64,000 nucleotides of DNA from NCBI GenBank assembly GCA_037917675.1, contig JAVCBW010000025.1, positions 1 to 64,000 on the forward strand. Reading direction: 5' to 3'. This DNA is from Thermoproteota archaeon. Its GTDB lineage: Archaea > Korarchaeota > Korarchaeia > B14-G2. The position numbers and the translations under genes were made by a program. Below, one piece after another: positions 1 to 64,000 of the stretch (its first letter is position 1; each line of letters begins with the position of its first letter). The notes below the pieces were generated by a model. It saw only the letters and a program-made list of their open reading frames with translations, did no database searches and had not been told where the DNA came from.

Positions 1-211
1 GGGGTGGGAGATAGGGTATATACTTAATCAAGACCCCAATACCTATCAGCCACTGCTCCTCATAGAGAGAAGGCCACAGGGAGGAGGACAGGGAGGAGGA
101 CAGGGAGGAGGACCAGGACAGGGAGGAGGACAGGGAGGTGGGTTGGCTTGGGGTTTGACTGTGCTTGAAGTTAGAGTGGTTATTTTTTATGTGGATGTCC
201 TTTCGCCTTGA
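1..211 (+). CDS. 3' end of a gene truncated by the window edge; contains a (QGGG)n low-complexity insert
   Basis: Frame 2 is open from the edge to TGA at 209-211: GWEIGYILNQDPNTYQPLLLIERRPQGGGQGGGQGGGPGQGGGQGGGLAWGLTVLEVRVVIFYVDVLSP*. It converges on and overlaps the 180-1028 gene. Confidence 0.55.
   Translation, partial: GWEIGYILNQDPNTYQPLLLIERRPQGGGQGGGQGGGPGQGGGQGGGLAWGLTVLEVRVVIFYVDVLSP
77..141 (+). repeat. 12-nt tandem repeat CAGGGAGGAGGA encoding QGGG
   Basis: About 5 copies visible, one interrupted by CCAGGA. Confidence 0.9.
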
Positions 212-1028
212 GGATGTTTATTTCAAGGTATATTCTTATGCCATTCCTGAGGTCTCCGATTAATGCTAGCTTAGTCGTGCCGTCTAGTATTTTTGCGCCT
301 TCGTTGTCTCCTATGGTTACTCCCTCCTCTACTTCCCCTATAAATTCGCCGTTTCTGAAGCAGAGTACTCTTAGCTTGTAGGTTTCTCCTTTTACCAGTA
401 TTTCTTTGTAATCTTTGGGTGTTCCTGCTTCGCTTCCTCTCCACCAGAGGTTGTGGACTAGGAGGTAGGTTGCTGTTTCGTCGTCTTCGTCGTCTTCGTC
501 GTCTTCGTCGTCTTCGTCGTCTTCGTCGTCTTCGCTTCTCTCTTGTAGCTCTGCTTGGAAGTCTATTCGCCTGTAGACTGTGAACTCTTCTGTTATGAAG
601 GTCTCGCCAAGTAATAGAGTTATGTTGAAGCTGGCTGTAAGCATTTTGGTTCCTGTCTTGGATTCATTGATGGCGAGATCTAGAGGATCTATGTCACATG
701 TCACATCTGTTACATTAATGAAAGCTTTGACCCCAATTGACTCGAAGAGCCCTTCATATTTCTCAGATATTGAGTATAGGAGGTCACTGAGTTGTGGTAC
801 ATATTCTGGTACTGTGTCACTTGATATGGAGAAGTATCTGTCTATTGTTTGCTCTGCTGTGTTTTTGAATGTGAGGTACATGTCGGTTAACTCTATGTTT
901 TCTCTGCCATATCTGTTTATGAGTCTGGCGACGCTGACGTAGTGTTCGTGTCTGTATCTTGCTAGAAGTACTATGAAGATGCCTAATAGGAGTGCTGCTG
1001 TGATGAAGAACTGTCCTCTTCTCCTCAT
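180..1028 (-). CDS. Pilin-like/class III signal peptide protein with acidic (EDD)n insert
   Basis: N-terminus MRRRG|QFFITAALLLGIFIVLL (basic-G|hydrophobic). The ATG at 1028 overlaps the upstream TAA (TAATG coupling). Confidence 0.7.
   Translation of the reverse strand: MRRRGQFFITAALLLGIFIVLLARYRHEHYVSVARLINRYGRENIELTDMYLTFKNTAEQTIDRYFSISSDTVPEYVPQLSDLLYSISEKYEGLFESIGVKAFINVTDVTCDIDPLDLAINESKTGTKMLTASFNITLLLGETFITEEFTVYRRIDFQAELQERSEDDEDDEDDEDDEDDEDDETATYLLVHNLWWRGSEAGTPKDYKEILVKGETYKLRVLCFRNGEFIGEVEEGVTIGDNEGAKILDGTTKLALIGDLRNGIRIYLEINILKAKGHPHKK
478..534 (-). repeat. 9-nt tandem repeat (GAAGACGAC) x~6 encoding EDDEDDEDD
   Basis: Perfect TCGTCTTCG repeats on the + strand. Confidence 0.95.
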
Positions 1029-1558
1029 TAGCCTCCCCTCACGTTGTAGTACCATGCTGTGAATGTGATTCTGATAGCGTGGATTATGTGGTCGTGTGTA
1101 TGATCTCTTTCCGCTGAGACTAGTGTTTTAATGTATACTATGGTGGCTGCTGGCGCTTTTTCTGGCCTTGGTGTTCCAGCTGAAATTGGGGGGTAGTGTT
1201 CGAGGCTTTCACTAGGCCAGAGTTTGGGGTCCATCTCATTGCATATGTCTTCTATTGTTATGTTGAAGCCGATGTTAGGGGGGAGCCTCTCTCTTATGAT
1301 TTTGTAGAGGTGTGCTTGTGCTTCTAGGCTGTTGGAGCCGTCGGTGAAGTACCTTGCTATGGGTCCTTGGTAGTCTAGGGTGCCTGTTTCATCGAGTTCT
1401 AGTAGTATGTCTAGTAGCAGCTGTGGGCTTGGTCTTTCTTCTCCTATTGGGAGCTGGAATCTCTGTCTTGATGCGAAGGCTAGTAGGGCAAATAGTAGGA
1501 TAGCTGCTATTACAGCTTCGATGGTATAGAGGTATCCTCTTCTTTTCACTGCTGTCAC
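1028..1558 (-). CDS. Pilin-like/class III signal peptide protein
   Basis: KRRG|YLYTIEAVIAAILLFALL motif; tightly overlapping operon. Confidence 0.7.
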   Translation of the reverse strand: MTAVKRRGYLYTIEAVIAAILLFALLAFASRQRFQLPIGEERPSPQLLLDILLELDETGTLDYQGPIARYFTDGSNSLEAQAHLYKIIRERLPPNIGFNITIEDICNEMDPKLWPSESLEHYPPISAGTPRPEKAPAATIVYIKTLVSAERDHTHDHIIHAIRITFTAWYYNVRGG

Positions 1559-2310
1559 CTCCTTCCCCAGACGTAGATTGTGACCTTTACGGGGATCAGC
1601 TCGTTTACCCTATGGCTGCTTATTTCAAGTTCATTTAATGCTTCTTCATCATAGATGTCTATTCTCAGTAGTAGTATCCTTCGGATGCAGGCTGTTGTTT
1701 TGTCTAGGGGAAGCTGCCCGCCATAGGCTATGGGTAGTCCTTTGAAGTCTATGGTTTCTGGGTTTATAGGCTCTACTATGATGAGGAAGTCGTAGTTCTG
1801 GATGTCTAGTGACCTTTTTGCGTTTGCTACTCTTCCATCTATGATTTCATATCTCCACTCAGCTTCTGGGTCTTCGAGGGTGTCAGCTGGCACTAGGCTG
1901 TAGAACTCTGCCTCGCTGTAAGGTAGGTATTGCCATGGAGAGCTGTGGATGAGCTTTGATGCTGTCAGGTTGAGGTGGATGAGTTTTGCTAGTGAGAGTG
2001 TGAAGGGGGCTTTATTGTTGTAGTGTGCGTATTCGCTTGGGTCGTAGGCTGCTAGACCGAGGCGGAAGCTCTCACTGTCTAGTGATGGAACGTTGTTTGT
2101 CCAGTCGGGTGGGTTTCCTGGGCTTTCTAGGAGGAGCTCTGATATTGCTTCTGCTATGGCTTCTAGCTCTGCTTTCTCTACTTCTGTTGGTGTAGGTCTT
2201 AGGATTCTGATTGAGAGAGTGATGTAGGTGAGTAGGGCTATTAGGAAGACGCCTATTGCGAATGTGAAGTCGATGTGTATGACTCCTCTCTTCTTGCTCA
2301 TGTTTTTCAC
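1555..2310 (-). CDS. Pilin-like/class III signal peptide protein
   Basis: KKRG|VIHIDFTFAIGVFLIALL N-terminus and a SPGNPPDW motif typical of archaeal pilin-associated proteins. Confidence 0.7.
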   Translation of the reverse strand: MKNMSKKRGVIHIDFTFAIGVFLIALLTYITLSIRILRPTPTEVEKAELEAIAEAISELLLESPGNPPDWTNNVPSLDSESFRLGLAAYDPSEYAHYNNKAPFTLSLAKLIHLNLTASKLIHSSPWQYLPYSEAEFYSLVPADTLEDPEAEWRYEIIDGRVANAKRSLDIQNYDFLIIVEPINPETIDFKGLPIAYGGQLPLDKTTACIRRILLLRIDIYDEEALNELEISSHRVNELIPVKVTIYVWGRR

Positions 2311-2792
2311 CTAGTGAACCCTATGTAGCCGCCTTTGACAGAGAGTGTCACGGTGGTGAACTTGGGGCTTGTCATCTTCTCTAGCTCCCCTCCTAGCTCG
2401 AATCTCCACTGCTCTGAGTCTTCTGCAGCTAGGTTGAATAGGGGCTGTTCTGATTGTATGTCTCTTCTCGTGTCTAGGTATACTTTTACTATCTGTCTGT
2501 CGCCTGATGTAGAGGCTTCGATCCAGTAGCTTTCACCTAATATGTTAGGGGGGGCTTCTATGGAAATGTTTACCCTCCCTTGGGTTGAGGTGAGGGTTTC
2601 GCCTATTATAGCTGTTTTAACGAGGTAACGGGAGATGTAGGCGGCTATGAGCTCTGTGTGCTGCCTGCTGAGGCTCTCTTTCTCGGTGTTCAGCATCTGT
2701 CTTGAGAAGGTGTATGCTGAATATACTACTATCACTCCTGTGGCTATTACTCCTAGTAGATATGGTAGGATTGATATCCCTCTGTGACTCAA
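2307..2792 (-). CDS. Pilin-like/class III signal peptide protein
   Basis: HRG|ISILPYLLGVIATGVIVV N-terminus; PPNILGESYWIE motif. Confidence 0.7.
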   Translation of the reverse strand: MSHRGISILPYLLGVIATGVIVVYSAYTFSRQMLNTEKESLSRQHTELIAAYISRYLVKTAIIGETLTSTQGRVNISIEAPPNILGESYWIEASTSGDRQIVKVYLDTRRDIQSEQPLFNLAAEDSEQWRFELGGELEKMTSPKFTTVTLSVKGGYIGFTR

Positions 2793-2847
2793 GCTTACCC
2801 TAGCTTATGATGCTGCTAAGCTTAATAAATTTGCATGGTAGAGTTAA

Positions 2848-3837
2848 GTGGGAGAGGCCTTGGAGAGGAGGGGGGTTGCTGAAATCACGTTTACAGTGCT
2901 TCTTCTGGGGGTTGTTGCGTTGCTTTCTTTGCTTGCGTTTGGCTGGGGTCTTGTTAACATCTTGAAGGCTAGGGACGCTGTTAGGGTATATGATGCTGAG
3001 CGTTCTATTCTTGGTATAGACGATTATGCTGCTATAGCTTTGAATGAAGAAGCCAACTCTACTAAGGTTGTTGAAGTCCATACAGAGGGGGCTTTGGTTA
3101 GGTTCCTTCCAGAGCCTCTTGAAAATGTCTCTATTTACCTTGTCTTTGAAACTCCAGGTGATCTAGTAGCATATAATCTGACTGAAGGTGAACCTAGGGA
3201 CATTACAGAAGCCGTTCCAGGGCCTCCTGAGGAGATTGCGGAGACTCTTCCTGGTGGGGGTGGTGGATATGGGTGCCTGCTGCTGATGTGGTATGAGACG
3301 CCCTTTGTAGAGGTGCTTGTGCCATCTAGAGCTGATTTGATTGCAGTTAATGCCATGCAGTTCTTGAGAGGGGCTTATGGTGATGGGTGGGATAAGTATC
3401 TTGTCTCTGAGGGGGCAGCTCTGCTTCCAGGTGGCCTAGGCTTTAATGCATCGGAGTCTACTAGTAGGGGTAGCTCTCTAGTGGTTTTCTCTAGGCCATC
3501 TGAAGCGCTATATCGGTTCACGTTCTTCACTAGAGCTAGACTCATGGGGTTTTCTCAGGCTACTGATGGCTCAGTAGTAGTTAATATCACTCTATTTGGC
3601 TGTAGAGCTAGGTCTGTTGGTGCTCGCTCGATAGCTGTCCCTCCTAATGGCTTGAATGTAGCTTTGAGGAATGGAGGGTACTCTCGACTTGCATATAAGC
3701 TGAGCTCTAGCGAGCTCTTTAATGCATACATTTACATTGTGACTGGAGGGGGTGAGGTGTTTAGGGTTTCAGATGTTCGAGCGAACATAGTTGAGATTGA
3801 GGTTATGATGGCTGAGATCCACTTTAGAGCTTGGTAA
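2848..3837 (+). CDS. Pilin-like/class III signal peptide protein, divergently transcribed
   Basis: RRG|VAEITFTVLLLGVVALLSLL N-terminus; 329-aa ORF. Confidence 0.7.
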   Translation: MGEALERRGVAEITFTVLLLGVVALLSLLAFGWGLVNILKARDAVRVYDAERSILGIDDYAAIALNEEANSTKVVEVHTEGALVRFLPEPLENVSIYLVFETPGDLVAYNLTEGEPRDITEAVPGPPEEIAETLPGGGGGYGCLLLMWYETPFVEVLVPSRADLIAVNAMQFLRGAYGDGWDKYLVSEGAALLPGGLGFNASESTSRGSSLVVFSRPSEALYRFTFFTRARLMGFSQATDGSVVVNITLFGCRARSVGARSIAVPPNGLNVALRNGGYSRLAYKLSSSELFNAYIYIVTGGGEVFRVSDVRANIVEIEVMMAEIHFRAW

Positions 3838-3920
3838 GTAGTTCCTGAATTCAGTTCTAGCTGCTATCGTGAGGGTGGTTGCAATGTATGGTATTTGAGG
3901 CATGTATGTTTGCTGGCGTC

Positions 3921-4442
3921 TCATTTGGCTCCTATTTTCTCTTCTAGCCAGCTTTTCAGTAGCATTATCACGTCAGACTTTATTGAGTAGACTTCTGATC
4001 TAAGTCCCTTAGCCTCTGTCTCAAGGCCCTCAACTCTCTTCTCTAAGCCTTCAGCCCTCTTCTCTAGTGCTGTGATCCTGGTTTCTAGTGCTGTGATCTT
4101 GGTGGCCATCATGTCTCTGCTGTCATCTATCCTCCTTGCAAGCTCCTCCCTGACCTCCTCAACCCTCTTCTCTAGTGCTGTGATCCTGGTTTCTAGTGCT
4201 GTGATCTTGGTGGCCATCATGTCTCTGCTGTCATCTATCCTCCTTGCAAGCTCCTCCCTGACCTCCTCAACCCTCTTCTCTAGTGCTGTGATTCTCTTAG
4301 CTAGCTCTCCTACCAGTAGTAGTGTCACCTCTGCGTCAGTAAGTTTCTTACCCTCCTTAACCTTGCCGAGGATACGCTCAACAGCTTCTCTGACAGCTAT
4401 GTCAAGCAAGGTAGGTAGGACATCAGCCACATATAGCACCAT
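3921..4442 (-). CDS. paREP15-like coiled-coil protein
   Basis: KVKEGKKLTDAEVTLLL head followed by heptad repeats with an internal duplication. Confidence 0.6.
   Translation of the reverse strand: MVLYVADVLPTLLDIAVREAVERILGKVKEGKKLTDAEVTLLLVGELAKRITALEKRVEEVREELARRIDDSRDMMATKITALETRITALEKRVEEVREELARRIDDSRDMMATKITALETRITALEKRAEGLEKRVEGLETEAKGLRSEVYSIKSDVIMLLKSWLEEKIGAK
4055..4292 (-). repeat. 108-nt (36-aa) exact tandem duplication, ~2.2 copies
   Basis: The unit recurs in register at 4063, 4171 and 4279 (period 108). Confidence 0.9.
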
Positions 4443-4476
4443 AGAGCAACGAGATGATAGCTAAATAAACATAGCC

Positions 4477-4770
4477 ATGATCAGACAGGCATTTCATGAG
4501 GAGCTGACAGGATGTTTTTTAGATGGAACTCTCATAGATTCCTTAGTCTATCTGGGTCTATTTGATGGTAGAGCGCTGTTATGCCTGGGAGATCAGCTAG
4601 GGTTCTGGGGTTTCATGAAGCACTATGGGTCTATGGAAGGTATGATTAGGTAGTGAAGTTACCGGCTGGGCAGCTGCTGTAATAGAGGGTGTTGCTAAGG
4701 CTTCTTTCAGCTTTCACTCCAGGGGAAGGAGGGCTCTTACTAGGCTGGGGGCTGCTGGTGTATTCTAAAA
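4477..4770 (+). pseudogene. Possible decayed HAD-superfamily hydrolase
   Basis: Short ORF from 4477 contains FLDGTLIDS, resembling HAD motif I (FDLDGTLxDS); the rest is broken. Confidence 0.3.
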
Positions 4771-4802
4771 ATAGGCTTTGATGCTGTCCTCTTGGGGGGA
4801 GG

Positions 4803-5336
4803 TTGGAGTTATACCTGTGTGATGTTGGAGGGCTTTATGTTGGAGTCTTATATGAGAGGGGTGTCATCTTAGCTAATAGCATTCCTTTGAGGAGTGTAGG
4901 AGCTATACTTGGGTTCTTGAGTAGGTTTGTTCGAGGTAGGGTTTCTTATGGCAGCTGTAGTGGGGTGGTCTTAGGATTTGCTAGAGAGGTTTATAGGGGG
5001 TTTGAGGGGGAGAGTACTGACTTCAGTAGGTTTGGCTTCAGGAGGCTTGGTGGCACTCTTGGGAGGGTTGTTGATGCTCTTAGGCTTATTCCACGTGGTA
5101 GGGTTGCTACGTATGGTGGGCTAGCTGAGCTGCTTGGGACTCATGCTAGAGCTGTTGCATCATGTCTATCATGGAATCCTTATCCGATAGCATATCCCTG
5201 TCATAGAGTTGTGTCCTCTGACTTGACTATTGGAGGATATGCCTTTGGAAGTAGTGTTAAGAGGAGGATTTTGATGAGGGAGGGGGTGAGGTTTCATGAT
5301 GGGAGGGTTGCTGAGGAGTGTGTCTTCAAGTTTTAG
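4803..5336 (+). CDS. ogt: Methylated-DNA--protein-cysteine methyltransferase
   Basis: IPRGRVATYGGLA...ARAVA...PCHRVV motifs. Confidence 0.92.
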   Translation: MELYLCDVGGLYVGVLYERGVILANSIPLRSVGAILGFLSRFVRGRVSYGSCSGVVLGFAREVYRGFEGESTDFSRFGFRRLGGTLGRVVDALRLIPRGRVATYGGLAELLGTHARAVASCLSWNPYPIAYPCHRVVSSDLTIGGYAFGSSVKRRILMREGVRFHDGRVAEECVFKF

Positions 5337-5362
5337 CTTTCTTATGAATGGGAGTGCTGGCG

Positions 5363-6415
5363 TCATCTTTTCGGCTGCCTATGCGGGGTTGGGTTGCTGG
5401 GTGTTTTTGCTACATGTATGTATCTGGTTAGTGACTTGTGTACTTTTTGCTTGTGTACTTCTATTAGCTTGAAGCCTGCTTGCCTTATTGTATCTGATAG
5501 GTTTGAGCTATATGAGATGGCTAGGTGGCAGCTTGGCTTCAGGTATTCTATGGCTTTCTCTATGAACTCCTCTACTAGCTCTTGGGGTGTTTGGGCTGCT
5601 TTTGCCTGAGCCATTCTGCCATATGGTGGGTCTGTTGCTATTGCGTCGATGGAGTGCTTGTAGGGGAGGCTTCTGGCGTCTGCAACCTCTACTCTTGCTT
5701 CTATACCGTATAGTGCTAGGTTCTGTCTTGTTTCCTCTATGGTCAGGAAGTCTATGTCTGATCCTATTGGCTTGGCGCCTATTAGGGCTGCTTCTACTAG
5801 TATGCCTCCTGATCCGCAGAAGGGGTCTAGTAGGGTTGCTCCAGGTCTCGCTCTAGATAGGTTGACGAGTACTCTGGAGGTTATGGTGTTCATTGACCCT
5901 GGCTTGTATATTGCTTTCATTGCTTGCTGTCTTGCTTTAAAGGAGCCTCTCTTTATGCTTGCTAGGAGCCTGCCTACTATTAGCTTTGAGGACGTGATGA
6001 AGCCTTGGATTTCAGCTTGTGGGCTCTTTAAGTCTACTCGACTATGAGGGCTCTGGCTTTTGACTAGCTTGCCGATCTTCCTCTCGAGCTCTGCTGTGCT
6101 TATGGGAGGCGATTCCCTTGCTCTCCTGACTCTGACTCGGAAGGTCTCAGCTTCTATGGTTAGTGGTGTTTTGGAGAGCTCTCTGAGTGCATGCTGTGGT
6201 TCTGCTTCTACTGTTGCTATATGCTCTAGTATGGCTTTTAGCATCGCTGACCTGGAGGCTAGCCTGCTTACAGCTTGCTCTGGAGCTTCTATCACCAGGG
6301 CTTGAGGGAGGTCTTCTATCATCCTGTACTCGATGAGCTCTCCTTCTAGGATCCCCTTGGTTTCTGCTTTGGGGAGAGTATCGTGTTCACCGCTGTATAT
6401 TAAGGCTAGCCTCAT
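5363..6415 (-). CDS. trm11: tRNA (guanine-10-N2)-dimethyltransferase (THUMP + MTase)
   Basis: THUMP-like N-terminus, LDPFCGSGG and TDPPYG motifs. Confidence 0.85.
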   Translation of the reverse strand: MRLALIYSGEHDTLPKAETKGILEGELIEYRMIEDLPQALVIEAPEQAVSRLASRSAMLKAILEHIATVEAEPQHALRELSKTPLTIEAETFRVRVRRARESPPISTAELERKIGKLVKSQSPHSRVDLKSPQAEIQGFITSSKLIVGRLLASIKRGSFKARQQAMKAIYKPGSMNTITSRVLVNLSRARPGATLLDPFCGSGGILVEAALIGAKPIGSDIDFLTIEETRQNLALYGIEARVEVADARSLPYKHSIDAIATDPPYGRMAQAKAAQTPQELVEEFIEKAIEYLKPSCHLAISYSSNLSDTIRQAGFKLIEVHKQKVHKSLTRYIHVAKTPSNPTPHRQPKR

Positions 6416-6497
6416 GTCAGTCAGCTCCTGCTGCTACCTGAAGAACTTTCAGCCTAAAGGTTATTACCTTAGAGCTGTAGTGTATGTGGGGAGGTGC

Positions 6498-7544
6498 TTG
6501 GCTAGAGAGGCTTTGTTCTATGAGGGTGGAGATGGAGCTGTGAGGTGCCTTACGTGCGCGAGGGAGTGTGTTATCAGGGAGGGAAGAAGAGGGGTGTGTG
6601 GTGTTAGGGAGAATAAGGGGGGAAAGCTCTACCTGCTGACTTATGGGCTTGTCTCCTCATGCTGTGTTGACCCGATTGAGAAGAAGCCGCTGTTTCACTT
6701 CTGGCCTGGCAGCTACGCGTATTCTATCGGGACTGTTGGATGTAACTTCAAGTGTAAGCACTGTCAGAACTGGCATATCAGCCAGAGGAGCCCTGAGGAA
6801 GTCCCGATGGACTCTCTTCCACCAGATGAGGCTGTTAAGGGGGCTATTGGAACTGGATGTAGGTCTATTGCATACACGTACAATGAGCCGATAATAACCT
6901 TAGAGTACATGCTGGATATGGCTAGAGCTGCTAGAGAGAAGGGGGTTTTGAATGTTGCAGTCACAAATGGGTATATTAGGGGGCGTGCTCTGGAAGCTAT
7001 GGCTGACGCTATAGATGCTGCTAATGTGGATGTAAAGGCGTTTACAGAGAGGTTCTATAGGGAGGTGTGTGGCGGCGTTTCTCTTGAGCCTGTGCTCAGG
7101 TGTGTTGAGGAGCTTAAGCGGAGGGAAGTTCATGTTGAGGTCACTTACCTCGTGATCCCAGGTTGGAATGATAGCAGAGATGAGGTGAGAGAGTTCTCTA
7201 GGTGGGTTGTTGGGGATGTAGGGGCAGATACGCCTGTGCACTTCAGTAGGTTCTTTCCTAACTATAAGATGATGGATAGGGAGCCTACTCCAGTAGAGAC
7301 ACTGCTTGAAGCCAGGAGGATAGCTGAGAAGGAGGGTTGTCAGTTTGTTTACGTCGGGAATGTGTGGTCTACTGACCTTGAGAGCACTAGGTGCCCGAGC
7401 TGTGGAACTGTAGTCATTAGGAGAGTAGGTTATAGCATAACAGATGTCAAGTTGGATGAGGGTAATAGCTGCCTGAAGTGTGGAGAGGAGATACCGGTAG
7501 TCGGTGAGATAAGGAAGTCTAGCCGCTGGAGCTTCTGGAGCTGA
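6498..7544 (+). CDS. AmmeMemoRadiSam system radical SAM enzyme
   Basis: VDPIEKKPLFHFWPG and CNFKCKHCQNW motifs; TTG start after GGAGGTG. Confidence 0.9.
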   Translation: MAREALFYEGGDGAVRCLTCARECVIREGRRGVCGVRENKGGKLYLLTYGLVSSCCVDPIEKKPLFHFWPGSYAYSIGTVGCNFKCKHCQNWHISQRSPEEVPMDSLPPDEAVKGAIGTGCRSIAYTYNEPIITLEYMLDMARAAREKGVLNVAVTNGYIRGRALEAMADAIDAANVDVKAFTERFYREVCGGVSLEPVLRCVEELKRREVHVEVTYLVIPGWNDSRDEVREFSRWVVGDVGADTPVHFSRFFPNYKMMDREPTPVETLLEARRIAEKEGCQFVYVGNVWSTDLESTRCPSCGTVVIRRVGYSITDVKLDEGNSCLKCGEEIPVVGEIRKSSRWSFWS

Positions 7545-8469
7545 GTAGCTGCCTAGCTTCATCTAGCATCTCACATACCTTACAGACCTCTGTGGTTGTC
7601 GGCTCACCGCAGATCTCACAGGATCTGAGCCTCTCTCCTATGTGGTATACTTCTCTTAGCTTAGGGATCAGCTTGGCTTCAATGTGCTTCACTAGCCCTA
7701 GCTTGAGGCCAGGGTGCATGGCTTCCATCTCATTCAAGAGGTCTCTGACCTTCGGCCTGAAACCAGAGACGTAGGGGCATTCAGCTAGCGAGAAGGGTAT
7801 TTCAGATAGGATCGCATAGGCTGTAGACTCTCTCTCAGAGACCCTTGAGAGGGGGCGTATCCTGGGGATGAGCTTCTCTCGGACTGGCCTGGTGTATGGG
7901 CCTAGCTTAGCTAGCGCATATAGGTCTCCTCGCATCAGGTTCATCAGGTATGTTTGAGCTAGGTCATCTAGGTTATGGCCTGTCACAAGCACTTTGGCGC
8001 CAAGCTTCCTAGCATAGGTGTTGAGGAGCCTTCTCCTGAGCACACCACAGTAAGTGCATGTTTTCCTGATAGCCTTAGGGGGGATTGCTTTGTCTAGCTC
8101 ATCTAGGGTGAAGCTGAAGACCTCCTTGAATGAGGCTTCCACTAGCTCTAGGCCAAGCATCTCAGCTAGCTCTCTGGCTTTCTTCACTGTATGAGGCCTG
8201 TAGCTAGAGATTCCCTCATCTACTAGCAGAGGAATCACTTCTAAGCTCAGGTCTCTTGCCAGCTTGCATGTCAGGTAGAGGGCTGTTGAGCTGTCTTTTC
8301 CACCGGATAGCGCTGCTGCAACTCTTGTTCCAGGTGGTATTGAAGACCTGATTACAGCTTTGGCTCTATCCTCTACATCTCTCATGAAGCATGAGGCACA
8401 GAGGCTTACATGCTTGTATCTTAAGGTTATCACTGCTGGGCGGCCACATGTGCAGGCTGGTAGGCTCAT
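7519..8469 (-). CDS. tRNA 2-thiolation protein (TtuA/NcsA/TIGR00269 family)
   Basis: SGGKDS PP-loop, CTYCGVLRR, TGHNLDD and terminal zinc fingers. Confidence 0.88.
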   Translation of the reverse strand: MSLPACTCGRPAVITLRYKHVSLCASCFMRDVEDRAKAVIRSSIPPGTRVAAALSGGKDSSTALYLTCKLARDLSLEVIPLLVDEGISSYRPHTVKKARELAEMLGLELVEASFKEVFSFTLDELDKAIPPKAIRKTCTYCGVLRRRLLNTYARKLGAKVLVTGHNLDDLAQTYLMNLMRGDLYALAKLGPYTRPVREKLIPRIRPLSRVSERESTAYAILSEIPFSLAECPYVSGFRPKVRDLLNEMEAMHPGLKLGLVKHIEAKLIPKLREVYHIGERLRSCEICGEPTTTEVCKVCEMLDEARQLLSSRSSSG

Positions 8470-8666
8470 CCTCCAGATACCACCTTGATCAGCTTTATCT
8501 CGTCTCCATCAGATAGCTCAGCTTCATCTGGGAGGAGCATGCCATTTCTTGCTGCCAGGTATACCTCTCTGTTGATGCCAGCTACAGTATAGAGGTCAGC
8601 TAGCTTAGCTCCCCTAGGGAGTTCCAGCTGGATCCTCTTGCCTTCTATCTCAACATATATTAGCAT
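8466..8666 (-). CDS. ThiS/MoaD-family ubiquitin-like sulfur carrier
   Basis: 66 aa ending IKVVSGG, coupled to the TtuA gene; real start ATG 8666. Confidence 0.88.
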   Translation of the reverse strand: MLIYVEIEGKRIQLELPRGAKLADLYTVAGINREVYLAARNGMLLPDEAELSDGDEIKLIKVVSGG

Positions 8667-8681
8667 GCCATCTAATCCCTC

Positions 8682-9380
8682 ATGTTCCAGTCTAAAAAGG
8701 CTGTGATCGAGAGTGGAGCTAGCCTCTCTGAAATGTGTGTCGTCCTGGGAGCTAGCTGGATAGGAGCTGGGTCTATGGTAGATGGCATGGTTGTCATAGG
8801 GTATCCTATGGCTGCTAAGGTGAGGAAGCTTGTAGAATACAGCTGGAGCTCTCTTGATGAAGCTAGTGATGGAGCTAGAGTAGGTAGGAGGTGTGTGATC
8901 AGGTGGGGCACAGTGATCTATGAGAGAGCTGAGATTGGAGATGGTGTGCAGACTGGACACTATGTCCTGGTCAGGGAGGATAGTAGGGTGGGTGATGGGA
9001 CTGTTATTGGGACGGGCGCTGTCCTAGATGGGAGAGTTCAGGTTGGGTGTAGAGTAAGCATACAGACTGGCGTGTATATACCACCTTACACGAAGATTGG
9101 TGACGACGTGTTTATAGCGCCGAGGGTATGCTTTACGAATGACAGGTATCCTCCTAGCAGGAGGCTGCTTGGAGTTACTGTGGAGAGTAAGGCTGTCTTG
9201 TGTGCTGGAGCCACCTTGGTGTCTGGTGTGAGGGTTGGGGAAGGAGCTGTCGTAGCTGCGGGAGCTGTCGTAGCTAAGGATGTTGAGCCTTATACTGTGG
9301 TGGCAGGTGTACCTGCTAGGCGTGTGATGAGTAGAGAGGAGTATGAGGAGAAGAAGGCTGCATACGAGCAGGAGGCCTAG
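8682..9380 (+). CDS. Hexapeptide-repeat acyltransferase (WbpD/LbH-like)
   Basis: IG-repeats, FTNDRYP and VAGVPAR motifs; the start may be ATG 8733. Confidence 0.85.
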   Translation: MFQSKKAVIESGASLSEMCVVLGASWIGAGSMVDGMVVIGYPMAAKVRKLVEYSWSSLDEASDGARVGRRCVIRWGTVIYERAEIGDGVQTGHYVLVREDSRVGDGTVIGTGAVLDGRVQVGCRVSIQTGVYIPPYTKIGDDVFIAPRVCFTNDRYPPSRRLLGVTVESKAVLCAGATLVSGVRVGEGAVVAAGAVVAKDVEPYTVVAGVPARRVMSREEYEEKKAAYEQEA

Positions 9381-10513
9381 GAGACTGGCTCATAGCATAT
9401 GCCTAGGCTCCTAGCGTAGCTGTATGCTGTATGCATCTCCTCTGCTGTAGGCCTCCTTGATATATCTGGGTACTCTCTAGGTTTTCTGGCAACCAGGTAC
9501 TCTGGCCTGTACTGGGACATCACGTTAACTAGTGCATTTGGGCAGTTCTCGGAGATCCACTTGAGGATAGGCTTCGTGCAGCACTCTATGTGGTTTGGTA
9601 GGACTAGGTGTCTTATTATCATGTCTCCGTTCTCATGGGCTATCTTGTGGTTTCTTGAGATGATCTCAAAGTACCTTGCTACCTTTGAGAGCCTTTCTGC
9701 ACATTTGTTGTTTCCATATTTGAAGTCTGGTAGCCATATGTCTATGATGTCAGCTAGGAGCTTCATTGTCTCTATGCTGCAGTACATGTTGCTGTTCCAT
9801 AGGAGGGGTACGTTCTCCTCTAGGTATAGGAGGGACTCTAGGATTGTATGGAGGTTTGGGGTTGGGTCTCCTCCTACGAAGTTTATGTTGGCTGCCCCCT
9901 CTAACCTGAGTGTAGTCTCTATCTTAGCAAGCTGCCTCGCGTCTACTTGGGTAGCTCTGCTCCACTGGGGGCTCCACTCCTGTGATATGTCGTAGTTCTG
10001 GCAGAAGACGCACTTGAAGTTGCAGCTGTTGAAGAAGATGGTTCCAGAGCCTCCTCTGCCGAGTAGGGGAGCCTCCTCACCCCAGTGGTGGAACCAGCTA
10101 GCTACATATGTCCTGTGGTCTAGCCTACATGTCCCCTTCTCTCCAGCTAGCCTATTTACTCCACACCTCCGCTCACAGAAGCAGCAGTGCTCTAGCATCC
10201 TCTTGGAGAGCTCAACCTTGAGAGCTAGCAGGTTTGGGCTGGCCTCAGGGATTTGGCTGATGTCTACTTTCCCCTCCTTCACCCTGGATAGCAGGGCCTG
10301 TAGCTCTCTAGAGGCTATCTCATGGAGCTTCCAGAGCTCTTCTTCGCTTACATCATCTAGGTGATCCTTTACAGGTATCTTCTTGCATATCATGAACTTA
10401 GCAGGCTTCTCATCTAGCATGACCTGGCGGTACCACCATAGCCTCCTCTGTACTTCAGGATGCTTCCATACAGCTATCCTGTCAGGTCTGAGAAGCCACA
10501 TCCTCCCTGTCAC
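9377..10513 (-). CDS. PflX-like radical SAM protein
   Basis: CNFKCVFCQNYDIS, GSGTIFF and RHLVLP motifs. Confidence 0.88.
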   Translation of the reverse strand: MTGRMWLLRPDRIAVWKHPEVQRRLWWYRQVMLDEKPAKFMICKKIPVKDHLDDVSEEELWKLHEIASRELQALLSRVKEGKVDISQIPEASPNLLALKVELSKRMLEHCCFCERRCGVNRLAGEKGTCRLDHRTYVASWFHHWGEEAPLLGRGGSGTIFFNSCNFKCVFCQNYDISQEWSPQWSRATQVDARQLAKIETTLRLEGAANINFVGGDPTPNLHTILESLLYLEENVPLLWNSNMYCSIETMKLLADIIDIWLPDFKYGNNKCAERLSKVARYFEIISRNHKIAHENGDMIIRHLVLPNHIECCTKPILKWISENCPNALVNVMSQYRPEYLVARKPREYPDISRRPTAEEMHTAYSYARSLGICYEPVS

Positions 10514-10529
10514 TGAAGCTGGGAGGAAG

Positions 10530-11558
10530 TTAAAGGTTAATGTTGTGGAGGAGCATGTGCTCTATCGCTTCCAGGAGGGCATCCAAGCCTGTTCCTGCCT
10601 CAGCAGATATCTTGACTACCATGTAGGACTTCTTGAGGGCTTCTTCTGCCTTGCTCACCTTCTTATCCATTCCAGGAACCTGACTTAGCAGGTCCATTTT
10701 GTTTAGAGCTATTATGGTAGGCTTATCCATGTGGGCACGTATCTCCTCAAGGAGGTGGAGCTGCCTCTCTAGCTGGTATCCGCAGGTCTCTGAGGGATCT
10801 ACCATGAAGACTACTGCATCTGCTAGAGACTTTAATGCTGCGAGAGCTTGTAGCTCTATCTTTTTCATCTTGGATGGAGGCCTATCGAGCATTCCGGGGG
10901 TATCTATGACCTGTAGCTTTATGCTACGTAGTGTCATGTGGCCTAGTATGAGGCTTCTTGTGGTAAATGGGTAGTAGGCTACCTCTGGATTTGCTGTGGA
11001 GAGCTTTCTGACAAGTGTGCTCTTCCCAGTGTTAGGGTATCCTGCTACTACTATGGTTGGTATATCTGGATCTATAGCTGGGAGCTTCTGGAGCTCGCTG
11101 GCATACTTCTTTAGGTGGCTCAGCTCCTCTGATATGTCGCTTATCACAGATGCTATTCTCCCTGTCGCCTCTTTTCTGAGCGATATTATATCGGGCTTCT
11201 TGCTTGACCCCCTTATTCTCGACATGTACTCTCTGGTTATCTTTCTTATGGTCTGCTCAGCCCACTTAGCTGCTCCAAGGCAGTGTTTTAGCTTCCCTAT
11301 GCCTGCTATGATGTCAGCTAGCTGCTGGTAGAATGGGTGGATTGAAGATAGGTCTGGGAACCTCTTGTAGACTTTCTCTAGCTCTGATGCAGCTATGGAG
11401 CCTACTATCTCCACTCGGAGCCTCTCAACATACTTCAGCCTGTCGAGGCCTCTTAGCTTCTTTGGAGCTGTGATCGGCCTTTTGAAAGCTCTCCTAAAAG
11501 CTTTGTCTAAGATCTCCTCAGAGGACTTCACAGAGACTTTCTTGAATGGGGAAGACAT
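10530..11558 (-). CDS. NOG1-family GTP-binding protein
   Basis: GYPNTGKST, YPFTT, DTPG and NKMD motifs. Confidence 0.9.
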   Translation of the reverse strand: MSSPFKKVSVKSSEEILDKAFRRAFKRPITAPKKLRGLDRLKYVERLRVEIVGSIAASELEKVYKRFPDLSSIHPFYQQLADIIAGIGKLKHCLGAAKWAEQTIRKITREYMSRIRGSSKKPDIISLRKEATGRIASVISDISEELSHLKKYASELQKLPAIDPDIPTIVVAGYPNTGKSTLVRKLSTANPEVAYYPFTTRSLILGHMTLRSIKLQVIDTPGMLDRPPSKMKKIELQALAALKSLADAVVFMVDPSETCGYQLERQLHLLEEIRAHMDKPTIIALNKMDLLSQVPGMDKKVSKAEEALKKSYMVVKISAEAGTGLDALLEAIEHMLLHNINL

Positions 11559-11559
11559 G

Positions 11560-12732
11560 CTACCATCTTGCTAGCCTGGTTATGGCAGCAGCTAGGTTGA
11601 TGGATAGGAGAGCTATTGAGAGAGCAGCTAGGGAAGCTACTAGAAGCCTTAAGGCCCTTCCTTTGCGTGGAGATCTAGACCAGGCTGCTTCAGTCAGGTA
11701 CTTCATGAGAAGCCATCCATCTAGAGGAGGTATTGGAAGCGAGTTTATGAGAGCTATCCCGACGTTAACAACGAGTATCCACATGGAGTACACTTCTAGC
11801 CTGTGCCAGAGCCAGTGTAAGCTTGCTCTGTCAAGTGACTTTATTGTTGGCGAGTAGTAGTCATAGGGTGACACTACTATGCCTATGAAGCCTCTGTCAG
11901 GCAGGTTTGGGTGCTTACCGAGCTTTACTAGAAAGTCTCCTCGAGAAGTCCTTACGATGAGGGTGTCACCAGGCTTTGTCGCTGAGAGGAAGGTATGAAG
12001 CTGCTGTGTGGTTCTGACTCTTGTGGTGTTCAGGTATAGGATGACACAGGGAGCTTTTAGCCCTGCAGCTTCAGCTGGAGCCCCATTGACTATGTCCTCG
12101 ACTAGCACTCCACTTGGCTGTGATAGCAAGAGGCCGAAGAATGATGTTAGAAAGAGCAAGAAGACTGCTGCTGTGACGTAGTTTCCTAGGGGGCCTGCAG
12201 ACACTATCCTAGCTCTGCTCTTGGGAGGAAGCTTCTCCATCTCCTCTTCATCTGCGTCTATGTATGCAGCAGGTATTATCGCTAGGAGAGCTAGGCCAGC
12301 TGACCTCACCTTCACACCTAGGCCTGTTGCCACCAGGCCATGCATTAGCTCATGGACTATAGCAGCTACAGCTATTGAAACAACTCCTTCCATCAGAGGG
12401 ATGGATACTCCGGGGACAAGTATCTGCACTGCAGGAGGGGCTCCAGCAGGTGCTTTAGCTAACAGCGCTCTCACTATATTTATTGTCGGCTTCACTAGGA
12501 TCACTATGCATGCTAGCCCTGAGGCTAGAGCTACGTATGGAGCTATCGTTGAAGCGAGCAGAGCTAGCCTACTCAGCTTGCGTCTGGCCATCATGGCCTT
12601 AAGGCTGCCTATGGGAACCATCAGGACCAGTGGGTGCACGTCTACCCCGAGCTTAGCTAGCTTCTTCCTTAAAGCTAGGAGGATAGCCCATGCTGCAGTG
12701 AATATGGCAGCTGCAGCTATGAGTGGACTCAA
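11560..12732 (-). CDS. Site-2 protease (M50) with PDZ domain
   Basis: HELMH, NSLPIPPLDG motifs and transmembrane segments. Confidence 0.9.
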   Translation of the reverse strand: MSPLIAAAAIFTAAWAILLALRKKLAKLGVDVHPLVLMVPIGSLKAMMARRKLSRLALLASTIAPYVALASGLACIVILVKPTINIVRALLAKAPAGAPPAVQILVPGVSIPLMEGVVSIAVAAIVHELMHGLVATGLGVKVRSAGLALLAIIPAAYIDADEEEMEKLPPKSRARIVSAGPLGNYVTAAVFLLFLTSFFGLLLSQPSGVLVEDIVNGAPAEAAGLKAPCVILYLNTTRVRTTQQLHTFLSATKPGDTLIVRTSRGDFLVKLGKHPNLPDRGFIGIVVSPYDYYSPTIKSLDRASLHWLWHRLEVYSMWILVVNVGIALINSLPIPPLDGWLLMKYLTEAAWSRSPRKGRALRLLVASLAALSIALLSINLAAAITRLARW

Positions 12733-12744
12733 CTAGACCACTGG

Positions 12745-13347
12745 CTACTTCAGCTTGATGAACTTCTCTTCTGTCGCCTTTACATCGATGACAAGTATGT
12801 CTATGCCATCTCCTGACAGGACGTCTCTTGCTATGGCTACACGCATCGCTTCTTCTGCTAGTCGAGTAGCTTCATCTCTCTGCATGCCCTCTTTGAAGCC
12901 CCTTTCTAAGACAGCTAGTGCTAGCTCTGTTCCAGTCCCTATGGCAGCATACTTGTCCTCTAGCACAGAGCCCACAGCATCTAGGCTGTATAGCTTAGGG
13001 GAGCCTTCACGCTCTATCCCGGCGACTATGAGCTCTGTCAGAAAGGGCACAAGCCTCCTGCTGTACATTAGGGTTGATAGCAGCTTTGCTGAGCCATAGA
13101 CAGATAGGGGGATGCCTGCCTCCTGCTCATAGAGATTGAAGTTGAACTTGAAGTACTGTAGGAGCTTCTGGAAGTCTGAGGGGAGCCCTGCGCAAGCTAT
13201 CCCTAGCCTGTCAGTTATCTTGGCTACCTTCCTTACTGCTCTACTCATTATGTATGGCCCATAAGTCACTCTACGGTCTGCTGCCAGCACAGCTCCAGTT
13301 GAGTACACTAAGCCTACTGCCGTAGCACCTCCACCATAGTACACCAA
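12745..13347 (-). CDS. psmB: Proteasome beta subunit, probably non-catalytic type
   Basis: GATAVGL...AADRR...RDVLSGDGIDI; Ala at the Thr1 position. Confidence 0.88.
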   Translation of the reverse strand: MVYYGGGATAVGLVYSTGAVLAADRRVTYGPYIMSRAVRKVAKITDRLGIACAGLPSDFQKLLQYFKFNFNLYEQEAGIPLSVYGSAKLLSTLMYSRRLVPFLTELIVAGIEREGSPKLYSLDAVGSVLEDKYAAIGTGTELALAVLERGFKEGMQRDEATRLAEEAMRVAIARDVLSGDGIDILVIDVKATEEKFIKLK

Positions 13348-13416
13348 TCTTCCACCTGGCTTGGTATGGCCACCTCGAGTTTAAAAAGAGTTGTCTCCTA
13401 GCAGTAGTAGAGGTGT

Positions 13417-13698
13417 GTGGTGAGCTTGGAGGAGTTCCACTGCACTATGGCTCTGAAGTTCTGTGTCGAAGCTAGGAGGCTGATGTCTGAGAAGAGGTAT
13501 AGTGAGGTAGCAGAGCTATGCTCTAGGATAAGCCAGCTATGTAGGGCGACAGGGCGGAGTGCTTGCGTCGAGGAGTCTCAGATATGTAGCCGGGTTGCTG
13601 AGCTGCTTAAGAGTGGAGAAGTAGATGAGGCTATTAGGCTTTGTAAGCTTGCTGTAGTGAAGTGTCCAAGTGGCGTGAGAGCTACACTCTCAGCTTAA
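13417..13698 (+). CDS. Small Cys-rich helical hypothetical protein
   Basis: 93-aa ORF with 8 Cys; TTTAAAAA TATA box and GAGGTG SD upstream. Confidence 0.65.
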   Translation: MVSLEEFHCTMALKFCVEARRLMSEKRYSEVAELCSRISQLCRATGRSACVEESQICSRVAELLKSGEVDEAIRLCKLAVVKCPSGVRATLSA

Positions 13699-14574
13699 AC
13701 CACACTTACATGTCTTAGCGACCTTGATGCAGCCTCAAGTATGATCTCTGGGTCTTTAGCTGCTATGCATAGGCAGTATGCCTTATCTTCTACCCCTCTA
13801 ATCCAGTATTCTGATGCTACATTGATCTTCTCTCTTGAGAAGAGCCCACTTTTCTCATAGTAGTACCCAGTGACTCTGCTGGCTTTTACATGAGATATCT
13901 CACCAGCCTCAAGCTGCTCTACTCCTGTGATAGCGAGCTCTCTTAATGAGCTTTTTAAACACCTTCTCTATCACTTGTGGGGGGGAGCCTTAAGCTGGCT
14001 AGCAAAGTGCTACCTTAGCAATATGAGTGATGTAAGCTCCTTTTTCAGGAGAGCGTAAGACTCTCCTATTGCTATGCTTATTCTCTGCATCTCGAACCCC
14101 TCTGGGAGCTCGAGAGACATGCCCAGCGTGGCCCATAGCTCCTTACCATCTTCTCTATGGCATCTTAAGCTGCTAACCATGCGTCGGTAGGATAGCAGGT
14201 CAGCTAGCTCATTGTACATGTAGGTAAATAAGGTGATTATCCTCTTCTTCTGCTCACAGTACCATGTTAACCCTATCCCTGGCAGCACCTCCTACCTTAA
14301 GCTCGATAGCTTTATGCCCACGTACAGGTCTATGGGGCCTTCTCCTCACTTTGAAGCCAGATTTGGAAAGCTTCTGCTCTATACACTTAGCTATCTCAGC
14401 TGGGCTGACAGCTATCTCAGCTGGCTCATAGCTTTCCAGCTTAGCTCAAGCCTTCTACCATACTTTAGGTCTGAAAAATGCAGCCTTCCCCTCCTCTCTT
14501 CTCGCCTTGATCTCAGATAGTTCCCATCCACTTGGGACTAGAAGCTCGATGCCGACTACACCGAAGGGGTACAT
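13695..14574 (-). pseudogene. Multiply frameshifted hypothetical protein
   Basis: Consecutive fragments in different frames: MYPFGVVGIELLVPSGWEL / GRLHFSDLKYGRRLELSW / TWYCEQKKR..SLRCH..LELPEGF / ..SRSLRHVSVV*. Confidence 0.55.
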
Positions 14575-14634
14575 GGTAGCATTAGCTAGCTGTGAAACCT
14601 TATTTTAAGCTATGAACAGTAGCTTAGTGGGGGG

Positions 14635-15027
14635 ATGTTGAAGGGAGCTAGGCTTAAGAGCGCTATAGGGATAAAGCTGAAGAGCTTAAGAGACCTTGGG
14701 AGGCTTGCTGCAGCACTATCATATAAGCCTCACTCTGAGACACCAGTGGTCTATAGGTTTAAGCTAGATGGAAGCGAGTACCTGGCAGTGCTCTACTTCA
14801 CACCAGGCTACTATGACTTATCAGCTCTCCCGATACTCTACTACTACAAGCTTAAGGACGGAGAGATAGGAGATGAACCCTTCATAGCATACAAGATAGA
14901 TGAGGAGGGAGAGGACATAAAGCTGGCTCGAGCCTACGCAGCAGGATATAGGCTCTTCCCCATACTTGAGCTTGAAGCCCCGCATCCAATAATAAGAGAA
15001 GCCATCGAGGGGAGAAGGAGGGAGTAG
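14635..15027 (+). CDS. Conserved crenarchaeal-type hypothetical protein
   Basis: 130-aa ORF abutting the endoQ start; TATA-like TTTTAAG upstream. Confidence 0.75.
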   Translation: MLKGARLKSAIGIKLKSLRDLGRLAAALSYKPHSETPVVYRFKLDGSEYLAVLYFTPGYYDLSALPILYYYKLKDGEIGDEPFIAYKIDEEGEDIKLARAYAAGYRLFPILELEAPHPIIREAIEGRRRE

Positions 15028-16299
15028 TTGGCTGAGAAAAGAGTGTACTTCGACGCACACATCCACAGCATGTACAGTAGAGCTACAAGTAAGGAGATGA
15101 ACTTAGATACACTCTCTAGGCAGGCTGCAGCTAAGGGGCTGAACCTGCTTGGCACAGGAGACTTCACACACCCACTTTGGCTTAACTATCTTAAGAGCAA
15201 GCTCAAGCCAGTTGAGGGAAAGGGCCTCTATAGCTATGGTGGGATACTCTGGATGCTAACAGCTGAGGTGGCTACAGTATATGAGAAGGGAGGTAAGGTC
15301 AGGAAGATACATCACCTACTACATGCGCCAGACTTTGAGATAGTTGAGCAGATTAATGCTGAGCTATCCAGGTATGGTGACCTCACTATGGATGGTAGGC
15401 CCACATTCTCTGGGCTGACTTCTCCAGAGCTTGTCGAGATCCTCATGGAGGTCAGCAAGGACATCCTAGTGGTTCCAGCACACGCATGGACTAGCTGGTG
15501 GAGCATATTTGGAGCATTCTCTGGCTTCGACCACATTAAGGAGTGCTATGAAGACCAGGTTAAGCACATCTATGCTATTGAAACAGGGTTAAGTAGTGAT
15601 CCACCAATGAACTGGAGAGTAAGCTGGCTTGATAGCTATACGCTAGTAAGCAACTCAGATGCACATAGCCCTTGGACCTGGAGACTTGGGAGGGAGCTCA
15701 ATGTCTTCAGCCTCAGAGAAGTCAGCTATTGGAGCATAGCTGAAGCTATCAGGCAAAAAGATAGAAGCAGGCTCCTTTTCACAATAGAGGTCCCACCAGA
15801 GTATGGGAAGTACCACTATACTGGACATAGGAGCTGTGGCATCTCTCTACATCCTAGGGAAGCTATGAGGCTCTCTAACGTGTGTCCAAAGTGCAGGAGG
15901 AAGCTGACTATAGGCGTGCTACAGAGGGTTGAGGAGCTAGCAGATAGGCCGGAAGGCTATAGGCCTCCTGATGCCATACCATTTAGGCATCTGCTGCCTC
16001 TATATGAGGTCATATCGTTCGCTACAGGCGTTAGAGCGCACTACTCTAGGAGAGTAGCTGAAACTGTGCACATGCTAGTCAGGAAGTTTGGCTCTGAGCT
16101 TAACACCCTCTTATATGCACCCTACTCAGAGATCAGGGAGGTTGCTGGAGAGAAGATAGCTAGTGTCATCATAGCTATGAGAAGAGGTAGTTTTAAGATA
16201 GAACCTGGATATGATGGTGTATATGGGAAGCCTGTCTTTGATGCCCAGCTTGGAGAACAGCAGTGTACCCTCCTGGAGTTTGGTGATGTAGTTGAGTAG
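15028..16299 (+). CDS. Endonuclease Q family (PHP + Zn ribbon, TIGR00375-like)
   Basis: DAHIHSMYSRATS, GTGDFTHP, ETGLSSD, SNSDAHS, GKYHYTGHRSC and PGYDGVYG motifs. Confidence 0.9.
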   Translation: MAEKRVYFDAHIHSMYSRATSKEMNLDTLSRQAAAKGLNLLGTGDFTHPLWLNYLKSKLKPVEGKGLYSYGGILWMLTAEVATVYEKGGKVRKIHHLLHAPDFEIVEQINAELSRYGDLTMDGRPTFSGLTSPELVEILMEVSKDILVVPAHAWTSWWSIFGAFSGFDHIKECYEDQVKHIYAIETGLSSDPPMNWRVSWLDSYTLVSNSDAHSPWTWRLGRELNVFSLREVSYWSIAEAIRQKDRSRLLFTIEVPPEYGKYHYTGHRSCGISLHPREAMRLSNVCPKCRRKLTIGVLQRVEELADRPEGYRPPDAIPFRHLLPLYEVISFATGVRAHYSRRVAETVHMLVRKFGSELNTLLYAPYSEIREVAGEKIASVIIAMRRGSFKIEPGYDGVYGKPVFDAQLGEQQCTLLEFGDVVE

Positions 16300-17443
16300 G
16301 GCAGATCGTGAGCTAGAGCTGCTTAAGAAGATGCTTAGCAGTGATGACCTGGAGGAGATATGGATCAATGGGCCAGGCCTACCTGTCTTCGTCTGGCACA
16401 GGAGCAAAGGGATGGTAAACACAGGATATAGCTTCTCTAGAGAGACCATAGTGGCATTTGCTAAGAGCATTGCTAGCATGAGCGGAAGGCCTCTCAGCGA
16501 GGACAGCCCACTTCTAGATGCAGCCTTGAGTACAGGAGATAGAGTTGCAATAGCTTTGCCACCTGTTTCCCCGAGAGGCCCTTCGATAACGATTAGGAAG
16601 TTTAGGAGGAGGCTTTATAGCATAGTGGAGCTCATCGAGAATGGAACGATAAATGATCTGGTGGGGGGGTTTCTGTGGGTTGCTGTAGAGGGGCTCCGTG
16701 TTAGGCCGCTAAACACCTTGATAATAGGAGGGACAGCAAGCGGAAAGACTACGCTACTCAATGCCATGTGCACGTTCATACCTTCAAACGAGAGGGTCAT
16801 AACTATAGAGGATACGAGAGAGCTCAACTTAAGCTTCATACCTAACTGGGAGCCACTGGAGGCTAAGCCAGGATATGCAGGAGGGAAGGGAGTCACCATG
16901 GATGACCTGCTCAAGCATGCTCTGAGAAAGAGGCCGAACAGGGTTATAGTCGGAGAGGTCAGGGGAAGTGAAGCTACTACACTGCTTCAAGCTATGAATA
17001 TCGGACACCTGGGGTCCATGGGAACCCTACATGCTAACAGTGCTAGAGACGCGATAACTAGGTTGACATCACCACCAATGAGCGTCCCCCCAGAGATGAT
17101 TGGTGTACTAGACCTGATAGTCTGCTTGAGAGTATGGTATGCTAGAGGAGGCACAATAATCAGGAGGGTAAGTGAGATATATGTAGTGGGGGGGCTCGGT
17201 GAGAAGAAGCCTACAATGGATCCAGTCTTCAAGTATGATATAACATCAGACAAGATCATGATGGAAGCTTATCCCTATCTAGCTTATGAGAAGATATCAG
17301 AGGTATTGTTGACATCACCAAAAGAGATAGAGAAGGAGGTTGAGAAGAGAGCAAGTATACTCAGAAGCATGGTTAAGAATGGCATAAAAGAGCTATCAGA
17401 GACAAGGAGAGTCTTTGAAAAATACTATGAGGGAAGCATCTAG
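16292..17443 (+). CDS. CpaF/TadA-type secretion ATPase (short N-terminus)
   Basis: ITIRKF, GGTASGKTT, TIEDTREL, GEVRG and GTLHA motifs. Confidence 0.9.
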   Translation: MSRADRELELLKKMLSSDDLEEIWINGPGLPVFVWHRSKGMVNTGYSFSRETIVAFAKSIASMSGRPLSEDSPLLDAALSTGDRVAIALPPVSPRGPSITIRKFRRRLYSIVELIENGTINDLVGGFLWVAVEGLRVRPLNTLIIGGTASGKTTLLNAMCTFIPSNERVITIEDTRELNLSFIPNWEPLEAKPGYAGGKGVTMDDLLKHALRKRPNRVIVGEVRGSEATTLLQAMNIGHLGSMGTLHANSARDAITRLTSPPMSVPPEMIGVLDLIVCLRVWYARGGTIIRRVSEIYVVGGLGEKKPTMDPVFKYDITSDKIMMEAYPYLAYEKISEVLLTSPKEIEKEVEKRASILRSMVKNGIKELSETRRVFEKYYEGSI

Positions 17444-17567
17444 GCCTTTACTGCCCTTATCATGCCTTTCCCGCTAGAATGCCATGCCAGCCAGTGGAAT
17501 GGAAGGTGAGAGGTGACCTCATTTGATAGCAGGACTAAAAGCCTATAGTAAGCGAAAAAGTGCTTCG

Positions 17568-18242
17568 CTAGGCGATTCTCTCCACAGTTTCGACTACAAT
17601 GCCATAGTGAGTTAGAGCTATTGGAATCAGCTGGGTTCTGATAGGGACTCCATGGATCTTCTGGATGAAGAGAGTGTGGTCTACCCGGTTCTCATGGACT
17701 TTAGCTTCAAAAGCTAGGACGCAGTCAGCTAGCTCCTCTATTACAGCCTTAGCTCTCGGATGTAGTACAGAAGAGTCTAGTAGAAGAGTTATCATAGGGC
17801 CACTCTTGACCTCTAAGGCTAGCTGAGCTACCAGCGTGATGAGTTCGGAGTCGCTTAAGAAGACAGAGAGCTCTGTGAGGGAGTCTACTAAGACATTGCT
17901 GGCATAGTTACATGCCTCCTTAACTCCTCTAGCTATCGGAGTAAGCTTTTCATCTGATGAGATGGAGCTAATCTGCTTTATTATGAGTAGATTAGTTTTA
18001 GGAAGGGTTCGTGAGACCATCCTCATCTGAGCCCTAACATAATTCATGTCCTTGAATACTGTTACTATGGCAGACTTCAGGCCGATCTGTGCTGCTTTGC
18101 TTATCATGGAGTAGGCAAAAGCATTTCTTAGAGATCCAATAGTACCTTCAAGAAGGACAAGAGAGCCTTTAGGAAGGCCTCCCTCTAAGTATGTGTCTAG
18201 AACCTCTACCCCAGTAGGAATCTTCTCTATAGGCTTACTCAA
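17568..18242 (-). CDS. KaiC/RAD55-like RecA-fold protein with degenerate Walker A
   Basis: IPTGVEVLDTYLEGGLPKGSLVLLEG-TIGSLRN, VLVDSL and LADCV motifs. Confidence 0.8.
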   Translation of the reverse strand: MSKPIEKIPTGVEVLDTYLEGGLPKGSLVLLEGTIGSLRNAFAYSMISKAAQIGLKSAIVTVFKDMNYVRAQMRMVSRTLPKTNLLIIKQISSISSDEKLTPIARGVKEACNYASNVLVDSLTELSVFLSDSELITLVAQLALEVKSGPMITLLLDSSVLHPRAKAVIEELADCVLAFEAKVHENRVDHTLFIQKIHGVPIRTQLIPIALTHYGIVVETVERIA

Positions 18243-18275
18243 GTTCAGGCACCTGCAGCTTACTATTGATAGGTT

Positions 18276-18953
18276 CTAAGTAGTTTCCGGCTTCTTAGGA
18301 GACTCTTCACGCCTGCTACTATCTCTATGATGCGTCGCTTGTATTGCAGCTGTATCTGTGAGCTTTCTAATGTAGGAACCGATGTCGCCTAGCAGTGTGG
18401 TAAGGTTCTGTATCATATTGGATAGCTCTCCTATCAGCTCGTTTAAGGCAGTTATGCTCTGGTTCACTCTGGCAACCTCCTCGCTAAAAGACCTGATCTC
18501 GCTGATGCCATCAGAAACAGAGTCAAACTTATCACTCAGCTCAGAGAACCTCTTAGCTAAGTGCTCTATTGAAGCTATCGTAGCAGCTATACCACGGTTA
18601 GCTTTAGCAATCTCCTCGCCAAGAGACCTGATCTCACTGATGCCATCAGATATGGAGTCAAACTTATCACTTAGCTCGGAAACGCTTCTCGTTAGATCTG
18701 AGAGAGTTGATATTAGGAGCTCGTCTGTGACACTTGCCCCTCTAGAGACCACATTTTCTCTTAGGAAAGTCTTTATAGAGTCTTCTGTTATCATGTTAGC
18801 TCTAAGCTGGACTATCAGGTACTCTAAATCTCTGAGCTGGTCTAGTATCCGCCCCATATATGTCAAGAGCACCTTGTTGGTAGCAGCTTCAGCCTCAGGT
18901 CTGCTCTCTTCAACTGCTTCCTTTTCAGCTTTCTTCCTGAACTGAATAGGCAA
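18276..18953 (-). CDS. Long coiled-coil protein with a 45-aa internal duplication
   Basis: SELSDKFDSxSDGISEIRS occurs twice, 135 nt apart. Confidence 0.75.
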   Translation of the reverse strand: MPIQFRKKAEKEAVEESRPEAEAATNKVLLTYMGRILDQLRDLEYLIVQLRANMITEDSIKTFLRENVVSRGASVTDELLISTLSDLTRSVSELSDKFDSISDGISEIRSLGEEIAKANRGIAATIASIEHLAKRFSELSDKFDSVSDGISEIRSFSEEVARVNQSITALNELIGELSNMIQNLTTLLGDIGSYIRKLTDTAAIQATHHRDSSRREESPKKPETT

Positions 18954-18984
18954 ATTCCCTCCTCTCTACCTCTATAAGCCTAAC

Positions 18985-19854
18985 TTATATAAGCTTAAAG
19001 AGCAGTATATATGAGAAGGGAAGCAGCGCTAACACGTGCTTTAATGCAGGTGCTATGCTTCCATATACGAATTTGCCTGAAAGCAGTCCAGCAGAGATAG
19101 CTTGAGCAAGTGAGAAGTAGTAGAAGTAGTATTTGTATCTTGTCATCTGCTCCTGGACTATTGCTGCTATAACCTCTTGGTTTATTGTGGTAACTTCACC
19201 TCCAAGTGCCCCACCACCCATAGTGGCCTGTATAGCTAGGATCTGTGGGAGGAAAGTTTTCATCAGAACTAGGACTATTATTAAGAAGACTGCATAGGCT
19301 AGGTACATTGTCCACTGGTAAGGCCTCAGCTGGCCCTCTTTCTCCTTTAAGATAGTCCTTATCTGCCTCGAGTCTCTTGCTACGCTTTCCAGGATGTGTC
19401 TGACGTCTCCTCCAGCTCTAGAGGCTTCAACTATTATGGAAATAGACCTCTTTACAGGGAACGTTGGGATTCTATGGGTAAATGCCTTTAGTGCCATCTC
19501 CAGTGGGACACCCATTTTAATCTGTGTTGATATCCTCTTTATCTCTGGTGTGAGAGCTCCATAGTCTCTTTGGCTTGCTTCAGCGAAGGCATGTGGTATA
19601 GACATTCCAGTTGCCTGCATCATTGCTAGGTCTCTGACGAAATCTGGTAGGTGCTCCTCTACACTCCGCATTCTTCTAAACTCTATTTCTTTCAGGGCTG
19701 TTATAGGTGTCAAGGCTATGTAGATAGATACCAGAATAATGAGGTGGAATGTATCAGAGTATCCAAACTTGTCATATCCCATAGCCAGTGTGACTATGGC
19801 TATGATGAGTGAAACTGCCCCTACAACAACCTTTACTCTAGTGGGTATCAGCAA
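18985..19854 (-). CDS. Type II secretion F / TadC-like pilus platform membrane protein
   Basis: EHLPDFVRDL..GMSI...DYGALTPEI..GGDV motif and transmembrane helices. Confidence 0.88.
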   Translation of the reverse strand: MLIPTRVKVVVGAVSLIIAIVTLAMGYDKFGYSDTFHLIILVSIYIALTPITALKEIEFRRMRSVEEHLPDFVRDLAMMQATGMSIPHAFAEASQRDYGALTPEIKRISTQIKMGVPLEMALKAFTHRIPTFPVKRSISIIVEASRAGGDVRHILESVARDSRQIRTILKEKEGQLRPYQWTMYLAYAVFLIIVLVLMKTFLPQILAIQATMGGGALGGEVTTINQEVIAAIVQEQMTRYKYYFYYFSLAQAISAGLLSGKFVYGSIAPALKHVLALLPFSYILLFKLI

Positions 19855-19922
19855 GATCCCACTAGAGGCTTGCTCCTGGCAACTTTAATAAACTATACTC
19901 TCGTTCAGATTATGGGGAGATT

Positions 19923-21524
19923 TTGAAAAGTGCAAAGAAGGAAACTGCCACAAGCATCAGCAAACTATCTGCTGAAATAAGCTTTAGACCACGTAGTATA
20001 GAGGATAGGAGGGTGCTTGAAGTTAAGCCTCTCATAAAGCCGTTCGCTTATGCTGTCTTAAGGCAGCTACCAACAGGGGAGAAGATATATCTTGTGCTAG
20101 AGCCTCCATTGAGCAAGGATGAGAAGAAGGTAGTAGAGAAGATAGAGAAGCTCCTCATAGAGTCTATCGACATGGATTTCGAGGTCTTTGTAGATAAAGC
20201 TGAGCTAAAGAGCTTTGTTGAAAAGAGGGTTAGAGAGCTCCTCAGGCTGCTTGGTGTAAAGGTGAGTGAGAAAGAGTTCCAGAAGATACTTTACTATGTC
20301 TATAGGGACTTTGCAGGGCTGGAGAAGATAGAGCCACTTATGCACGACCCTGATATAGAAGACATATCATGTGATGGCTACGGTAAGGATAGGCCTGTTT
20401 TCATATACCATAAGCTGTATCAGAACATACCAACGAACATTTACTTTGAAACAGAGGAGGAGCTCAACAGGTTTCTCATAAAGCTTGCTCAGAAGTGTGG
20501 GAAGCACATTTCAGTTGCAGAGCCAATCTTAGATGGAAGGCTACCAGATGGAAGCCGTGTGCAAGCTACATATGGCAGAGAAGTAACGAGGCATGGAGGA
20601 ACATTTACAATAAGGAAGTTCACAGTTAACCCTCTTACCCCAATAGACCTGATAAAATATGGGACTTTTGATACTAAGTCGATGGCTTTCCTCTGGTATG
20701 CCATGGAGAACAAGGTGAGTGTTCTCGTATGTGGGAGTACTGCTGTAGGGAAGACTACAACTCTAAACTGCCTACTGATGTTTGCTCACCCTGATGCTAA
20801 GATAGTCACAATAGAGGAGACACCAGAGATAAGGATCCCCCACAAGAATTGGATATCATCTGTTACTAGATCTGGGTATGGCGCATACATAGGAGATAGG
20901 AGGATTGGAGAGATAGACATGTTTGACTTACTCAAAGCTGCACTGAGGCAGAGGCCAGATTTCCTCGTCATAGGAGAGATAAGAGGGAGAGAGGCGTACA
21001 CTCTGTTCCAGGCTATGGCAAGTGGGCACATGGGAATGTCGACTCTCCACGCTGACTCTGTGGAGGATGTCATCCATAGGCTAGAGGGGAAGCCTATAAA
21101 TGTGCCTAGAGTTATGCTTAAGCTATTAAACCTGATAATATTCCAAAGCAACATAGTACTGCCGAGTGGAAAGATTGGTAGAAGAGTAAAGGTAATACAG
21201 GAGGTTGTTGATGTAGATCCCATAACTAGGGAGCTCCTAGTAAACAAGGTATTCTATAGAGACCCTATAGCAGACAGGCTCATCTTCACTGGAAGAAGCT
21301 ATTACTTGGAGAAGATAGAGGAGGAAAAGGGCATACCACTCGAGAAAAGCCTTGAGGAAATAGAGAACAGGAGGCTTGTGCTAGAGTGGCTTGTCAAAAA
21401 TGACATAAGAGACTATGAGAGCGTCACTAGCGTAATCAGAAGGTACTATGCTGATAAGGATGGCATACTAGCGAAGATTAGAAGTAGGCTCTATGAGAGC
21501 ACAGATAGCTCATCTAGCCGTTAG
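19923..21524 (+). CDS. Type II/IV secretion (pilus assembly) ATPase, VirB11/ArlI family
   Basis: DPDIEDISCDG, FTIRKF, GSTAVGKTT, ALRQRPD and GEIRG motifs. Confidence 0.92.
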   Translation: MKSAKKETATSISKLSAEISFRPRSIEDRRVLEVKPLIKPFAYAVLRQLPTGEKIYLVLEPPLSKDEKKVVEKIEKLLIESIDMDFEVFVDKAELKSFVEKRVRELLRLLGVKVSEKEFQKILYYVYRDFAGLEKIEPLMHDPDIEDISCDGYGKDRPVFIYHKLYQNIPTNIYFETEEELNRFLIKLAQKCGKHISVAEPILDGRLPDGSRVQATYGREVTRHGGTFTIRKFTVNPLTPIDLIKYGTFDTKSMAFLWYAMENKVSVLVCGSTAVGKTTTLNCLLMFAHPDAKIVTIEETPEIRIPHKNWISSVTRSGYGAYIGDRRIGEIDMFDLLKAALRQRPDFLVIGEIRGREAYTLFQAMASGHMGMSTLHADSVEDVIHRLEGKPINVPRVMLKLLNLIIFQSNIVLPSGKIGRRVKVIQEVVDVDPITRELLVNKVFYRDPIADRLIFTGRSYYLEKIEEEKGIPLEKSLEEIENRRLVLEWLVKNDIRDYESVTSVIRRYYADKDGILAKIRSRLYESTDSSSSR

Positions 21525-21539
21525 CATGAGGGGAGGGAT

Positions 21540-21743
21540 ATGGATAGGAGAAAGAAGGCACATGTCATTAGATTCTATGGGAGGATTGGAGCTGAGCTTA
21601 TGGAGCTAGATGCAAAATTAGACAACTTATATTTGAGGGGGAAGATCTCGAGTGAAGTTTACCTGAAGGTGAAGCATATAGTTAGGAGGTATGAGGAGAA
21701 GGTGGAGAGGTTTTTAGCTGAGGTGGAGGGGCTAGTAGGCTAG
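21540..21743 (+). CDS. Small helical hypothetical protein
   Basis: 67 aa with a GAGGGGG SD, directly downstream of the ATPase. Confidence 0.6.
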   Translation: MDRRKKAHVIRFYGRIGAELMELDAKLDNLYLRGKISSEVYLKVKHIVRRYEEKVERFLAEVEGLVG

Positions 21744-22468
21744 CTGATATGGGCAGCTATCTTCTCAGCTACCTCCTTTAGCGCTTTGGTAGCTTTAGCT
21801 CTTGGATATCTCTCAGCTAGAACCTCGAGTCGCATTGTAGCTTTCCTGACCACCTTATCATTGGGGACTACACCTATTACTTGAACTCCCAAGATCTCCT
21901 CTATCTTATGGACAGCTCTCCTTACAGCTCCTCTCCATCCTATTACGTCATTTAGCACCAGGCCTATAGGCTGCCGCTGAAGCTTGTCTGCAAGCGACTT
22001 CAGCTTAAGAGCGGCATCAATACCCCAGGGGTTAAGTTCCTCAACAAGCATATACCTATCTGAGGCAGCCATAGAAGCTATGACTACGCTGTTTATCCCA
22101 GCAGGAGCATCTATTAGAGTCGCATCAACGTTACTCTGAGAGGTTTCTAGCAGCTTTTCCGCAAGTATCTTTGGGCTGCTGGTAACTAAATCATGTAGGG
22201 CTGTACCAGATGGGACAACAAATAGATTTGGAAGTAGAGGTGTTGGCCTCATTATCTGAGTTAGCTTGATGGCAGGATCTTTTAGAGCGTCTCTGAGCGA
22301 TAGAGTATAGTTCACCTTGAAGAGCCTAGTCAAGCATGATAAGCCTACGTCAGCGTCTATCAGACATGTCTTCTTTCTGTACTCTGATGCAAGGATATAG
22401 CCTAAGCTAGCAGCTACTGTAGTCTTCCCTGTTCCACCTTTACCTGAGACTATGGCTATAGTAAGCAA
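21740..22468 (-). CDS. MinD/ParA-family ATPase
   Basis: Deviant Walker A SGKGGTGKTT, IDAD and IDAPAG motifs. Confidence 0.88.
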   Translation of the reverse strand: MLTIAIVSGKGGTGKTTVAASLGYILASEYRKKTCLIDADVGLSCLTRLFKVNYTLSLRDALKDPAIKLTQIMRPTPLLPNLFVVPSGTALHDLVTSSPKILAEKLLETSQSNVDATLIDAPAGINSVVIASMAASDRYMLVEELNPWGIDAALKLKSLADKLQRQPIGLVLNDVIGWRGAVRRAVHKIEEILGVQVIGVVPNDKVVRKATMRLEVLAERYPRAKATKALKEVAEKIAAHIS

Positions 22469-22476
22469 GTGCTCAC

Positions 22477-22686
22477 CTAGAGACTTCTGAAGACGTCGAG
22501 CTCCTCTAGGGGAGACTTTTTCTCTGCCTCCTCTATCATCCTCTTAATCGCTTGTATTTCTCTGAGCATTGCTTCAAGATCCTCCTCAGTAAGCTCGCTT
22601 TTCCCACTGAGGTAGATTCTTATTCTGTCAGCTGCTAGGATACCAGCTAGCACCCAGCCTGAGAGAGAGATCGGGTCTAAGCTCAT
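22477..22686 (-). CDS. Small protein with hydrophobic N-terminus and coiled coil
   Basis: 69 aa between crenactin and MinD; GAGAGG SD and TTTAAATA upstream. Confidence 0.7.
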   Translation of the reverse strand: MSLDPISLSGWVLAGILAADRIRIYLSGKSELTEEDLEAMLREIQAIKRMIEEAEKKSPLEELDVFRSL

Positions 22687-22730
22687 GGTATCCTCTCTAC
22701 ATGTATCAGGTATTTAAATGTCTTAGGCTG

Positions 22731-24026
22731 CTAGTCTCTTATAAAGAAAACCCATCCTTCTCTGGTCTTGGGATCCCATTCTATCTCAGGCTTTAGGAAG
22801 GTAGCGTAGAAAATGCACCCTCTCCAGACTGAGTATTGTGGGTCGCTTGCCATCATGACCCTTGGTACATCTATGTTTTCCTTTCGCAGCTCATATCTGA
22901 TTTTTGTAGGTGCGCCTACGGCATAGTTGCTGAGCTCAGGGGGGGCTTTCCATGAGAAGTTTCCTCCTGAGAGGATTATCATGCTTGTTACGTATCTTCT
23001 GACCTCTATTGCACACTTATCTAGCGACTCCTTCACAACTTGAGCTATGCTAGCGTCTCCTGGTATCCTCCCCCAGGGTAGAGGGGTGTCGAGAGGCCTG
23101 TGAAAGCCTCTGCTATAGTATGATTCGAACTCCTGGTGGGAGGGGTTGAAGAAGTATTCTCCTATGAGAAACCTTTGCCAGCTCTCTTTCTCCATCTCTA
23201 TGCGTACTCCAGCTTCTGGGATCTGAAACACAGCCCTGAACCTTCTTGGGTTCCTTTTTGCCTCTGATATCGCTCTATCTAGGTCTAGGGGGATCAGCCC
23301 TACTGCCTCCTTAAACTCCGTGACTATCTTCTCCTCTCTAGCTATATCCTGGTATCCCAGGTCTCTTAGTATCTGTCTTGCCATGTTATCTGCATCTTGT
23401 CCTCCTCTATTCAGAGGGATCATCGCGCCATATATTATCCCTCGGCTTATCGGTGTTATCTGAGTGTTCCCGTGCCCTGACTCTATGACTATGCAGTGTA
23501 TTTGCTTCTGTGAGATAGCTACAGCAAGAGGCTGTGGTATTATCGTAAGCGCCTGCACTAGAGGCTGGCTAGACTCCTCGTTTATCTCGCGGTGTATGTC
23601 TATGAGCTTTTCATACATTGAGTTTGGTGAGTTGGCAGCTATCGCTGCAGCAACCCAAAACCCTTTGAAGCCAGGGTAGTGTAGGTCACCGGGTCTTGGA
23701 GCATATTTGTTTAAGGCGTATCTGGTTATCTCCTTTATGACAGCCCATCCCTTCTCATCGTCTCTGCTCACTGTCCCGTATCTCATTGGGTAATATAGCT
23801 TTGAGAGGTCGCTTATTGACTGGAGGAACTGAGCTAGGTCTGGGCCCACAATCACCTTGGTAGCTGGGGCTCCTAGAGCTTGTTCTACACGTGTTGGTGT
23901 GTAGAAGTAGCCTCTATTCTCAAACATGTCTGGCTTGTTACCTAGAGCTGCTGGGCCGAACTTGAAGTATGATGTCCCATAGTCTTCTCCAAACGCTAGG
24001 AGCTTTCTTCTTTCAACCCACTCCAT
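22731..24026 (-). CDS. Crenactin (archaeal actin homolog)
   Basis: 431 aa; phosphate-1 GEDYGTSYFKFG, IIPQPLAVA, phosphate-2 IESGHGNTQ, adenosine LSGGN and DPQYSVWRG motifs. Confidence 0.92.
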   Translation of the reverse strand: MEWVERRKLLAFGEDYGTSYFKFGPAALGNKPDMFENRGYFYTPTRVEQALGAPATKVIVGPDLAQFLQSISDLSKLYYPMRYGTVSRDDEKGWAVIKEITRYALNKYAPRPGDLHYPGFKGFWVAAAIAANSPNSMYEKLIDIHREINEESSQPLVQALTIIPQPLAVAISQKQIHCIVIESGHGNTQITPISRGIIYGAMIPLNRGGQDADNMARQILRDLGYQDIAREEKIVTEFKEAVGLIPLDLDRAISEAKRNPRRFRAVFQIPEAGVRIEMEKESWQRFLIGEYFFNPSHQEFESYYSRGFHRPLDTPLPWGRIPGDASIAQVVKESLDKCAIEVRRYVTSMIILSGGNFSWKAPPELSNYAVGAPTKIRYELRKENIDVPRVMMASDPQYSVWRGCIFYATFLKPEIEWDPKTREGWVFFIRD

Positions 24027-24086
24027 GAGCGAGTCACTAGGAAGCTATGCTGAACTAATTTAAAGGTTCTATCATGCAAGTGTGTA

Positions 24087-24767
24087 GTGGTTAGGTTGGC
24101 GAGGGTAGTTGAGATACTTCCTGAGCTTTATGCTATAGTCAGCTATGGTTTTAGCTCTAACAGCTACGTGGTGAAGTCGGATCCGCCTGTGGTAGTTGAT
24201 ACTGGGCTGAGTGAGGTGGTAGGAGAGCTAGTGAGGCTCCTCAAGGCCAGAGAGGCTGTTGTAGTGTTTACACATGCCCACTTCGATCATACTGGAGGCT
24301 TTAAGATGCTCTCGAGGAGGATAAGATGCTATACTGTCGCTAGTAGAGAGGATGGTGAAGCTCTTATTAGAGGAGATGAGGACAGGATACTCTACAAGTT
24401 CTTTGGTATCAAGGATTATAGGGTTAGTATAGATAGGTTTGTTAGAGAGGGAAGCACGATAGAGGCTGGCGACTATGAGTTTAGGGTACTAGAGACACCA
24501 GGGCATACACCTGGCTCAATTTGCCTCTATGAAGAAAGATATAGGATTCTAGTCAGTGGAGATACTGTGTTCACTGGTGGAGGTGTTGGGAGAGTAGACT
24601 TTCCAGGTGGGAGCTTTAGATATCTCCTGAGATCTCTAAGGAGGCTTGCATCACTTGAGGTGAGGGCTCTTCTCCCTGGGCATGGGAGCATAGAGACTGA
24701 GGATGGAGGTAGTGAGGTTAAGCTGGCTTTAACTATGGTTGAGAGGATGGGAGCTAGCTTCTTTTGA
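24087..24767 (+). CDS. MBL-fold metallo-hydrolase
   Basis: THAHFDHTGG, TPGHTPG, SGD and PGHG motifs. Confidence 0.9.
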   Translation: MVRLARVVEILPELYAIVSYGFSSNSYVVKSDPPVVVDTGLSEVVGELVRLLKAREAVVVFTHAHFDHTGGFKMLSRRIRCYTVASREDGEALIRGDEDRILYKFFGIKDYRVSIDRFVREGSTIEAGDYEFRVLETPGHTPGSICLYEERYRILVSGDTVFTGGGVGRVDFPGGSFRYLLRSLRRLASLEVRALLPGHGSIETEDGGSEVKLALTMVERMGASFF

Positions 24768-25815
24768 CAGCTGCACCATCTACAGCTATGGTAGCTGGCC
24801 TCCCCTCTTCTCCATCTACTGTGAATTGCACTCCCAGGATTCTTTCTGCTACAGCTATGTTAGATAGGGTATGTAGCGTTAGGCATGATACTCTTATCTC
24901 TGAGCGTCCTGATGCCATAGCCATGTAGGGGATCAGCATGTCACCTAGGTGGCGGTCGACTGGAGCACCTAGCTGGATTTCATCGAGAAGCTTCTCAGCT
25001 GCCTCTCTACCTACCTCCTCACTAGGCTTTCCTCTCTTGCCTAGAGCATCTGCACCAAGTATGTTACCTAGCTCATCTACTGCCCAGAGTACTATGCCTG
25101 CTCCAGGGCCTAGGTGCTCTCTGTTAGGCCTGTAATCTAGCTTTATCTCCACGTCCTGTATGCCATGAGCTCTGAGTTCCTTTTCTGCTGAAGCAGCTAT
25201 CCTCTCTGCTACATGTCTAGGTAGCTTGACTGCATGAGCTATCCCAGATACCTTTACTATTCTCCCTCTCTCTGTCCTTGAGATGGGGGCGAGCACACTC
25301 ACAGGCTCTACTTCAACTTCACAAAGACCTCCTCCTCTAGGATAGTGCCCCCTACGTAATAAGCTAAGGGATACTCTAATGCCCATGACTCTCAGAGCAG
25401 GGAGGAACACATGGTGAAAGTAGTCTATGGGAGGCGCCATCGGGACATCTGTGCCTCCTATGACCTTCAGCCTTACTTTAGATGAAGCGAATGCTGCTGC
25501 AGGGAGTATAGCTTGGAGGAGGAGAGTTATCGACCCTGCTGTCCCTATGTCTAGGACATATGACCCTCCTAGAACCTTCTGCGGGTAGAATGAGACGTCT
25601 TGTGAGCTTATTGAGAGGCCTGTAGCTTTTCCTGCAGTCATCCTTACTAGAGCTTTGGCTACCATGAGGTGCTGTGGCCTCAGCCCAGGCTTTGGCCTTT
25701 TGGCTCGTATCTTGAATACCCTAACAGGCTTCCTAGCTGCAGCAGATAGGGCTAGTGAGCTCCTGAATATTGCTCCACCACCTTCATATATGCTCCCATC
25801 TATTTCTACAAGCAT
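24754..25815 (-). CDS. rtcA: RNA 3'-terminal phosphate cyclase
   Basis: [22 protein letters not shown] and DRHLGD motifs; start ATG 25815. Confidence 0.92.
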
Positions 25816-25849
25816 CTCAGACCCCTGAGGCATGAGGTGAGGTGGTAAA

Positions 25850-26383
25850 GTGCATGCATTAGTCATCGGGAGGTTTCAGCCACTACACCTGGGGCATGTT
25901 CACGCACTTAAGTATGTGATGAGCAGGTGTAGCTACATGATAATTGGTGTAGGGAGTTCACAGTACTCTTGGACTTGGAGAAACCCCTTCTCGGCTTCAG
26001 AGAGGATGGAGATGATTGTAAGAGCACTTAGAGCTGAGGGCATGGATCTAGGTAGGATAGCTTTAGTACCCATCCCAGACAGCACGCCTGACCAGCCTAA
26101 CTGGCCTAAGATAGTCTTAGAGAGAAGCCCTAAGTTTGATGTCGTGTACTCCAATGACAGCTGGACTCGCAGAGAGCTTGAGGCAGCCGGTATTGCAGTG
26201 AAGCCTATACCATTTTACCATAGAGATGTGTACTCGGCAACTAGGATAAGGACCCTAATGGCCTCTGGTGACAGCAGCTGGGTAAAGCTTGTCCCGAGAG
26301 CTGTCGTTGAGTTTATAGAGGAGGTGAATGGAGTAGACAGAGTTAGAGAGATATGGGTAAGACGGCAGAAGTTAGGCAGCTAA
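25850..26383 (+). CDS. Nicotinamide-nucleotide adenylyltransferase
   Basis: GRFQPLHLGH, NPFSASER and SATRIR motifs. Confidence 0.9.
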   Translation: MHALVIGRFQPLHLGHVHALKYVMSRCSYMIIGVGSSQYSWTWRNPFSASERMEMIVRALRAEGMDLGRIALVPIPDSTPDQPNWPKIVLERSPKFDVVYSNDSWTRRELEAAGIAVKPIPFYHRDVYSATRIRTLMASGDSSWVKLVPRAVVEFIEEVNGVDRVREIWVRRQKLGS

Positions 26384-27924
26384 GATCCTGGTAGGACTTC
26401 CAGAGCTCCTTGCCTATAGGCTTGGACCACTCTCTTCCCTAGCCCTCCTCTCCGAGCTAATATGATCTTCCCATTTTCATCCGTTAAGGCAGATCCTATG
26501 AGCCTTCCATGAGCATAGAAGGATACTTCTGTGTTCATGTGTTCTTCTCCGAGGTCTATTACAACAGAATTCTTTCTGAGCGTAACCCTGTAGTGTATGC
26601 CTGTAGCAGGTCTTGCAACAGGCATCACAATGACTTCTTCAGCAAAGCTATAGATTTCATACTCTACGCTTCCAGTCTCGAAGTCTTTGACGAGAACTAC
26701 TGGCCTAGCGAGGGCCTTATCCCGTAGGCCTGTTGGGAGCTTCACTACTAGTGAGAGGGCATATACCTTCTCTATGGCTCCATCTCGGATGAAGATCACT
26801 GTATCCACTACATGAGGTATGATACCTAGCTCTACTCTGCCTATAAACCTCTCTATGGCTTCTATTGGAGAGCCACAGTGCACCACTCCTATCATCCCTA
26901 TTCCAGCTAGCCTCATGTCTCTGTATACGTCAAAGTCATCATCTGATCTCATCTCATCAAAGCAGATGACATCAGGCCTCACTAGCAGAAGCACTTCACA
27001 GGACTCCTTGAATGAGCCATTTATCTTGCCATACTGTGTTATCTCTGGGCCTACCTGGAGGTCTCTCGGCGACTCTAAGGTTTTAACGATTTTTCCAGCC
27101 TCTCTGTAGAAGTCTGCTAGAGCGCTCGTGAATGTTGTCTTACCTGCTCCAGGTGGGCCAGCCACAAGTATTCCTTCAGATTTCTCAGCTAGCCTTCTTT
27201 TCAGCTTTGAGGAAAGCCTATAGTCCTCTAGCGTGACCTTAGCTATGGGTTTTACAGCAGTGATCTCTATTCCATCAGAGAATGGTGGGAAAGCTATGGC
27301 TATACGGTAGCTCCCATACTGTATGACATAGGCATTTCTCTTTGAGACCTCTAGCATGCAGTCAGGGTCTTCTCCAGCCTTCTCTAGGAGCGCGTGAGCT
27401 ATCGATAATAGCTGCTCTCTTTGGATGGGGGTCTCAGACAGCGCTACAAGCTTTATCCTGCCGGGCTTTCCTACTTTAGCTGTTGGGGGTACACCTTCTT
27501 TGAGGTGGATGCTTAAAGTGTCCTTCTTGAAGAGCGTGAAGAACTCGCTGAGATCTGCCTCTGGAGGAAGGTACTTGTGTGGGACTCCAAGCGACTTGAG
27601 GATCTGAGATCTTATCTTGTCTGCTGTAAGCACTGTGAGCTCAGGAGTAGAGTCAGCTAGCTTTCTGAGTGAAGCAGCATCAAGCTTCACAGGTACTATA
27701 GAGAGCTTTGTAACAGCTTTCTTCTCGATGAGGAGAGGTATGCTCTCAAGCTCTAGGAGTGCAGCTCTAGCAAAGAAATCTCCTCTCCTAGCTTGCTGCT
27801 CAAGTTCACCTACCATGAAACTGGATATAACGAGCTCTGCTGGAGTCTCCAATATCCCGTGTTCAAATGCAGTTCGAAGCTTACCTCTCTCTAGAACAGA
27901 GCGGTCTACTAGGTACTTTGGCAT
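26380..27924 (-). CDS. PINA ATPase (PIN-like + VirB11-type ATPase)
   Basis: SIHLKEG, GPPGAGKTT, ESPRDL, RLAGIGMIGVVH and EYEIYSF motifs. Confidence 0.88.
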   Translation of the reverse strand: MPKYLVDRSVLERGKLRTAFEHGILETPAELVISSFMVGELEQQARRGDFFARAALLELESIPLLIEKKAVTKLSIVPVKLDAASLRKLADSTPELTVLTADKIRSQILKSLGVPHKYLPPEADLSEFFTLFKKDTLSIHLKEGVPPTAKVGKPGRIKLVALSETPIQREQLLSIAHALLEKAGEDPDCMLEVSKRNAYVIQYGSYRIAIAFPPFSDGIEITAVKPIAKVTLEDYRLSSKLKRRLAEKSEGILVAGPPGAGKTTFTSALADFYREAGKIVKTLESPRDLQVGPEITQYGKINGSFKESCEVLLLVRPDVICFDEMRSDDDFDVYRDMRLAGIGMIGVVHCGSPIEAIERFIGRVELGIIPHVVDTVIFIRDGAIEKVYALSLVVKLPTGLRDKALARPVVLVKDFETGSVEYEIYSFAEEVIVMPVARPATGIHYRVTLRKNSVVIDLGEEHMNTEVSFYAHGRLIGSALTDENGKIILARRGGLGKRVVQAYRQGALEVLPGS

Positions 27925-28005
27925 AAACTCCCCATGCTTAAGCTATATGTCACCTGGGAGCTAACTCTTAAAGGTTACTTGAAGCTAGTTCTTGGGGCTA
28001 GAGAA

Positions 28006-28248
28006 TTGGATGACTATAGAAAGTGTAGGAGGTGTGGAGCTATTGTTTCTGGAAGCGAGCTTGTTGAAACTGAAAGTGGACATAAGGCCTGCCCGTATTG
28101 TGGATCTACGGTACTAAATGTGATCAGCATAAGGAGCTTTAGGAGAAAGCTTGCCGGTAGGAGAAGCATTGAAGAGGCTCCTGAGAGGGAGGAGGAGAAG
28201 CCGGTGAGGCGGCCTATTAGAAAGAAATCTAAGTACCTTCTTGAGTAA
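28006..28248 (+). CDS. Small zinc-ribbon protein with basic tail
   Basis: CRRCG...CPYCG; probable TTG start at 28006. Confidence 0.6.
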   Translation: MDDYRKCRRCGAIVSGSELVETESGHKACPYCGSTVLNVISIRSFRRKLAGRRSIEEAPEREEEKPVRRPIRKKSKYLLE

Positions 28249-28831
28249 TCCTTAGGATTATCGCTCTGGATGAGACAAACAGCTTATATGGGTCTGTCTC
28301 ACCCCTTAGCTCCTCTAGGATCCTTTCCACAATCTTGCCACAGGGGTCTTTTATTCCAACTCTTTCCTCTATGTCCTTGAAGCTTGAGAAAGGCTTGACC
28401 TTACGTTCATCTAAAATCTTCCACATCGTTTTCTTCCCTATGTTGGGGAGGAGCTCGAGTTGGTGGAGTTTTATGGTTATTGGGCCACTACTGTTGAAAA
28501 ATTCAACGAATTTCCTCTCATTTGTCTCAACTATCCTCCTGACTATCGATGGAAGCTCTGATTTCGCAGAGAACGTTAGGTCTTCGTAACGGATTGTGCG
28601 TATCACATGCTCTACTTCAAGACGTAAGTCCTTATTTGCTCCTATGTAAACCCTCCTGCCGACTTCGACTCTTATTCCAGGAGACAGAGCGAGCTCTAGG
28701 AGTGTGAAGTATTTTTCTCCTATAGCTTGAGCTCTACGCCTCATCCTACTACCAAACACATCTAGAATCACTGAGTAGTCTTCGAGATAGGCTCTTCTCC
28801 TGTCAGAGGTTCTTCTCAAGGAGAGCACCAC
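28229..28831 (-). CDS. DUF655 putative RNA-binding protein
   Basis: AQAIGEKYFTLLE and LHQLELLPNIGKK motifs; conserved position after rpoF. Confidence 0.88.
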   Translation of the reverse strand: MVLSLRRTSDRRRAYLEDYSVILDVFGSRMRRRAQAIGEKYFTLLELALSPGIRVEVGRRVYIGANKDLRLEVEHVIRTIRYEDLTFSAKSELPSIVRRIVETNERKFVEFFNSSGPITIKLHQLELLPNIGKKTMWKILDERKVKPFSSFKDIEERVGIKDPCGKIVERILEELRGETDPYKLFVSSRAIILRITQEGT

Positions 28832-28833
28832 AG

Positions 28834-29190
28834 CTAACTGGCTTTTATGGCAGCCTTAATTGCCTTTAGAATAGCATCCTGCTTTTCTCCTGTCAGAAGA
28901 GGGTAATCTTTGAAGAGGAATACTCTTATCTCATCCTTGGAGAGAGGTACTACATTCACAAGCTGGATTGCATGCTTCTCTGATATGCCTATCTCCTCGA
29001 CAAGGAACCTCACTAGTTCTCGGGCTTTGTCCGCATTCATCTTAGAGAACTTTCTGACATAGTCTCTTATGCTTCTCTGTGTTGTCTCGAGGTCTTCTTC
29101 CCTCGCGTCCCAAACCTTATCAAGTATCTCCTTTACTTCTGGGAGAGAGACTGGCCTCCTGCTACCTTTGACCTCCTCCAATTGCCACAC
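28834..29190 (-). CDS. rpoF: RNA polymerase subunit F (Rpo4)
   Basis: VSLPEVKEIL...YVRKFSK...NVVP; position after L21e. Confidence 0.85.
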   Translation of the reverse strand: MWQLEEVKGSRRPVSLPEVKEILDKVWDAREEDLETTQRSIRDYVRKFSKMNADKARELVRFLVEEIGISEKHAIQLVNVVPLSKDEIRVFLFKDYPLLTGEKQDAILKAIKAAIKAS

Positions 29191-29484
29191 CTACTTCATG
29201 AGAGAGATGTGCTCTGACCTGACAAAAAGAGTCTTCTCCTTGCTTCCTAACCTAGTTTTCAGTATGATAGCTCTGCCCCTATACCCAGCTACGACAGCCA
29301 CCTTCCCATGATACCTGTAGTGGGGCATCCCCCTGTGTACAGCAGGGTTTATCTTGATTACAACTTCATCTCCTATGTTAGGCTTCCTTAATATGGTGGA
29401 GGGAGGAGGCATGCCCCTCTCTCTAGGATGCTTTCGAAGCAGGCTTCTGGTTCTTCTTCTATACCCTTTAGATGGCTTGACCAA
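29191..29484 (-). CDS. rpl21e: 50S ribosomal protein L21e
   Basis: SKGYRRRTRSLLRK and GMPHYRYHG motifs. Confidence 0.95.
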   Translation of the reverse strand: MVKPSKGYRRRTRSLLRKHPRERGMPPPSTILRKPNIGDEVVIKINPAVHRGMPHYRYHGKVAVVAGYRGRAIILKTRLGSKEKTLFVRSEHISLMK

Positions 29485-29494
29485 GCGTCACACC

Positions 29495-30628
29495 TCACTC
29501 CACACTAGCAACGTCTAGGAGCTCACATATAACTTTTTTAGATAGTAGAGAGGAGAGTGAGGGGAATGTCCTACCATCATCTCCAGAGATAAGCTCTCTT
29601 ATATAGAGACCTCCCTCACACTTAATCCATAGCAGCATTCTGCTGCTGCTCAGAAGGACCCCTCTGCAGGAGTATATTTTCTTACGTCTGAGCCTGTTTG
29701 CTCTCCTATGTAGAACTCTCTTTGGTGTCCATTGATGGATGATCTTTCCAGACAGCTCCACCTCAGCTTTCTTGATATCCTCATCTGTGAGGGGTTCGCC
29801 TTCTGAGCGAACTATAACTCTGTAGGTCTTAGGAGCTGCAGCCTCAGACTGCTTCATACGCCTTACAGAGCTTGGTGAAGCAAAGGAGAGGTCCCTGACC
29901 ACTATTAGGCCTTCAGCTCTTTTGTTCACCTCATCCTCCAGCTTCTTTAGGTCTATTCTCCTCCTTTTAGGCTGCATAACTTCTACAATGAATGGGCGGC
30001 CTTCACCTAGCATGAGAGCATCAACATCCTCTCGGCCGCTAGCGTGAAATATGGCTCTTGCTCCTCCAGTTGCCTCTAAGATGGGTGGAGATATTAGCAT
30101 CTCTATGGAGTATGGATAGGTGTAGCCTGTCCAGTTGCATCTGCTGCAGCCTTCTCCTTTGCACTTTCTACAGTACCAGGTTGCCTGGGATATGTTCCTA
30201 GCGAGCTTCAGATACCTTCCAGAGATTAGCAGCGGGTTTACTTGGGTTGTTGTAGTCCATGAGATTATATCGAATAGGACTATGACATCTGGAGCTGTAG
30301 AGGATATTTGGCATGCAGTTTTGGTAGATAGCTCTTTGTCTAACAGCTTGTTCACATACACTTTGATCGGAGGGTATATTTCAGCGTTATAAAGCGACCT
30401 TAGCGTGTCTTCTCTCTCCACTATGTCAGAGGGTATGCGGGTAGCAGATTTCAGAGTACTATACTCTAGTTCACTTAGCTTATTCAAGGCATCCTCGACG
30501 AGCTCATGTAGCTTGTCTATGATGCCCATGCATATGAAGCATGATGAGGTAGTGGTTTCTATCTTTAGAGACCCTCTACTCTTTATCCTGCTGGAGCAGT
30601 GTTTGCAGAGTTGGATTTTAGCCTGCAT
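29495..30628 (-). CDS. pus10: tRNA pseudouridine 54/55 synthase Pus10
   Basis: GRYLKLAR, FHASGREDVDA and GGLYIRELISGD motifs. Confidence 0.92.
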   Translation of the reverse strand: MQAKIQLCKHCSSRIKSRGSLKIETTTSSCFICMGIIDKLHELVEDALNKLSELEYSTLKSATRIPSDIVEREDTLRSLYNAEIYPPIKVYVNKLLDKELSTKTACQISSTAPDVIVLFDIISWTTTTQVNPLLISGRYLKLARNISQATWYCRKCKGEGCSRCNWTGYTYPYSIEMLISPPILEATGGARAIFHASGREDVDALMLGEGRPFIVEVMQPKRRRIDLKKLEDEVNKRAEGLIVVRDLSFASPSSVRRMKQSEAAAPKTYRVIVRSEGEPLTDEDIKKAEVELSGKIIHQWTPKRVLHRRANRLRRKKIYSCRGVLLSSSRMLLWIKCEGGLYIRELISGDDGRTFPSLSSLLSKKVICELLDVASVE

Positions 30629-30629
30629 C

Positions 30630-31967
30630 TTATGGCACTGACCTTGTGAGCTTTTCTAGCATCCTCTTAGCAGCTCTATCTGATTTAAAGGCTTTCATCA
30701 TCCTCTTTGCCCTCTTGTAGTTTGAGAGCATCTCCCTCACGTCCTCTGGATATACTCCTGCACCCCTAGCGATCCTGTTTATTCTAGATCTGTCTATTAT
30801 CTTTGGGTTCTCAAGCTCTTCTCTAGTCATTGAGTCCATTATGACTAGCCACTTGTCAATCTTCTTTGAGGCTTCTTGAGCAGCCTCAGGTGGGAGGTTC
30901 AGGCTTAGGCCTCCTGGAAGTAGCTCTAGCAGCTTAGATAATGGACCTAGCTTTCTTGCTTGCTGCAGCTGTAGTCTGAAGGCCAAGAGGTTGAACTTCT
31001 CTGGCAGAAGCTCTGCTTCCTTGAGCTTCTTCATCTCTATATATGCTTCATGAAGTCTTTCAGATAGAGCTCTAAGATCTCCCATCCCTAGAAGCCTTGA
31101 CACGAACCCATTTGGGTCAAAGGGCTCTATTTCATCAAGCTTCTCTCCAGTGCAGATGAAGTAGATTGGGGCACCAGTCGCAACAACTGCTGATAGAGCC
31201 CCACCTCCCTTTGCCGTGCCATCTAGCTTTGTCACAATCACTCCTCCTATGGGTGATACCTCATGGAAAGCTTTAGCTTGCTGGTAGGCGAATTGGCCTG
31301 TTGCTGCGTCAACCACCAGGAAAGTGTGGGTTGGCTTTACTTTAGCTGAGATCACTTGCATTTCTTCTATCAGACTCTGCTCATTCTTATGTCTCCCTGC
31401 AGTGTCTACTAGGATCACATTGTATCCCTCTTCACGGAGCTTTTTGACACCATGCTCCGCTAGCTCTGGAGCTTTGACGCCCCTCTCCCAGTACACGGGA
31501 ATTTCGTGCTCTGATAGAAGATCTAGTAGCTGCTGGTAGGCACCTGGCCTATGGTCATCGGCACAGACTACTGCTACCCTGTATCCTTTTCTCTTTAGAA
31601 GCACAGCTAGCTTAGCTACTGTGGTTGTTTTCCCGGAGCCCTCTATGCCGACGAATAGCATTATATTTGTCCCCTTAGCTAGCTGTAGAGTAGGCCTCCT
31701 TTCACCAAGGATCTCTACTAGGCCATCATAGACAGATTTTAGGACTATGTCTCTCCTAGAGAAGCCTGGAGGGACCTCTGCTGATAAGCTCTTCTCCCTT
31801 ACTTTCCTCGTGAATTCAGCTACTATCCTTACGTTTACATCAGCTTTTATGAGAGCTCTCTGGATCTCCTTTAAGAGAGCGTTCACAGCTCGCTCGTCTG
31901 CAGTTGGTACCCTAAGGAACCTCTTAACTGCATTGGATAGCGACCTCTTAAGGTTATAGAGGCTCAC
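30630..31967 (-). CDS. srp54: Signal recognition particle protein Srp54
   Basis: GSGKTTT, DTAGR, TKLDGTAKGGG and M-domain RIARGAG motifs. Confidence 0.95.
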   Translation of the reverse strand: MSLYNLKRSLSNAVKRFLRVPTADERAVNALLKEIQRALIKADVNVRIVAEFTRKVREKSLSAEVPPGFSRRDIVLKSVYDGLVEILGERRPTLQLAKGTNIMLFVGIEGSGKTTTVAKLAVLLKRKGYRVAVVCADDHRPGAYQQLLDLLSEHEIPVYWERGVKAPELAEHGVKKLREEGYNVILVDTAGRHKNEQSLIEEMQVISAKVKPTHTFLVVDAATGQFAYQQAKAFHEVSPIGGVIVTKLDGTAKGGGALSAVVATGAPIYFICTGEKLDEIEPFDPNGFVSRLLGMGDLRALSERLHEAYIEMKKLKEAELLPEKFNLLAFRLQLQQARKLGPLSKLLELLPGGLSLNLPPEAAQEASKKIDKWLVIMDSMTREELENPKIIDRSRINRIARGAGVYPEDVREMLSNYKRAKRMMKAFKSDRAAKRMLEKLTRSVP

Positions 31968-31977
31968 TTAAGGCACC

Positions 31978-32382
31978 TTATGCCTTAGAGCGTACTTCCA
32001 TGATCTTCCTCTTGTTCAAGGCGATCCAGTACTCTACTTCAGCTCCAACAGCTATCTTGTCTCTTAGCTCAGGATCTTCTGGAAGCTCGGCTTCAAATGT
32101 CTCGAAGGACTCTAGATCCATTAGCTGGACTTCAGACGGCCCTACATACGTTACTTGAGCCACTCTCTTGTCTATAATTGGGATCTCTACCCTAGCGTCT
32201 ACAGGGAGTATAGCTTCTCTCCTCTTCTTATCGAATGCACCTATTGCCTGTATTCTGACTTTTGCTGCACCATGCTTTCCTGGCTTTGACTTGTCGACTG
32301 AGATGATCTGGCAGGCCTCTCCATCTATAACTATATAGTGGCCTTTCTTAAGCTCTCCAGCTGTCTTGTATGTGGTACTCAA
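31978..32382 (-). CDS. eif5a: Translation factor aIF5A
   Basis: SKPGKHGAAK hypusination loop. Confidence 0.95.
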   Translation of the reverse strand: MSTTYKTAGELKKGHYIVIDGEACQIISVDKSKPGKHGAAKVRIQAIGAFDKKRREAILPVDARVEIPIIDKRVAQVTYVGPSEVQLMDLESFETFEAELPEDPELRDKIAVGAEVEYWIALNKRKIMEVRSKA

Positions 32383-32408
32383 CTAGCACCCCTGTTTGCT
32401 GAGGGCTT

Positions 32409-32846
32409 TTACCTATAAGACTTTTGTACCCTCGCTCTAGCAGATCTTCCTCCAAACTTCTTTGGCTCAGTTTGCCTTGGGTCTCCAGCTATTATGGTGC
32501 GGTCGTACTCTATGTATGCCTCTTTGAGCTCTTCTGATCTTGTCCACTCTACGAGAGCTCGCCCTATGGCCATTCGAGCTGCATCAGCTTGAGCCATGAA
32601 GCCCCCTCCTTTAACTGCTACATGTATGTCAAGATTTCGAATAGAGTCCTCGCCTAAGACTAGTTCCGCTATCTTCAGCGGCTCTAGTATCTTTGCTCTA
32701 ACGAACTCGTTTGGTGCAAACACATTTACTAGGAAGCCGTTTATTCTAAGCTCACCTCTGCCTGGCTTAATTACTGCAGCAGCTCTTGCAGTCTTCCTCT
32801 TGGCTGAAGCAAACACATAAGGCCTCTTCTCGGCTTCAAAGCTCAT
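32409..32846 (-). CDS. rps9: 30S ribosomal protein S9
   Basis: KRKTARA...EPKKFGGRSARARVQKSYR. Confidence 0.95.
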   Translation of the reverse strand: MSFEAEKRPYVFASAKRKTARAAAVIKPGRGELRINGFLVNVFAPNEFVRAKILEPLKIAELVLGEDSIRNLDIHVAVKGGGFMAQADAARMAIGRALVEWTRSEELKEAYIEYDRTIIAGDPRQTEPKKFGGRSARARVQKSYR

Positions 32847-33295
32847 GGATTCCACCCAAGACGCCTAGCTACTTCCTCTACTGTAACATATTTCCCGCTT
32901 AACCTCCTAGCACTGGACTTAGGAAGCTTGCTGCCATCAACCTTCTCAACATCTTCAAGGTGCTTTGGAGTACCTATGAAAACCTTCAGCTTCCTTAGTG
33001 CTTCTCTGCCCCTGTACTGATCTCTTGGAACCATGCCTCTTATGGCTCTCCAGACTATCCTATCAGGTCTTCGCGTTGCAAAGGAGCCTTTAAGAGGTGA
33101 AGCTCTGTCTTTCCTATGGAGCCTAGCCAGGTAATCCTCAAATGTAACATCTGATCTCCCAGATATCACCGCCTTCTCACAGTTTACAACCCACACCCTA
33201 TAGCCTTCTAGAAGCTTTTTTGCTACAAAGCTTGCCATCCTACCTAATATCAATCCTGATGCATCAACTACTATCACGTCTCTGTCTAGCTGCAT
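32843..33295 (-). CDS. rpl13: 50S ribosomal protein L13
   Basis: DASGLILGRMAS and RAIRGMVP motifs. Confidence 0.95.
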   Translation of the reverse strand: MQLDRDVIVVDASGLILGRMASFVAKKLLEGYRVWVVNCEKAVISGRSDVTFEDYLARLHRKDRASPLKGSFATRRPDRIVWRAIRGMVPRDQYRGREALRKLKVFIGTPKHLEDVEKVDGSKLPKSSARRLSGKYVTVEEVARRLGWNP

Positions 33296-33305
33296 GTCTT
33301 AGACC

Positions 33306-33641
33306 TCATATGATTAACTTGATGTTAGGGCCTCTTGGAGGCTCGTCTAGCTCCCACATGTATATATACTTGCATCCGGCTTCCTCCAGCTTTTTAAGGC
33401 TTCCCTTGGTAAAGGATACTGCAATCACTGTTATCTTGTGGTCTATTTTACCTCCACCTAAAACTACTCCAGGAACTACAGCTATGTCACCTTCCCTTGT
33501 CAAGTAGTTCAGTTTTTCAACATTTACTTCAACCATCTTTCTTCTAGGTCTCTTGACATATCGATAAACTACCTTCCAGAGCTTTGAGTAGTTTTTTAGC
33601 GTTCTGAGCTTCTTCTTGGCTAGATACCTATGGGATACCAT
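33306..33641 (-). CDS. rpl18e: 50S ribosomal protein L18e
   Basis: RPRRKMVEVNVEKLN and VVPGVVLGGG motifs. Confidence 0.92.
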   Translation of the reverse strand: MVSHRYLAKKKLRTLKNYSKLWKVVYRYVKRPRRKMVEVNVEKLNYLTREGDIAVVPGVVLGGGKIDHKITVIAVSFTKGSLKKLEEAGCKYIYMWELDEPPRGPNIKLII

Positions 33642-33672
33642 TGTGACGCACCAGAAGTCTCTCCTATCAGAG

Positions 33673-33769
33673 TGCGGGGGGTGGGATTTGAACCCACGAA
33701 CCCCTAAGGGACAGGGTTCATGAGGAGCTCCTCATCCCTGCGCCGTTGACCAGGCTTGGCGACCCCCGC
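33673..33769 (-). tRNA. tRNA-Leu(GAG) with a 12-nt intron at 37/38 (33718-33729)
   Basis: Acceptor GCGGGGG/CCCCCGC-A, GTTCAAATC T-loop, long variable arm, anticodon arm CAGGG-ATGAGG^intron^A-CCCTG with an ATGA/TCAT BHB helix. Confidence 0.9.
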
Positions 33770-33867
33770 ACCACTGAGTGTAGTGGGCGGGGAGTTAAAA
33801 ACTAATCGCCTAGTGTAGCTGGTAGGAGCCTGCCTTATGCTGGTGGAAAAAGTGCTAGATTGGGCTG

Positions 33868-34686
33868 TCATATGACTACAGCTTCTAGTATTCCCTTTGT
33901 ATACTTTTTGAGCTCTTCTAGCTTCTTCACTAGAGTGTCTAGAGCCCTCTCAACTATCTGCTTTGGAGGGATGGCGCCTACAGACTCCAGCTTGAATATG
34001 AAGCATGATGGGTCTCCTTTCACCTCTATCGCAGCCTTCGGGCACTTCCTCACGCAAGACTTGCATAGGGAGCATTCCTCCTGGCTTCTAGCTACTATTT
34101 TTCCATTTTCTTCTATTAACACGTGCTTCGGGCAGTATTTTATGCAGATGCCGCAGGAATCGCATTTCTCTAGATCTATTGTGATTATTGGCATGTACTT
34201 GTATGAGACTGTTGAGACTGGCTGCCACTTAGCATGGTCCTTTCCAGTCCCCAGGCGGGCTACAGCCTGCAGGTTGAGCCTCTCTCCTTTCATTAATGTT
34301 ACAATGGGTATCTTTTGGGAGACTGGCTGGACATCAGGTGCTGTTGATTTAAGTGAGCTTGAGTAGATAACCTTGTAATCTACATCACTTTTCTCATCTA
34401 GGTCCAGGACTACAGTACACTTAGGGCAGCCTCCTCCACCACACTCACATTCTGATGGCAGGTTTAGGGAGTTTATGTCTGCCTTTAGTGGTATGAGGCT
34501 AAGCCTATGAGCAATATACTCATCAAAGAAGGCAGTAGTATTCTCGAAGAAGATGACTTCATCTATAGCTAGTGTGGGGACTTCTGTGAGGATCGCCCTC
34601 CTGAGGGCGTTAGCTTTAGCAGGAGAGGCTTCCCTCAGAATAAACTTCATTTTGACCCCTTCAATCTCCATCTTCTCGATTCTCAT
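33868..34686 (-). CDS. rpoD: RNA polymerase subunit D (Rpo3) with 2x[4Fe-4S] ferredoxin-like domain
   Basis: ANALRRAILTEVPTLAID, HRLSLIPL, GKDHAKWQP; CDSCGIC..CP and CSLCKSC..CP. Confidence 0.95.
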   Translation of the reverse strand: MRIEKMEIEGVKMKFILREASPAKANALRRAILTEVPTLAIDEVIFFENTTAFFDEYIAHRLSLIPLKADINSLNLPSECECGGGGCPKCTVVLDLDEKSDVDYKVIYSSSLKSTAPDVQPVSQKIPIVTLMKGERLNLQAVARLGTGKDHAKWQPVSTVSYKYMPIITIDLEKCDSCGICIKYCPKHVLIEENGKIVARSQEECSLCKSCVRKCPKAAIEVKGDPSCFIFKLESVGAIPPKQIVERALDTLVKKLEELKKYTKGILEAVVI

Positions 34687-35632
34687 AGCTACCTCCTCTT
34701 CTCTTGCTGAGAAGAACCTCAGCCCATGGGTTGTCCTCGAAGACGTCAGATTGTGGAGGGGGCTCCTGACGAGATAGGTCTATGCCTGTAGAGACTTCCT
34801 TGTCAGCATGTTCTAGTGGCATCTTATGGGACAATGAGGCTTTTGACTGAGAGGCTTGTGTGCTGGATGCTAGCAGCGATCTCAGTTCTCTCTTTAGTGT
34901 GTCAAGCTCTCTTGAAAGGCTCTGGAGATCTTGCATCTGCCTACTGCTCCCAGCTTTCTCTAGGAGGAGAGGGAGGAGGATGGAGTAGTATTTGTTTCTC
35001 TCGCTTAGAACCTCGCGTACAACTTCTCTTATCGTGTCTGATAGAATGTTGATGCTGCGAATTAATGCTCCTAGTTGCTCTGCTGTGATCGTCAGCTTTT
35101 CTTCGCTAGGCTCTTTTGAGCATGGATGCCTATGTGGGTGCGTTGAGGAGCTTTCAGAAGAAAACTTCTTTAGGACTTCACTTCTCATGGCTGTCTGTGG
35201 TGGCTGATCAGCTGTGGTTTTATGCTGTATGTCGTGTCGCCTCTGAGAGGTCCTTAAGGCTATGGAGCTGATGTCTTCTACTGGAGATGTGGCATCAGGG
35301 ACTACTTCTACTATCTCCACCTTACCTGGATCATCTAGGATTGAGTTGAGCTCTCTCTCTAGGCTATCTAGGTCTGAGGAGACTATTTCAGGGACATACA
35401 CGATTATCTTGTCTGCTTCCTTCTCTATCTTCCGTATTTCGCTGACGAGCGACGTTAGAGGGCCTTGATCCACATCAAACTCTCTTACAGCGATGACGAG
35501 ATCTCTGATGCGTCTTCCCTCCCAGCTAGGTAAGCTGAGGTTTATTGGGTCATATTTCCTAAGTAGGCTTCTTCTTTCCTCTAGCTTCCTTAGAGTTATC
35601 CTTTGCCTCGTGACTCCACCTAGAGCAGCCAT
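34661..35632 (-). CDS. Hypothetical protein inserted between rps11 and rpoD; coiled coil and C-terminal FEDNPWAEVLLSKR motif (arcadin-2-like candidate)
   Basis: 323-aa ORF starting 2 nt after the rps11 stop and overlapping the rpoD start by 26 nt. Confidence 0.7.
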   Translation of the reverse strand: MAALGGVTRQRITLRKLEERRSLLRKYDPINLSLPSWEGRRIRDLVIAVREFDVDQGPLTSLVSEIRKIEKEADKIIVYVPEIVSSDLDSLERELNSILDDPGKVEIVEVVPDATSPVEDISSIALRTSQRRHDIQHKTTADQPPQTAMRSEVLKKFSSESSSTHPHRHPCSKEPSEEKLTITAEQLGALIRSINILSDTIREVVREVLSERNKYYSILLPLLLEKAGSSRQMQDLQSLSRELDTLKRELRSLLASSTQASQSKASLSHKMPLEHADKEVSTGIDLSRQEPPPQSDVFEDNPWAEVLLSKRRGGSYENREDGD

Positions 35633-35634
35633 GT

Positions 35635-36042
35635 TTACACTCTTCTCCCTCTTCTGCCTCCAGCTCTCCTAGTTCCATCATGTGGTATGGGCGTCACATC
35701 TTCTATCCTTCTTATCCTGAGGCCTGCTCTAGCAAGTGCTCTAACAGCACCCTGAGCACCTGGCCCAGGTATCCTGGAGCCGTTTCCGCCTGGAGCCCTT
35801 ATTTTTATGTCAATTACTGTGATGCCAGCTTGCTTTAGATCTCTTGCCACAGCATGTGCTGCCTTCAGGGCAGCATAAGCTGAGCCCTCTTCTCGATCTG
35901 CTTTGACGAACATGCCGCCAGAGTATCTGGCTATTGTTTCTCCACCAAGAGGATCCGTTGCATGAATTATCGTATCATTGAACGATGAATATATATGTAC
36001 TACAGCTACCTTCTCAGGCGTCTTACCTGACATCAGCATCAC
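35635..36042 (-). CDS. rps11: 30S ribosomal protein S11
   Basis: [11 protein letters not shown] and GGRRGRRV motifs. Confidence 0.96.
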
Positions 36043-36518
36043 CCTCCTCTGCTCCTGAGCTCAACCTTATCCTCTTCATCTACTGGCACAAGGTAGCTTG
36101 GTGTCTTAATAACTCTACCATTTACCGCTATGTGACGGTGGGTTATGAGCTGCCTAGCATGCCATATCGACTTTGCAAGGCCCTTCTTGTATACGACAGT
36201 CTGCAGCCTTCTATCGAGGACATTTGATACAGTTAACCCAAGTATGTCATCTAATGTCGACTCAGGCGGTAATACCCCCAGTTTTGTAAGCTTCGATAGT
36301 ATCTGGGACTGTAGAGGCTCTCGTTGGTCTTCTGGTAGAGCCTGGAGCTGCATCGCTATCCTGCGATACTTCCGGACTATAGCAGCAGCCCTCCATATCT
36401 CTCTCTTGTTTCTTAAACCATATTTTGCTACAAGCTCAAGCTCCTTTTCAAGGCGAGCTTTATCCCATGGGTGCTTTGGAGTTATGTACTTCTTTCTCTG
36501 CTTCCTCGGGTCACCCAA
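36039..36518 (-). CDS. rps4: 30S ribosomal protein S4
   Basis: [20 protein letters not shown] and [10 protein letters not shown] motifs. Confidence 0.96.
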
Positions 36519-36528
36519 CTACTACCAC

Positions 36529-36987
36529 CTACTTCTTCTTCTTACTATACCCTACAGTACGCCCTCTTCTTCCTGTTGTCCTTGTTCTCTGCCCTCTGAC
36601 TTTGAGGCCCAGCATGTGCCTTATTCCCCTCCAGCACCTCATCTTCTTCAAGCGGTCTATATCCATCTTTTCAACAAGCTTAACCCTAGAGCCTACTATG
36701 TGCTTGTCTTCTCCTGTTATAGGATCCCTTCTCCTATTATATAGCCAGGAGGGGATTCCATACTTATCTGGGCTTTTCAGCACATCCTCTATCTTCTTTA
36801 TGTCTTCGCTAGAGAGGAATCCAAGTGGTTTTAGGGGGTCTAGGCCGAGTATGCGTACTACTGCATTTGAAAAGCTGTAGCTTACCCCAGGTAGCTTTGT
36901 CAGAGCAAACAAGACAGCCTTATGGCCTTCTAGATCTGTATCGAACATCCTGACTATATGCTTGAGCTTCTCTCCTCCTTCAGCCAT
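36529..36987 (-). CDS. rps13: 30S ribosomal protein S13
   Basis: WRGIRHMLGLKVRGQRTRTTGR motif. Confidence 0.96.
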   Translation of the reverse strand: MAEGGEKLKHIVRMFDTDLEGHKAVLFALTKLPGVSYSFSNAVVRILGLDPLKPLGFLSSEDIKKIEDVLKSPDKYGIPSWLYNRRRDPITGEDKHIVGSRVKLVEKMDIDRLKKMRCWRGIRHMLGLKVRGQRTRTTGRRGRTVGYSKKKK

Positions 36988-37006
36988 ATGCAGCCCTCAG
37001 CAGCTA

Positions 37007-37104
37007 CGCCGGGGGTGGGATTTGAACCCACGCGGCCACAAAGGCCACGGGCTATCTTCCACATGGCTCCAGGCCCGCCCCCTTCCTGGCTAGGGCACCC
37101 CGGC
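37007..37104 (-). tRNA. tRNA-Ser(GGA) with a ~13-nt anticodon-loop intron (37054-37066)
   Basis: GCCGGGG/CCCCGGC-G acceptor, long variable arm, anticodon stem CGGGC/GCCCG enclosing 20 nt; conserved position before rps13. Confidence 0.85.
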
Positions 37105-37114
37105 TCCTATAAGC

Positions 37115-38105
37115 TCACCACACTCTAGGGTATATATCCCTATCCATTAAGACTCTGATGGTCTTAGCTGCTCTACCATACTCTCTCTCTAGGAGCTCTT
37201 CTGCAGAGAGTAAGGTGATGGCTAGAGCTATAGCTTCCCCTTTCAATGTCATTACTACAACAAGGTCTCCCTTCTTGATACCTTTAGTCAGCTTACAGAT
37301 TCCAGGTATCCCAAGGTCTGCTCCATAGCATATTGCATTGACAGCTGTGTCCTTAACGTATAGCTTAGGTAGATGGGATAGAGCTTCTTCCATGGGCACT
37401 ATAGCTCTCCTTAGGTGAGAGGCATCACCTTCCTCCCTCCACTTCCTTATAGCATACTCTAGATAGTGGAGTGTTGTAAGCCCCTTCTCCTCAGCTAGTG
37501 GCCCCACTTGGATTCTCCTAAGCTCCACCATGTGTGCGCCAGCTCCCATAGCCTCTCCGATGTCATGTACTAGCTTCCTGATGTAGGTTCCTGCTTCACA
37601 TGTCACTCTAAGAAGGACGTATCTTCCCTCTTTCTCTAGGAGCTCTATTGCATATATCTTCCTGACTCTGAGCCTTCGCTTGACAGCAGACTTTAGAGGG
37701 GGCCTCTGGAAGATCTCTCCTGTGAACTGTTTCAGTGTACTAGCTAGAAGGCTGTCAGGCACGTCTCTGTGAAGCTTCATAAGGCACACGTAGGTCTTTG
37801 GTGTCGTCAGTAGAACCTTGCTTATCTTTGTAGCATGCCCTAGGACTACTGGGAGCAGGCCGCTGGCAGGAGGATCTCCCCTGCCCTCCCTAGAGGGCAG
37901 CTAGGGTCCCGCAGTGGCCTACCTTAGCCTTGAATCCGAGAATAGCCTTAATCCAGCTTACTACATCACCTGATGTTGGGCCCCTCGGCTTGTCTAGAGG
38001 GATGACACCAGTCTTGAGGAGGAGCTCAGGTGGCCGCTTATATGGAGGGACACCATAGCTTGGATCAGTCTCACATTCACATATTGTAACCAGTTCCTGA
38101 GCCAC
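37115..38105 (-). CDS. cbf5: H/ACA pseudouridine synthase Cbf5, interrupted by a 25-nt intron
   Basis: Joining 38105-37901 and 37875-37115 gives a 321-aa ORF with GHCGTL-D-PPASGLLP and GTYIRKL. Confidence 0.93.
37876..37900 (-). other. Pre-mRNA intron with canonical bulge-helix-bulge motif
   Basis: GGGA-CCCU-[AG^C]-UGCCCUC-UAGG-GAGGGCA-GGGG-[AG^A]-UCCU; splicing restores the catalytic Asp codon GAU. Confidence 0.92.
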
Positions 38106-38392
38106 TAAGACTTCACCTGCCTCTTAACTATGTCTTTCTCTGAGAGTATGTTTGCTTCAAGAAGTTTCTTGGCTACTTCCTCGTCGCTTGCATCCTCCTC
38201 TATGTCGAGTGCATAGGGGAGAGGCTCCAGGTGCTTTATGTTGCACTTTCTCCTCCTAACACCTGTAAGATTCGGTGGGCCTGTTATCAGCCTGTAGTTC
38301 TTGTCGATAACCCTCACTACCACGCATTTCCTTCCAGCTTCTCGGCCAGCTGTCTTAACACAGACCCTACCTACACCAAGCAGATATGCCAT
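38105..38392 (-). CDS. rpl14e: 50S ribosomal protein L14e
   Basis: GRVCVKTAGREAGRKCVV and GVRRRKCNIKHLEP motifs. Confidence 0.95.
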   Translation of the reverse strand: MAYLLGVGRVCVKTAGREAGRKCVVVRVIDKNYRLITGPPNLTGVRRRKCNIKHLEPLPYALDIEEDASDEEVAKKLLEANILSEKDIVKRQVKS

Positions 38393-38406
38393 GGTCCAGC
38401 ACCTCG

Positions 38407-38703
38407 CTAGCTCTGGGCTTCAAGTAGATGAAGACCTTCTGCTATAACCTCCCTCTTAATATTTTCTCTCAGGCACTTTGGGCAGAGGTATCCTCCATAG
38501 GGCCTGTTCGGCCTCCTCATGGACTTGGAGAGCTTCCTTATCTCGGCTTTAGGGCCTGTTGGGACAGCATTTAACCTTCCCTTGCAGATGGCGCACTTAG
38601 CATAGCTATGCCTCTTCTTCTTATAGTGTATCACAGTGCGGCCACCAGGTGTCCTTACAAATCGCCTCTTCAGGCTCCTAGACCTGTATCTTGGCGCAGG
38701 CAT
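38407..38703 (-). CDS. rpl34e: 50S ribosomal protein L34e
   Basis: [11 protein letters not shown] and RPYGGYLC motifs. Confidence 0.95.
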
Positions 38704-38706
38704 CTG

Positions 38707-39240
38707 CTACACCTCAGGTTGCATGCCGAGTAGCTTATTCAGTATGACAGATGTGGTGAGAGAGAATAACATGTAGAAGCCGATATAGCCAAGCTCCCAT
38801 CCTGACATGACAGAGCCTCTATGAAAGAGGCCTTGAAGCGGAAGAGGGAATGGCAAAGCTACTATCGGTATCTCTAGGTACATGCCTCTGAGCACATAGA
38901 AGACTACGATCATGGGAATCATGAGAAGAGCCGTTGGCATAAGCTGCATCTTAAGAAGCTCCGACTTTATGGGTGCTATAACCCTCTCCCTGCGTTTTAC
39001 CTGGGCTTCAAGCTTCTTCTTTACCTTTGGATCCTTCTCTCTGAGCGCTTGGAGCCTTAGCTGGTCAAACTCCCTCACTTTGACCATGTACTCTCTAAGC
39101 TTCTCTTGGTCTACAAGCCTTCTGTTGACTAGAATCGTGGCAGCGTTTATCAGCAGAGATAAAGCTGCTAGGAACGCCATGGAGTATGGTGGTGTCCTTA
39201 GAAGCATCAGTAGATCACTCAGCTGCATAGGTGATGTCAC
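38707..39240 (-). CDS. EMC3/TMCO1 (DUF106) family membrane protein
   Basis: TM-coiled coil-TM architecture; position after secY. Confidence 0.8.
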   Translation of the reverse strand: MTSPMQLSDLLMLLRTPPYSMAFLAALSLLINAATILVNRRLVDQEKLREYMVKVREFDQLRLQALREKDPKVKKKLEAQVKRRERVIAPIKSELLKMQLMPTALLMIPMIVVFYVLRGMYLEIPIVALPFPLPLQGLFHRGSVMSGWELGYIGFYMLFSLTTSVILNKLLGMQPEV

Positions 39241-40661
39241 CTCCCAAAGATCCTCCTTACCACAGGATACATTTCTTCTAGCCTCTCTCTCATTAAGATC
39301 TCATAGAACGAGTAGAGTATGGATACAGCCAGCAGGATGCCAGATCCAGTTCCCAGAGCTCCTAGCATATCTGCAAATGCTGAGAGGAGCGCTATAAAGA
39401 TGCCTCCAAGTATCGTCACAGCATTGATGTACCTCCTGAGCCTCTGTGCTATTATCTTGGGTGAAGCTCTGGATCCTGGGATTTGTAGCCCTGACTTCAC
39501 CAGTTGAGTAGCTACTGAGTCAGCATCCATGCCTGCTGTATAGACCCACATTACTGAGAAAGCTATACAAACTATGATCAGGAGAAGAGTGTATACTAGG
39601 GTCTTCACTGGATACGTGAACACTGAGGAGAGGCCTTGTGGAGGAGTTAAGTAGTATGCTAGCCCGCTGACTGGCACTATGTCACCATAGCGGGTATAGT
39701 TGTATACTCCAAATATCCTGACCACCGTTGAGGCAAGCTTAGAGCTACTGTACCCGAATTTCTCCCAGAGTATCCTGCTTACTAGGGATAATTCCGCAAA
39801 GAAGGCTGCACCGAATATTATAGGTATGTTTGAGACATATAATAGCTTAATGGGGTACTTACCCCGGTATCCTCCGTACCTAGTATATGCTAGGGGAACG
39901 TTTATGTATACGTTGAAAGCTACTATGACTATTGCGAATGCTATAAGTGTTGCTATGAAGCCAACCACATTTGGGGCATATGACCGGTTTACTGCTGCAG
40001 GGCCCTCTAGGATAAGAGCGGGAAATGCCCCTACAACAACCTCGCCAAGCTCAGGATACTTTACTTTAAGCGGAGAGAAAGACTTCCAAATCACTTCCTG
40101 TGCAACAGATGCAAGTATAAAGAGGCTTATACCACTGCCAATACCCCATCTAGAGCATAGCTCATCAAGCATCATCAAGAGGAAGCTACCAATGAAAAGC
40201 TGAAGGATTATGGCAGCTGCAATACCTCTTGAAATCTGGACGCCTATCCTGCCAAATCTGCCTGATAGCACATAGACTGTAGCTTCTACCAAGATCACTA
40301 TTATACCAAGGAGCTTTTGAGCTGCCTGGAATACTTTACGGTCTTCAGGATCACTGAGGTCAAGCTTGATCAATCTTCCCCCTACAAGGATCTCCATGAC
40401 TATGCCAGCTGTGACTATGGGGCCTATGCCAAGATCGATGAGAGAACCGGCGTTTCCAGCCAAGATGAACCTAAATGAGGCAAAGTAGTCTTTGGCTCGT
40501 TCTGAAGCTCCATATATAGGTATTTCCGCTAGGATGAAGTATGCTAGGAGCACTAGTGCTGTCCAGAAGAACTTGGATCTCAGGACTACCCTCTTCTTTG
40601 GTGGCTCCACCTCAGGGATGATCTTGACAGCAGATAAAACAAAGCTTCTAAGAGATGGCAT
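39237..40661 (-). CDS. secY: Preprotein translocase SecY
   Basis: LGIGPIVTAG, GSGISLFI, YVSNIP and GTGSGILLAV motifs. Confidence 0.96.
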   Translation of the reverse strand: MPSLRSFVLSAVKIIPEVEPPKKRVVLRSKFFWTALVLLAYFILAEIPIYGASERAKDYFASFRFILAGNAGSLIDLGIGPIVTAGIVMEILVGGRLIKLDLSDPEDRKVFQAAQKLLGIIVILVEATVYVLSGRFGRIGVQISRGIAAAIILQLFIGSFLLMMLDELCSRWGIGSGISLFILASVAQEVIWKSFSPLKVKYPELGEVVVGAFPALILEGPAAVNRSYAPNVVGFIATLIAFAIVIVAFNVYINVPLAYTRYGGYRGKYPIKLLYVSNIPIIFGAAFFAELSLVSRILWEKFGYSSSKLASTVVRIFGVYNYTRYGDIVPVSGLAYYLTPPQGLSSVFTYPVKTLVYTLLLIIVCIAFSVMWVYTAGMDADSVATQLVKSGLQIPGSRASPKIIAQRLRRYINAVTILGGIFIALLSAFADMLGALGTGSGILLAVSILYSFYEILMRERLEEMYPVVRRIFGR

Positions 40662-41118
40662 GTGGAGTGCTCACCACCTCTATAATGCCACCTGCTTCTT
40701 TAACCTTCTCAATAGCAGATTTAGATGCTGCAGCTGCTATGACGTGAAGAGGAGTGGAGATGCTACCTCTACCTAGGAGCTTCCCATAGCCTAACTCTAT
40801 CAGGTTTACTACAGGCAGGCCTTTTTCATCTCTTTCGGATGGCCTAGCCTTTTTCGCTAGCTCTTCAAGCTGATCTACATTCAGAATGGGCTTCTCAACC
40901 TCGGTTTTCTTGGTTGGTGGCTTAAATCCTCTTCTACCTGCACCGAAGTAGTCTGGTGCATGCTTGACTATCCAGGTCCACTTATGCTTCTTAAGGCCAG
41001 CTTTCCCGAATCCTCCTCTAGCTCCGCTCCCTCTATGCTGGCCCTGTATCCCATATCCGTGGGTTCTAGAGCCTCTTAGCTTCCTGGACTTCTTCCTAGG
41101 TCTTTTCCATGGCATCAT
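40648..41118 (-). CDS. rpl15: 50S ribosomal protein L15
   Basis: RGSRTHGYG..HRGSG motif. Confidence 0.95.
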   Translation of the reverse strand: MMPWKRPRKKSRKLRGSRTHGYGIQGQHRGSGARGGFGKAGLKKHKWTWIVKHAPDYFGAGRRGFKPPTKKTEVEKPILNVDQLEELAKKARPSERDEKGLPVVNLIELGYGKLLGRGSISTPLHVIAAAASKSAIEKVKEAGGIIEVVSTPHAIS

Positions 41119-41609
41119 AGCATCCTCCTGATCAGCTTGTTTATAGCCTCACCTCTATACCCGAGCTCTCCCTTATCTGTTACATGTCTTTTTGTTGTCT
41201 TCTTAAATCCTCCTCTAGGCGGATGGAGCCTGAAGACTGGCTTGATGAACTTTAGCCTTCTGATGTCAGCTTTCCCTGAGTATATTGCATCTGCGAGCTC
41301 CTCTATAGTGCTGAACTCCGACTTCTTTCTCAAGTATTCGTCTGTTATCCTTACGTTTCCGGGGCCTCTCCCTCTCTTCGCGATGAGATCTCTTAATGTG
41401 TCTTTAGATATCTCTCCATAGGTCACGTAGTCCTTAACTTTATGGAGCATCCCTTTGATAGATGGGGATTCTCTGACCAATATCATGTGGAACTTTCTTG
41501 TAAGCCTGAGGAGCCTTAGAGTATGCCTTATATCTGGGTGGACCCCTACAGTCCCTCTTATTCTTATTACAGCAAGCAGCTTACCTAGCTGGTCGCCCAT
41601 CTCACACAC
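41115..41609 (-). CDS. rpl30: 50S ribosomal protein L30
   Basis: AVIRIRG and FRLHPPRGG motifs. Confidence 0.95.
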   Translation of the reverse strand: MCEMGDQLGKLLAVIRIRGTVGVHPDIRHTLRLLRLTRKFHMILVRESPSIKGMLHKVKDYVTYGEISKDTLRDLIAKRGRGPGNVRITDEYLRKKSEFSTIEELADAIYSGKADIRRLKFIKPVFRLHPPRGGFKKTTKRHVTDKGELGYRGEAINKLIRRML

Positions 41610-41612
41610 CAG

Positions 41613-42209
41613 CTAGAACTGGAATGCATGCTGGCTCTTGAGAGCATTATACACAGCATAGGCGAAGTTTATCCTAGTGCTCTTGCTTCCTTTCGTAAAT
41701 GACTTTATATCCTCTACACCAGCCATCATGAGAACCTTTTTCCCAGACTCTCCTATTACTAAGCCGCTGCCACGTGGTGCAGGTAGGAGATAGACTCTGA
41801 CGCTCCCAGCTTTTCCATAAGCCTTGAACCTTAGTGAGTGAGGAAGATTACACATACACCCCCATGCTCCACATCCTCTCAGTACAGGTATTATCGATAG
41901 CTTTGCTTCTCTCAGAGCTGCTCTTATAGCCTCTCGGAAGTTCCGTCCCTTACCTATCCCTATGCCTACATAGCCGTCCATGTTCCCTACTACAATGCAT
42001 ACTCTGAAGCTTGTGAGCTCTCCTGCGTCAGTTTGTCTCTGTACCATGTCTACGCTGATCAGGTCTTCTTTAAGGTCAGGCAGCAGAGTATCTACTATTT
42101 CAGGCTCTTTGATGGGGATTCCAAGCTTAAATATCTCGTCTATCGATGTTATCTCTCCCTCCTGTACCATCCTACCAAGCTTGGTTCTAGGAGCCCATTC
42201 CTCTGACAT
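41613..42209 (-). CDS. rps5: 30S ribosomal protein S5
   Basis: WAPRTKLGRMV and LLPAPRGSGL motifs. Confidence 0.95.
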   Translation of the reverse strand: MSEEWAPRTKLGRMVQEGEITSIDEIFKLGIPIKEPEIVDTLLPDLKEDLISVDMVQRQTDAGELTSFRVCIVVGNMDGYVGIGIGKGRNFREAIRAALREAKLSIIPVLRGCGAWGCMCNLPHSLRFKAYGKAGSVRVYLLPAPRGSGLVIGESGKKVLMMAGVEDIKSFTKGSKSTRINFAYAVYNALKSQHAFQF

Positions 42210-42211
42210 GA

Positions 42212-42802
42212 CTACACCTCTAGCTTCTTTACCTTCTCTAAGACCTCCTCGAATGCTCTAGGCATCTCCTCTGGGAGGAGGCCTAGCCTCAGGTACCCAG
42301 AGAAAACTCTCTGGTATTTCTCTGGGCTCTTCTCTTTTAAATGCTTGGCGTAAGATGCTATATCCTCTCCTCGAATCCTATCGTCTGAGGGCAGTATCTC
42401 TGGGCTATGAGGAACTCTGCAGCCTGCATCAAGAAACCCCTTCAGAGCAGCATATACTCTGGCTCCAGGTACACTCCGATATAGGCCTATGTCTAGTATA
42501 GCCTCTGTTATACCCTTCTTTCTAGACTTTAAGCCTGCCAGGAACCCTGTTAGGTATGCGGCAGGAGTATTTGACCTAGAGTAGAGCCACCCTAACTTCT
42601 CAAGCTCCTTTGAGAAAGCCATTACTAGGGTATGGTCTCCTTCTGGACGTGCCTCAACGACTTGCACTCTGATATGCCTGTTGCTCCTCCTTACTACTAG
42701 CCTAGGCTTCCCACTTAGGAGGAGCCTATACCTCGCATAGTAGTCTGTCTTACCTTCTCTCCTTCTTCTGAACCTCACCTTGTACCTTGGCCCTCTAGCC
42801 AT
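42212..42802 (-). CDS. rpl18: 50S ribosomal protein L18
   Basis: [10 protein letters not shown] and NTPAAYLTG motifs. Confidence 0.95.
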
Positions 42803-42813
42803 ATCCGATCTAC

Positions 42814-43278
42814 CTATATCTCTTTTAGAACCTCCTCTATGATATCTGGCTTCTGAGCCAGCCCCTCTTTTTCAATGAATAGCCTTAGGTGGTTTACGTT
42901 TCTGAACATTGATAGCCGCCTATATAGCCAGCGGTATACCCTCCTCGTTATTATACCACGATCCCTCATTTTTCTCAGCTCCCTCCTTAGAGGCCTTATC
43001 CTCTGGATCCACCTACGCTTTCTGGGGAGCCTAGCATACATGGAGCCCTTCCTGCTACCAGGGCCTCTTTTCCTCTTCCTCGGCTTCTTAGCGTGTGCAG
43101 TACCCGACTTCTTAGGCTTCTTCCGTATTATGCCTCGCTTAGCTAGCTTTCTCATCTCCTCTCTTGTAAGAGCTTCTTCCACTAAGTTTATCCTCTCTGG
43201 ATCGATCCATACCCTTGAAACACCGCAGCCAAGCACCTCTGCAGCTAACCTCTTCTTTGTAGCTAGGTTACTCCCCAA
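42814..43278 (-). CDS. rpl19e: 50S ribosomal protein L19e
   Basis: [19 protein letters not shown] and RGPGSRKG motifs. Confidence 0.95.
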
Positions 43279-43690
43279 CTTCAGCCACCTCCTTTGGCGG
43301 GTTTGCTACTAGAGCTCCCATCTTCTCGGCCTTCTCGTATATTTCAAGCTTTTTCTTAAAGCCTACAGCTCTACCTATAATTACAATGTACTTGTCAAGG
43401 TTGTCTTTGACTTTCTCTAGCTCTGAGACATTGTGTACAATGAGGGGTATTCTCCCAGAGGGATGTAGACCTCTTATAGCCTTCATTGTCCTATAGCCTA
43501 CTTTAACTAGAGCAGGTCTCCCTGATAGAGCTTTTCTATGTGGGTTGTCTAGGCCTCTAGGCCTCTTCCATCTGTCTCTCACCCTTTTGAACTTTGCTGC
43601 AGCCAGATTTGTGAAGTTTGGCTTCTTAAACCTCCTCCTGAGCCTTCTGAGCTTCGATGGTGATATGCCTGCTAAGCACACTTTTTGCAT
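43268..43690 (-). CDS. rpl32e: 50S ribosomal protein L32e
   Basis: WKRPRGLDN and RGLHPSG motifs; start ATG 43690. Confidence 0.92.
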   Translation of the reverse strand: MQKVCLAGISPSKLRRLRRRFKKPNFTNLAAAKFKRVRDRWKRPRGLDNPHRKALSGRPALVKVGYRTMKAIRGLHPSGRIPLIVHNVSELEKVKDNLDKYIVIIGRAVGFKKKLEIYEKAEKMGALVANPPKEVAEVGE

Positions 43691-43691
43691 G

Positions 43692-44264
43692 CTATTCTCC
43701 CTCAACCACATAGATTCCATCTTGGAAGACTCTCGGATCCTTTCTCTTGATCCTCGTAGCAAGCCTTATGTTAGCAGCTGTTTGGCCTACTTCCTCTGGG
43801 GATATCCCAGTTATATATAGGTAGTCTCCTTCAACTCTAATCTTAGTTTTCTCCCCAACGATTTTAGCTACTCTCGGGCTTCTTTCTCCCAGGAAGTTCT
43901 CTATTATCACAAGTCTCTTCTGCTCATCGATCTTCACCCTCATCGGGAAGTGTGAGTATGCAATTATCATCTTCTTCTGGAACCCTTCAGTTACGCCTCT
44001 TATCATATTCTTGACATGAGATCTCATCGTCTTGACTAGGGATGACGTCTTCTTCCTGACTTTATCTGTGAATATTATGAGCTCAGAGTCTACTTTCAAG
44101 ACTTTGACGAGCCTAGGGTCATATTTCCTTCTAAGTGAGCCTAGTGGCCCGTTTACAATGATGTGATCCTCATGAACCTCAACCTCAACTCCTTTAGGGA
44201 TCTCTAGCTTAACTAAGTCTACTAAACTTGTGTCGAGTATTGTTCCCTTAGTAGCAGTAGGCAA
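43692..44264 (-). CDS. rpl6: 50S ribosomal protein L6
   Basis: YSHFP, NFLGE and [10 protein letters not shown] motifs; probable TTG start after GGAGGTG. Confidence 0.93.
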
Positions 44265-44640
44265 GGAGGACACCTCCTATCCCAAGCTTCTTTGCCTCCT
44301 CGTGTGTCATGACACCTTGATCTGTTGATACTATGAGTATGCCTATGTCTCTAGCTGGGAGGTACATCTTCTCATATTGAATCCATTCACCCTTCCCAAC
44401 TGAGAATCTTGGCTTGACAGCGGCTATCTTATTTATTCTCCCTGACAGTTTGACTCTATACTTTCCGAATCTCCCATCTGGTATGTACTCGAATTCAGCA
44501 ATATACTCCTTTGTCTGGAGGACTCTGAGAACTCTTGTTATAAGCTTTGATGAAACCGTTATCAGGCATTCTGTCTTCCCTAGCGCTACAGCGTTCTGGA
44601 TAGTTGATAAAGCATCAGCTAGTGGATCCATTCTAGTCAA
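44248..44640 (-). CDS. rps8: 30S ribosomal protein S8
   Basis: DPLADAL and [12 protein letters not shown] motifs. Confidence 0.95.
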
Positions 44641-44652
44641 GGTGCCTCACCC

Positions 44653-44814
44653 TTAGTTGTATTTTCTCCAGCCCATCCTCTCAGCTACTTCCCTAAAGCA
44701 CTGGCGGCATAGGTAGAGGCCATACTTTCTAATTATGCCACGTCCTCTTCGGCCGCAGCGTTTGCATTGAGGAGTGTCTAGAGGCTTCCCATGCTCGTCT
44801 GTGATCTTTCCCAC
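44653..44814 (-). CDS. rps14: 30S ribosomal protein S14 (missed by the ORF track)
   Basis: Manual translation: [53 protein letters not shown]. Confidence 0.93.
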
Positions 44815-44816
44815 TG

Positions 44817-45365
44817 CTAACCACCTATTACCTCTATACCGAAGTTTTTCTTAAGGAAATATATAGCTTCTTCTCTGGTTATCACAGCTTTTTGAGGTAT
44901 TCTTCTTCTAGCTATCTTACGTCTGGCTATCCTGTATCCAGGTCTTTCGAGAGAGACGCAAACATCCATTCCAAATATCCCTATTTTAGGATCGTATTCT
45001 ACTCCTGGAATCATCAGATGCTCTTTTATACCAAAAGCAAAGTTCCCATAGTTGTCAATGCTTGACTCCTTTATTTTATTTCCTACTGCCTGAAAAAGCC
45101 GTTTAAGCATTTCCTCAGCACGCTGGCCTCTAATAGTCACACAGCAGGCTATAGGCTCTCCCTTTCTTATGCCAAACCCTTTTATGGTCTTCTTTGCGGT
45201 CCTAACTGACGGCTTCTGGCCAGATAGTTGCTCTAGGACCTTCTTAGCTCTCTCAAGTGGGTCGCCACTTCTCCCTACGCATATGTTCAAGACTACTTTC
45301 GATAGCCGTGGGACTAGCATTGGGTTGCTTCTCCATCTTCCCTCGATTTCAGCCTCTGAAGTCAT
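44817..45365 (-). CDS. rpl5: 50S ribosomal protein L5
   Basis: NPM..P..KVVLNI, FGIRKG and [11 protein letters not shown] motifs. Confidence 0.95.
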
Positions 45366-46102
45366 GGTTCCACCTTTATCAGAGGCTTTTCTGCGCCTAC
45401 AACCATTATTCTATCCTTTCTAGCATACATGGTTGCTCCATCTGCCCTCAGCTCTACTAGAGGTACTGAATATGGTTGAGGTATTATTCTATGTATTACC
45501 CCTTTGACTCCTGCTCTATCTCCTAGGAATATCATGGCTAGGTTGCCTGCTTCAGCTTTTATATGAGCCTTGACCTCCTGCTCAGGGACTGTGATTAGGA
45601 GCGAGTCTCCTATAGAGATGCTATGAGGAGGCAAGACTGAGTCAATTATCATGTTTCTGCCATCATGGAGTGTCACCTGGAACCTGCCACTCTTCACGTT
45701 GAACTTCTTTATCACCTGGCATATCTTGAGATTGATTTCTGACCTTGGTATTGTTATGAAGTATATTGGGTTGGCTTTGTATGGGACACATCTTAGGTAG
45801 AGTTCTTCATCTGGTATTGAGAGGGTGTCCATGAGGCCGACAGGGAACTTGTAGTCTCTCCTAGGCTTTCCATCTACAAGCACTCTTCCAGCTTTTATGA
45901 CTTTCTTCGCTTCTCTTGCAGTCGAGTATAGCTTAAGGACATCTCGAAGTACAACTAGGAGAGGTATACTCAGAACCATTGGATGTGGTCCAGGAGAAGG
46001 CTTTACAATCCACTTGCTTACCTTCCTTGGGATCCTCCAGGTTTTAGGTGCGACAAGCCTCTTGAGAGTTCTTGAGCCTCCCTTCTTACCCAACTTCGCC
46101 AC
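45362..46102 (-). CDS. rps4e: 30S ribosomal protein S4e
   Basis: LKRLVAP..W..KPSPGPH and FPVGLMD motifs. Confidence 0.95.
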
Positions 46103-46469
46103 CTCTTCGCTCTACGATAGCTTTTCTAAACTCATCTTTTAGATTGAGCTCAGTGACCATGACTTTGGATGGGTGTATTGGTACTAAGACCTCTGAGCCA
46201 TCGGTTTTCTTCCTGACAATCTTCTCCACGTATATTCGCATCCTCTTCTTGTCTACTCTGGTTATCTTCCCCTCAAACCCTGTGAACTCTCCTCTCATCA
46301 CCAGAACTTTGTCGCCTGTCCTCAGAGGGATAGACCTGAATCCGTATTTCTCTCTTAGAGCTGGAGATAGTGGGGCAGACAGCAGCTTGTGTCTAAGGTG
46401 ATATGGCATGTTGTATAATCTTTTCCTCTGCTTTCTAGGCTTAGATGATATGTCTCTTCGCAGCTTCAA
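46086..46469 (-). CDS. rpl24: 50S ribosomal protein L24
   Basis: [18 protein letters not shown] and IHPSKV motifs. Confidence 0.95.
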
Positions 46470-46895
46470 CTAGACCACCATCGAGCATACTCCAGCTATG
46501 GAGGGAAATCTCTCAACTGCTTCCCTTGCAACTGGCCCCTTTACCTCAGTTCCTCTCGGCTTTAGGTCTGCATGCACCAGGATAGCAGCATTGTCCTCAA
46601 AGACTATGGTCTCCCCAGTCTTCCTCTTGAATGGCATCTTCTGCCTTATGATGACAGCCTTCTGAACTGTGTGCTCTAGCTCAGGTGTCCCCTCTTTGAC
46701 TGTGACTACGACAAGGTCCCCTACGGCAGCTGATGCAAGCCTGTTCTTAGTTCCCTTATACCCTGTTACGCCGATGATCTGTAGGAGCTTTGCTCCTGAG
46801 TTATCAGCACACTTCACATATGCTCCTATCGGAAGCCCTCTAGCTGTCTTCAGCCTTATTTTCAGAGCTCCCTTCTTCCTCACCGACCTAGACAT
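46470..46895 (-). CDS. rpl14: 50S ribosomal protein L14
   Basis: CADNSGAK, FEDNA and KGPVARE motifs. Confidence 0.95.
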   Translation of the reverse strand: MSRSVRKKGALKIRLKTARGLPIGAYVKCADNSGAKLLQIIGVTGYKGTKNRLASAAVGDLVVVTVKEGTPELEHTVQKAVIIRQKMPFKRKTGETIVFEDNAAILVHADLKPRGTEVKGPVAREAVERFPSIAGVCSMVV

Positions 46896-46902
46896 GTTGT
46901 AG

Positions 46903-47241
46903 TCACCTTTTCTCCTTCTTGCCTATGACTACATGAGCTACAGTCTTAGCTAGTCTCCTACACTCGTGTATTATAACAGCATCACCTTCTTTTATCAAGT
47001 GATCTATGCACTGTGGGATGTGAGCATGTATCTTGCTTCTCTTCTTCTCATACCTCTTGAATTTGGGGACATACTGTAGGTAGTGAGTCATCACTGTGCA
47101 GGTTCTAGCCATCTTCTTGGAGATGACAACACCCTCTCTCCTCCTCCCTCTGAGAGAAAGACCTCCATGAAATGGACACTTCTTGTCGTTACAAGAGGCT
47201 TTAGCATCTGGTGGAGGCTCTATCCTTGACACTATAGCCAC
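46903..47241 (-). CDS. rps17: 30S ribosomal protein S17
   Basis: CNDKKCPFHG and ECRRLAKT motifs. Confidence 0.95.
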   Translation of the reverse strand: MAIVSRIEPPPDAKASCNDKKCPFHGGLSLRGRRREGVVISKKMARTCTVMTHYLQYVPKFKRYEKKRSKIHAHIPQCIDHLIKEGDAVIIHECRRLAKTVAHVVIGKKEKR

Positions 47242-47540
47242 CTCCCGTACTTGGCTAGCCTTTTCTCTGGAGCATAAAGTAGCTTATCACCTAGCACCTT
47301 GATCTTATCACAGTGGGGTGTCTTGAATATGAATGTGACTCCTTGCTTGGGGATGATCTTCAGTCCACTGTGAGTCTTTATCTTAAATGTATTCTTCGTC
47401 TCATCTGCTATTATACCCCGCTTGCCTATTAGGCGGGGGTCACATGCATCAGCTACCTCAACTTCTAATCCTATGAGCTCATGTGCCAGGATATTCCGTG
47501 GTGTTATCTTAGCTTTAAGCCCAGTGGGTTTAGCTAATAT
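47232..47540 (-). CDS. rnp1: RNase P protein Rpp29/Pop4, with no canonical start codon
   Basis: Manual translation: ..KITPRNILAHELIGLEVEV..G.IADETKNT..IIPK..FIF..PEKRL; conserved slot between L29 and S17. Confidence 0.85.
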   Translation of the reverse strand: MLAKPTGLKAKITPRNILAHELIGLEVEVADACDPRLIGKRGIIADETKNTFKIKTHSGLKIIPKQGVTFIFKTPHCDKIKVLGDKLLYAPEKRLAKYGRWL

Positions 47541-47740
47541 TTTAACCCCCTCTCTCTAAGAACTGTCAAAACTCTTGCTATATTCTTCCTGATGCTCTTG
47601 ACAGGTAAGGCTTTCTCTGGGGGGCCACCCATTGATAGCTGTGTTCTGGCTTTAAACAGCTCTAGCTTAAGCTCATTTAGCCTCTTTATGAGGTCTTCCG
47701 TTGGCATATTTCTGAGCTCATCCATGACTTTCTTGGTCAA
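47534..47740 (-). CDS. rpl29: 50S ribosomal protein L29
   Basis: ELRNM..EDL..RKNIARVLTV motif. Confidence 0.93.
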   Translation of the reverse strand: MTKKVMDELRNMPTEDLIKRLNELKLELFKARTQLSMGGPPEKALPVKSIRKNIARVLTVLRERGLKY

Positions 47741-47744
47741 GATC

Positions 47745-48419
47745 TCACCTTTCTTCCTCAGCTTGCGGCTCTTTGGTGATCATCTGGTCATATAGCACCT
47801 TTGCTCTCTCATGATCGATCTCATACTCGTCAGGCAGCCTTTCTGAGCGTAATATCTTCACCTTAACGCCTATAACACCCTGTTTAAGCATAGCTTCAGC
47901 TACGCCTTCGTCTACAAGCTCTAGTGCTGGCTGGCCGCTTTTCAGCATGACACCGTCCCTTAGGACTAGCCTTCTAGCTCTTTCACCTGAGATCTTTCCT
48001 TTTATCCTTATTTCTGCGCCTAAGGCCCCGCTCTCCATTATCCTCCGCAGGATCAAGCTAGCAGCTCTTCTGGGCTTGTAGCCTCGCTCTATCATCCTAG
48101 CAATCCTGTTGGCAGCTATCGAAGCAACCAGATATGGTCTATCTAGCTCTATGGTCTCTATTCTCGGCGAGTTAAGCTTAAACTTCTCCTCTAGCATCCT
48201 AGATAGTCTGAGCGCATTTTTCCCATGCTTCCCTATCACTATAGATGGCCTCTCTACAGACAGAACCAGCCTATCCCTTATTGGAGCTCTTATCAGCTGA
48301 AGCTTGCTATAGCCTGCTCTCTCAAGTGCCTCCCTGAGGAACTCATCTAAGGCAACTCTCAGATATGACTCTTCAAGGACTCTCCTGACAATGCTTTTAG
48401 GCTTCTTTTCCATACTCAC
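47745..48419 (-). CDS. rps3: 30S ribosomal protein S3
   Basis: KH motif VIGKHG, GALGAEI and GVIGVKV. Confidence 0.95.
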   Translation of the reverse strand: MSMEKKPKSIVRRVLEESYLRVALDEFLREALERAGYSKLQLIRAPIRDRLVLSVERPSIVIGKHGKNALRLSRMLEEKFKLNSPRIETIELDRPYLVASIAANRIARMIERGYKPRRAASLILRRIMESGALGAEIRIKGKISGERARRLVLRDGVMLKSGQPALELVDEGVAEAMLKQGVIGVKVKILRSERLPDEYEIDHERAKVLYDQMITKEPQAEEER

Positions 48420-48898
48420 TCTCTCTCCCTCTCAGCTAAAAGCAGCTCAATGTGGACTAGCTGTTCTACTCTTGGTGTTGCTCTCCCAAAGGCTCTTGGG
48501 AAGTATCTGAGCAGCTTTGGACCTTTGTGAGCAGCTATCCCCTTTATGTACAGGCTGTCTGCGTCAAGTCCCTTGTTTTCAGCACTCCATACCCCGTTTT
48601 CCAGCAGTCTTAAGATTATCTTGGAGGCCTTCACAGGATATCTTCCAGACGGAGGAGCTTTAAGCCCCTTCCTGTGGCCGACTCCCTTAACATACCTCTT
48701 GAAGGGTATCGGCTTTCTGAGAGCTATCACATCCTCTAGGATTCTCCTAGCCTTCTCCACGCCCATTCCCTTTATGAATCTACAGAGCTCTACACACTCC
48801 TTATAGGAGACCCTCTGGTCTCTAACACTGACTCTGACCTCTGTATCTCCCGGCTCAGGTAGACAATAGCCGAAGCTCGGAGACATCGACTCCACCAC
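48416..48898 (-). CDS. rpl22: 50S ribosomal protein L22
   Basis: GRYPVKA and PRAFGRA motifs. Confidence 0.95.
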   Translation of the reverse strand: MVESMSPSFGYCLPEPGDTEVRVSVRDQRVSYKECVELCRFIKGMGVEKARRILEDVIALRKPIPFKRYVKGVGHRKGLKAPPSGRYPVKASKIILRLLENGVWSAENKGLDADSLYIKGIAAHKGPKLLRYFPRAFGRATPRVEQLVHIELLLAERERE

Positions 48899-48939
48899 TT
48901 TATGTTTAGAGAGCTGCTTACCTCTTAGCTAGAAGTAGT

Positions 48940-49320
48940 GTGACAGTATTGCTTTTTAACTTAACTTACCCTATAAACTTGGAGCATAGTGAGGGGGGGC
49001 TCTTGAAGCTCCTGAACACAGCATGCGATCCATCATGTGAGTACTTTAGATGTGAGAGAAGAGCAATGGTCAAGCGTAGGGGAAATCCAAGGATAATGTG
49101 CGCGTATATTGGAGACGAGTGCATGGCAGGTAGATGCCAATATGCTTTTTGTAAGTACTTCGCACTCCTTCCAAGTGGCGAGTGTAAGAGGAAGATGAAG
49201 AGTAGCAGTAAGGTGCCTGCTAAAAGAGGGAGACAGGAGCCTAAGGAAGCGAAACTTGAGGAGAAGGCTCTTAGTATGCTTAGGAAGAAGGTAGGTAGAT
49301 CAGCTCCAGAGCTTGAGTAA
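48940..49320 (+). CDS. Cys-rich basic hypothetical protein
   Basis: CxxxCxxxxC...CxxxxxxCxxxxCxxxxC...C pattern; the real start is probably ~48982-49003. Confidence 0.7.
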   Translation: MTVLLFNLTYPINLEHSEGGLLKLLNTACDPSCEYFRCERRAMVKRRGNPRIMCAYIGDECMAGRCQYAFCKYFALLPSGECKRKMKSSSKVPAKRGRQEPKEAKLEEKALSMLRKKVGRSAPELE

Positions 49321-49321
49321 T

Positions 49322-50179
49322 CTATACCCTCCTCTTTTTATACAGCATCGCTAGTACAGCGTTCACAGCTACCAGGACGATGGTCATGGCAGCCATGAAG
49401 GCTGAGGTCAGCGCGCTTCTTGGAGGTTTAAGAACTACCTCATATGGCTCTATCTCAGCTCCAGTATACAGCCAGTCTATTCTACTAAACCTCAGAGAAT
49501 AGGGCTTTGGGCTAACAGTTACCAGCTTGTACTCTGGTGATGGAAGCACTAAGGATAGCTTTGCTACAGCTGGAGCCGGCAGGAACCTGAGGACCGGATT
49601 CAAAGATATCTTATACTCCCCATTTCTCTCTTCTGTAATCCCCTTCTTAATCTTCAAGTAAATGGAGAAATCCATCATTAGAGTATAGTTGAACTCTACA
49701 CCTGTGTAGATCAGATAGAGCACCTCTAGCCTCTCAATAGCAACCCCATCAAGCTCTTCAGAGAATATCCTGTACCTTGAAGATATCCTGATGGTGTTTG
49801 TATCGCTGTCATATGCTACATCTATCTGAGAGAGCTCTCCTACCGGAAGGTAAAATCTCTTGATCAGGTTTAGAGCATGAATGTTTGTTATGCTCTCTGC
49901 CAGCTTCTCCATATATTCTCGTGGCTTAGCTCCTGCTACAGGAACTATCGCAAGACCATAGTATCCTTCAAGCCCCAATGCTGCCTCTTTAAGGAGAATA
50001 AATCCCTGGTACTCTAATGAAGGATCTTGAGCTAAAACGTATAGGGGAAAACGGATAGTTCCATTACATACTGCACTACCATCATCATCTAGGTAGATGT
50101 TGACAGCAGGATATATAGGCCTAGGCTGAGCTACAGATAATACCCCAGAGACTATGATGGTGAGAGCTATAGATGCCAT
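49322..50179 (-). CDS. Secreted/membrane-anchored hypothetical protein
   Basis: Signal peptide MASIALTIIVSGVLSVA and a C-terminal TM followed by KKRR. Confidence 0.7.
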   Translation of the reverse strand: MASIALTIIVSGVLSVAQPRPIYPAVNIYLDDDGSAVCNGTIRFPLYVLAQDPSLEYQGFILLKEAALGLEGYYGLAIVPVAGAKPREYMEKLAESITNIHALNLIKRFYLPVGELSQIDVAYDSDTNTIRISSRYRIFSEELDGVAIERLEVLYLIYTGVEFNYTLMMDFSIYLKIKKGITEERNGEYKISLNPVLRFLPAPAVAKLSLVLPSPEYKLVTVSPKPYSLRFSRIDWLYTGAEIEPYEVVLKPPRSALTSAFMAAMTIVLVAVNAVLAMLYKKRRV

Positions 50180-50256
50180 CAACTTCACGAAACTACCACC
50201 GCAAGCAGTTTTATCATAAGATATTAAAAGCATTGGGCAGGGTATGATGCTGCGTT

Positions 50257-50281
50257 TGTAGCATTTAAATACTTTGCTACA
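50257..50281 (+). promoter_or_regulatory. Inverted repeat TGTAGCA/TGCTACA bracketing a TTTAAATA box upstream of IS607 tnpA
   Basis: Directly visible; the regulatory function is inferred. Confidence 0.35.
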
Positions 50282-50285
50282 TCTC

Positions 50286-50940
50286 ATGAAGCAAAATTTG
50301 AAGTTACTTAGGACTGGGAGAGTAGCAGAGATACTTGGAGCGAACAGGGTTACGGTGATTAGGTGGGTCAAGCAAGGTAGGATTAAGGCTGCGAGGATTG
50401 GCAGGGAGTTTAGAATTCCAGAAGATGAAGCCAGAGGGTTACTTAAAGGCAAGATTACCAACACAGCAGCCATCTGTGCAAGAGCTTCTTCATCAGGCAG
50501 AAAAAGCTATTTGGAAAAGCAAGTTGAACACTTGAAGGAGTATTGACCAGCTAAGGGATACAATGTCATTGATGTTTTAACAGGCGTTGCATCAGGTTTA
50601 AACAAAAGGCGTAGAGGATAAAAAATTGTTTGGTATGTTGTGAATGGAAAAGTTGACGTTATAGTTATTAGCTATGAGGATAAGCTTACAGGTTTAGATT
50701 CAGATATTTAGAAGAGTCCTTTAATTCTCATGAAGTTAGGATTGAGGCTGTATCTTGGTGAAGAACCTAAAAGCTTGCAACAAGAACTTATCGAAGACAT
50801 GATTGCCATTGTAACCTCATTTGCTGGAGGGTTATATGGAATGAGAGGCCGCAAAAAGAAAGAAATGATTGAGATATTCAAATAAGCGGTTAGAGACTGT
50901 TAGGCTCACAGCGAGGTTTTAAGCTCTCAAACTTCTTAAG
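50286..50940 (+). mobile_element. Degenerate IS607-family element: tnpA serine-recombinase pseudogene plus a possible tnpB start remnant
   Basis: MerR-type HTH, CARASS (from YARVSS), VASGLN..R, QELIEDMIAIVTSFAGGLYGMR with stops and frameshifts; followed by an ETVRLTARF remnant. Confidence 0.85.
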
Positions 50941-51029
50941 CATCTTTATAACTTTGCTCTTCAACCTCTAGGGTAAGTATTTATCGCTTAGATAGCTTTC
51001 AATGTCTTTAAGCCTCCTCCTAACCCATC

Positions 51030-51338
51030 CTACGTCTCCGTTCTTAAGGCTAGCTTAAGCTCTCCCTCGAGCACTTTTAAATGGTATTCGTAGACGGCTT
51101 CAGGGTTTTCAACTATAACCCTTGAAGTAATCCTTAAACCCTTCCCTTTAAGGTATTCTATTTCGAGGAGCTCGTGGAAGAGCAGGTAATCGTTCGATAA
51201 TGCTTCCTCGAGCGAGTAGGCGTCTTCCTCGTAGGTTTCGGCGGTTAAGTACACATAGACCTCTTCAAGGGAAACGTTAAACTTCCTCCTAACCCTCTCC
51301 GATAATTTACCTACCCGCTTCTTAAACCTCTCTCCCAT
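51030..51338 (-). CDS. Hypothetical protein (accessory)
   Basis: ATG 51338 with a GGAGA SD; composition looks more CpG-rich than its neighbours. Confidence 0.5.
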   Translation of the reverse strand: MGERFKKRVGKLSERVRRKFNVSLEEVYVYLTAETYEEDAYSLEEALSNDYLLFHELLEIEYLKGKGLRITSRVIVENPEAVYEYHLKVLEGELKLALRTET

Positions 51339-51453
51339 ATCATCTCCTGCCGCGATGACACTTACATAACTAGTAATTGGGTGACACAAAAGTTATAGAT
51401 GTGGCGGCGGCTCGCAAAAGCTATAAATACAGTGGAAAACCGAAACGATTTCT

Positions 51454-52599
51454 GTGAGAGTGCTGATAGTCTCCACGTATCCTCCACAGAGATGTGGCAT
51501 TGCAGAGTACACTAAGGCCTTAGCTAGAGAGCTGTCTGAGAAGCATAATGTTGAAGTCGCGGTGTTTGCTGAGAAGAGGGAGTGGATCAAAAAGCAAGTG
51601 ACATTGGATAGTGGAGTGCTTGTAGTTAGAGGCTGGAGTAGGAATGGTAGAGTAGATTTACTTAGAGCCTTAAGATTACTTGTCTCCTTTAGGCCAGACA
51701 TAGTACATATCCAACATGAGTATGGGCTCTTTAGGAATAGAGTAGCATTCATATTAAGTCTCCTCTTCCTCAAGCTTTTGAGAATCAAAGTTGTTATAAC
51801 ATTTCACACAGTATGTGATGTTTCGCAGATGATTAGAAAGAGAATAAAGCCTACTTGGGATAAAGTGGTCAGTAAACTAGCTGATGCAGCAGTAGTGCAT
51901 ACTAGGCAATCAGCTAGGCTTCTGAGAGCATATGGGTGGGATAGGAATAAGTGTGCTGTGATAAAGCATGGAGCCATTGAGGTGAGGAGTATTGAAGACG
52001 AGGAGAACCATAAAGAGGTGAATATACTATTTATGGGGTTCATAACCCCCAGGAAAGGCATCGAACTCATCATAGATGCGCTTTCGAAGCTTAGAGAAGA
52101 TGGTGTTGGAAACTGGTTTTTTACTGTAGCAGGCTCCCTCCATCCAGCTTCTCTGAGGAGAGACCTACCATATCTGAGAACTTTGATGGAAAGGACAGCT
52201 AAGCTCAACTTAGAGGAAAAAGTAAAGTTCATAATCGAATACTTGAGCCATGATAAAATAGGAGAGCTGCTAAGGAAAGCTGACATAGTCGTGCTACCCT
52301 ATAGGGAACTATATGGTGCAAGTGGCATCTTGAGGCTTGCAGCATCATATAGGAAGCTTGTAATCGTATCTGATGTCGGAGAGCTCTCAGAGGAGGTAGT
52401 GGATATGGTGAATGGGTTAATATTCAAGGCAGGAGACTCAGAGGAGCTTACTAGGAAGCTTAAGCTGGCTATCTTAGATGGAAACCTGAGGAGAAAGCTT
52501 GGACGACAGTTATATGCTACTGTAGCTGCTAGAAGCACCTGGAGAAACATGGCTGAGCTGACTATGGATGTCTATGAGAGAGTTCTCACAGGAGGCTAG
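51454..52599 (+). CDS. GT4-family glycosyltransferase
   Basis: STYPPQRCGIAEY, HIQHEYG, FMGFI..RKG and DIVVLPY motifs. Confidence 0.9.
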   Translation: MRVLIVSTYPPQRCGIAEYTKALARELSEKHNVEVAVFAEKREWIKKQVTLDSGVLVVRGWSRNGRVDLLRALRLLVSFRPDIVHIQHEYGLFRNRVAFILSLLFLKLLRIKVVITFHTVCDVSQMIRKRIKPTWDKVVSKLADAAVVHTRQSARLLRAYGWDRNKCAVIKHGAIEVRSIEDEENHKEVNILFMGFITPRKGIELIIDALSKLREDGVGNWFFTVAGSLHPASLRRDLPYLRTLMERTAKLNLEEKVKFIIEYLSHDKIGELLRKADIVVLPYRELYGASGILRLAASYRKLVIVSDVGELSEEVVDMVNGLIFKAGDSEELTRKLKLAILDGNLRRKLGRQLYATVAARSTWRNMAELTMDVYERVLTGG

Positions 52600-52653
52600 C
52601 ATGACAGACTGCAAGGTTTTAATTGTAGCGAGCAAGATAGCTTATGATCAGCT

Positions 52654-55176
52654 TTGGTGGAAGGTTACCTGTTATCCGTATGCTATGACAGAGATCTAGA
52701 GGTGGCAGCAGCTAAGCTTTACATTGAGGAGGAAAAACAGGTTAGGATTGTCCACTTGAACAGAGACCATAGACCCTACCTACTGACCAATGTCCCTCCC
52801 GAGAAGCTCAGTAAAATGCCTGAGATAGTTGGGCATAAGGGATTTCTGAGGGTTGAGAAGGTTATCAAGCATGACATTCTCAGAGACGCTGATGTAGTGC
52901 TAACTAAGGTCGTAGCAAAGGATCCTCTTGCCATAGGAGGCAGAGCTGAAAGCCTTCGAGAGATCATCAAGAGAATTTCACCTGAAGCTAAGGTATGGGA
53001 AGCTGATATAAAGTACAGAAACTGCTACATCTATGATAAGCTCCTAATACCTGGCATGAGATACAAGCTGGCTGGAGACGGGGAGCTCGAGCTGATAAAG
53101 CCTGAAATAAGCAGAGACAGGATAGAGCACATCCTCAGCAGGCTTGAAGATAGAGATGATGAGGCGCTCCAAGTTGCAAAGGAGATAGTGACGATTCTTG
53201 AGGAGGAAGCTCCAAGCATGGAAGCACTTGCAATGGACATAGAAGTAGAGACCACGCAGTATAATGTGATACCAGATCCTAAGGAAGCTGAGCAGAGAGT
53301 AATTGCTATTGGACTAGCATCGAGCGAGGGTAAGCCTCCTAAGATCCTACTGCTAGCAAAAAGCCAAGATCTAGATGAAAGTTACATTGAGCAGAGTAGC
53401 ATGTTAAGAGAAGCTGAGATAATTACTTATGCCGATGAGAAGACACTGATAATGGAGCTTCTTAGAACTCTCGAGAACACACCTCTCTTAGTCACATTCA
53501 ATGGAACAAACTTCGACCTGCCTTATCTGAGGCATAGAGCACAGAAACTTGGGATTCCTGAAAGTGATATCCCAATAGTAGCTAAAAGAGATCATTATAC
53601 TCTTAAGAAGGGAGTTCACATAGATCTTCATAGAGTGTTCAGCAATAAATCTCTAAAGAACTATGTGTATGCTGGGAAGTATAGGGAGGTAAGCTTAGAT
53701 TCGGTTTCACAAGCCCTGCTTGGAGAAAAGAAGAGGACTCCACCTAAGGAGTTCAAGACAGAAACGATAACAAGAATAGCAGAATACTGTCTCTATGACA
53801 CACTGCTCACACTTAGGCTCTTCACATATAGGAATAACATGCTACTTAAGCTTCTGTTCCTGTTCATGAGGATATCGAAGCTTTCAATGGAGGATGTAGC
53901 TAATACGGGGATATCTAACTGGATAAAAAATATGATGTACTTTGAGCTTAGAAGGAGAGGATATCTCATCCCAACGCCGGAAGAAGTGTTGAATAAAGGC
54001 AGAACAGTCACCACAGCTAGGATAAAGGGGAAGAAGTATCTTGGGGCTATAGTCATAAAGCCTAGGCCTGGTGCTTTCTTCAATGTTGCATGCTTAGACT
54101 TTGCTAGCCTGTATCCGAGCATAATAAGAAAGTATAGGATAAGTTTTGAGACAATAAATTGCCCTCATCACGAATGTAAGAGCAATAGGATACCTGAGGT
54201 AAACCACTGGGTCTGCAGGAAAGTAAGGGGGATCTTCCCTCTCATAATAGGCATACTTAGAGACATAAGAGTTGGATGGTATAAGAGTGCTAGTAAGAAT
54301 AAGGAGCTTCCAGAAGACAGCAGGCTGTGGTATGAAGCAGTACAGCAGTCTCTGAAGGTGTTTCTAAACGCCTCCTATGGCGTGAGCGGAGCAGAGACCT
54401 ATCCGCTGTACTGCCCTCCCGCTGCTGAGAGCATAGCGGCACTTGGTAGATATGCCATACAGAGGTCTCTTGAAATAGCTAGTGTAATGGGAGTTAAAGT
54501 GCTATATGGAGACACAGATAGCTTATTCATAAAAATCAGGTCAGAAGAAGATGTGGAGAGGCTTGAGAGAGAGATAGAGTCTAAGCTTGGGATGGATCTC
54601 GAGCTTGACAAGATTTACAGATATACTGTGTTCTCAGAGAGAAAAAAGAACTATCTTGGAGTTAGTGTGGATGGCGTTGTTGACGTGAAAGGCATGACTG
54701 GGAAGAAAAGGAATACGCCCAGGTTTATAAGAGAAGCCTTCCAGCAAGCCTTAGATGAGCTGAAGAAGGTGAAGACTCCTGAAGAGCTTGAGAGAGCCAA
54801 GGCCAGGATAATTGAGATAGTTAAGGATGCAAGAAGAAAGCTCGTTGAAAGGAAGCTTGCACTTGAGGACCTAGCTTTTGAAGTTATGCTAAGCAAACCC
54901 CTTGACAAGTATGAGAAGACTACCCCACAGCATGTCAAAGCAGCTAAGATGCTTCAGGAGAGGGGGGAAATCATAGCTACCGGGAAGATAATAGCATATG
55001 TGAAGACGAAAACAAGAGAGGGAGTGAAGCCTATAGAGCTAGCAACCATCGATGAGATCGATGTAGAGAAGTATGAGGAGTACTTGTTCAGCACATTTGA
55101 GCAGCTTCTTGACGCCCTTGGAATAGACTATGAGATACTAAGAGCGAAAACAGCTACCTTAGACCAGTTTTTCTAG
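52654..55176 (+). CDS. DNA polymerase B1
   Basis: DIEV exonuclease I, FNGTNFD, DFASLYPSII, NASYGV, YGDTDS and KKNY motifs; no intein. Confidence 0.93.
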   Translation: MVEGYLLSVCYDRDLEVAAAKLYIEEEKQVRIVHLNRDHRPYLLTNVPPEKLSKMPEIVGHKGFLRVEKVIKHDILRDADVVLTKVVAKDPLAIGGRAESLREIIKRISPEAKVWEADIKYRNCYIYDKLLIPGMRYKLAGDGELELIKPEISRDRIEHILSRLEDRDDEALQVAKEIVTILEEEAPSMEALAMDIEVETTQYNVIPDPKEAEQRVIAIGLASSEGKPPKILLLAKSQDLDESYIEQSSMLREAEIITYADEKTLIMELLRTLENTPLLVTFNGTNFDLPYLRHRAQKLGIPESDIPIVAKRDHYTLKKGVHIDLHRVFSNKSLKNYVYAGKYREVSLDSVSQALLGEKKRTPPKEFKTETITRIAEYCLYDTLLTLRLFTYRNNMLLKLLFLFMRISKLSMEDVANTGISNWIKNMMYFELRRRGYLIPTPEEVLNKGRTVTTARIKGKKYLGAIVIKPRPGAFFNVACLDFASLYPSIIRKYRISFETINCPHHECKSNRIPEVNHWVCRKVRGIFPLIIGILRDIRVGWYKSASKNKELPEDSRLWYEAVQQSLKVFLNASYGVSGAETYPLYCPPAAESIAALGRYAIQRSLEIASVMGVKVLYGDTDSLFIKIRSEEDVERLEREIESKLGMDLELDKIYRYTVFSERKKNYLGVSVDGVVDVKGMTGKKRNTPRFIREAFQQALDELKKVKTPEELERAKARIIEIVKDARRKLVERKLALEDLAFEVMLSKPLDKYEKTTPQHVKAAKMLQERGEIIATGKIIAYVKTKTREGVKPIELATIDEIDVEKYEEYLFSTFEQLLDALGIDYEILRAKTATLDQFF

Positions 55177-55607
55177 CGTACTCCTATGGGTATGTAGGGC
55201 TCCTTTATGCTCCTCTCCTCCCGCTTCCTAAACTTTATTCCATACTGTATTATCCCACTTTTTCCATTAACCCTAACTTTCCTGAAGCAAGCCTCTAGCT
55301 CCATACCTACTCTCAGCTCACTTGGAGGAATATCAGTTATCTGACCAATAACTTTGACACCATCTATCTCCACAAGGCCTATAGCATATGGTGTCTGCAG
55401 CTCAAATCCCTTTGGTGGGAAGTAAATGACGCTGTAACTTATCAGCTTACCCCTCCTTGGAAGCTTTATCCTCTTCATCTCTTTAGACTTACAGTTTGGG
55501 CAGATAATCCTTGGAGGATAAAACTTGCTACCACATTTCTCACATAAGGATGCTTCCAGCCTATACCTGTAAGGTATTTCTCTCCAGTATCTTGGAGCCG
55601 AGGACAT
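55173..55607 (-). CDS. DUF35 Zn-ribbon/OB-fold scaffold protein
   Basis: CEKCG..YPPR..CPNC; third gene of the HMGS-thiolase operon. Confidence 0.9.
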   Translation of the reverse strand: MSSAPRYWREIPYRYRLEASLCEKCGSKFYPPRIICPNCKSKEMKRIKLPRRGKLISYSVIYFPPKGFELQTPYAIGLVEIDGVKVIGQITDIPPSELRVGMELEACFRKVRVNGKSGIIQYGIKFRKREERSIKEPYIPIGVR

Positions 55608-56770
55608 TAGCCTCCCCTCTCAAAGACTATAGCAGCTGCATTTGAAGCAACTCCGCCTACACTTACCATGAGAGCTCGGCTTGGGCTGTCAACTTGGAGG
55701 CTGCCTGCCTCGCCTATCAGCTGCAGGGAAAGCTCAGCTGCCTGGTATACTCCAGTAGCTCCTATTGGATGACCTCGGGCTTTAAGTCCACCGCTTAAAT
55801 TTACAGGGATCCTTCCATCAGGCTCAAGGTCTCTGCTCTCAACGAGTTTATAAGCTTCTCCTCTCTTAGCTAGATTTAGCGCCTCCATTATCATGAATGC
55901 CATGAATGGAAATGAGTCATGTAACTCTGCAACGTCTATGTCGTCTATCGAGCAGTTGGCCATTTGAAAGGCTCTTTCAGCTGCCTTGCTTACTGCCTTC
56001 AAAAAGAGAGGGTCCTCTCTGTCCTTTATGCTTATGGCATCAGTTGCCTGACCTAGCCCTCTTATGAAAACAGGGGTATCAACCACCTTCTTAGCCTCCT
56101 TCACATTAGTGATTACGAGAGCAGCAGCACCGTCTCCTACAGGAGAGCAGTCAAGTAGTCTTATTGGATCAGCTACCAGTGGAGAATTTAGGTACTGTTC
56201 TACTGTCACAGGGAACCTAAGCTGAGCATATGGATTTTTTATTGCATTTTGATGCATAAGAGAGACAAATTCTCCAAACGCCTCCCTCTTCACTCCATAC
56301 TTCTCCATGTACATTCTCATCAATAGAGCGTTTGCAGCCTGAAATGTCACCCCATAAAACTTCTCATATTCTGCATCTAGGCAGCAGGATATTACATCAG
56401 TCACCTCGGTTGAAACTAGCTCACTCATCTTCTCAACTCCAACCAGGAGGACGGTATCATATATCCCTGAGGAAACAGCTGCAGTAGCCTGAATGAGCGC
56501 TACAGCTCCGGAGGCACAGGAGGCCTCTACCTTGACTGCTGGAGCTGGCGTTAAGGCCAGATAGTCTGCTATGAGGTCAGCTAGGCTCTCCTGATCACAG
56601 AATAGCTCAGAAGCCATATTGGATACATATATGGCATCTATCGTGGGGTTTCCTGCATCATCTAGCGCTTTAAGGCCTGCTTCTACTGCTAGCTCTCTTA
56701 TAGACTTACTCCAGTGCATTCCTACCTTAATCATGCCTAGCCCTACTATGGCAGCTAATCCTCTACCCAA
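55607..56770 (-). CDS. Acetyl-CoA acetyltransferase (thiolase)
   Basis: EASCASG, ELHDSF and SGGLKARGHPIGATG motifs. Confidence 0.92.
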   Translation of the reverse strand: MGRGLAAIVGLGMIKVGMHWSKSIRELAVEAGLKALDDAGNPTIDAIYVSNMASELFCDQESLADLIADYLALTPAPAVKVEASCASGAVALIQATAAVSSGIYDTVLLVGVEKMSELVSTEVTDVISCCLDAEYEKFYGVTFQAANALLMRMYMEKYGVKREAFGEFVSLMHQNAIKNPYAQLRFPVTVEQYLNSPLVADPIRLLDCSPVGDGAAALVITNVKEAKKVVDTPVFIRGLGQATDAISIKDREDPLFLKAVSKAAERAFQMANCSIDDIDVAELHDSFPFMAFMIMEALNLAKRGEAYKLVESRDLEPDGRIPVNLSGGLKARGHPIGATGVYQAAELSLQLIGEAGSLQVDSPSRALMVSVGGVASNAAAIVFERGG

Positions 56771-57845
56771 TGTTACCCACCTTGTCTGATGGAAGTATGA
56801 ACTTCCCTCTATGCTTTCCGTATACTGCGTAGGATACGCATCTCCTCCTTTCTATCAGGTCAGAAACAAGTGGGGCAAAGCTCTTCTTCTCTTCTATAAG
56901 CTCTGTTACAAGGATATCAAAGGCATCACTTCCAGCTCCAGACCCATATGATACGAGGAGCACACGCTCACCTGGGCTAGCATGGTCAAGAACATTGCAT
57001 AGCCCTATGAGAGCTGAGGCACTATAGGTGTTTCCTATCCTGTCTACAACTAGGCCATACTGCATTTGCTCCCTGCGGAAACCAAGTATGCTTCCTACCT
57101 TAACTGGGAATCTACCATTAGGTTGATGGAATATAACATGCTCATAGTCTCTTGGAGTAGCTCCAATCTCCTCCATTAGAGCCTTAGCTGCGCTTATGAT
57201 ATGGTGGAAATATGCGGGCTCTCCTGTAAAGGCTTCAGCATGACGGGGATATGGCTCAAACGGCCGCCTCCAGAAGTCAGGAGTGTCAGTTACATATGAT
57301 ACTGATGCGGTTATTATGGCAGCTGACTCAGCTTCCGGCCCAACTACTATAGCAGCGCTCCCTGCTGCAGCAGAGAACTCTAGGTCATCTCCAGGAGCGC
57401 CTTGCGCTGTATCCACCCCTATCGCCATGCCATAATTTATCATCCCTGATGAAACTAATGCCATACAACACTGGACAGCTTCAGTGCCTGCCTTACACGC
57501 AAACTCGAAGTCTGCAGCTAGCACCCTTGGAGTAGCACCCACAGCCTCTGCTACTATCGTGCTTGTTGGCTTAACAGCATAGGGTTTGGACTCTGTTCCA
57601 ACGAATACTGCACCTAGTAGAGAGGGATCTATTCCAGCTCTCTGGACTGCATAGTGTGCTGCCTCAACTGCCATAGTTGCAGTGTCTTCATCTATGTTCG
57701 GGACAGATTTTTCAAGTATCCTTATGCTCTTCTTCACTTTCTCCTTAGGTTTGCCCCATATGTCTGCAATCTCCTCTATCTTGATCCTAAGCCGAGGAAC
57801 ATATGCTCCCCAACCTACAATGCCGACTTTCCTAGCTGGCTTCAT
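56763..57845 (-). CDS. Hydroxymethylglutaryl-CoA synthase
   Basis: ESKPYAVKP, FACKAGT, DTPDFWRR and IGNTYS motifs. Confidence 0.93.
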   Translation of the reverse strand: MKPARKVGIVGWGAYVPRLRIKIEEIADIWGKPKEKVKKSIRILEKSVPNIDEDTATMAVEAAHYAVQRAGIDPSLLGAVFVGTESKPYAVKPTSTIVAEAVGATPRVLAADFEFACKAGTEAVQCCMALVSSGMINYGMAIGVDTAQGAPGDDLEFSAAAGSAAIVVGPEAESAAIITASVSYVTDTPDFWRRPFEPYPRHAEAFTGEPAYFHHIISAAKALMEEIGATPRDYEHVIFHQPNGRFPVKVGSILGFRREQMQYGLVVDRIGNTYSASALIGLCNVLDHASPGERVLLVSYGSGAGSDAFDILVTELIEEKKSFAPLVSDLIERRRCVSYAVYGKHRGKFILPSDKVGNIG

Positions 57846-57992
57846 CTTAATTCCCCGCTTAGCTTAGTGTAAGCCCTATAGAACCGCTGGAAAACGCTGG
57901 TATAGTTGCAATAGTTTAGTTACCCTGCTATCAGTTAGCTTTAAACTTTACCATATGCCAAAATATTATATGTTGATAGGCGAACATCAGCT

Positions 57993-58721
57993 TTAGGTGA
58001 CTAGGAGCTTACGTAGCGCACTGACAAGCTCAGCCACAGAAGGTAGCCTTGAGATTATCAGAGGAACACCCATGAGCTCCGTTAGCTCTATTGCCAGGTC
58101 GTCTGCTCTAGAAGCCCCGTGTACAACCAGCGCTCCAGGTTTTACATTAAACACCTTTATGGCAACAGCAAGTGTCCGCCCTCCAGTCTGCCTAGCATTG
58201 GTGAAAATCAATGCTCTCTGCGTCGTGACTCCGAATATGTTATAGAAGTCTTGACCTGAAAGCTCTCTAATAGCTTTGAGCGCATCTACTATCGTATATC
58301 CATATACGTGGCCATTTAGAGCACTCTTGCATGAGTATACATCTCCTGATATGATTTCAACTAGCTTCGATATTTTAACTGGGTGAGAGAACTCCTTCAT
58401 GTCGATCACAGAGGATGGAAGAGGTATAGGGGTCAATGTTTTTGCTAATAACCGGGTTACATGGCCTCCTGACTTGAGATCTGCCTCTATTAATGCGTTC
58501 ACAAATCTCTTCAGCACATAGGTTCCAGGGCTCTTCCTTCTCCCAGACTCATAGTCTGATATGACTGAGGGAGATATCTCAAGTTGCTCAGCCAGCTTAC
58601 TCTGCTGTATCCCAAAGTACTCTCTCCACCTTCTCATAGCCTTTCCTGGGCTATCAGACATCACTATGTCTCCAATTATCTTCCTAGCTACATAGTCACG
58701 GAGAACCTCTATGGAAGACAT
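57993..58721 (-). CDS. Archaeal XRE-HTH transcriptional regulator (COG1709-like)
   Basis: SPSVISDYESGRRKSPG motif. Confidence 0.88.
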   Translation of the reverse strand: MSSIEVLRDYVARKIIGDIVMSDSPGKAMRRWREYFGIQQSKLAEQLEISPSVISDYESGRRKSPGTYVLKRFVNALIEADLKSGGHVTRLLAKTLTPIPLPSSVIDMKEFSHPVKISKLVEIISGDVYSCKSALNGHVYGYTIVDALKAIRELSGQDFYNIFGVTTQRALIFTNARQTGGRTLAVAIKVFNVKPGALVVHGASRADDLAIELTELMGVPLIISRLPSVAELVSALRKLLVT

Positions 58722-58856
58722 GTTGTCCTTATTTAGGCTTACGTCGAATTAATAACTGTTTCGTATCATAGCCAAATATAGTGGAGTTTATAGTAGTAAA
58801 GATAACTTGATGCTCTCTTATTAGAGAGCCTGTAAGATAACCTATTTAAGGCATGT

Positions 58857-59464
58857 ATGGGAGGAAGGCTTGGTAGATCCTTGGGAGCCCATGATAGGAT
58901 ATATTTCCCGGTAAGTGAGGTGTTTAGGCTGGTGATAGCCTTTATACGAAGGAGGTTTCGCAGAGTACTGCTAGCGGTGAGTGGAATAATGCTTTCGATC
59001 GCATTCTACACGACGCTTGCCCTTACAGCTATAGTAGTGAGGGGAGATGTAAGCATGTTGAAAGACTACTACATATGGATGCTCATCTTATCTATTCTCG
59101 TGGCTGGAGCAGGGATAATGAACTCGGTATTTATGGCTGTTGTAGAGAGAACTAGGGAGATAGGGGCGATGAAGTGTCTTGGTGCGCTGTATAGGCATAT
59201 CCTCGAGATTTTCCTAATGGAGAGCGCATTACTAGGATTTATGGTGGAATTTTGGGGTATGTTCTCGGGGTATTCGCAACGATAGCTTTAACATCAAAGA
59301 CTCTGAGTGCTACAGCAGCATTTGAGATCCCAGGTGGATCTATGCTAGCATTATTCGCTCAAGCCGAAGCCATATCTATTGGATTATCAGTTTTAGCTGC
59401 AGCATACCCAGCTTATAGGGCAGCTAAGCTAGATCCTGTAGAGGCTCTAAGGTTCGTCATATAG
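58857..59464 (+). pseudogene. FtsX/MacB-type ABC permease, frameshifted near 59245
   Basis: ERTREIGAMKCLGA lies in one frame and YPAYRAAKLDPVEALR in another. Confidence 0.75.
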
Positions 59465-59467
59465 GGG

Positions 59468-60220
59468 AGTGTTAGTGGCTAGCGAGAAGTTGATTATACA
59501 CGGTAGAGACTGAAGAGCTGAAGAAGTACTATAAGATGGGACCAGAGACGGTGAAGGCGCTCGATGGAGTGAATCTCAGGGTTGTAAGGGAGGTACGTGA
59601 GTATAATGGGTCCTAGCGGGTCAGGTAAGACCACGTTCTTCAACATGATCGGTGGGCTTGATAAGCCAACTGCAGGCAAAGTCTACGTAGATGAAGTAGA
59701 CATATCGAAGCTAGATGCATATGAACTCGCATGGCTGAGGTGTAGGAAGATCGGGTACATCTTCCAGACATTCAATTTGATCCCAGTGATGACAGCACTA
59801 GAGAATGTCATGCTTCCAATGATATTTGCTGGCATAGACGCGGAGGAGAGGAAGAGGAGGGCTATAGAGCTCTTGAGAAGAGTTGGTTTAGGCGACAGGC
59901 TCGAGCATAAACCTGTTAAGCTATCAGGAGGACAGCAGCGTGTAGCTATAGCTAGAGCCCTAGCAAACAACCCAGCTATCATGCTTGCAGATGAGCCTAC
60001 TGCAAACCTAGATCTAGAGACTGGACGTAGCATAACAATGCTTCTGCACAAGCTAAATAGTGGGAAGAGAGTGACTGTAATGGCTGCAACACATGATCTT
60101 AAGATGATAGATGTAAGTGATAGAATAGTGTGGCTCAGAGATGGGAAGATAAGGAAGGTGGAGAAGAGAAAGGAGGTGTCGCTTAGAGTCTATAGGATTG
60201 AGGAAGCTAAGCGGCTATAA
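59468..60220 (+). pseudogene. ABC ATP-binding protein (LolD/MacB type), frameshifted at the 5' end
   Basis: TEELKKYYKMG..VKALDGVNL is out of frame with IMGPSGSGKTT; signature LSGGQQRV is one residue short. Confidence 0.75.
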
Positions 60221-60616
60221 AGTGGATGCTAACAGCTCCTTTACCACTTTGTGGTAAGCCGTGTCCTCTTCTATGACTTCTGTATATCTCTTGGTTATCC
60301 TGGCAAGTAGCACAGCTAGGATATGATAGCAGAAGGAAGTGCTTCTGTTCACTATCACGCTTATAAGATGATCTTCACACGAGCAATAGCAGTATGGTAT
60401 GACTAGATACTCTCTTTCCCTCCCAACTACGCACCATATGGAGTCTCTGCTCGGGATGAAAACGTATCTTTTGACCTTCCCTTGTGAAACAGCTTCTAAA
60501 GCCCTCTTAGCCCTGCTTCCATACATGCTAGCTATAGTTTTAATAGCATCCTCCTCAGAGACTGTGGATAGTCTTTGATAGAGCAGAAGAGCTGTCTGAG
60601 CTATCATAGATGCCAT
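60215..60616 (-). CDS. SWIM zinc-finger protein
   Basis: YCSCED...CYHILA motif. Confidence 0.8.
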   Translation of the reverse strand: MASMIAQTALLLYQRLSTVSEEDAIKTIASMYGSRAKRALEAVSQGKVKRYVFIPSRDSIWCVVGREREYLVIPYCYCSCEDHLISVIVNRSTSFCYHILAVLLARITKRYTEVIEEDTAYHKVVKELLASTL

Positions 60617-61327
60617 GAGAACACCCGAGTATACTCCAGTGAAGAGGAGGAGATACTGATAGTAAGGTGGCTGCCGGGGCTACTGGTTAGACTTGGAGTT
60701 ATTAGGATTCTGGTAGTTGGAGACCTACATATTGGATTTGAGAGAGAGCTTGCCATGCGGGGGATACACCCGATCTCACAATGGAAGAGGTTCCTTAACA
60801 ACATAGCTATGGCAGGTATGAAGCTAAGAACCAATACTCTGGTTATATTAGGTGATTTAAAGCATGACGTCATTGGAGGGGGAAGAAGAGAGCTAGCTGA
60901 AGCAAGTATGCTTCTCAGGAAGCTAAAGGTGGTCTTCGAGAGGATAATTGTCACACGAGGAAACCATGATAGCTTGTTACGTGATGCATTGGAAGATATG
61001 GGGGTAGATGAAATCGAGTTTAAGGAAGCTAGAGGCTTCTCAGCCAGGAGCATATACTTTATGCATGGGCACGCTATTCCAGGAGATGAAGTCGCTAGGA
61101 GTAAGGTGGTTCTGTTAGCACATGCACATCCAGTCTTACCAGGCATGAGAAGTAGGGTTCTGGTAAAGGGAGATGTTCAGTTGGCAGGTAATAGAGCGTG
61201 CTTCTTTATAATACCTGCGATGAGCTACCTTGTGCCCGGGCTGGACTACAGAAGAGCTATCGACACCATCCCGCTGCTTAGGAGAAATAGGGCTTTGATA
61301 ACAGATGCATATACCATAGAGGGATAG
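60575..61327 (+). CDS. Calcineurin-like metallophosphoesterase
   Basis: DLHIG, GDLKH, GNHD, HGH and HAHP motifs; true start uncertain. Confidence 0.85.
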   Translation: MIEQKSCLSYHRCHENTRVYSSEEEEILIVRWLPGLLVRLGVIRILVVGDLHIGFERELAMRGIHPISQWKRFLNNIAMAGMKLRTNTLVILGDLKHDVIGGGRRELAEASMLLRKLKVVFERIIVTRGNHDSLLRDALEDMGVDEIEFKEARGFSARSIYFMHGHAIPGDEVARSKVVLLAHAHPVLPGMRSRVLVKGDVQLAGNRACFFIIPAMSYLVPGLDYRRAIDTIPLLRRNRALITDAYTIEG

Positions 61328-61329
61328 AC

Positions 61330-62736
61330 TTGTGGGATGTAGTTATTGTGGGATCTGGTCCTACAGGGATATTTACAGCATATGAGCTTGTAACAAGATC
61401 TGATAAGCTTAAGATAGCTATCCTGGAGAGAGGTAGAGATCTTAATAAGAGAGCGTGTCCGATGTTCTTAGGAGAAAGATGCAAGAGATGTAAGCCCTGC
61501 CACATGGTCTCTGGCTATGGGGGGGCTGGAGCTTTCTCTGATGGCAAGCTTAACTTATCCCCTGATGTGGGAGGGAGGCTTCTAGAGTACATTGGACGAA
61601 GGGAGCTGACTGAGCTCATAAGATATGTGGATAGCATTTACATCAAGTTCGGTGCACCTACTGAGCTCTATGGGACAGATACTGATAGAATAGAGCAACT
61701 TAGGAGAGAGGCATTAAGGGAAAACTTGAGGCTACTAGTGTTTCCAGTAAGACATATGGGAGAGAAAAGTAGGGATGTCTTAGAGAACCTCAAGAAGTAT
61801 CTTGAAAACAAGGGGGTTGAGTTCTACTTTGAGACAGACGCAAAGGATGTAATAGTTGGTGGAGGAAAAGTAGAGGGAGTCGTGTCATCTGATGGAGAAG
61901 AGTTTAGATCAAGATATGTCGTCTTAGCACCAGGAAGATCAGGAGCATCTTGGCTTAGAAGGGTAGCGAAGAAGCTTGGGATAGAGGTCTATAATGATAC
62001 TGTCGATATTGGAGTTAGAGTCGAGGTACCAGCTGAGATCATGGAACCCTACACGAGTGTACTCTATGAGCCAAAATTCATATATTACACTAAGTCTTTC
62101 GATGACAAAGTGAGAACTTTCTGTGTTTGTCCTCATGGTGAAGTCATCACAGAGGTCCATGATGGAGTAGTGACAGTTAATGGGCAGAGCAGAACAGATA
62201 ACATGACGAAGAGCACAAACTTTGCCGTGTTGGTTAGCACTAGATTTACAGAGCCATTTAGAGACCCCATTTCATATGCTCTCGACATCGCAAGGCTAGC
62301 CAACAACATAGCAGGGAATAGGCCGATAATACAGAGGCTTGGAGACCTTTTAAGAGGGAGGAGGTCAACATACGAGAGAATAGAGAGAAGCATAGTTATT
62401 AGGACGCTTGAAGACGTCACACCAGGAGACTTAAGCTATGTCCTTCCATATAGATACCTTAGGAATATAATTGAGATGTTAGAGCAACTTAACAAGGTGA
62501 TGCCAGGAGTCTATTCAGATCATACACTCCTATATGGAGTTGAGATAAAACTATACTCATCTAGCTTAAAGCTGAAGAGTACTCTTGAGACCGAGATCAG
62601 AAACCTCTATGCCGGCGGAGATGGGGCAGGAGTGTCTAGGGGGCTTGTCCAAGCTTCAGCTTCAGGAGTCATAATAGCTAGGTCGATCCTGGAGAAAGAA
62701 GGCTATACTCAACCTAATGGGGGCGCTGGGATTTGA
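61330..62736 (+). CDS. FAD-dependent oxidoreductase (COG2509-like)
   Basis: GSGPTG, GAFSDGKL, VRTFC and GDGAGVSRG motifs. Confidence 0.88.
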   Translation: MWDVVIVGSGPTGIFTAYELVTRSDKLKIAILERGRDLNKRACPMFLGERCKRCKPCHMVSGYGGAGAFSDGKLNLSPDVGGRLLEYIGRRELTELIRYVDSIYIKFGAPTELYGTDTDRIEQLRREALRENLRLLVFPVRHMGEKSRDVLENLKKYLENKGVEFYFETDAKDVIVGGGKVEGVVSSDGEEFRSRYVVLAPGRSGASWLRRVAKKLGIEVYNDTVDIGVRVEVPAEIMEPYTSVLYEPKFIYYTKSFDDKVRTFCVCPHGEVITEVHDGVVTVNGQSRTDNMTKSTNFAVLVSTRFTEPFRDPISYALDIARLANNIAGNRPIIQRLGDLLRGRRSTYERIERSIVIRTLEDVTPGDLSYVLPYRYLRNIIEMLEQLNKVMPGVYSDHTLLYGVEIKLYSSSLKLKSTLETEIRNLYAGGDGAGVSRGLVQASASGVIIARSILEKEGYTQPNGGAGI

Positions 62737-62806
62737 ACCCAGGTCTCCAGCTCCCGAGGCTGGAAGGATAGGCCACTGTAGCTAGAGGTAGCTACCCCAC
62801 GCCCCC
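62718..62806 (-). tRNA. tRNA-Pro(CGG) with a 14-nt D-loop intron (62776-62789)
   Basis: GGGGGCG/CGCCCCC-A acceptor, CCAGC-CTCGGGA-GCTGG anticodon arm; removing ACCTCTAGCTACAG restores the GGGTAGCTTGGCCTATCC D-arm. Confidence 0.88.
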
Positions 62807-62865
62807 AGGATAGCGTGCTGCTTATAGGTATAAAAGCTTCTCACAGCAGCCTGCTCTACTGTGGG

Positions 62866-63387
62866 TTAAAGCTGTAGGAGATGAGACTTCAAGCTTACAA
62901 ACTCCTTCCTCAAATCCTCTGCTATAGTGCTTAGAGAGGAGGAAATCACCTTTGTGTCTGCTATGACTGGCATGAAATTTGTGTCACCAGCCCATCTCGG
63001 TACTATGTGGACATGGAGGTGGTCTTCAATACCTGCTCCAGCAAGCCTCCCGAGATTTAGCCCTATGTTGAAGCCATCAGGGCGATACTTCTTTGAGAGT
63101 ATTCTGACAGATTCCCTAATTAGCCTCCACATAGACTTTACTTCGTCATAGGATAATGACAAGAGATCGCTGATATGTCTTGTTGGAGCGACCATTAGAT
63201 GACCAGGATTATATGGATACTTGTTTATGATGACTAGCGCGTGCTCATCGATGTAGAGAAGCAAACTTTTATCTCCGCTTTTAGCAGCTGCATCACAGAA
63301 GATGCAGCCTCTATCTATACCTCTACTTATCTCCTCTATGTATTGTCTCCTCCAAGGAGCCCATAGCCTCTTAATCAAGCCCCCCAC
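62866..63387 (-). CDS. HIT-family hydrolase
   Basis: LWAPWR, CIFC, YPYNPGH and HLHVHIVPRW motifs. Confidence 0.92.
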   Translation of the reverse strand: MGGLIKRLWAPWRRQYIEEISRGIDRGCIFCDAAAKSGDKSLLLYIDEHALVIINKYPYNPGHLMVAPTRHISDLLSLSYDEVKSMWRLIRESVRILSKKYRPDGFNIGLNLGRLAGAGIEDHLHVHIVPRWAGDTNFMPVIADTKVISSSLSTIAEDLRKEFVSLKSHLLQL

Positions 63388-63724
63388 CTTGAATGATTAG
63401 TATTGCTTCAGCCAGATCCCCTTTAGCCTTCTTCAAGGCATTTATAGCACTATCTCTGCTACATCCCGTCTGCTCTACTATGAGCCTTATGTCCTCTTCA
63501 TCTATCTCAAGCTCCTCTTCCATCTCCCTTCTGACAGGTGTGCCAACTATCTGCCACTGCTCCAGATCCTTCAGCTTGATAATAGAGACTGTAGGTGCCT
63601 CAAAAAAGTATTCAGCATCCTTAGTCTTTATGATAGCGTACTCTACATCCTTAACCTCGGTTATACTCATGCCCATCTGTTTCATGAGCCTTCTGAGCTG
63701 ACGTGGGGCTAGACCGCGAGTCAT
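63371..63724 (-). CDS. nac: Nascent polypeptide-associated complex protein
   Basis: PRQLRRLMKQMG N-terminus and a UBA C-terminus (EEDIRLIVEQTG..GDLAEAI). Confidence 0.92.
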   Translation of the reverse strand: MTRGLAPRQLRRLMKQMGMSITEVKDVEYAIIKTKDAEYFFEAPTVSIIKLKDLEQWQIVGTPVRREMEEELEIDEEDIRLIVEQTGCSRDSAINALKKAKGDLAEAILIIQGGGLD

Positions 63725-63793
63725 CTACCGCACCTGACACTTATAGGAGAGCCAAATTTAAGTTGAGATAGCTAGCACCATAGTGGTGAGTAT

Positions 63794-64000
63794 GTGTTCG
63801 AATGTGAAGTCTGCGGCAGGCAAACTGATAAAGTTATCAAGAGGCAGATTGAGGGGACCACAGTTTCTGTATGCCCCGCATGCGCAAGGTATGGAAGTAG
63901 TGTGAGCTTATTTGCTATGAAGAAAAGAGAGGCAAGACAGAGGAGGCGCCATGTTCAGGCGAGAAGGCGTAAGCTACATGCAGTGAAGGACTTGTATGAG
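63794..64000 (+). CDS. Multiprotein bridging factor aMBF1, 5' part
   Basis: MFECEVCGR...IEG..VSVCPACARYG zinc ribbon; runs off the window. Confidence 0.8.
   Translation, partial: MFECEVCGRQTDKVIKRQIEGTTVSVCPACARYGSSVSLFAMKKREARQRRRHVQARRRKLHAVKDLYE

What the first reader, a model, noticed from the sequence alone, without database searches (positions are those of the whole stretch)
34661..35632. Orphan gene in the rps11-rpoD junction ends in an arcadin-2-like actin-binding tail
Seen in sequence: the normally contiguous S13-S4-S11-rpoD operon is interrupted by a tightly coupled 323-aa ORF. It has a folded N-terminal domain, a low-complexity linker, a coiled coil (LQSLSRELDTLKRELRSLL) and the tail VFEDNPWAEVLLSKR. 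The residues after KRRGG simply overlap the rpoD SD and start. Recalled from memory and needing verification: the Pyrobaculum arcadin-2 C-terminal helix (roughly ENEWVKILRSKR) binds crenactin and blocks polymerisation. The pattern [DE]NxWxx[IV]LxSKR fits both. Inference: a crenactin regulator, 11 kb from crenactin, co-expressed with ribosomal/RNAP genes, could tie cytoskeletal dynamics to growth rate.
Basis: partly seen in the sequence, partly recalled or inferred. Interest (0 to 1): 0.75.

Follow-up and report, generated by a model that had tools for sequence, protein, structure and literature searches.

The report
Crenactin-binding tail protein in ribosomal operon
A gene sitting between ribosomal protein S11 and RNA polymerase subunit D in this archaeon ends in the same short helix that the known regulator arcadin-2 uses to grip the archaeal actin crenactin, and related archaea keep a similar gene in the same place.

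Summary
The 323-aa ORF (34661..35632, minus strand) is real. It starts 2 nt after rps11 and overlaps rpoD by 26 nt. It is not an orphan. In 22 of 30 related loci examined, a gene with the same build lies between S11 and RpoD, including a Ca. Korarchaeum cryptofilum 'hypothetical protein'.

The build is an N-terminal alpha/beta domain, a disordered linker, a heptad-leucine helical hairpin, a second linker and a C-terminal helix, VFEDNPWAEVLLSKR. This tail is the most conserved part of the family. It aligns with the crenactin-binding tail of true arcadin-2 (hhalign probability 95%, E 2.5e-8). Distant Thermoproteales arcadin-2s also read F..DNPW..IL.

A 19-column tail profile hits 40 of 43 genomes of the window's phylum and 61 of 62 of a Pyrobaculum-containing order, both rich in crenactin. 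It hits 0 of 78 other archaea, which also showed no crenactin.

A predicted complex places W303 in crenactin's hydrophobic groove (score 0.90, best control 0.00), but a similar complex has been solved, so the model may be recalling it.

The N-terminal domain shows no detectable similarity to the arcadin-2 core. I therefore read this as a new variant: the arcadin-2 docking helix on a different body, fixed in an S11-rpoD operon. Binding has not been measured. Other proteins carry the same tail on RHH or HTH DNA-binding domains.

The parts
34661..35632 (-). Whole ORF, 323 aa plus stop: the crenactin-tail protein in the S11-RpoD slot
   Evidence: ORF. (53%-identical homologue). (family in the same slot). 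(N-domain homology to the other slot proteins).
35294..35632 (-). N-terminal alpha/beta domain, residues 1-113. The fold is not assigned.
   Evidence: strands and helices E8-13 H14-24 E28-31 E38-42 E45-51 H59-69 E75-81 H82-98 E105-111, pLDDT 72-91; no Foldseek PDB match at E<=0.001; no similarity to the arcadin-2 core; homologous to the N domain of the other slot proteins (probability 85.6%, E 5.6e-6).
35090..35293 (-). Disordered linker 1, residues 114-181
   Evidence: pLDDT below 50 for 116-181; 25% identity to the same-genus orthologue, the least conserved stretch together with linker 2.
34853..35089 (-). Helical hairpin / coiled coil, residues 182-260, with leucines at heptad spacing (L239, L246, L253)
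   Evidence: helices 184-228 and 232-260. L239 and L246 invariant, L253 nearly invariant in 22 family members.
34754..34852 (-). Disordered linker 2, residues 261-293
   Evidence: pLDDT below 50 for 261-290; 24% identity to the same-genus orthologue.
34697..34753 (-). C-terminal arcadin-2-type helix, residues 294-312 (SDVFEDNPWAEVLLSKRR): the proposed crenactin docking site
   Evidence: N301 P302 W303 L307 K310 invariant in 22 members; the most conserved region; aligns to the arcadin-2 tail; residues 292-313 form the predicted interface, with W303 at its centre.
34661..34696 (-). Acidic end, residues 313-323 plus stop. Its last 26 nt overlap the rpoD start at 34686.
   Evidence: the slot gene overlaps the projected RpoD start by 4-26 nt in 19 of 21 loci.
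35635..36042 (-). rps11 (S11), immediately upstream, 2-nt spacer
33868..34686 (-). rpoD (RNA polymerase subunit D), immediately downstream, overlapping the ORF
22731..24026 (-). Crenactin, the proposed binding partner
   Evidence: Pfam Actin, E 7e-15. E 1.3e-94 to crenactin 4cj7/5ly3/5mw1; predicted groove contacts at 170-176, 195-196 and 402-416.

Best explanation
The ORF encodes a modular crenactin-binding protein.

Shown here:
- It is a conserved gene held between rps11 and rpoD in many genomes of the window's phylum.
- Its best-conserved element is a C-terminal helix that matches the arcadin-2 tail in a profile comparison.

Inferred:
- The helix inserts its invariant Trp (W303), with F298, V306 and L307, into the hydrophobic groove between crenactin subdomains IA and IIA. 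This is the site that the D-loop of the next subunit occupies in a filament.
- A bound tail therefore blocks the longitudinal contact. The protein would hold crenactin as monomers or cap and disassemble filaments, as arcadin-2 does in vitro.
- The heptad-leucine hairpin probably makes the protein a dimer with two tails on long flexible linkers.
- The N-terminal domain, which is specific to this lineage, supplies an unknown second function such as localisation or a second partner.
- The gene is translationally coupled to rpoD and follows rps11. Its dose would therefore follow ribosome and RNA polymerase synthesis.

My odds:
- the tail is homologous to the arcadin-2 tail: about 0.9
- it binds the crenactin groove: about 0.75
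- given binding, the net effect is sequestering or disassembly rather than tethering: about 0.6
For: The gene and its family:
- Gene and junctions.
- Family and synteny: an arcadin-2 profile hit the C-terminal part of ORFs with open frames of 282-379 aa in the phylum. In 22 of the 30 loci fetched, S11 and RpoD flank the ORF. G023 shows the same order.
- One member is identical to WP_012310223.1, a 'hypothetical protein' of Ca. Korarchaeum cryptofilum.
- The N domain is homologous within the family.

Tail conservation:
- N301, P302, W303, L307 and K310 are invariant in 22 members.
- The tail is the most conserved region: 0.89 identity to the same-genus orthologue against 0.24-0.25 in the linkers.

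Tail similarity to arcadin-2:
- hhalign gave probability 95.2%, E 2.5e-8 over 21 columns.
- True arcadin-2s of distant Thermoproteales genera also read F..[DE]NPW..IL.
- Izore et al. 2016 report that the last 17 residues of arcadin-2 are necessary and sufficient for depolymerisation, bind the groove with Kd 31 nM, and that a Trp is key (PMC5173319, passages read).

Co-occurrence with crenactin:
- The tail profile hits 40 of 43 phylum genomes and 0 of 78 other archaea. Crenactin is found in 41 of 43 and 0 of 78.
- In the Pyrobaculum-containing order, the tail hits 61 of 62 genomes and crenactin 60 of 62.

Predicted complex:
- Score 0.90, best of 3 controls 0.00.
- The three runs agree in at least 91% of their contacts, and the partner pLDDT is at least 63.
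- The pass mark was reached by 58 of 80 solved complexes and 2 of 110 mismatched pairs.
- W303 touches crenactin 170, 171, 174, 176, 406, 407 and 410. By the offsets these map to actin residues about 142-148 and 345-349, which I recall as the target-binding cleft.

In the window's own genome the ORF is the best match to the arcadin-2 profile, and no canonical arcadin-2 was found.
Against: - No binding or polymerisation measurement exists for this protein or for any member of its family.
- The crenactin:arcadin-2 peptide complex 5LY3 is solved, so the high complex score may be recalled. It shows likeness, not that this copy binds (caveat stated).
- The similarity covers only about 20 residues. 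The core domain shows none (probability 0.25%).
- The gene is not next to crenactin, unlike arcadin-2 in Pyrobaculum.
- The co-occurrence counts come from two clades of related genomes, and the tail profile was built from those same clades, so the counts are not independent tests.
- Three of the 43 phylum genomes gave no tail hit. One of them, G005, also gave no RpoD match, so that region may be unassembled.
- The tail is also found on DNA-binding proteins. This fits a tethering role at least as well as a sequestering one.
- No RNA run holds the locus, so co-transcription is not shown.
Confidence: 0.55

Rival explanations
1. Tether rather than inhibitor. The tail docks on crenactin, but the protein works like ParR in ParMRC systems. 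As a dimer it holds the ends of the two-stranded filament and couples them to whatever the N-terminal domain binds, for example DNA, the nucleoid or another structure. It would organise or move cargo instead of dissolving filaments.
For: - The same tail sits on proteins whose N-terminal domain is a DNA-binding fold scoring above the Pfam cut-off. These are RHH_1 (L106, L150, L152), HTH_24 (L099) and HTH_23/Sigma70_r4_2 (L142, L144), each followed by a coil and a linker.
- Genomes carry 2-7 tail matches each in part of the Pyrobaculum-containing order and up to 4 in the window's phylum. That fits a docking motif shared by several adaptors.
- The eLife paper notes that ParR binds the equivalent groove of ParM.
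- The weak top Foldseek matches of the N domain include endonuclease-like folds (3ajv_C, 2okf_A, 6bzf_B). None is significant.
Against: - The N domain of this ORF matches no DNA-binding family and has no significant structural match.
- The only experimental data for this tail type show depolymerisation and 1:1 monomer complexes (PMC5173319).
- No centromere-like repeats were looked for.
Confidence: 0.28
2. The tail resembles arcadin-2 only by convergence or shared composition and binds a different partner. Given where the gene lies, that partner could belong to the transcription or translation machinery.
For: - The similarity is short, about 20 residues.
- The gene's conserved neighbours are S11 and RpoD, not crenactin.
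- In family f4 a canonical-looking arcadin-2 relative also lies next to a gene that I read by eye as ribosomal protein S25e.
Against: - Profile E-values of 1.4e-5 and 2.5e-8.
- The position at the extreme C-terminus, after a disordered linker and a coil, is identical to that in arcadin-2.
- NPW variants occur in genuine arcadin-2s encoded next to crenactin. In G402, for example, crenactin is at 276-1550 and arcadin-2 at 1708-2214 on the same contig.
- There were no tail hits in 78 archaea that lacked a crenactin match.
- The control in which crenactin was replaced by an unrelated protein scored 0.00.
Confidence: 0.12
3. The ORF is a spurious open frame, or a decayed remnant, in an intergenic spacer of the operon.
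For: - No Pfam, NCBIfam or PDB sequence match for the whole protein.
- One relative (G021) has an in-frame TAG in the slot gene.
Against: - A 53-55% identical orthologue exists, with conservation that differs by region.
- 22 loci share the slot and the build.
- The N domain folds with confidence.
- The overlap with rpoD is conserved in 19 of 21 loci.
Confidence: 0.01

Closest known systems
Arcadin-2 of Thermoproteales (Pyrobaculum calidifontis WP_011850311.1; peptide complex PDB 5LY3; Izore et al. 2016, PMC5173319)
   Same: - Same overall plan: a folded N-terminal core, a helical/coiled segment, a non-conserved disordered linker, and a short conserved helix at the very C-terminus.
- The tail aligns: [DE]N[EP]W..[IV]L..[KR], with an invariant Trp.
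- The predicted docking site is the crenactin hydrophobic groove.
- It occurs only where crenactin occurs, in the genomes searched.
   Different: - The N-terminal core shows no detectable similarity.
- The protein is longer (323 aa against 191-259 aa) and has an extra 68-residue disordered stretch.
- The gene is not in the arcade cluster beside crenactin. It is fixed between rps11 and rpoD.
- No biochemical data exist.
Ca. Korarchaeum cryptofilum hypothetical protein WP_012310223.1 (ACB08326.1) and its relatives in the same phylum
   Same: - Same slot between S11 and RpoD.
- Homologous N domain.
- Same heptad-leucine coil and NPW tail.
   Different: - Only 14-20% identity outside the tail.
- A single-sequence search did not connect them.
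- The databases name it only 'hypothetical protein'.
ParR adaptor of bacterial ParMRC plasmid segregation systems
   Same: A C-terminal helix that binds the hydrophobic groove of an actin-like protein (stated in PMC5173319). Other proteins carrying this archaeal tail have an RHH DNA-binding domain like ParR.
   Different: This ORF has no recognisable DNA-binding domain. No sequence relationship was tested or expected. It is chromosomal and lies in a housekeeping operon.
Eukaryotic WH2 / thymosin beta-4 actin-monomer-binding motifs
   Same: A short helix, carried by many different proteins, that occupies the same groove of the actin fold and can sequester monomers (PMC5173319).
   Different: There is no sequence similarity, and the helix orientation is reversed according to that paper. 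This is an analogy of mechanism only.

Membership tests
Arcadin-2 (rkd-2, Thermoproteales) | A conserved C-terminal helix with an invariant Trp at the extreme C-terminus, the crenactin-binding element | tested here: met
   A2 (34 arcadin-2s) has W195 invariant and N193 and L199 nearly invariant. The window tail aligns to it with probability 80-95% and E 1.4e-5 to 2.5e-8. An ungapped 19-column alignment of 36 tails was built.
Arcadin-2 (rkd-2, Thermoproteales) | A non-conserved, unstructured linker between the core and the tail | tested here: met
   pLDDT is below 50 for residues 261-290. Identity to the orthologue there is 24%.
Arcadin-2 (rkd-2, Thermoproteales) | An N-terminal core domain homologous to the arcadin-2 core | tested here: not met
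   hhalign of the N-domain alignment A6 against A2 gave probability 0.25%, E 0.24. The full-length comparisons aligned only the tail. A comparison of folds could not be made because no arcadin-2 core structure or model was available.
Arcadin-2 (rkd-2, Thermoproteales) | Encoded in the arcade cluster next to crenactin | tested here: not met
   The gene is 10.6 kb from crenactin, inside the S13-S4-S11-RpoD operon. In G193, arcadin-2 follows crenactin directly.
Arcadin-2 (rkd-2, Thermoproteales) | Binds the crenactin hydrophobic groove and depolymerises filaments | not testable with these tools
   Only a predicted complex is available: score 0.90, best control 0.00, with groove contacts. A similar complex is solved, so the prediction may be recalled.
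Slot family of the window's phylum (WP_012310223.1-like) | Gene located between rps11 and rpoD, usually overlapping the rpoD start | tested here: met
   22 of 30 loci have S11 and RpoD flanking the ORF. The overlap with RpoD is 4-26 nt in 19 of 21 loci, and 26 nt in the window.
Slot family of the window's phylum (WP_012310223.1-like) | Homologous N-terminal domain | tested here: met
   hhalign of A1 against A7 gave probability 85.6%, E 5.6e-6 for residues 37-82. A single-sequence search found nothing outside the genus.
Slot family of the window's phylum (WP_012310223.1-like) | Heptad-leucine helix followed by the NPW tail | tested here: met
   L239, L246, N301, P302, W303, L307 and K310 are invariant in 22 members.
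ParR-type adaptor | N-terminal RHH (or other) DNA-binding domain | tested here: not met
   This ORF has no Pfam or NCBIfam DNA-binding match. The feature is met by other proteins with the same tail.
ParR-type adaptor | Centromere-like repeats bound by the adaptor | not tested
   No repeat search was made around the gene.

The most novel reading that the evidence does not exclude
The arcadin-2 tail is not the property of one protein. It is a portable crenactin-docking motif, an archaeal counterpart of WH2 or of the ParR C-helix. Several unrelated proteins per genome carry it in both crenactin-bearing groups searched:
- the S11-RpoD slot protein
- canonical arcadin-2
- small RHH, winged-HTH and sigma-r4-type HTH proteins
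- one protein with hydrophobic N-terminal stretches

Crenactin would then be a hub served by several adaptors, including ParMRC-like coupling to DNA. The slot protein, being dosed together with ribosomal proteins and RNA polymerase, would set the pool of free crenactin in step with growth.
Probability: 0.35. Interest if true: 0.8.

Novelty: new variant of a known kind. Interest (0 to 1): 0.64.

Why it matters
Crenactin is one of the closest prokaryotic relatives of eukaryotic actin, and arcadin-2 is its only characterised regulator. This finding suggests that the arcadin-2 docking helix is reused on other protein bodies. One such protein has been locked into a core ribosomal-protein/RNA-polymerase operon across a whole phylum, and other carriers of the tail have DNA-binding domains. 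If binding is confirmed, it would point to a modular network of actin-binding proteins built on a short groove-binding helix. That is the principle behind WH2 proteins in eukaryotes and ParR in bacteria. It would also give named, testable candidates for what crenactin does in cells (shape, division or DNA segregation), a question that recent reviews still describe as open (PMC10936438, passage read). Finally, it assigns a likely function to a conserved 'hypothetical protein' of Ca. Korarchaeum cryptofilum.

Tried and rejected
- Whole-protein searches were empty or insignificant: NCBIfam, Pfam and PDB sequences.
- BLASTP against one arcadin-2 aligned only 13 tail residues at E 0.17. Profiles were needed.
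- A genome-contig scan with the crenactin sequence returned only one same-genus locus. I reached Pyrobaculum-type genomes by widening 'relatives' to 400 genomes.
- I looked for tails near crenactin in 28 loci of the phylum, within 1.5 kb on each side, and found none.
- Arcadin-1 of G193 had no match in the window's genome. The tool warns that an empty answer shows nothing.
- Fold of the N domain:
  - Foldseek against the PDB found 0 matches at E<=0.001.
  - A second model of the N domain alone was less confident (mean pLDDT 65.5) and I did not search with it.
  - The ESM Atlas gave no usable hit.
- The ParA/MinD-like gene next to crenactin in the window is adjacent in only 1 of 31 other crenactin loci. 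I dropped it as part of the system.
- Expression: no RNA holder was listed for the locus, and read laying was not run.
- Literature:
  - Searches for arcadin-2 + crenactin, arcadin + Korarchaeum, arcadin from 2017 on and crenactin + Korarchaeota turned up no description of this slot gene or of a shared tail motif in the listings and passages I read.
  - Ettema et al. 2011, which defined the arcadins, is not held. I cannot exclude that it or its supplements list a Korarchaeum arcadin-2 relative.
  - Supplements are closed. The arcadin-2 alignment figure of PMC5173319 is a figure supplement, which I did not see because figures are not held.
Full report
**What is there.**
One search lists a 323-aa ORF at 34661..35632 on the minus strand. 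It lies between rps11 (35635..36042) and rpoD (33868..34686). Two bases separate the S11 stop from its ATG, and its last 26 bases overlap the rpoD start. The surrounding genes are S13, S4, S11, the ORF, RpoD, L18e, L13 and S9.

The whole protein matches nothing at a meaningful level in NCBIfam, Pfam or the PDB sequence set. An actin homologue at 22731..24026 (minus strand) matches crenactin structure 4cj7, which has the same sequence as in 5ly3 and 5mw1, at E 1.3e-94.

**Anatomy.**
AlphaFold2 with a 22-row alignment gives:
- an alpha/beta domain at residues 1-113 (block pLDDT 72-91)
- a disordered stretch at 116-181
- two long helices at 184-228 and 232-260
- a second disordered stretch at 261-290
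- a short helix at 304-311

Foldseek found no PDB match at E<=0.001 for this model, so the N-domain fold remains unassigned.

**Not an orphan.**
A single-sequence search found only the protein itself and one 53%-identical protein. Among 41 related genomes, only the same-genus genome G001 had a match, and there the gene also abuts rpoD.

I then obtained real arcadin-2 sequences. I found two Pyrobaculum-type genomes among 401 archaeal genomes by their crenactin. I read the gene directly downstream of crenactin in G193 and collected its relatives across that order, where 41 of 62 genomes matched. One of them is identical to WP_011850311.1, 'arcadin-2 [Pyrobaculum calidifontis]'. That is the protein whose residues 187-203 were crystallised with crenactin (PMC5173319, passages).

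A profile of 34 arcadin-2s (A2) was searched over the 43 genomes of the window's phylum and matched 35 of them at E<=1. Most matches fell in the C-terminal part of ORFs with open frames of 282-379 aa. In 22 of the 30 loci returned, S11 and RpoD flank that ORF. G023 shows the same order. One member is identical to a 'hypothetical protein' of Ca. Korarchaeum cryptofilum, WP_012310223.1.

The window protein's N domain aligns to that of the other slot proteins at probability 85.6%, E 5.6e-6. The slot gene overlaps the projected rpoD start by 4-26 nt in 19 of 21 loci. The spacer after S11 is 30-130 nt in 19 of the other 20 loci (for L101 the first-start rule gives a 47-nt overlap) and 2 nt in the window.

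**The tail.**
In the 22-member family alignment, the invariant residues are L239 and L246 in the coil and N301, P302, W303, L307 and K310 in the tail. The tail is the most conserved region: 0.89 identity to the same-genus orthologue, against 0.74 in the N domain and 0.24-0.25 in the linkers.

Profile-profile comparison with arcadin-2 aligns only the tail. The result was probability 80%, E 1.4e-5 with two rows and 95.2%, E 2.5e-8 with 22 rows.

Pyrobaculum-type arcadin-2 reads [DE]NEWV[RK]ILRS[KR]. Arcadin-2 of more distant genera of the same order reads F[IVLM][KR][DE]NPW[LV].IL, which is the NPW form seen in the window. All 36 tails align without gaps over 19 columns.

The N-terminal domain shows no similarity to the arcadin-2 core (probability 0.25%).

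**Does the motif follow crenactin?**
The 19-column tail profile hits 40 of 43 genomes of the window's phylum and 0 of 78 other archaeal genomes at E<=0.01. Crenactin was found in 41 of 43 genomes of the phylum. It was found in none of those 78 genomes.

In the Pyrobaculum-containing order, the tail hits 61 of 62 genomes and crenactin 60 of 62.

These are two clades of related genomes, and the profile was built from them. The counts therefore argue against an actin-independent motif, but they are not independent trials. Of the three phylum genomes without a tail hit, G005 also lacks an RpoD match, so the region may be unassembled.

**Predicted binding.**
The window's crenactin (16-row alignment) was folded with residues 284-323 of the ORF (22-row alignment). 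The score was 0.90, and the best of three controls scored 0.00. The three runs agree in at least 91% of their contacts, and the partner pLDDT is at least 63. The pass mark was reached by 58 of 80 solved complexes and 2 of 110 mismatched pairs in the tool's calibration.

The interface uses ORF residues 292-313. W303 touches crenactin 170, 171, 174, 176, 406, 407 and 410. By the alignment offsets, these correspond to actin residues about 142-148 and 345-349, which I recall as the hydrophobic target-binding cleft.

Because 5LY3 is a solved complex of the same kind, this pass shows likeness to it. It does not show that this copy binds.

**Mechanism.**
For arcadin-2, the last 17 residues are necessary and sufficient to depolymerise crenactin. 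They bind the groove that the D-loop of the next subunit occupies, with Kd 31 nM for the full protein (PMC5173319).

By homology of the tail, I infer that the slot protein docks on the same groove and so blocks the longitudinal contact. The heptad-leucine hairpin suggests a dimer presenting two tails on flexible linkers. The lineage-specific N domain must add a second function.

Placement after rps11, with an overlap onto rpoD, implies expression in step with ribosomal proteins and RNA polymerase. That is inference only, because no RNA run holds the locus.

**A rival of real weight.**
The same tail occurs on other proteins. By Pfam, above cut-off, several of these carry N-terminal DNA-binding domains:
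- RHH_1 in L106, L150 and L152
- HTH_24 in L099
- HTH_23/Sigma70_r4_2 in L142 and L144

This is the architecture of ParR, which binds the equivalent groove of ParM. Genomes carry up to 4 tail matches in the window's phylum and 2-7 in part of the other order. The slot protein could therefore be a tether rather than an inhibitor. Only biochemistry can tell the two roles apart.

**Comparison and novelty.**
The protein works like arcadin-2 at its tail. It fails two defining features of the family: the core domain and the arcade-cluster location.

It is a member of a phylum-wide family that the databases call 'hypothetical protein'. I found that family described in none of the papers I could search or read. 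Ettema et al. 2011 was not available.

I rate it a new variant of a known kind.

Noticed in passing
L106:1471-1896 (G032), L150:385-834 (G009), L152:176-610 (G032), L099:1300-1779 (G020), L142:289-849 (G421), L144:390-1016 (G401): Small proteins (142-209 aa) end in the same NPW tail after a coil and a linker. They begin with a DNA-binding domain that scores above the Pfam cut-off: RHH_1, HTH_24 or HTH_23/Sigma70_r4_2. This is a ParR-like build and suggests coupling of DNA to crenactin.
   Followed up: partly
L003:1489-1884 (G001, same genus as the window): A 131-aa protein with a coil and the tail SSVFDDNPWAEVLLNKSIRS, almost identical to the window ORF's tail. No counterpart was found in the window's own genome, which is 92.7% complete.
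   Followed up: partly
L149:288-650 (G193): In a Pyrobaculum-type genome, a second protein of 121 aa ends in GNEWVRILRSRS, the arcadin-2 tail, on a different N-terminal part that has no Pfam match. So even in that genus the tail is not unique to arcadin-2.
   Followed up: partly
L139:6228-7046 (G040) and L140:2-385 (G041): In family f4 of the phylum, the tail protein has a canonical-looking arcadin-2 core (GIGL motif). It lies directly upstream of a gene that I read by eye as ribosomal protein S25e. RpoD is 3-4 kb away and is preceded by a gene that I read by eye as a glutamyl-tRNA synthetase, with no S11 found. The link to translation genes may therefore be older than the S11-RpoD slot.
   Followed up: partly
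L151:223-867 (G020): A 215-aa protein with long hydrophobic N-terminal stretches (read by eye, no predictor run) and the tail ELLDNPWASILVRKG. It could be a membrane anchor for crenactin. Pfam gave no significant family.
   Followed up: no
L112 (G021:C33, slot gene): The slot gene of this genome has an in-frame TAG shortly before the tail. This could be a sequencing error, a pseudogene or read-through.
   Followed up: no
window 21740..22468 (-): A ParA/MinD-type P-loop ATPase lies 262 nt downstream of crenactin. That adjacency recurs only in the same-genus genome, in 1 of 31 other crenactin loci checked.
   Followed up: yes
L105:1237-1725 (G028), L110:1237-1737 (G038): Proteins of 163-167 aa without a tail match positions 59-114 of the arcadin-2 core profile (E 4e-4 and 6e-3) and share its GIGLL motif. 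The arcadin-2 core may belong to a wider family of small alpha/beta proteins. Pfam gave nothing for L105.
   Followed up: no
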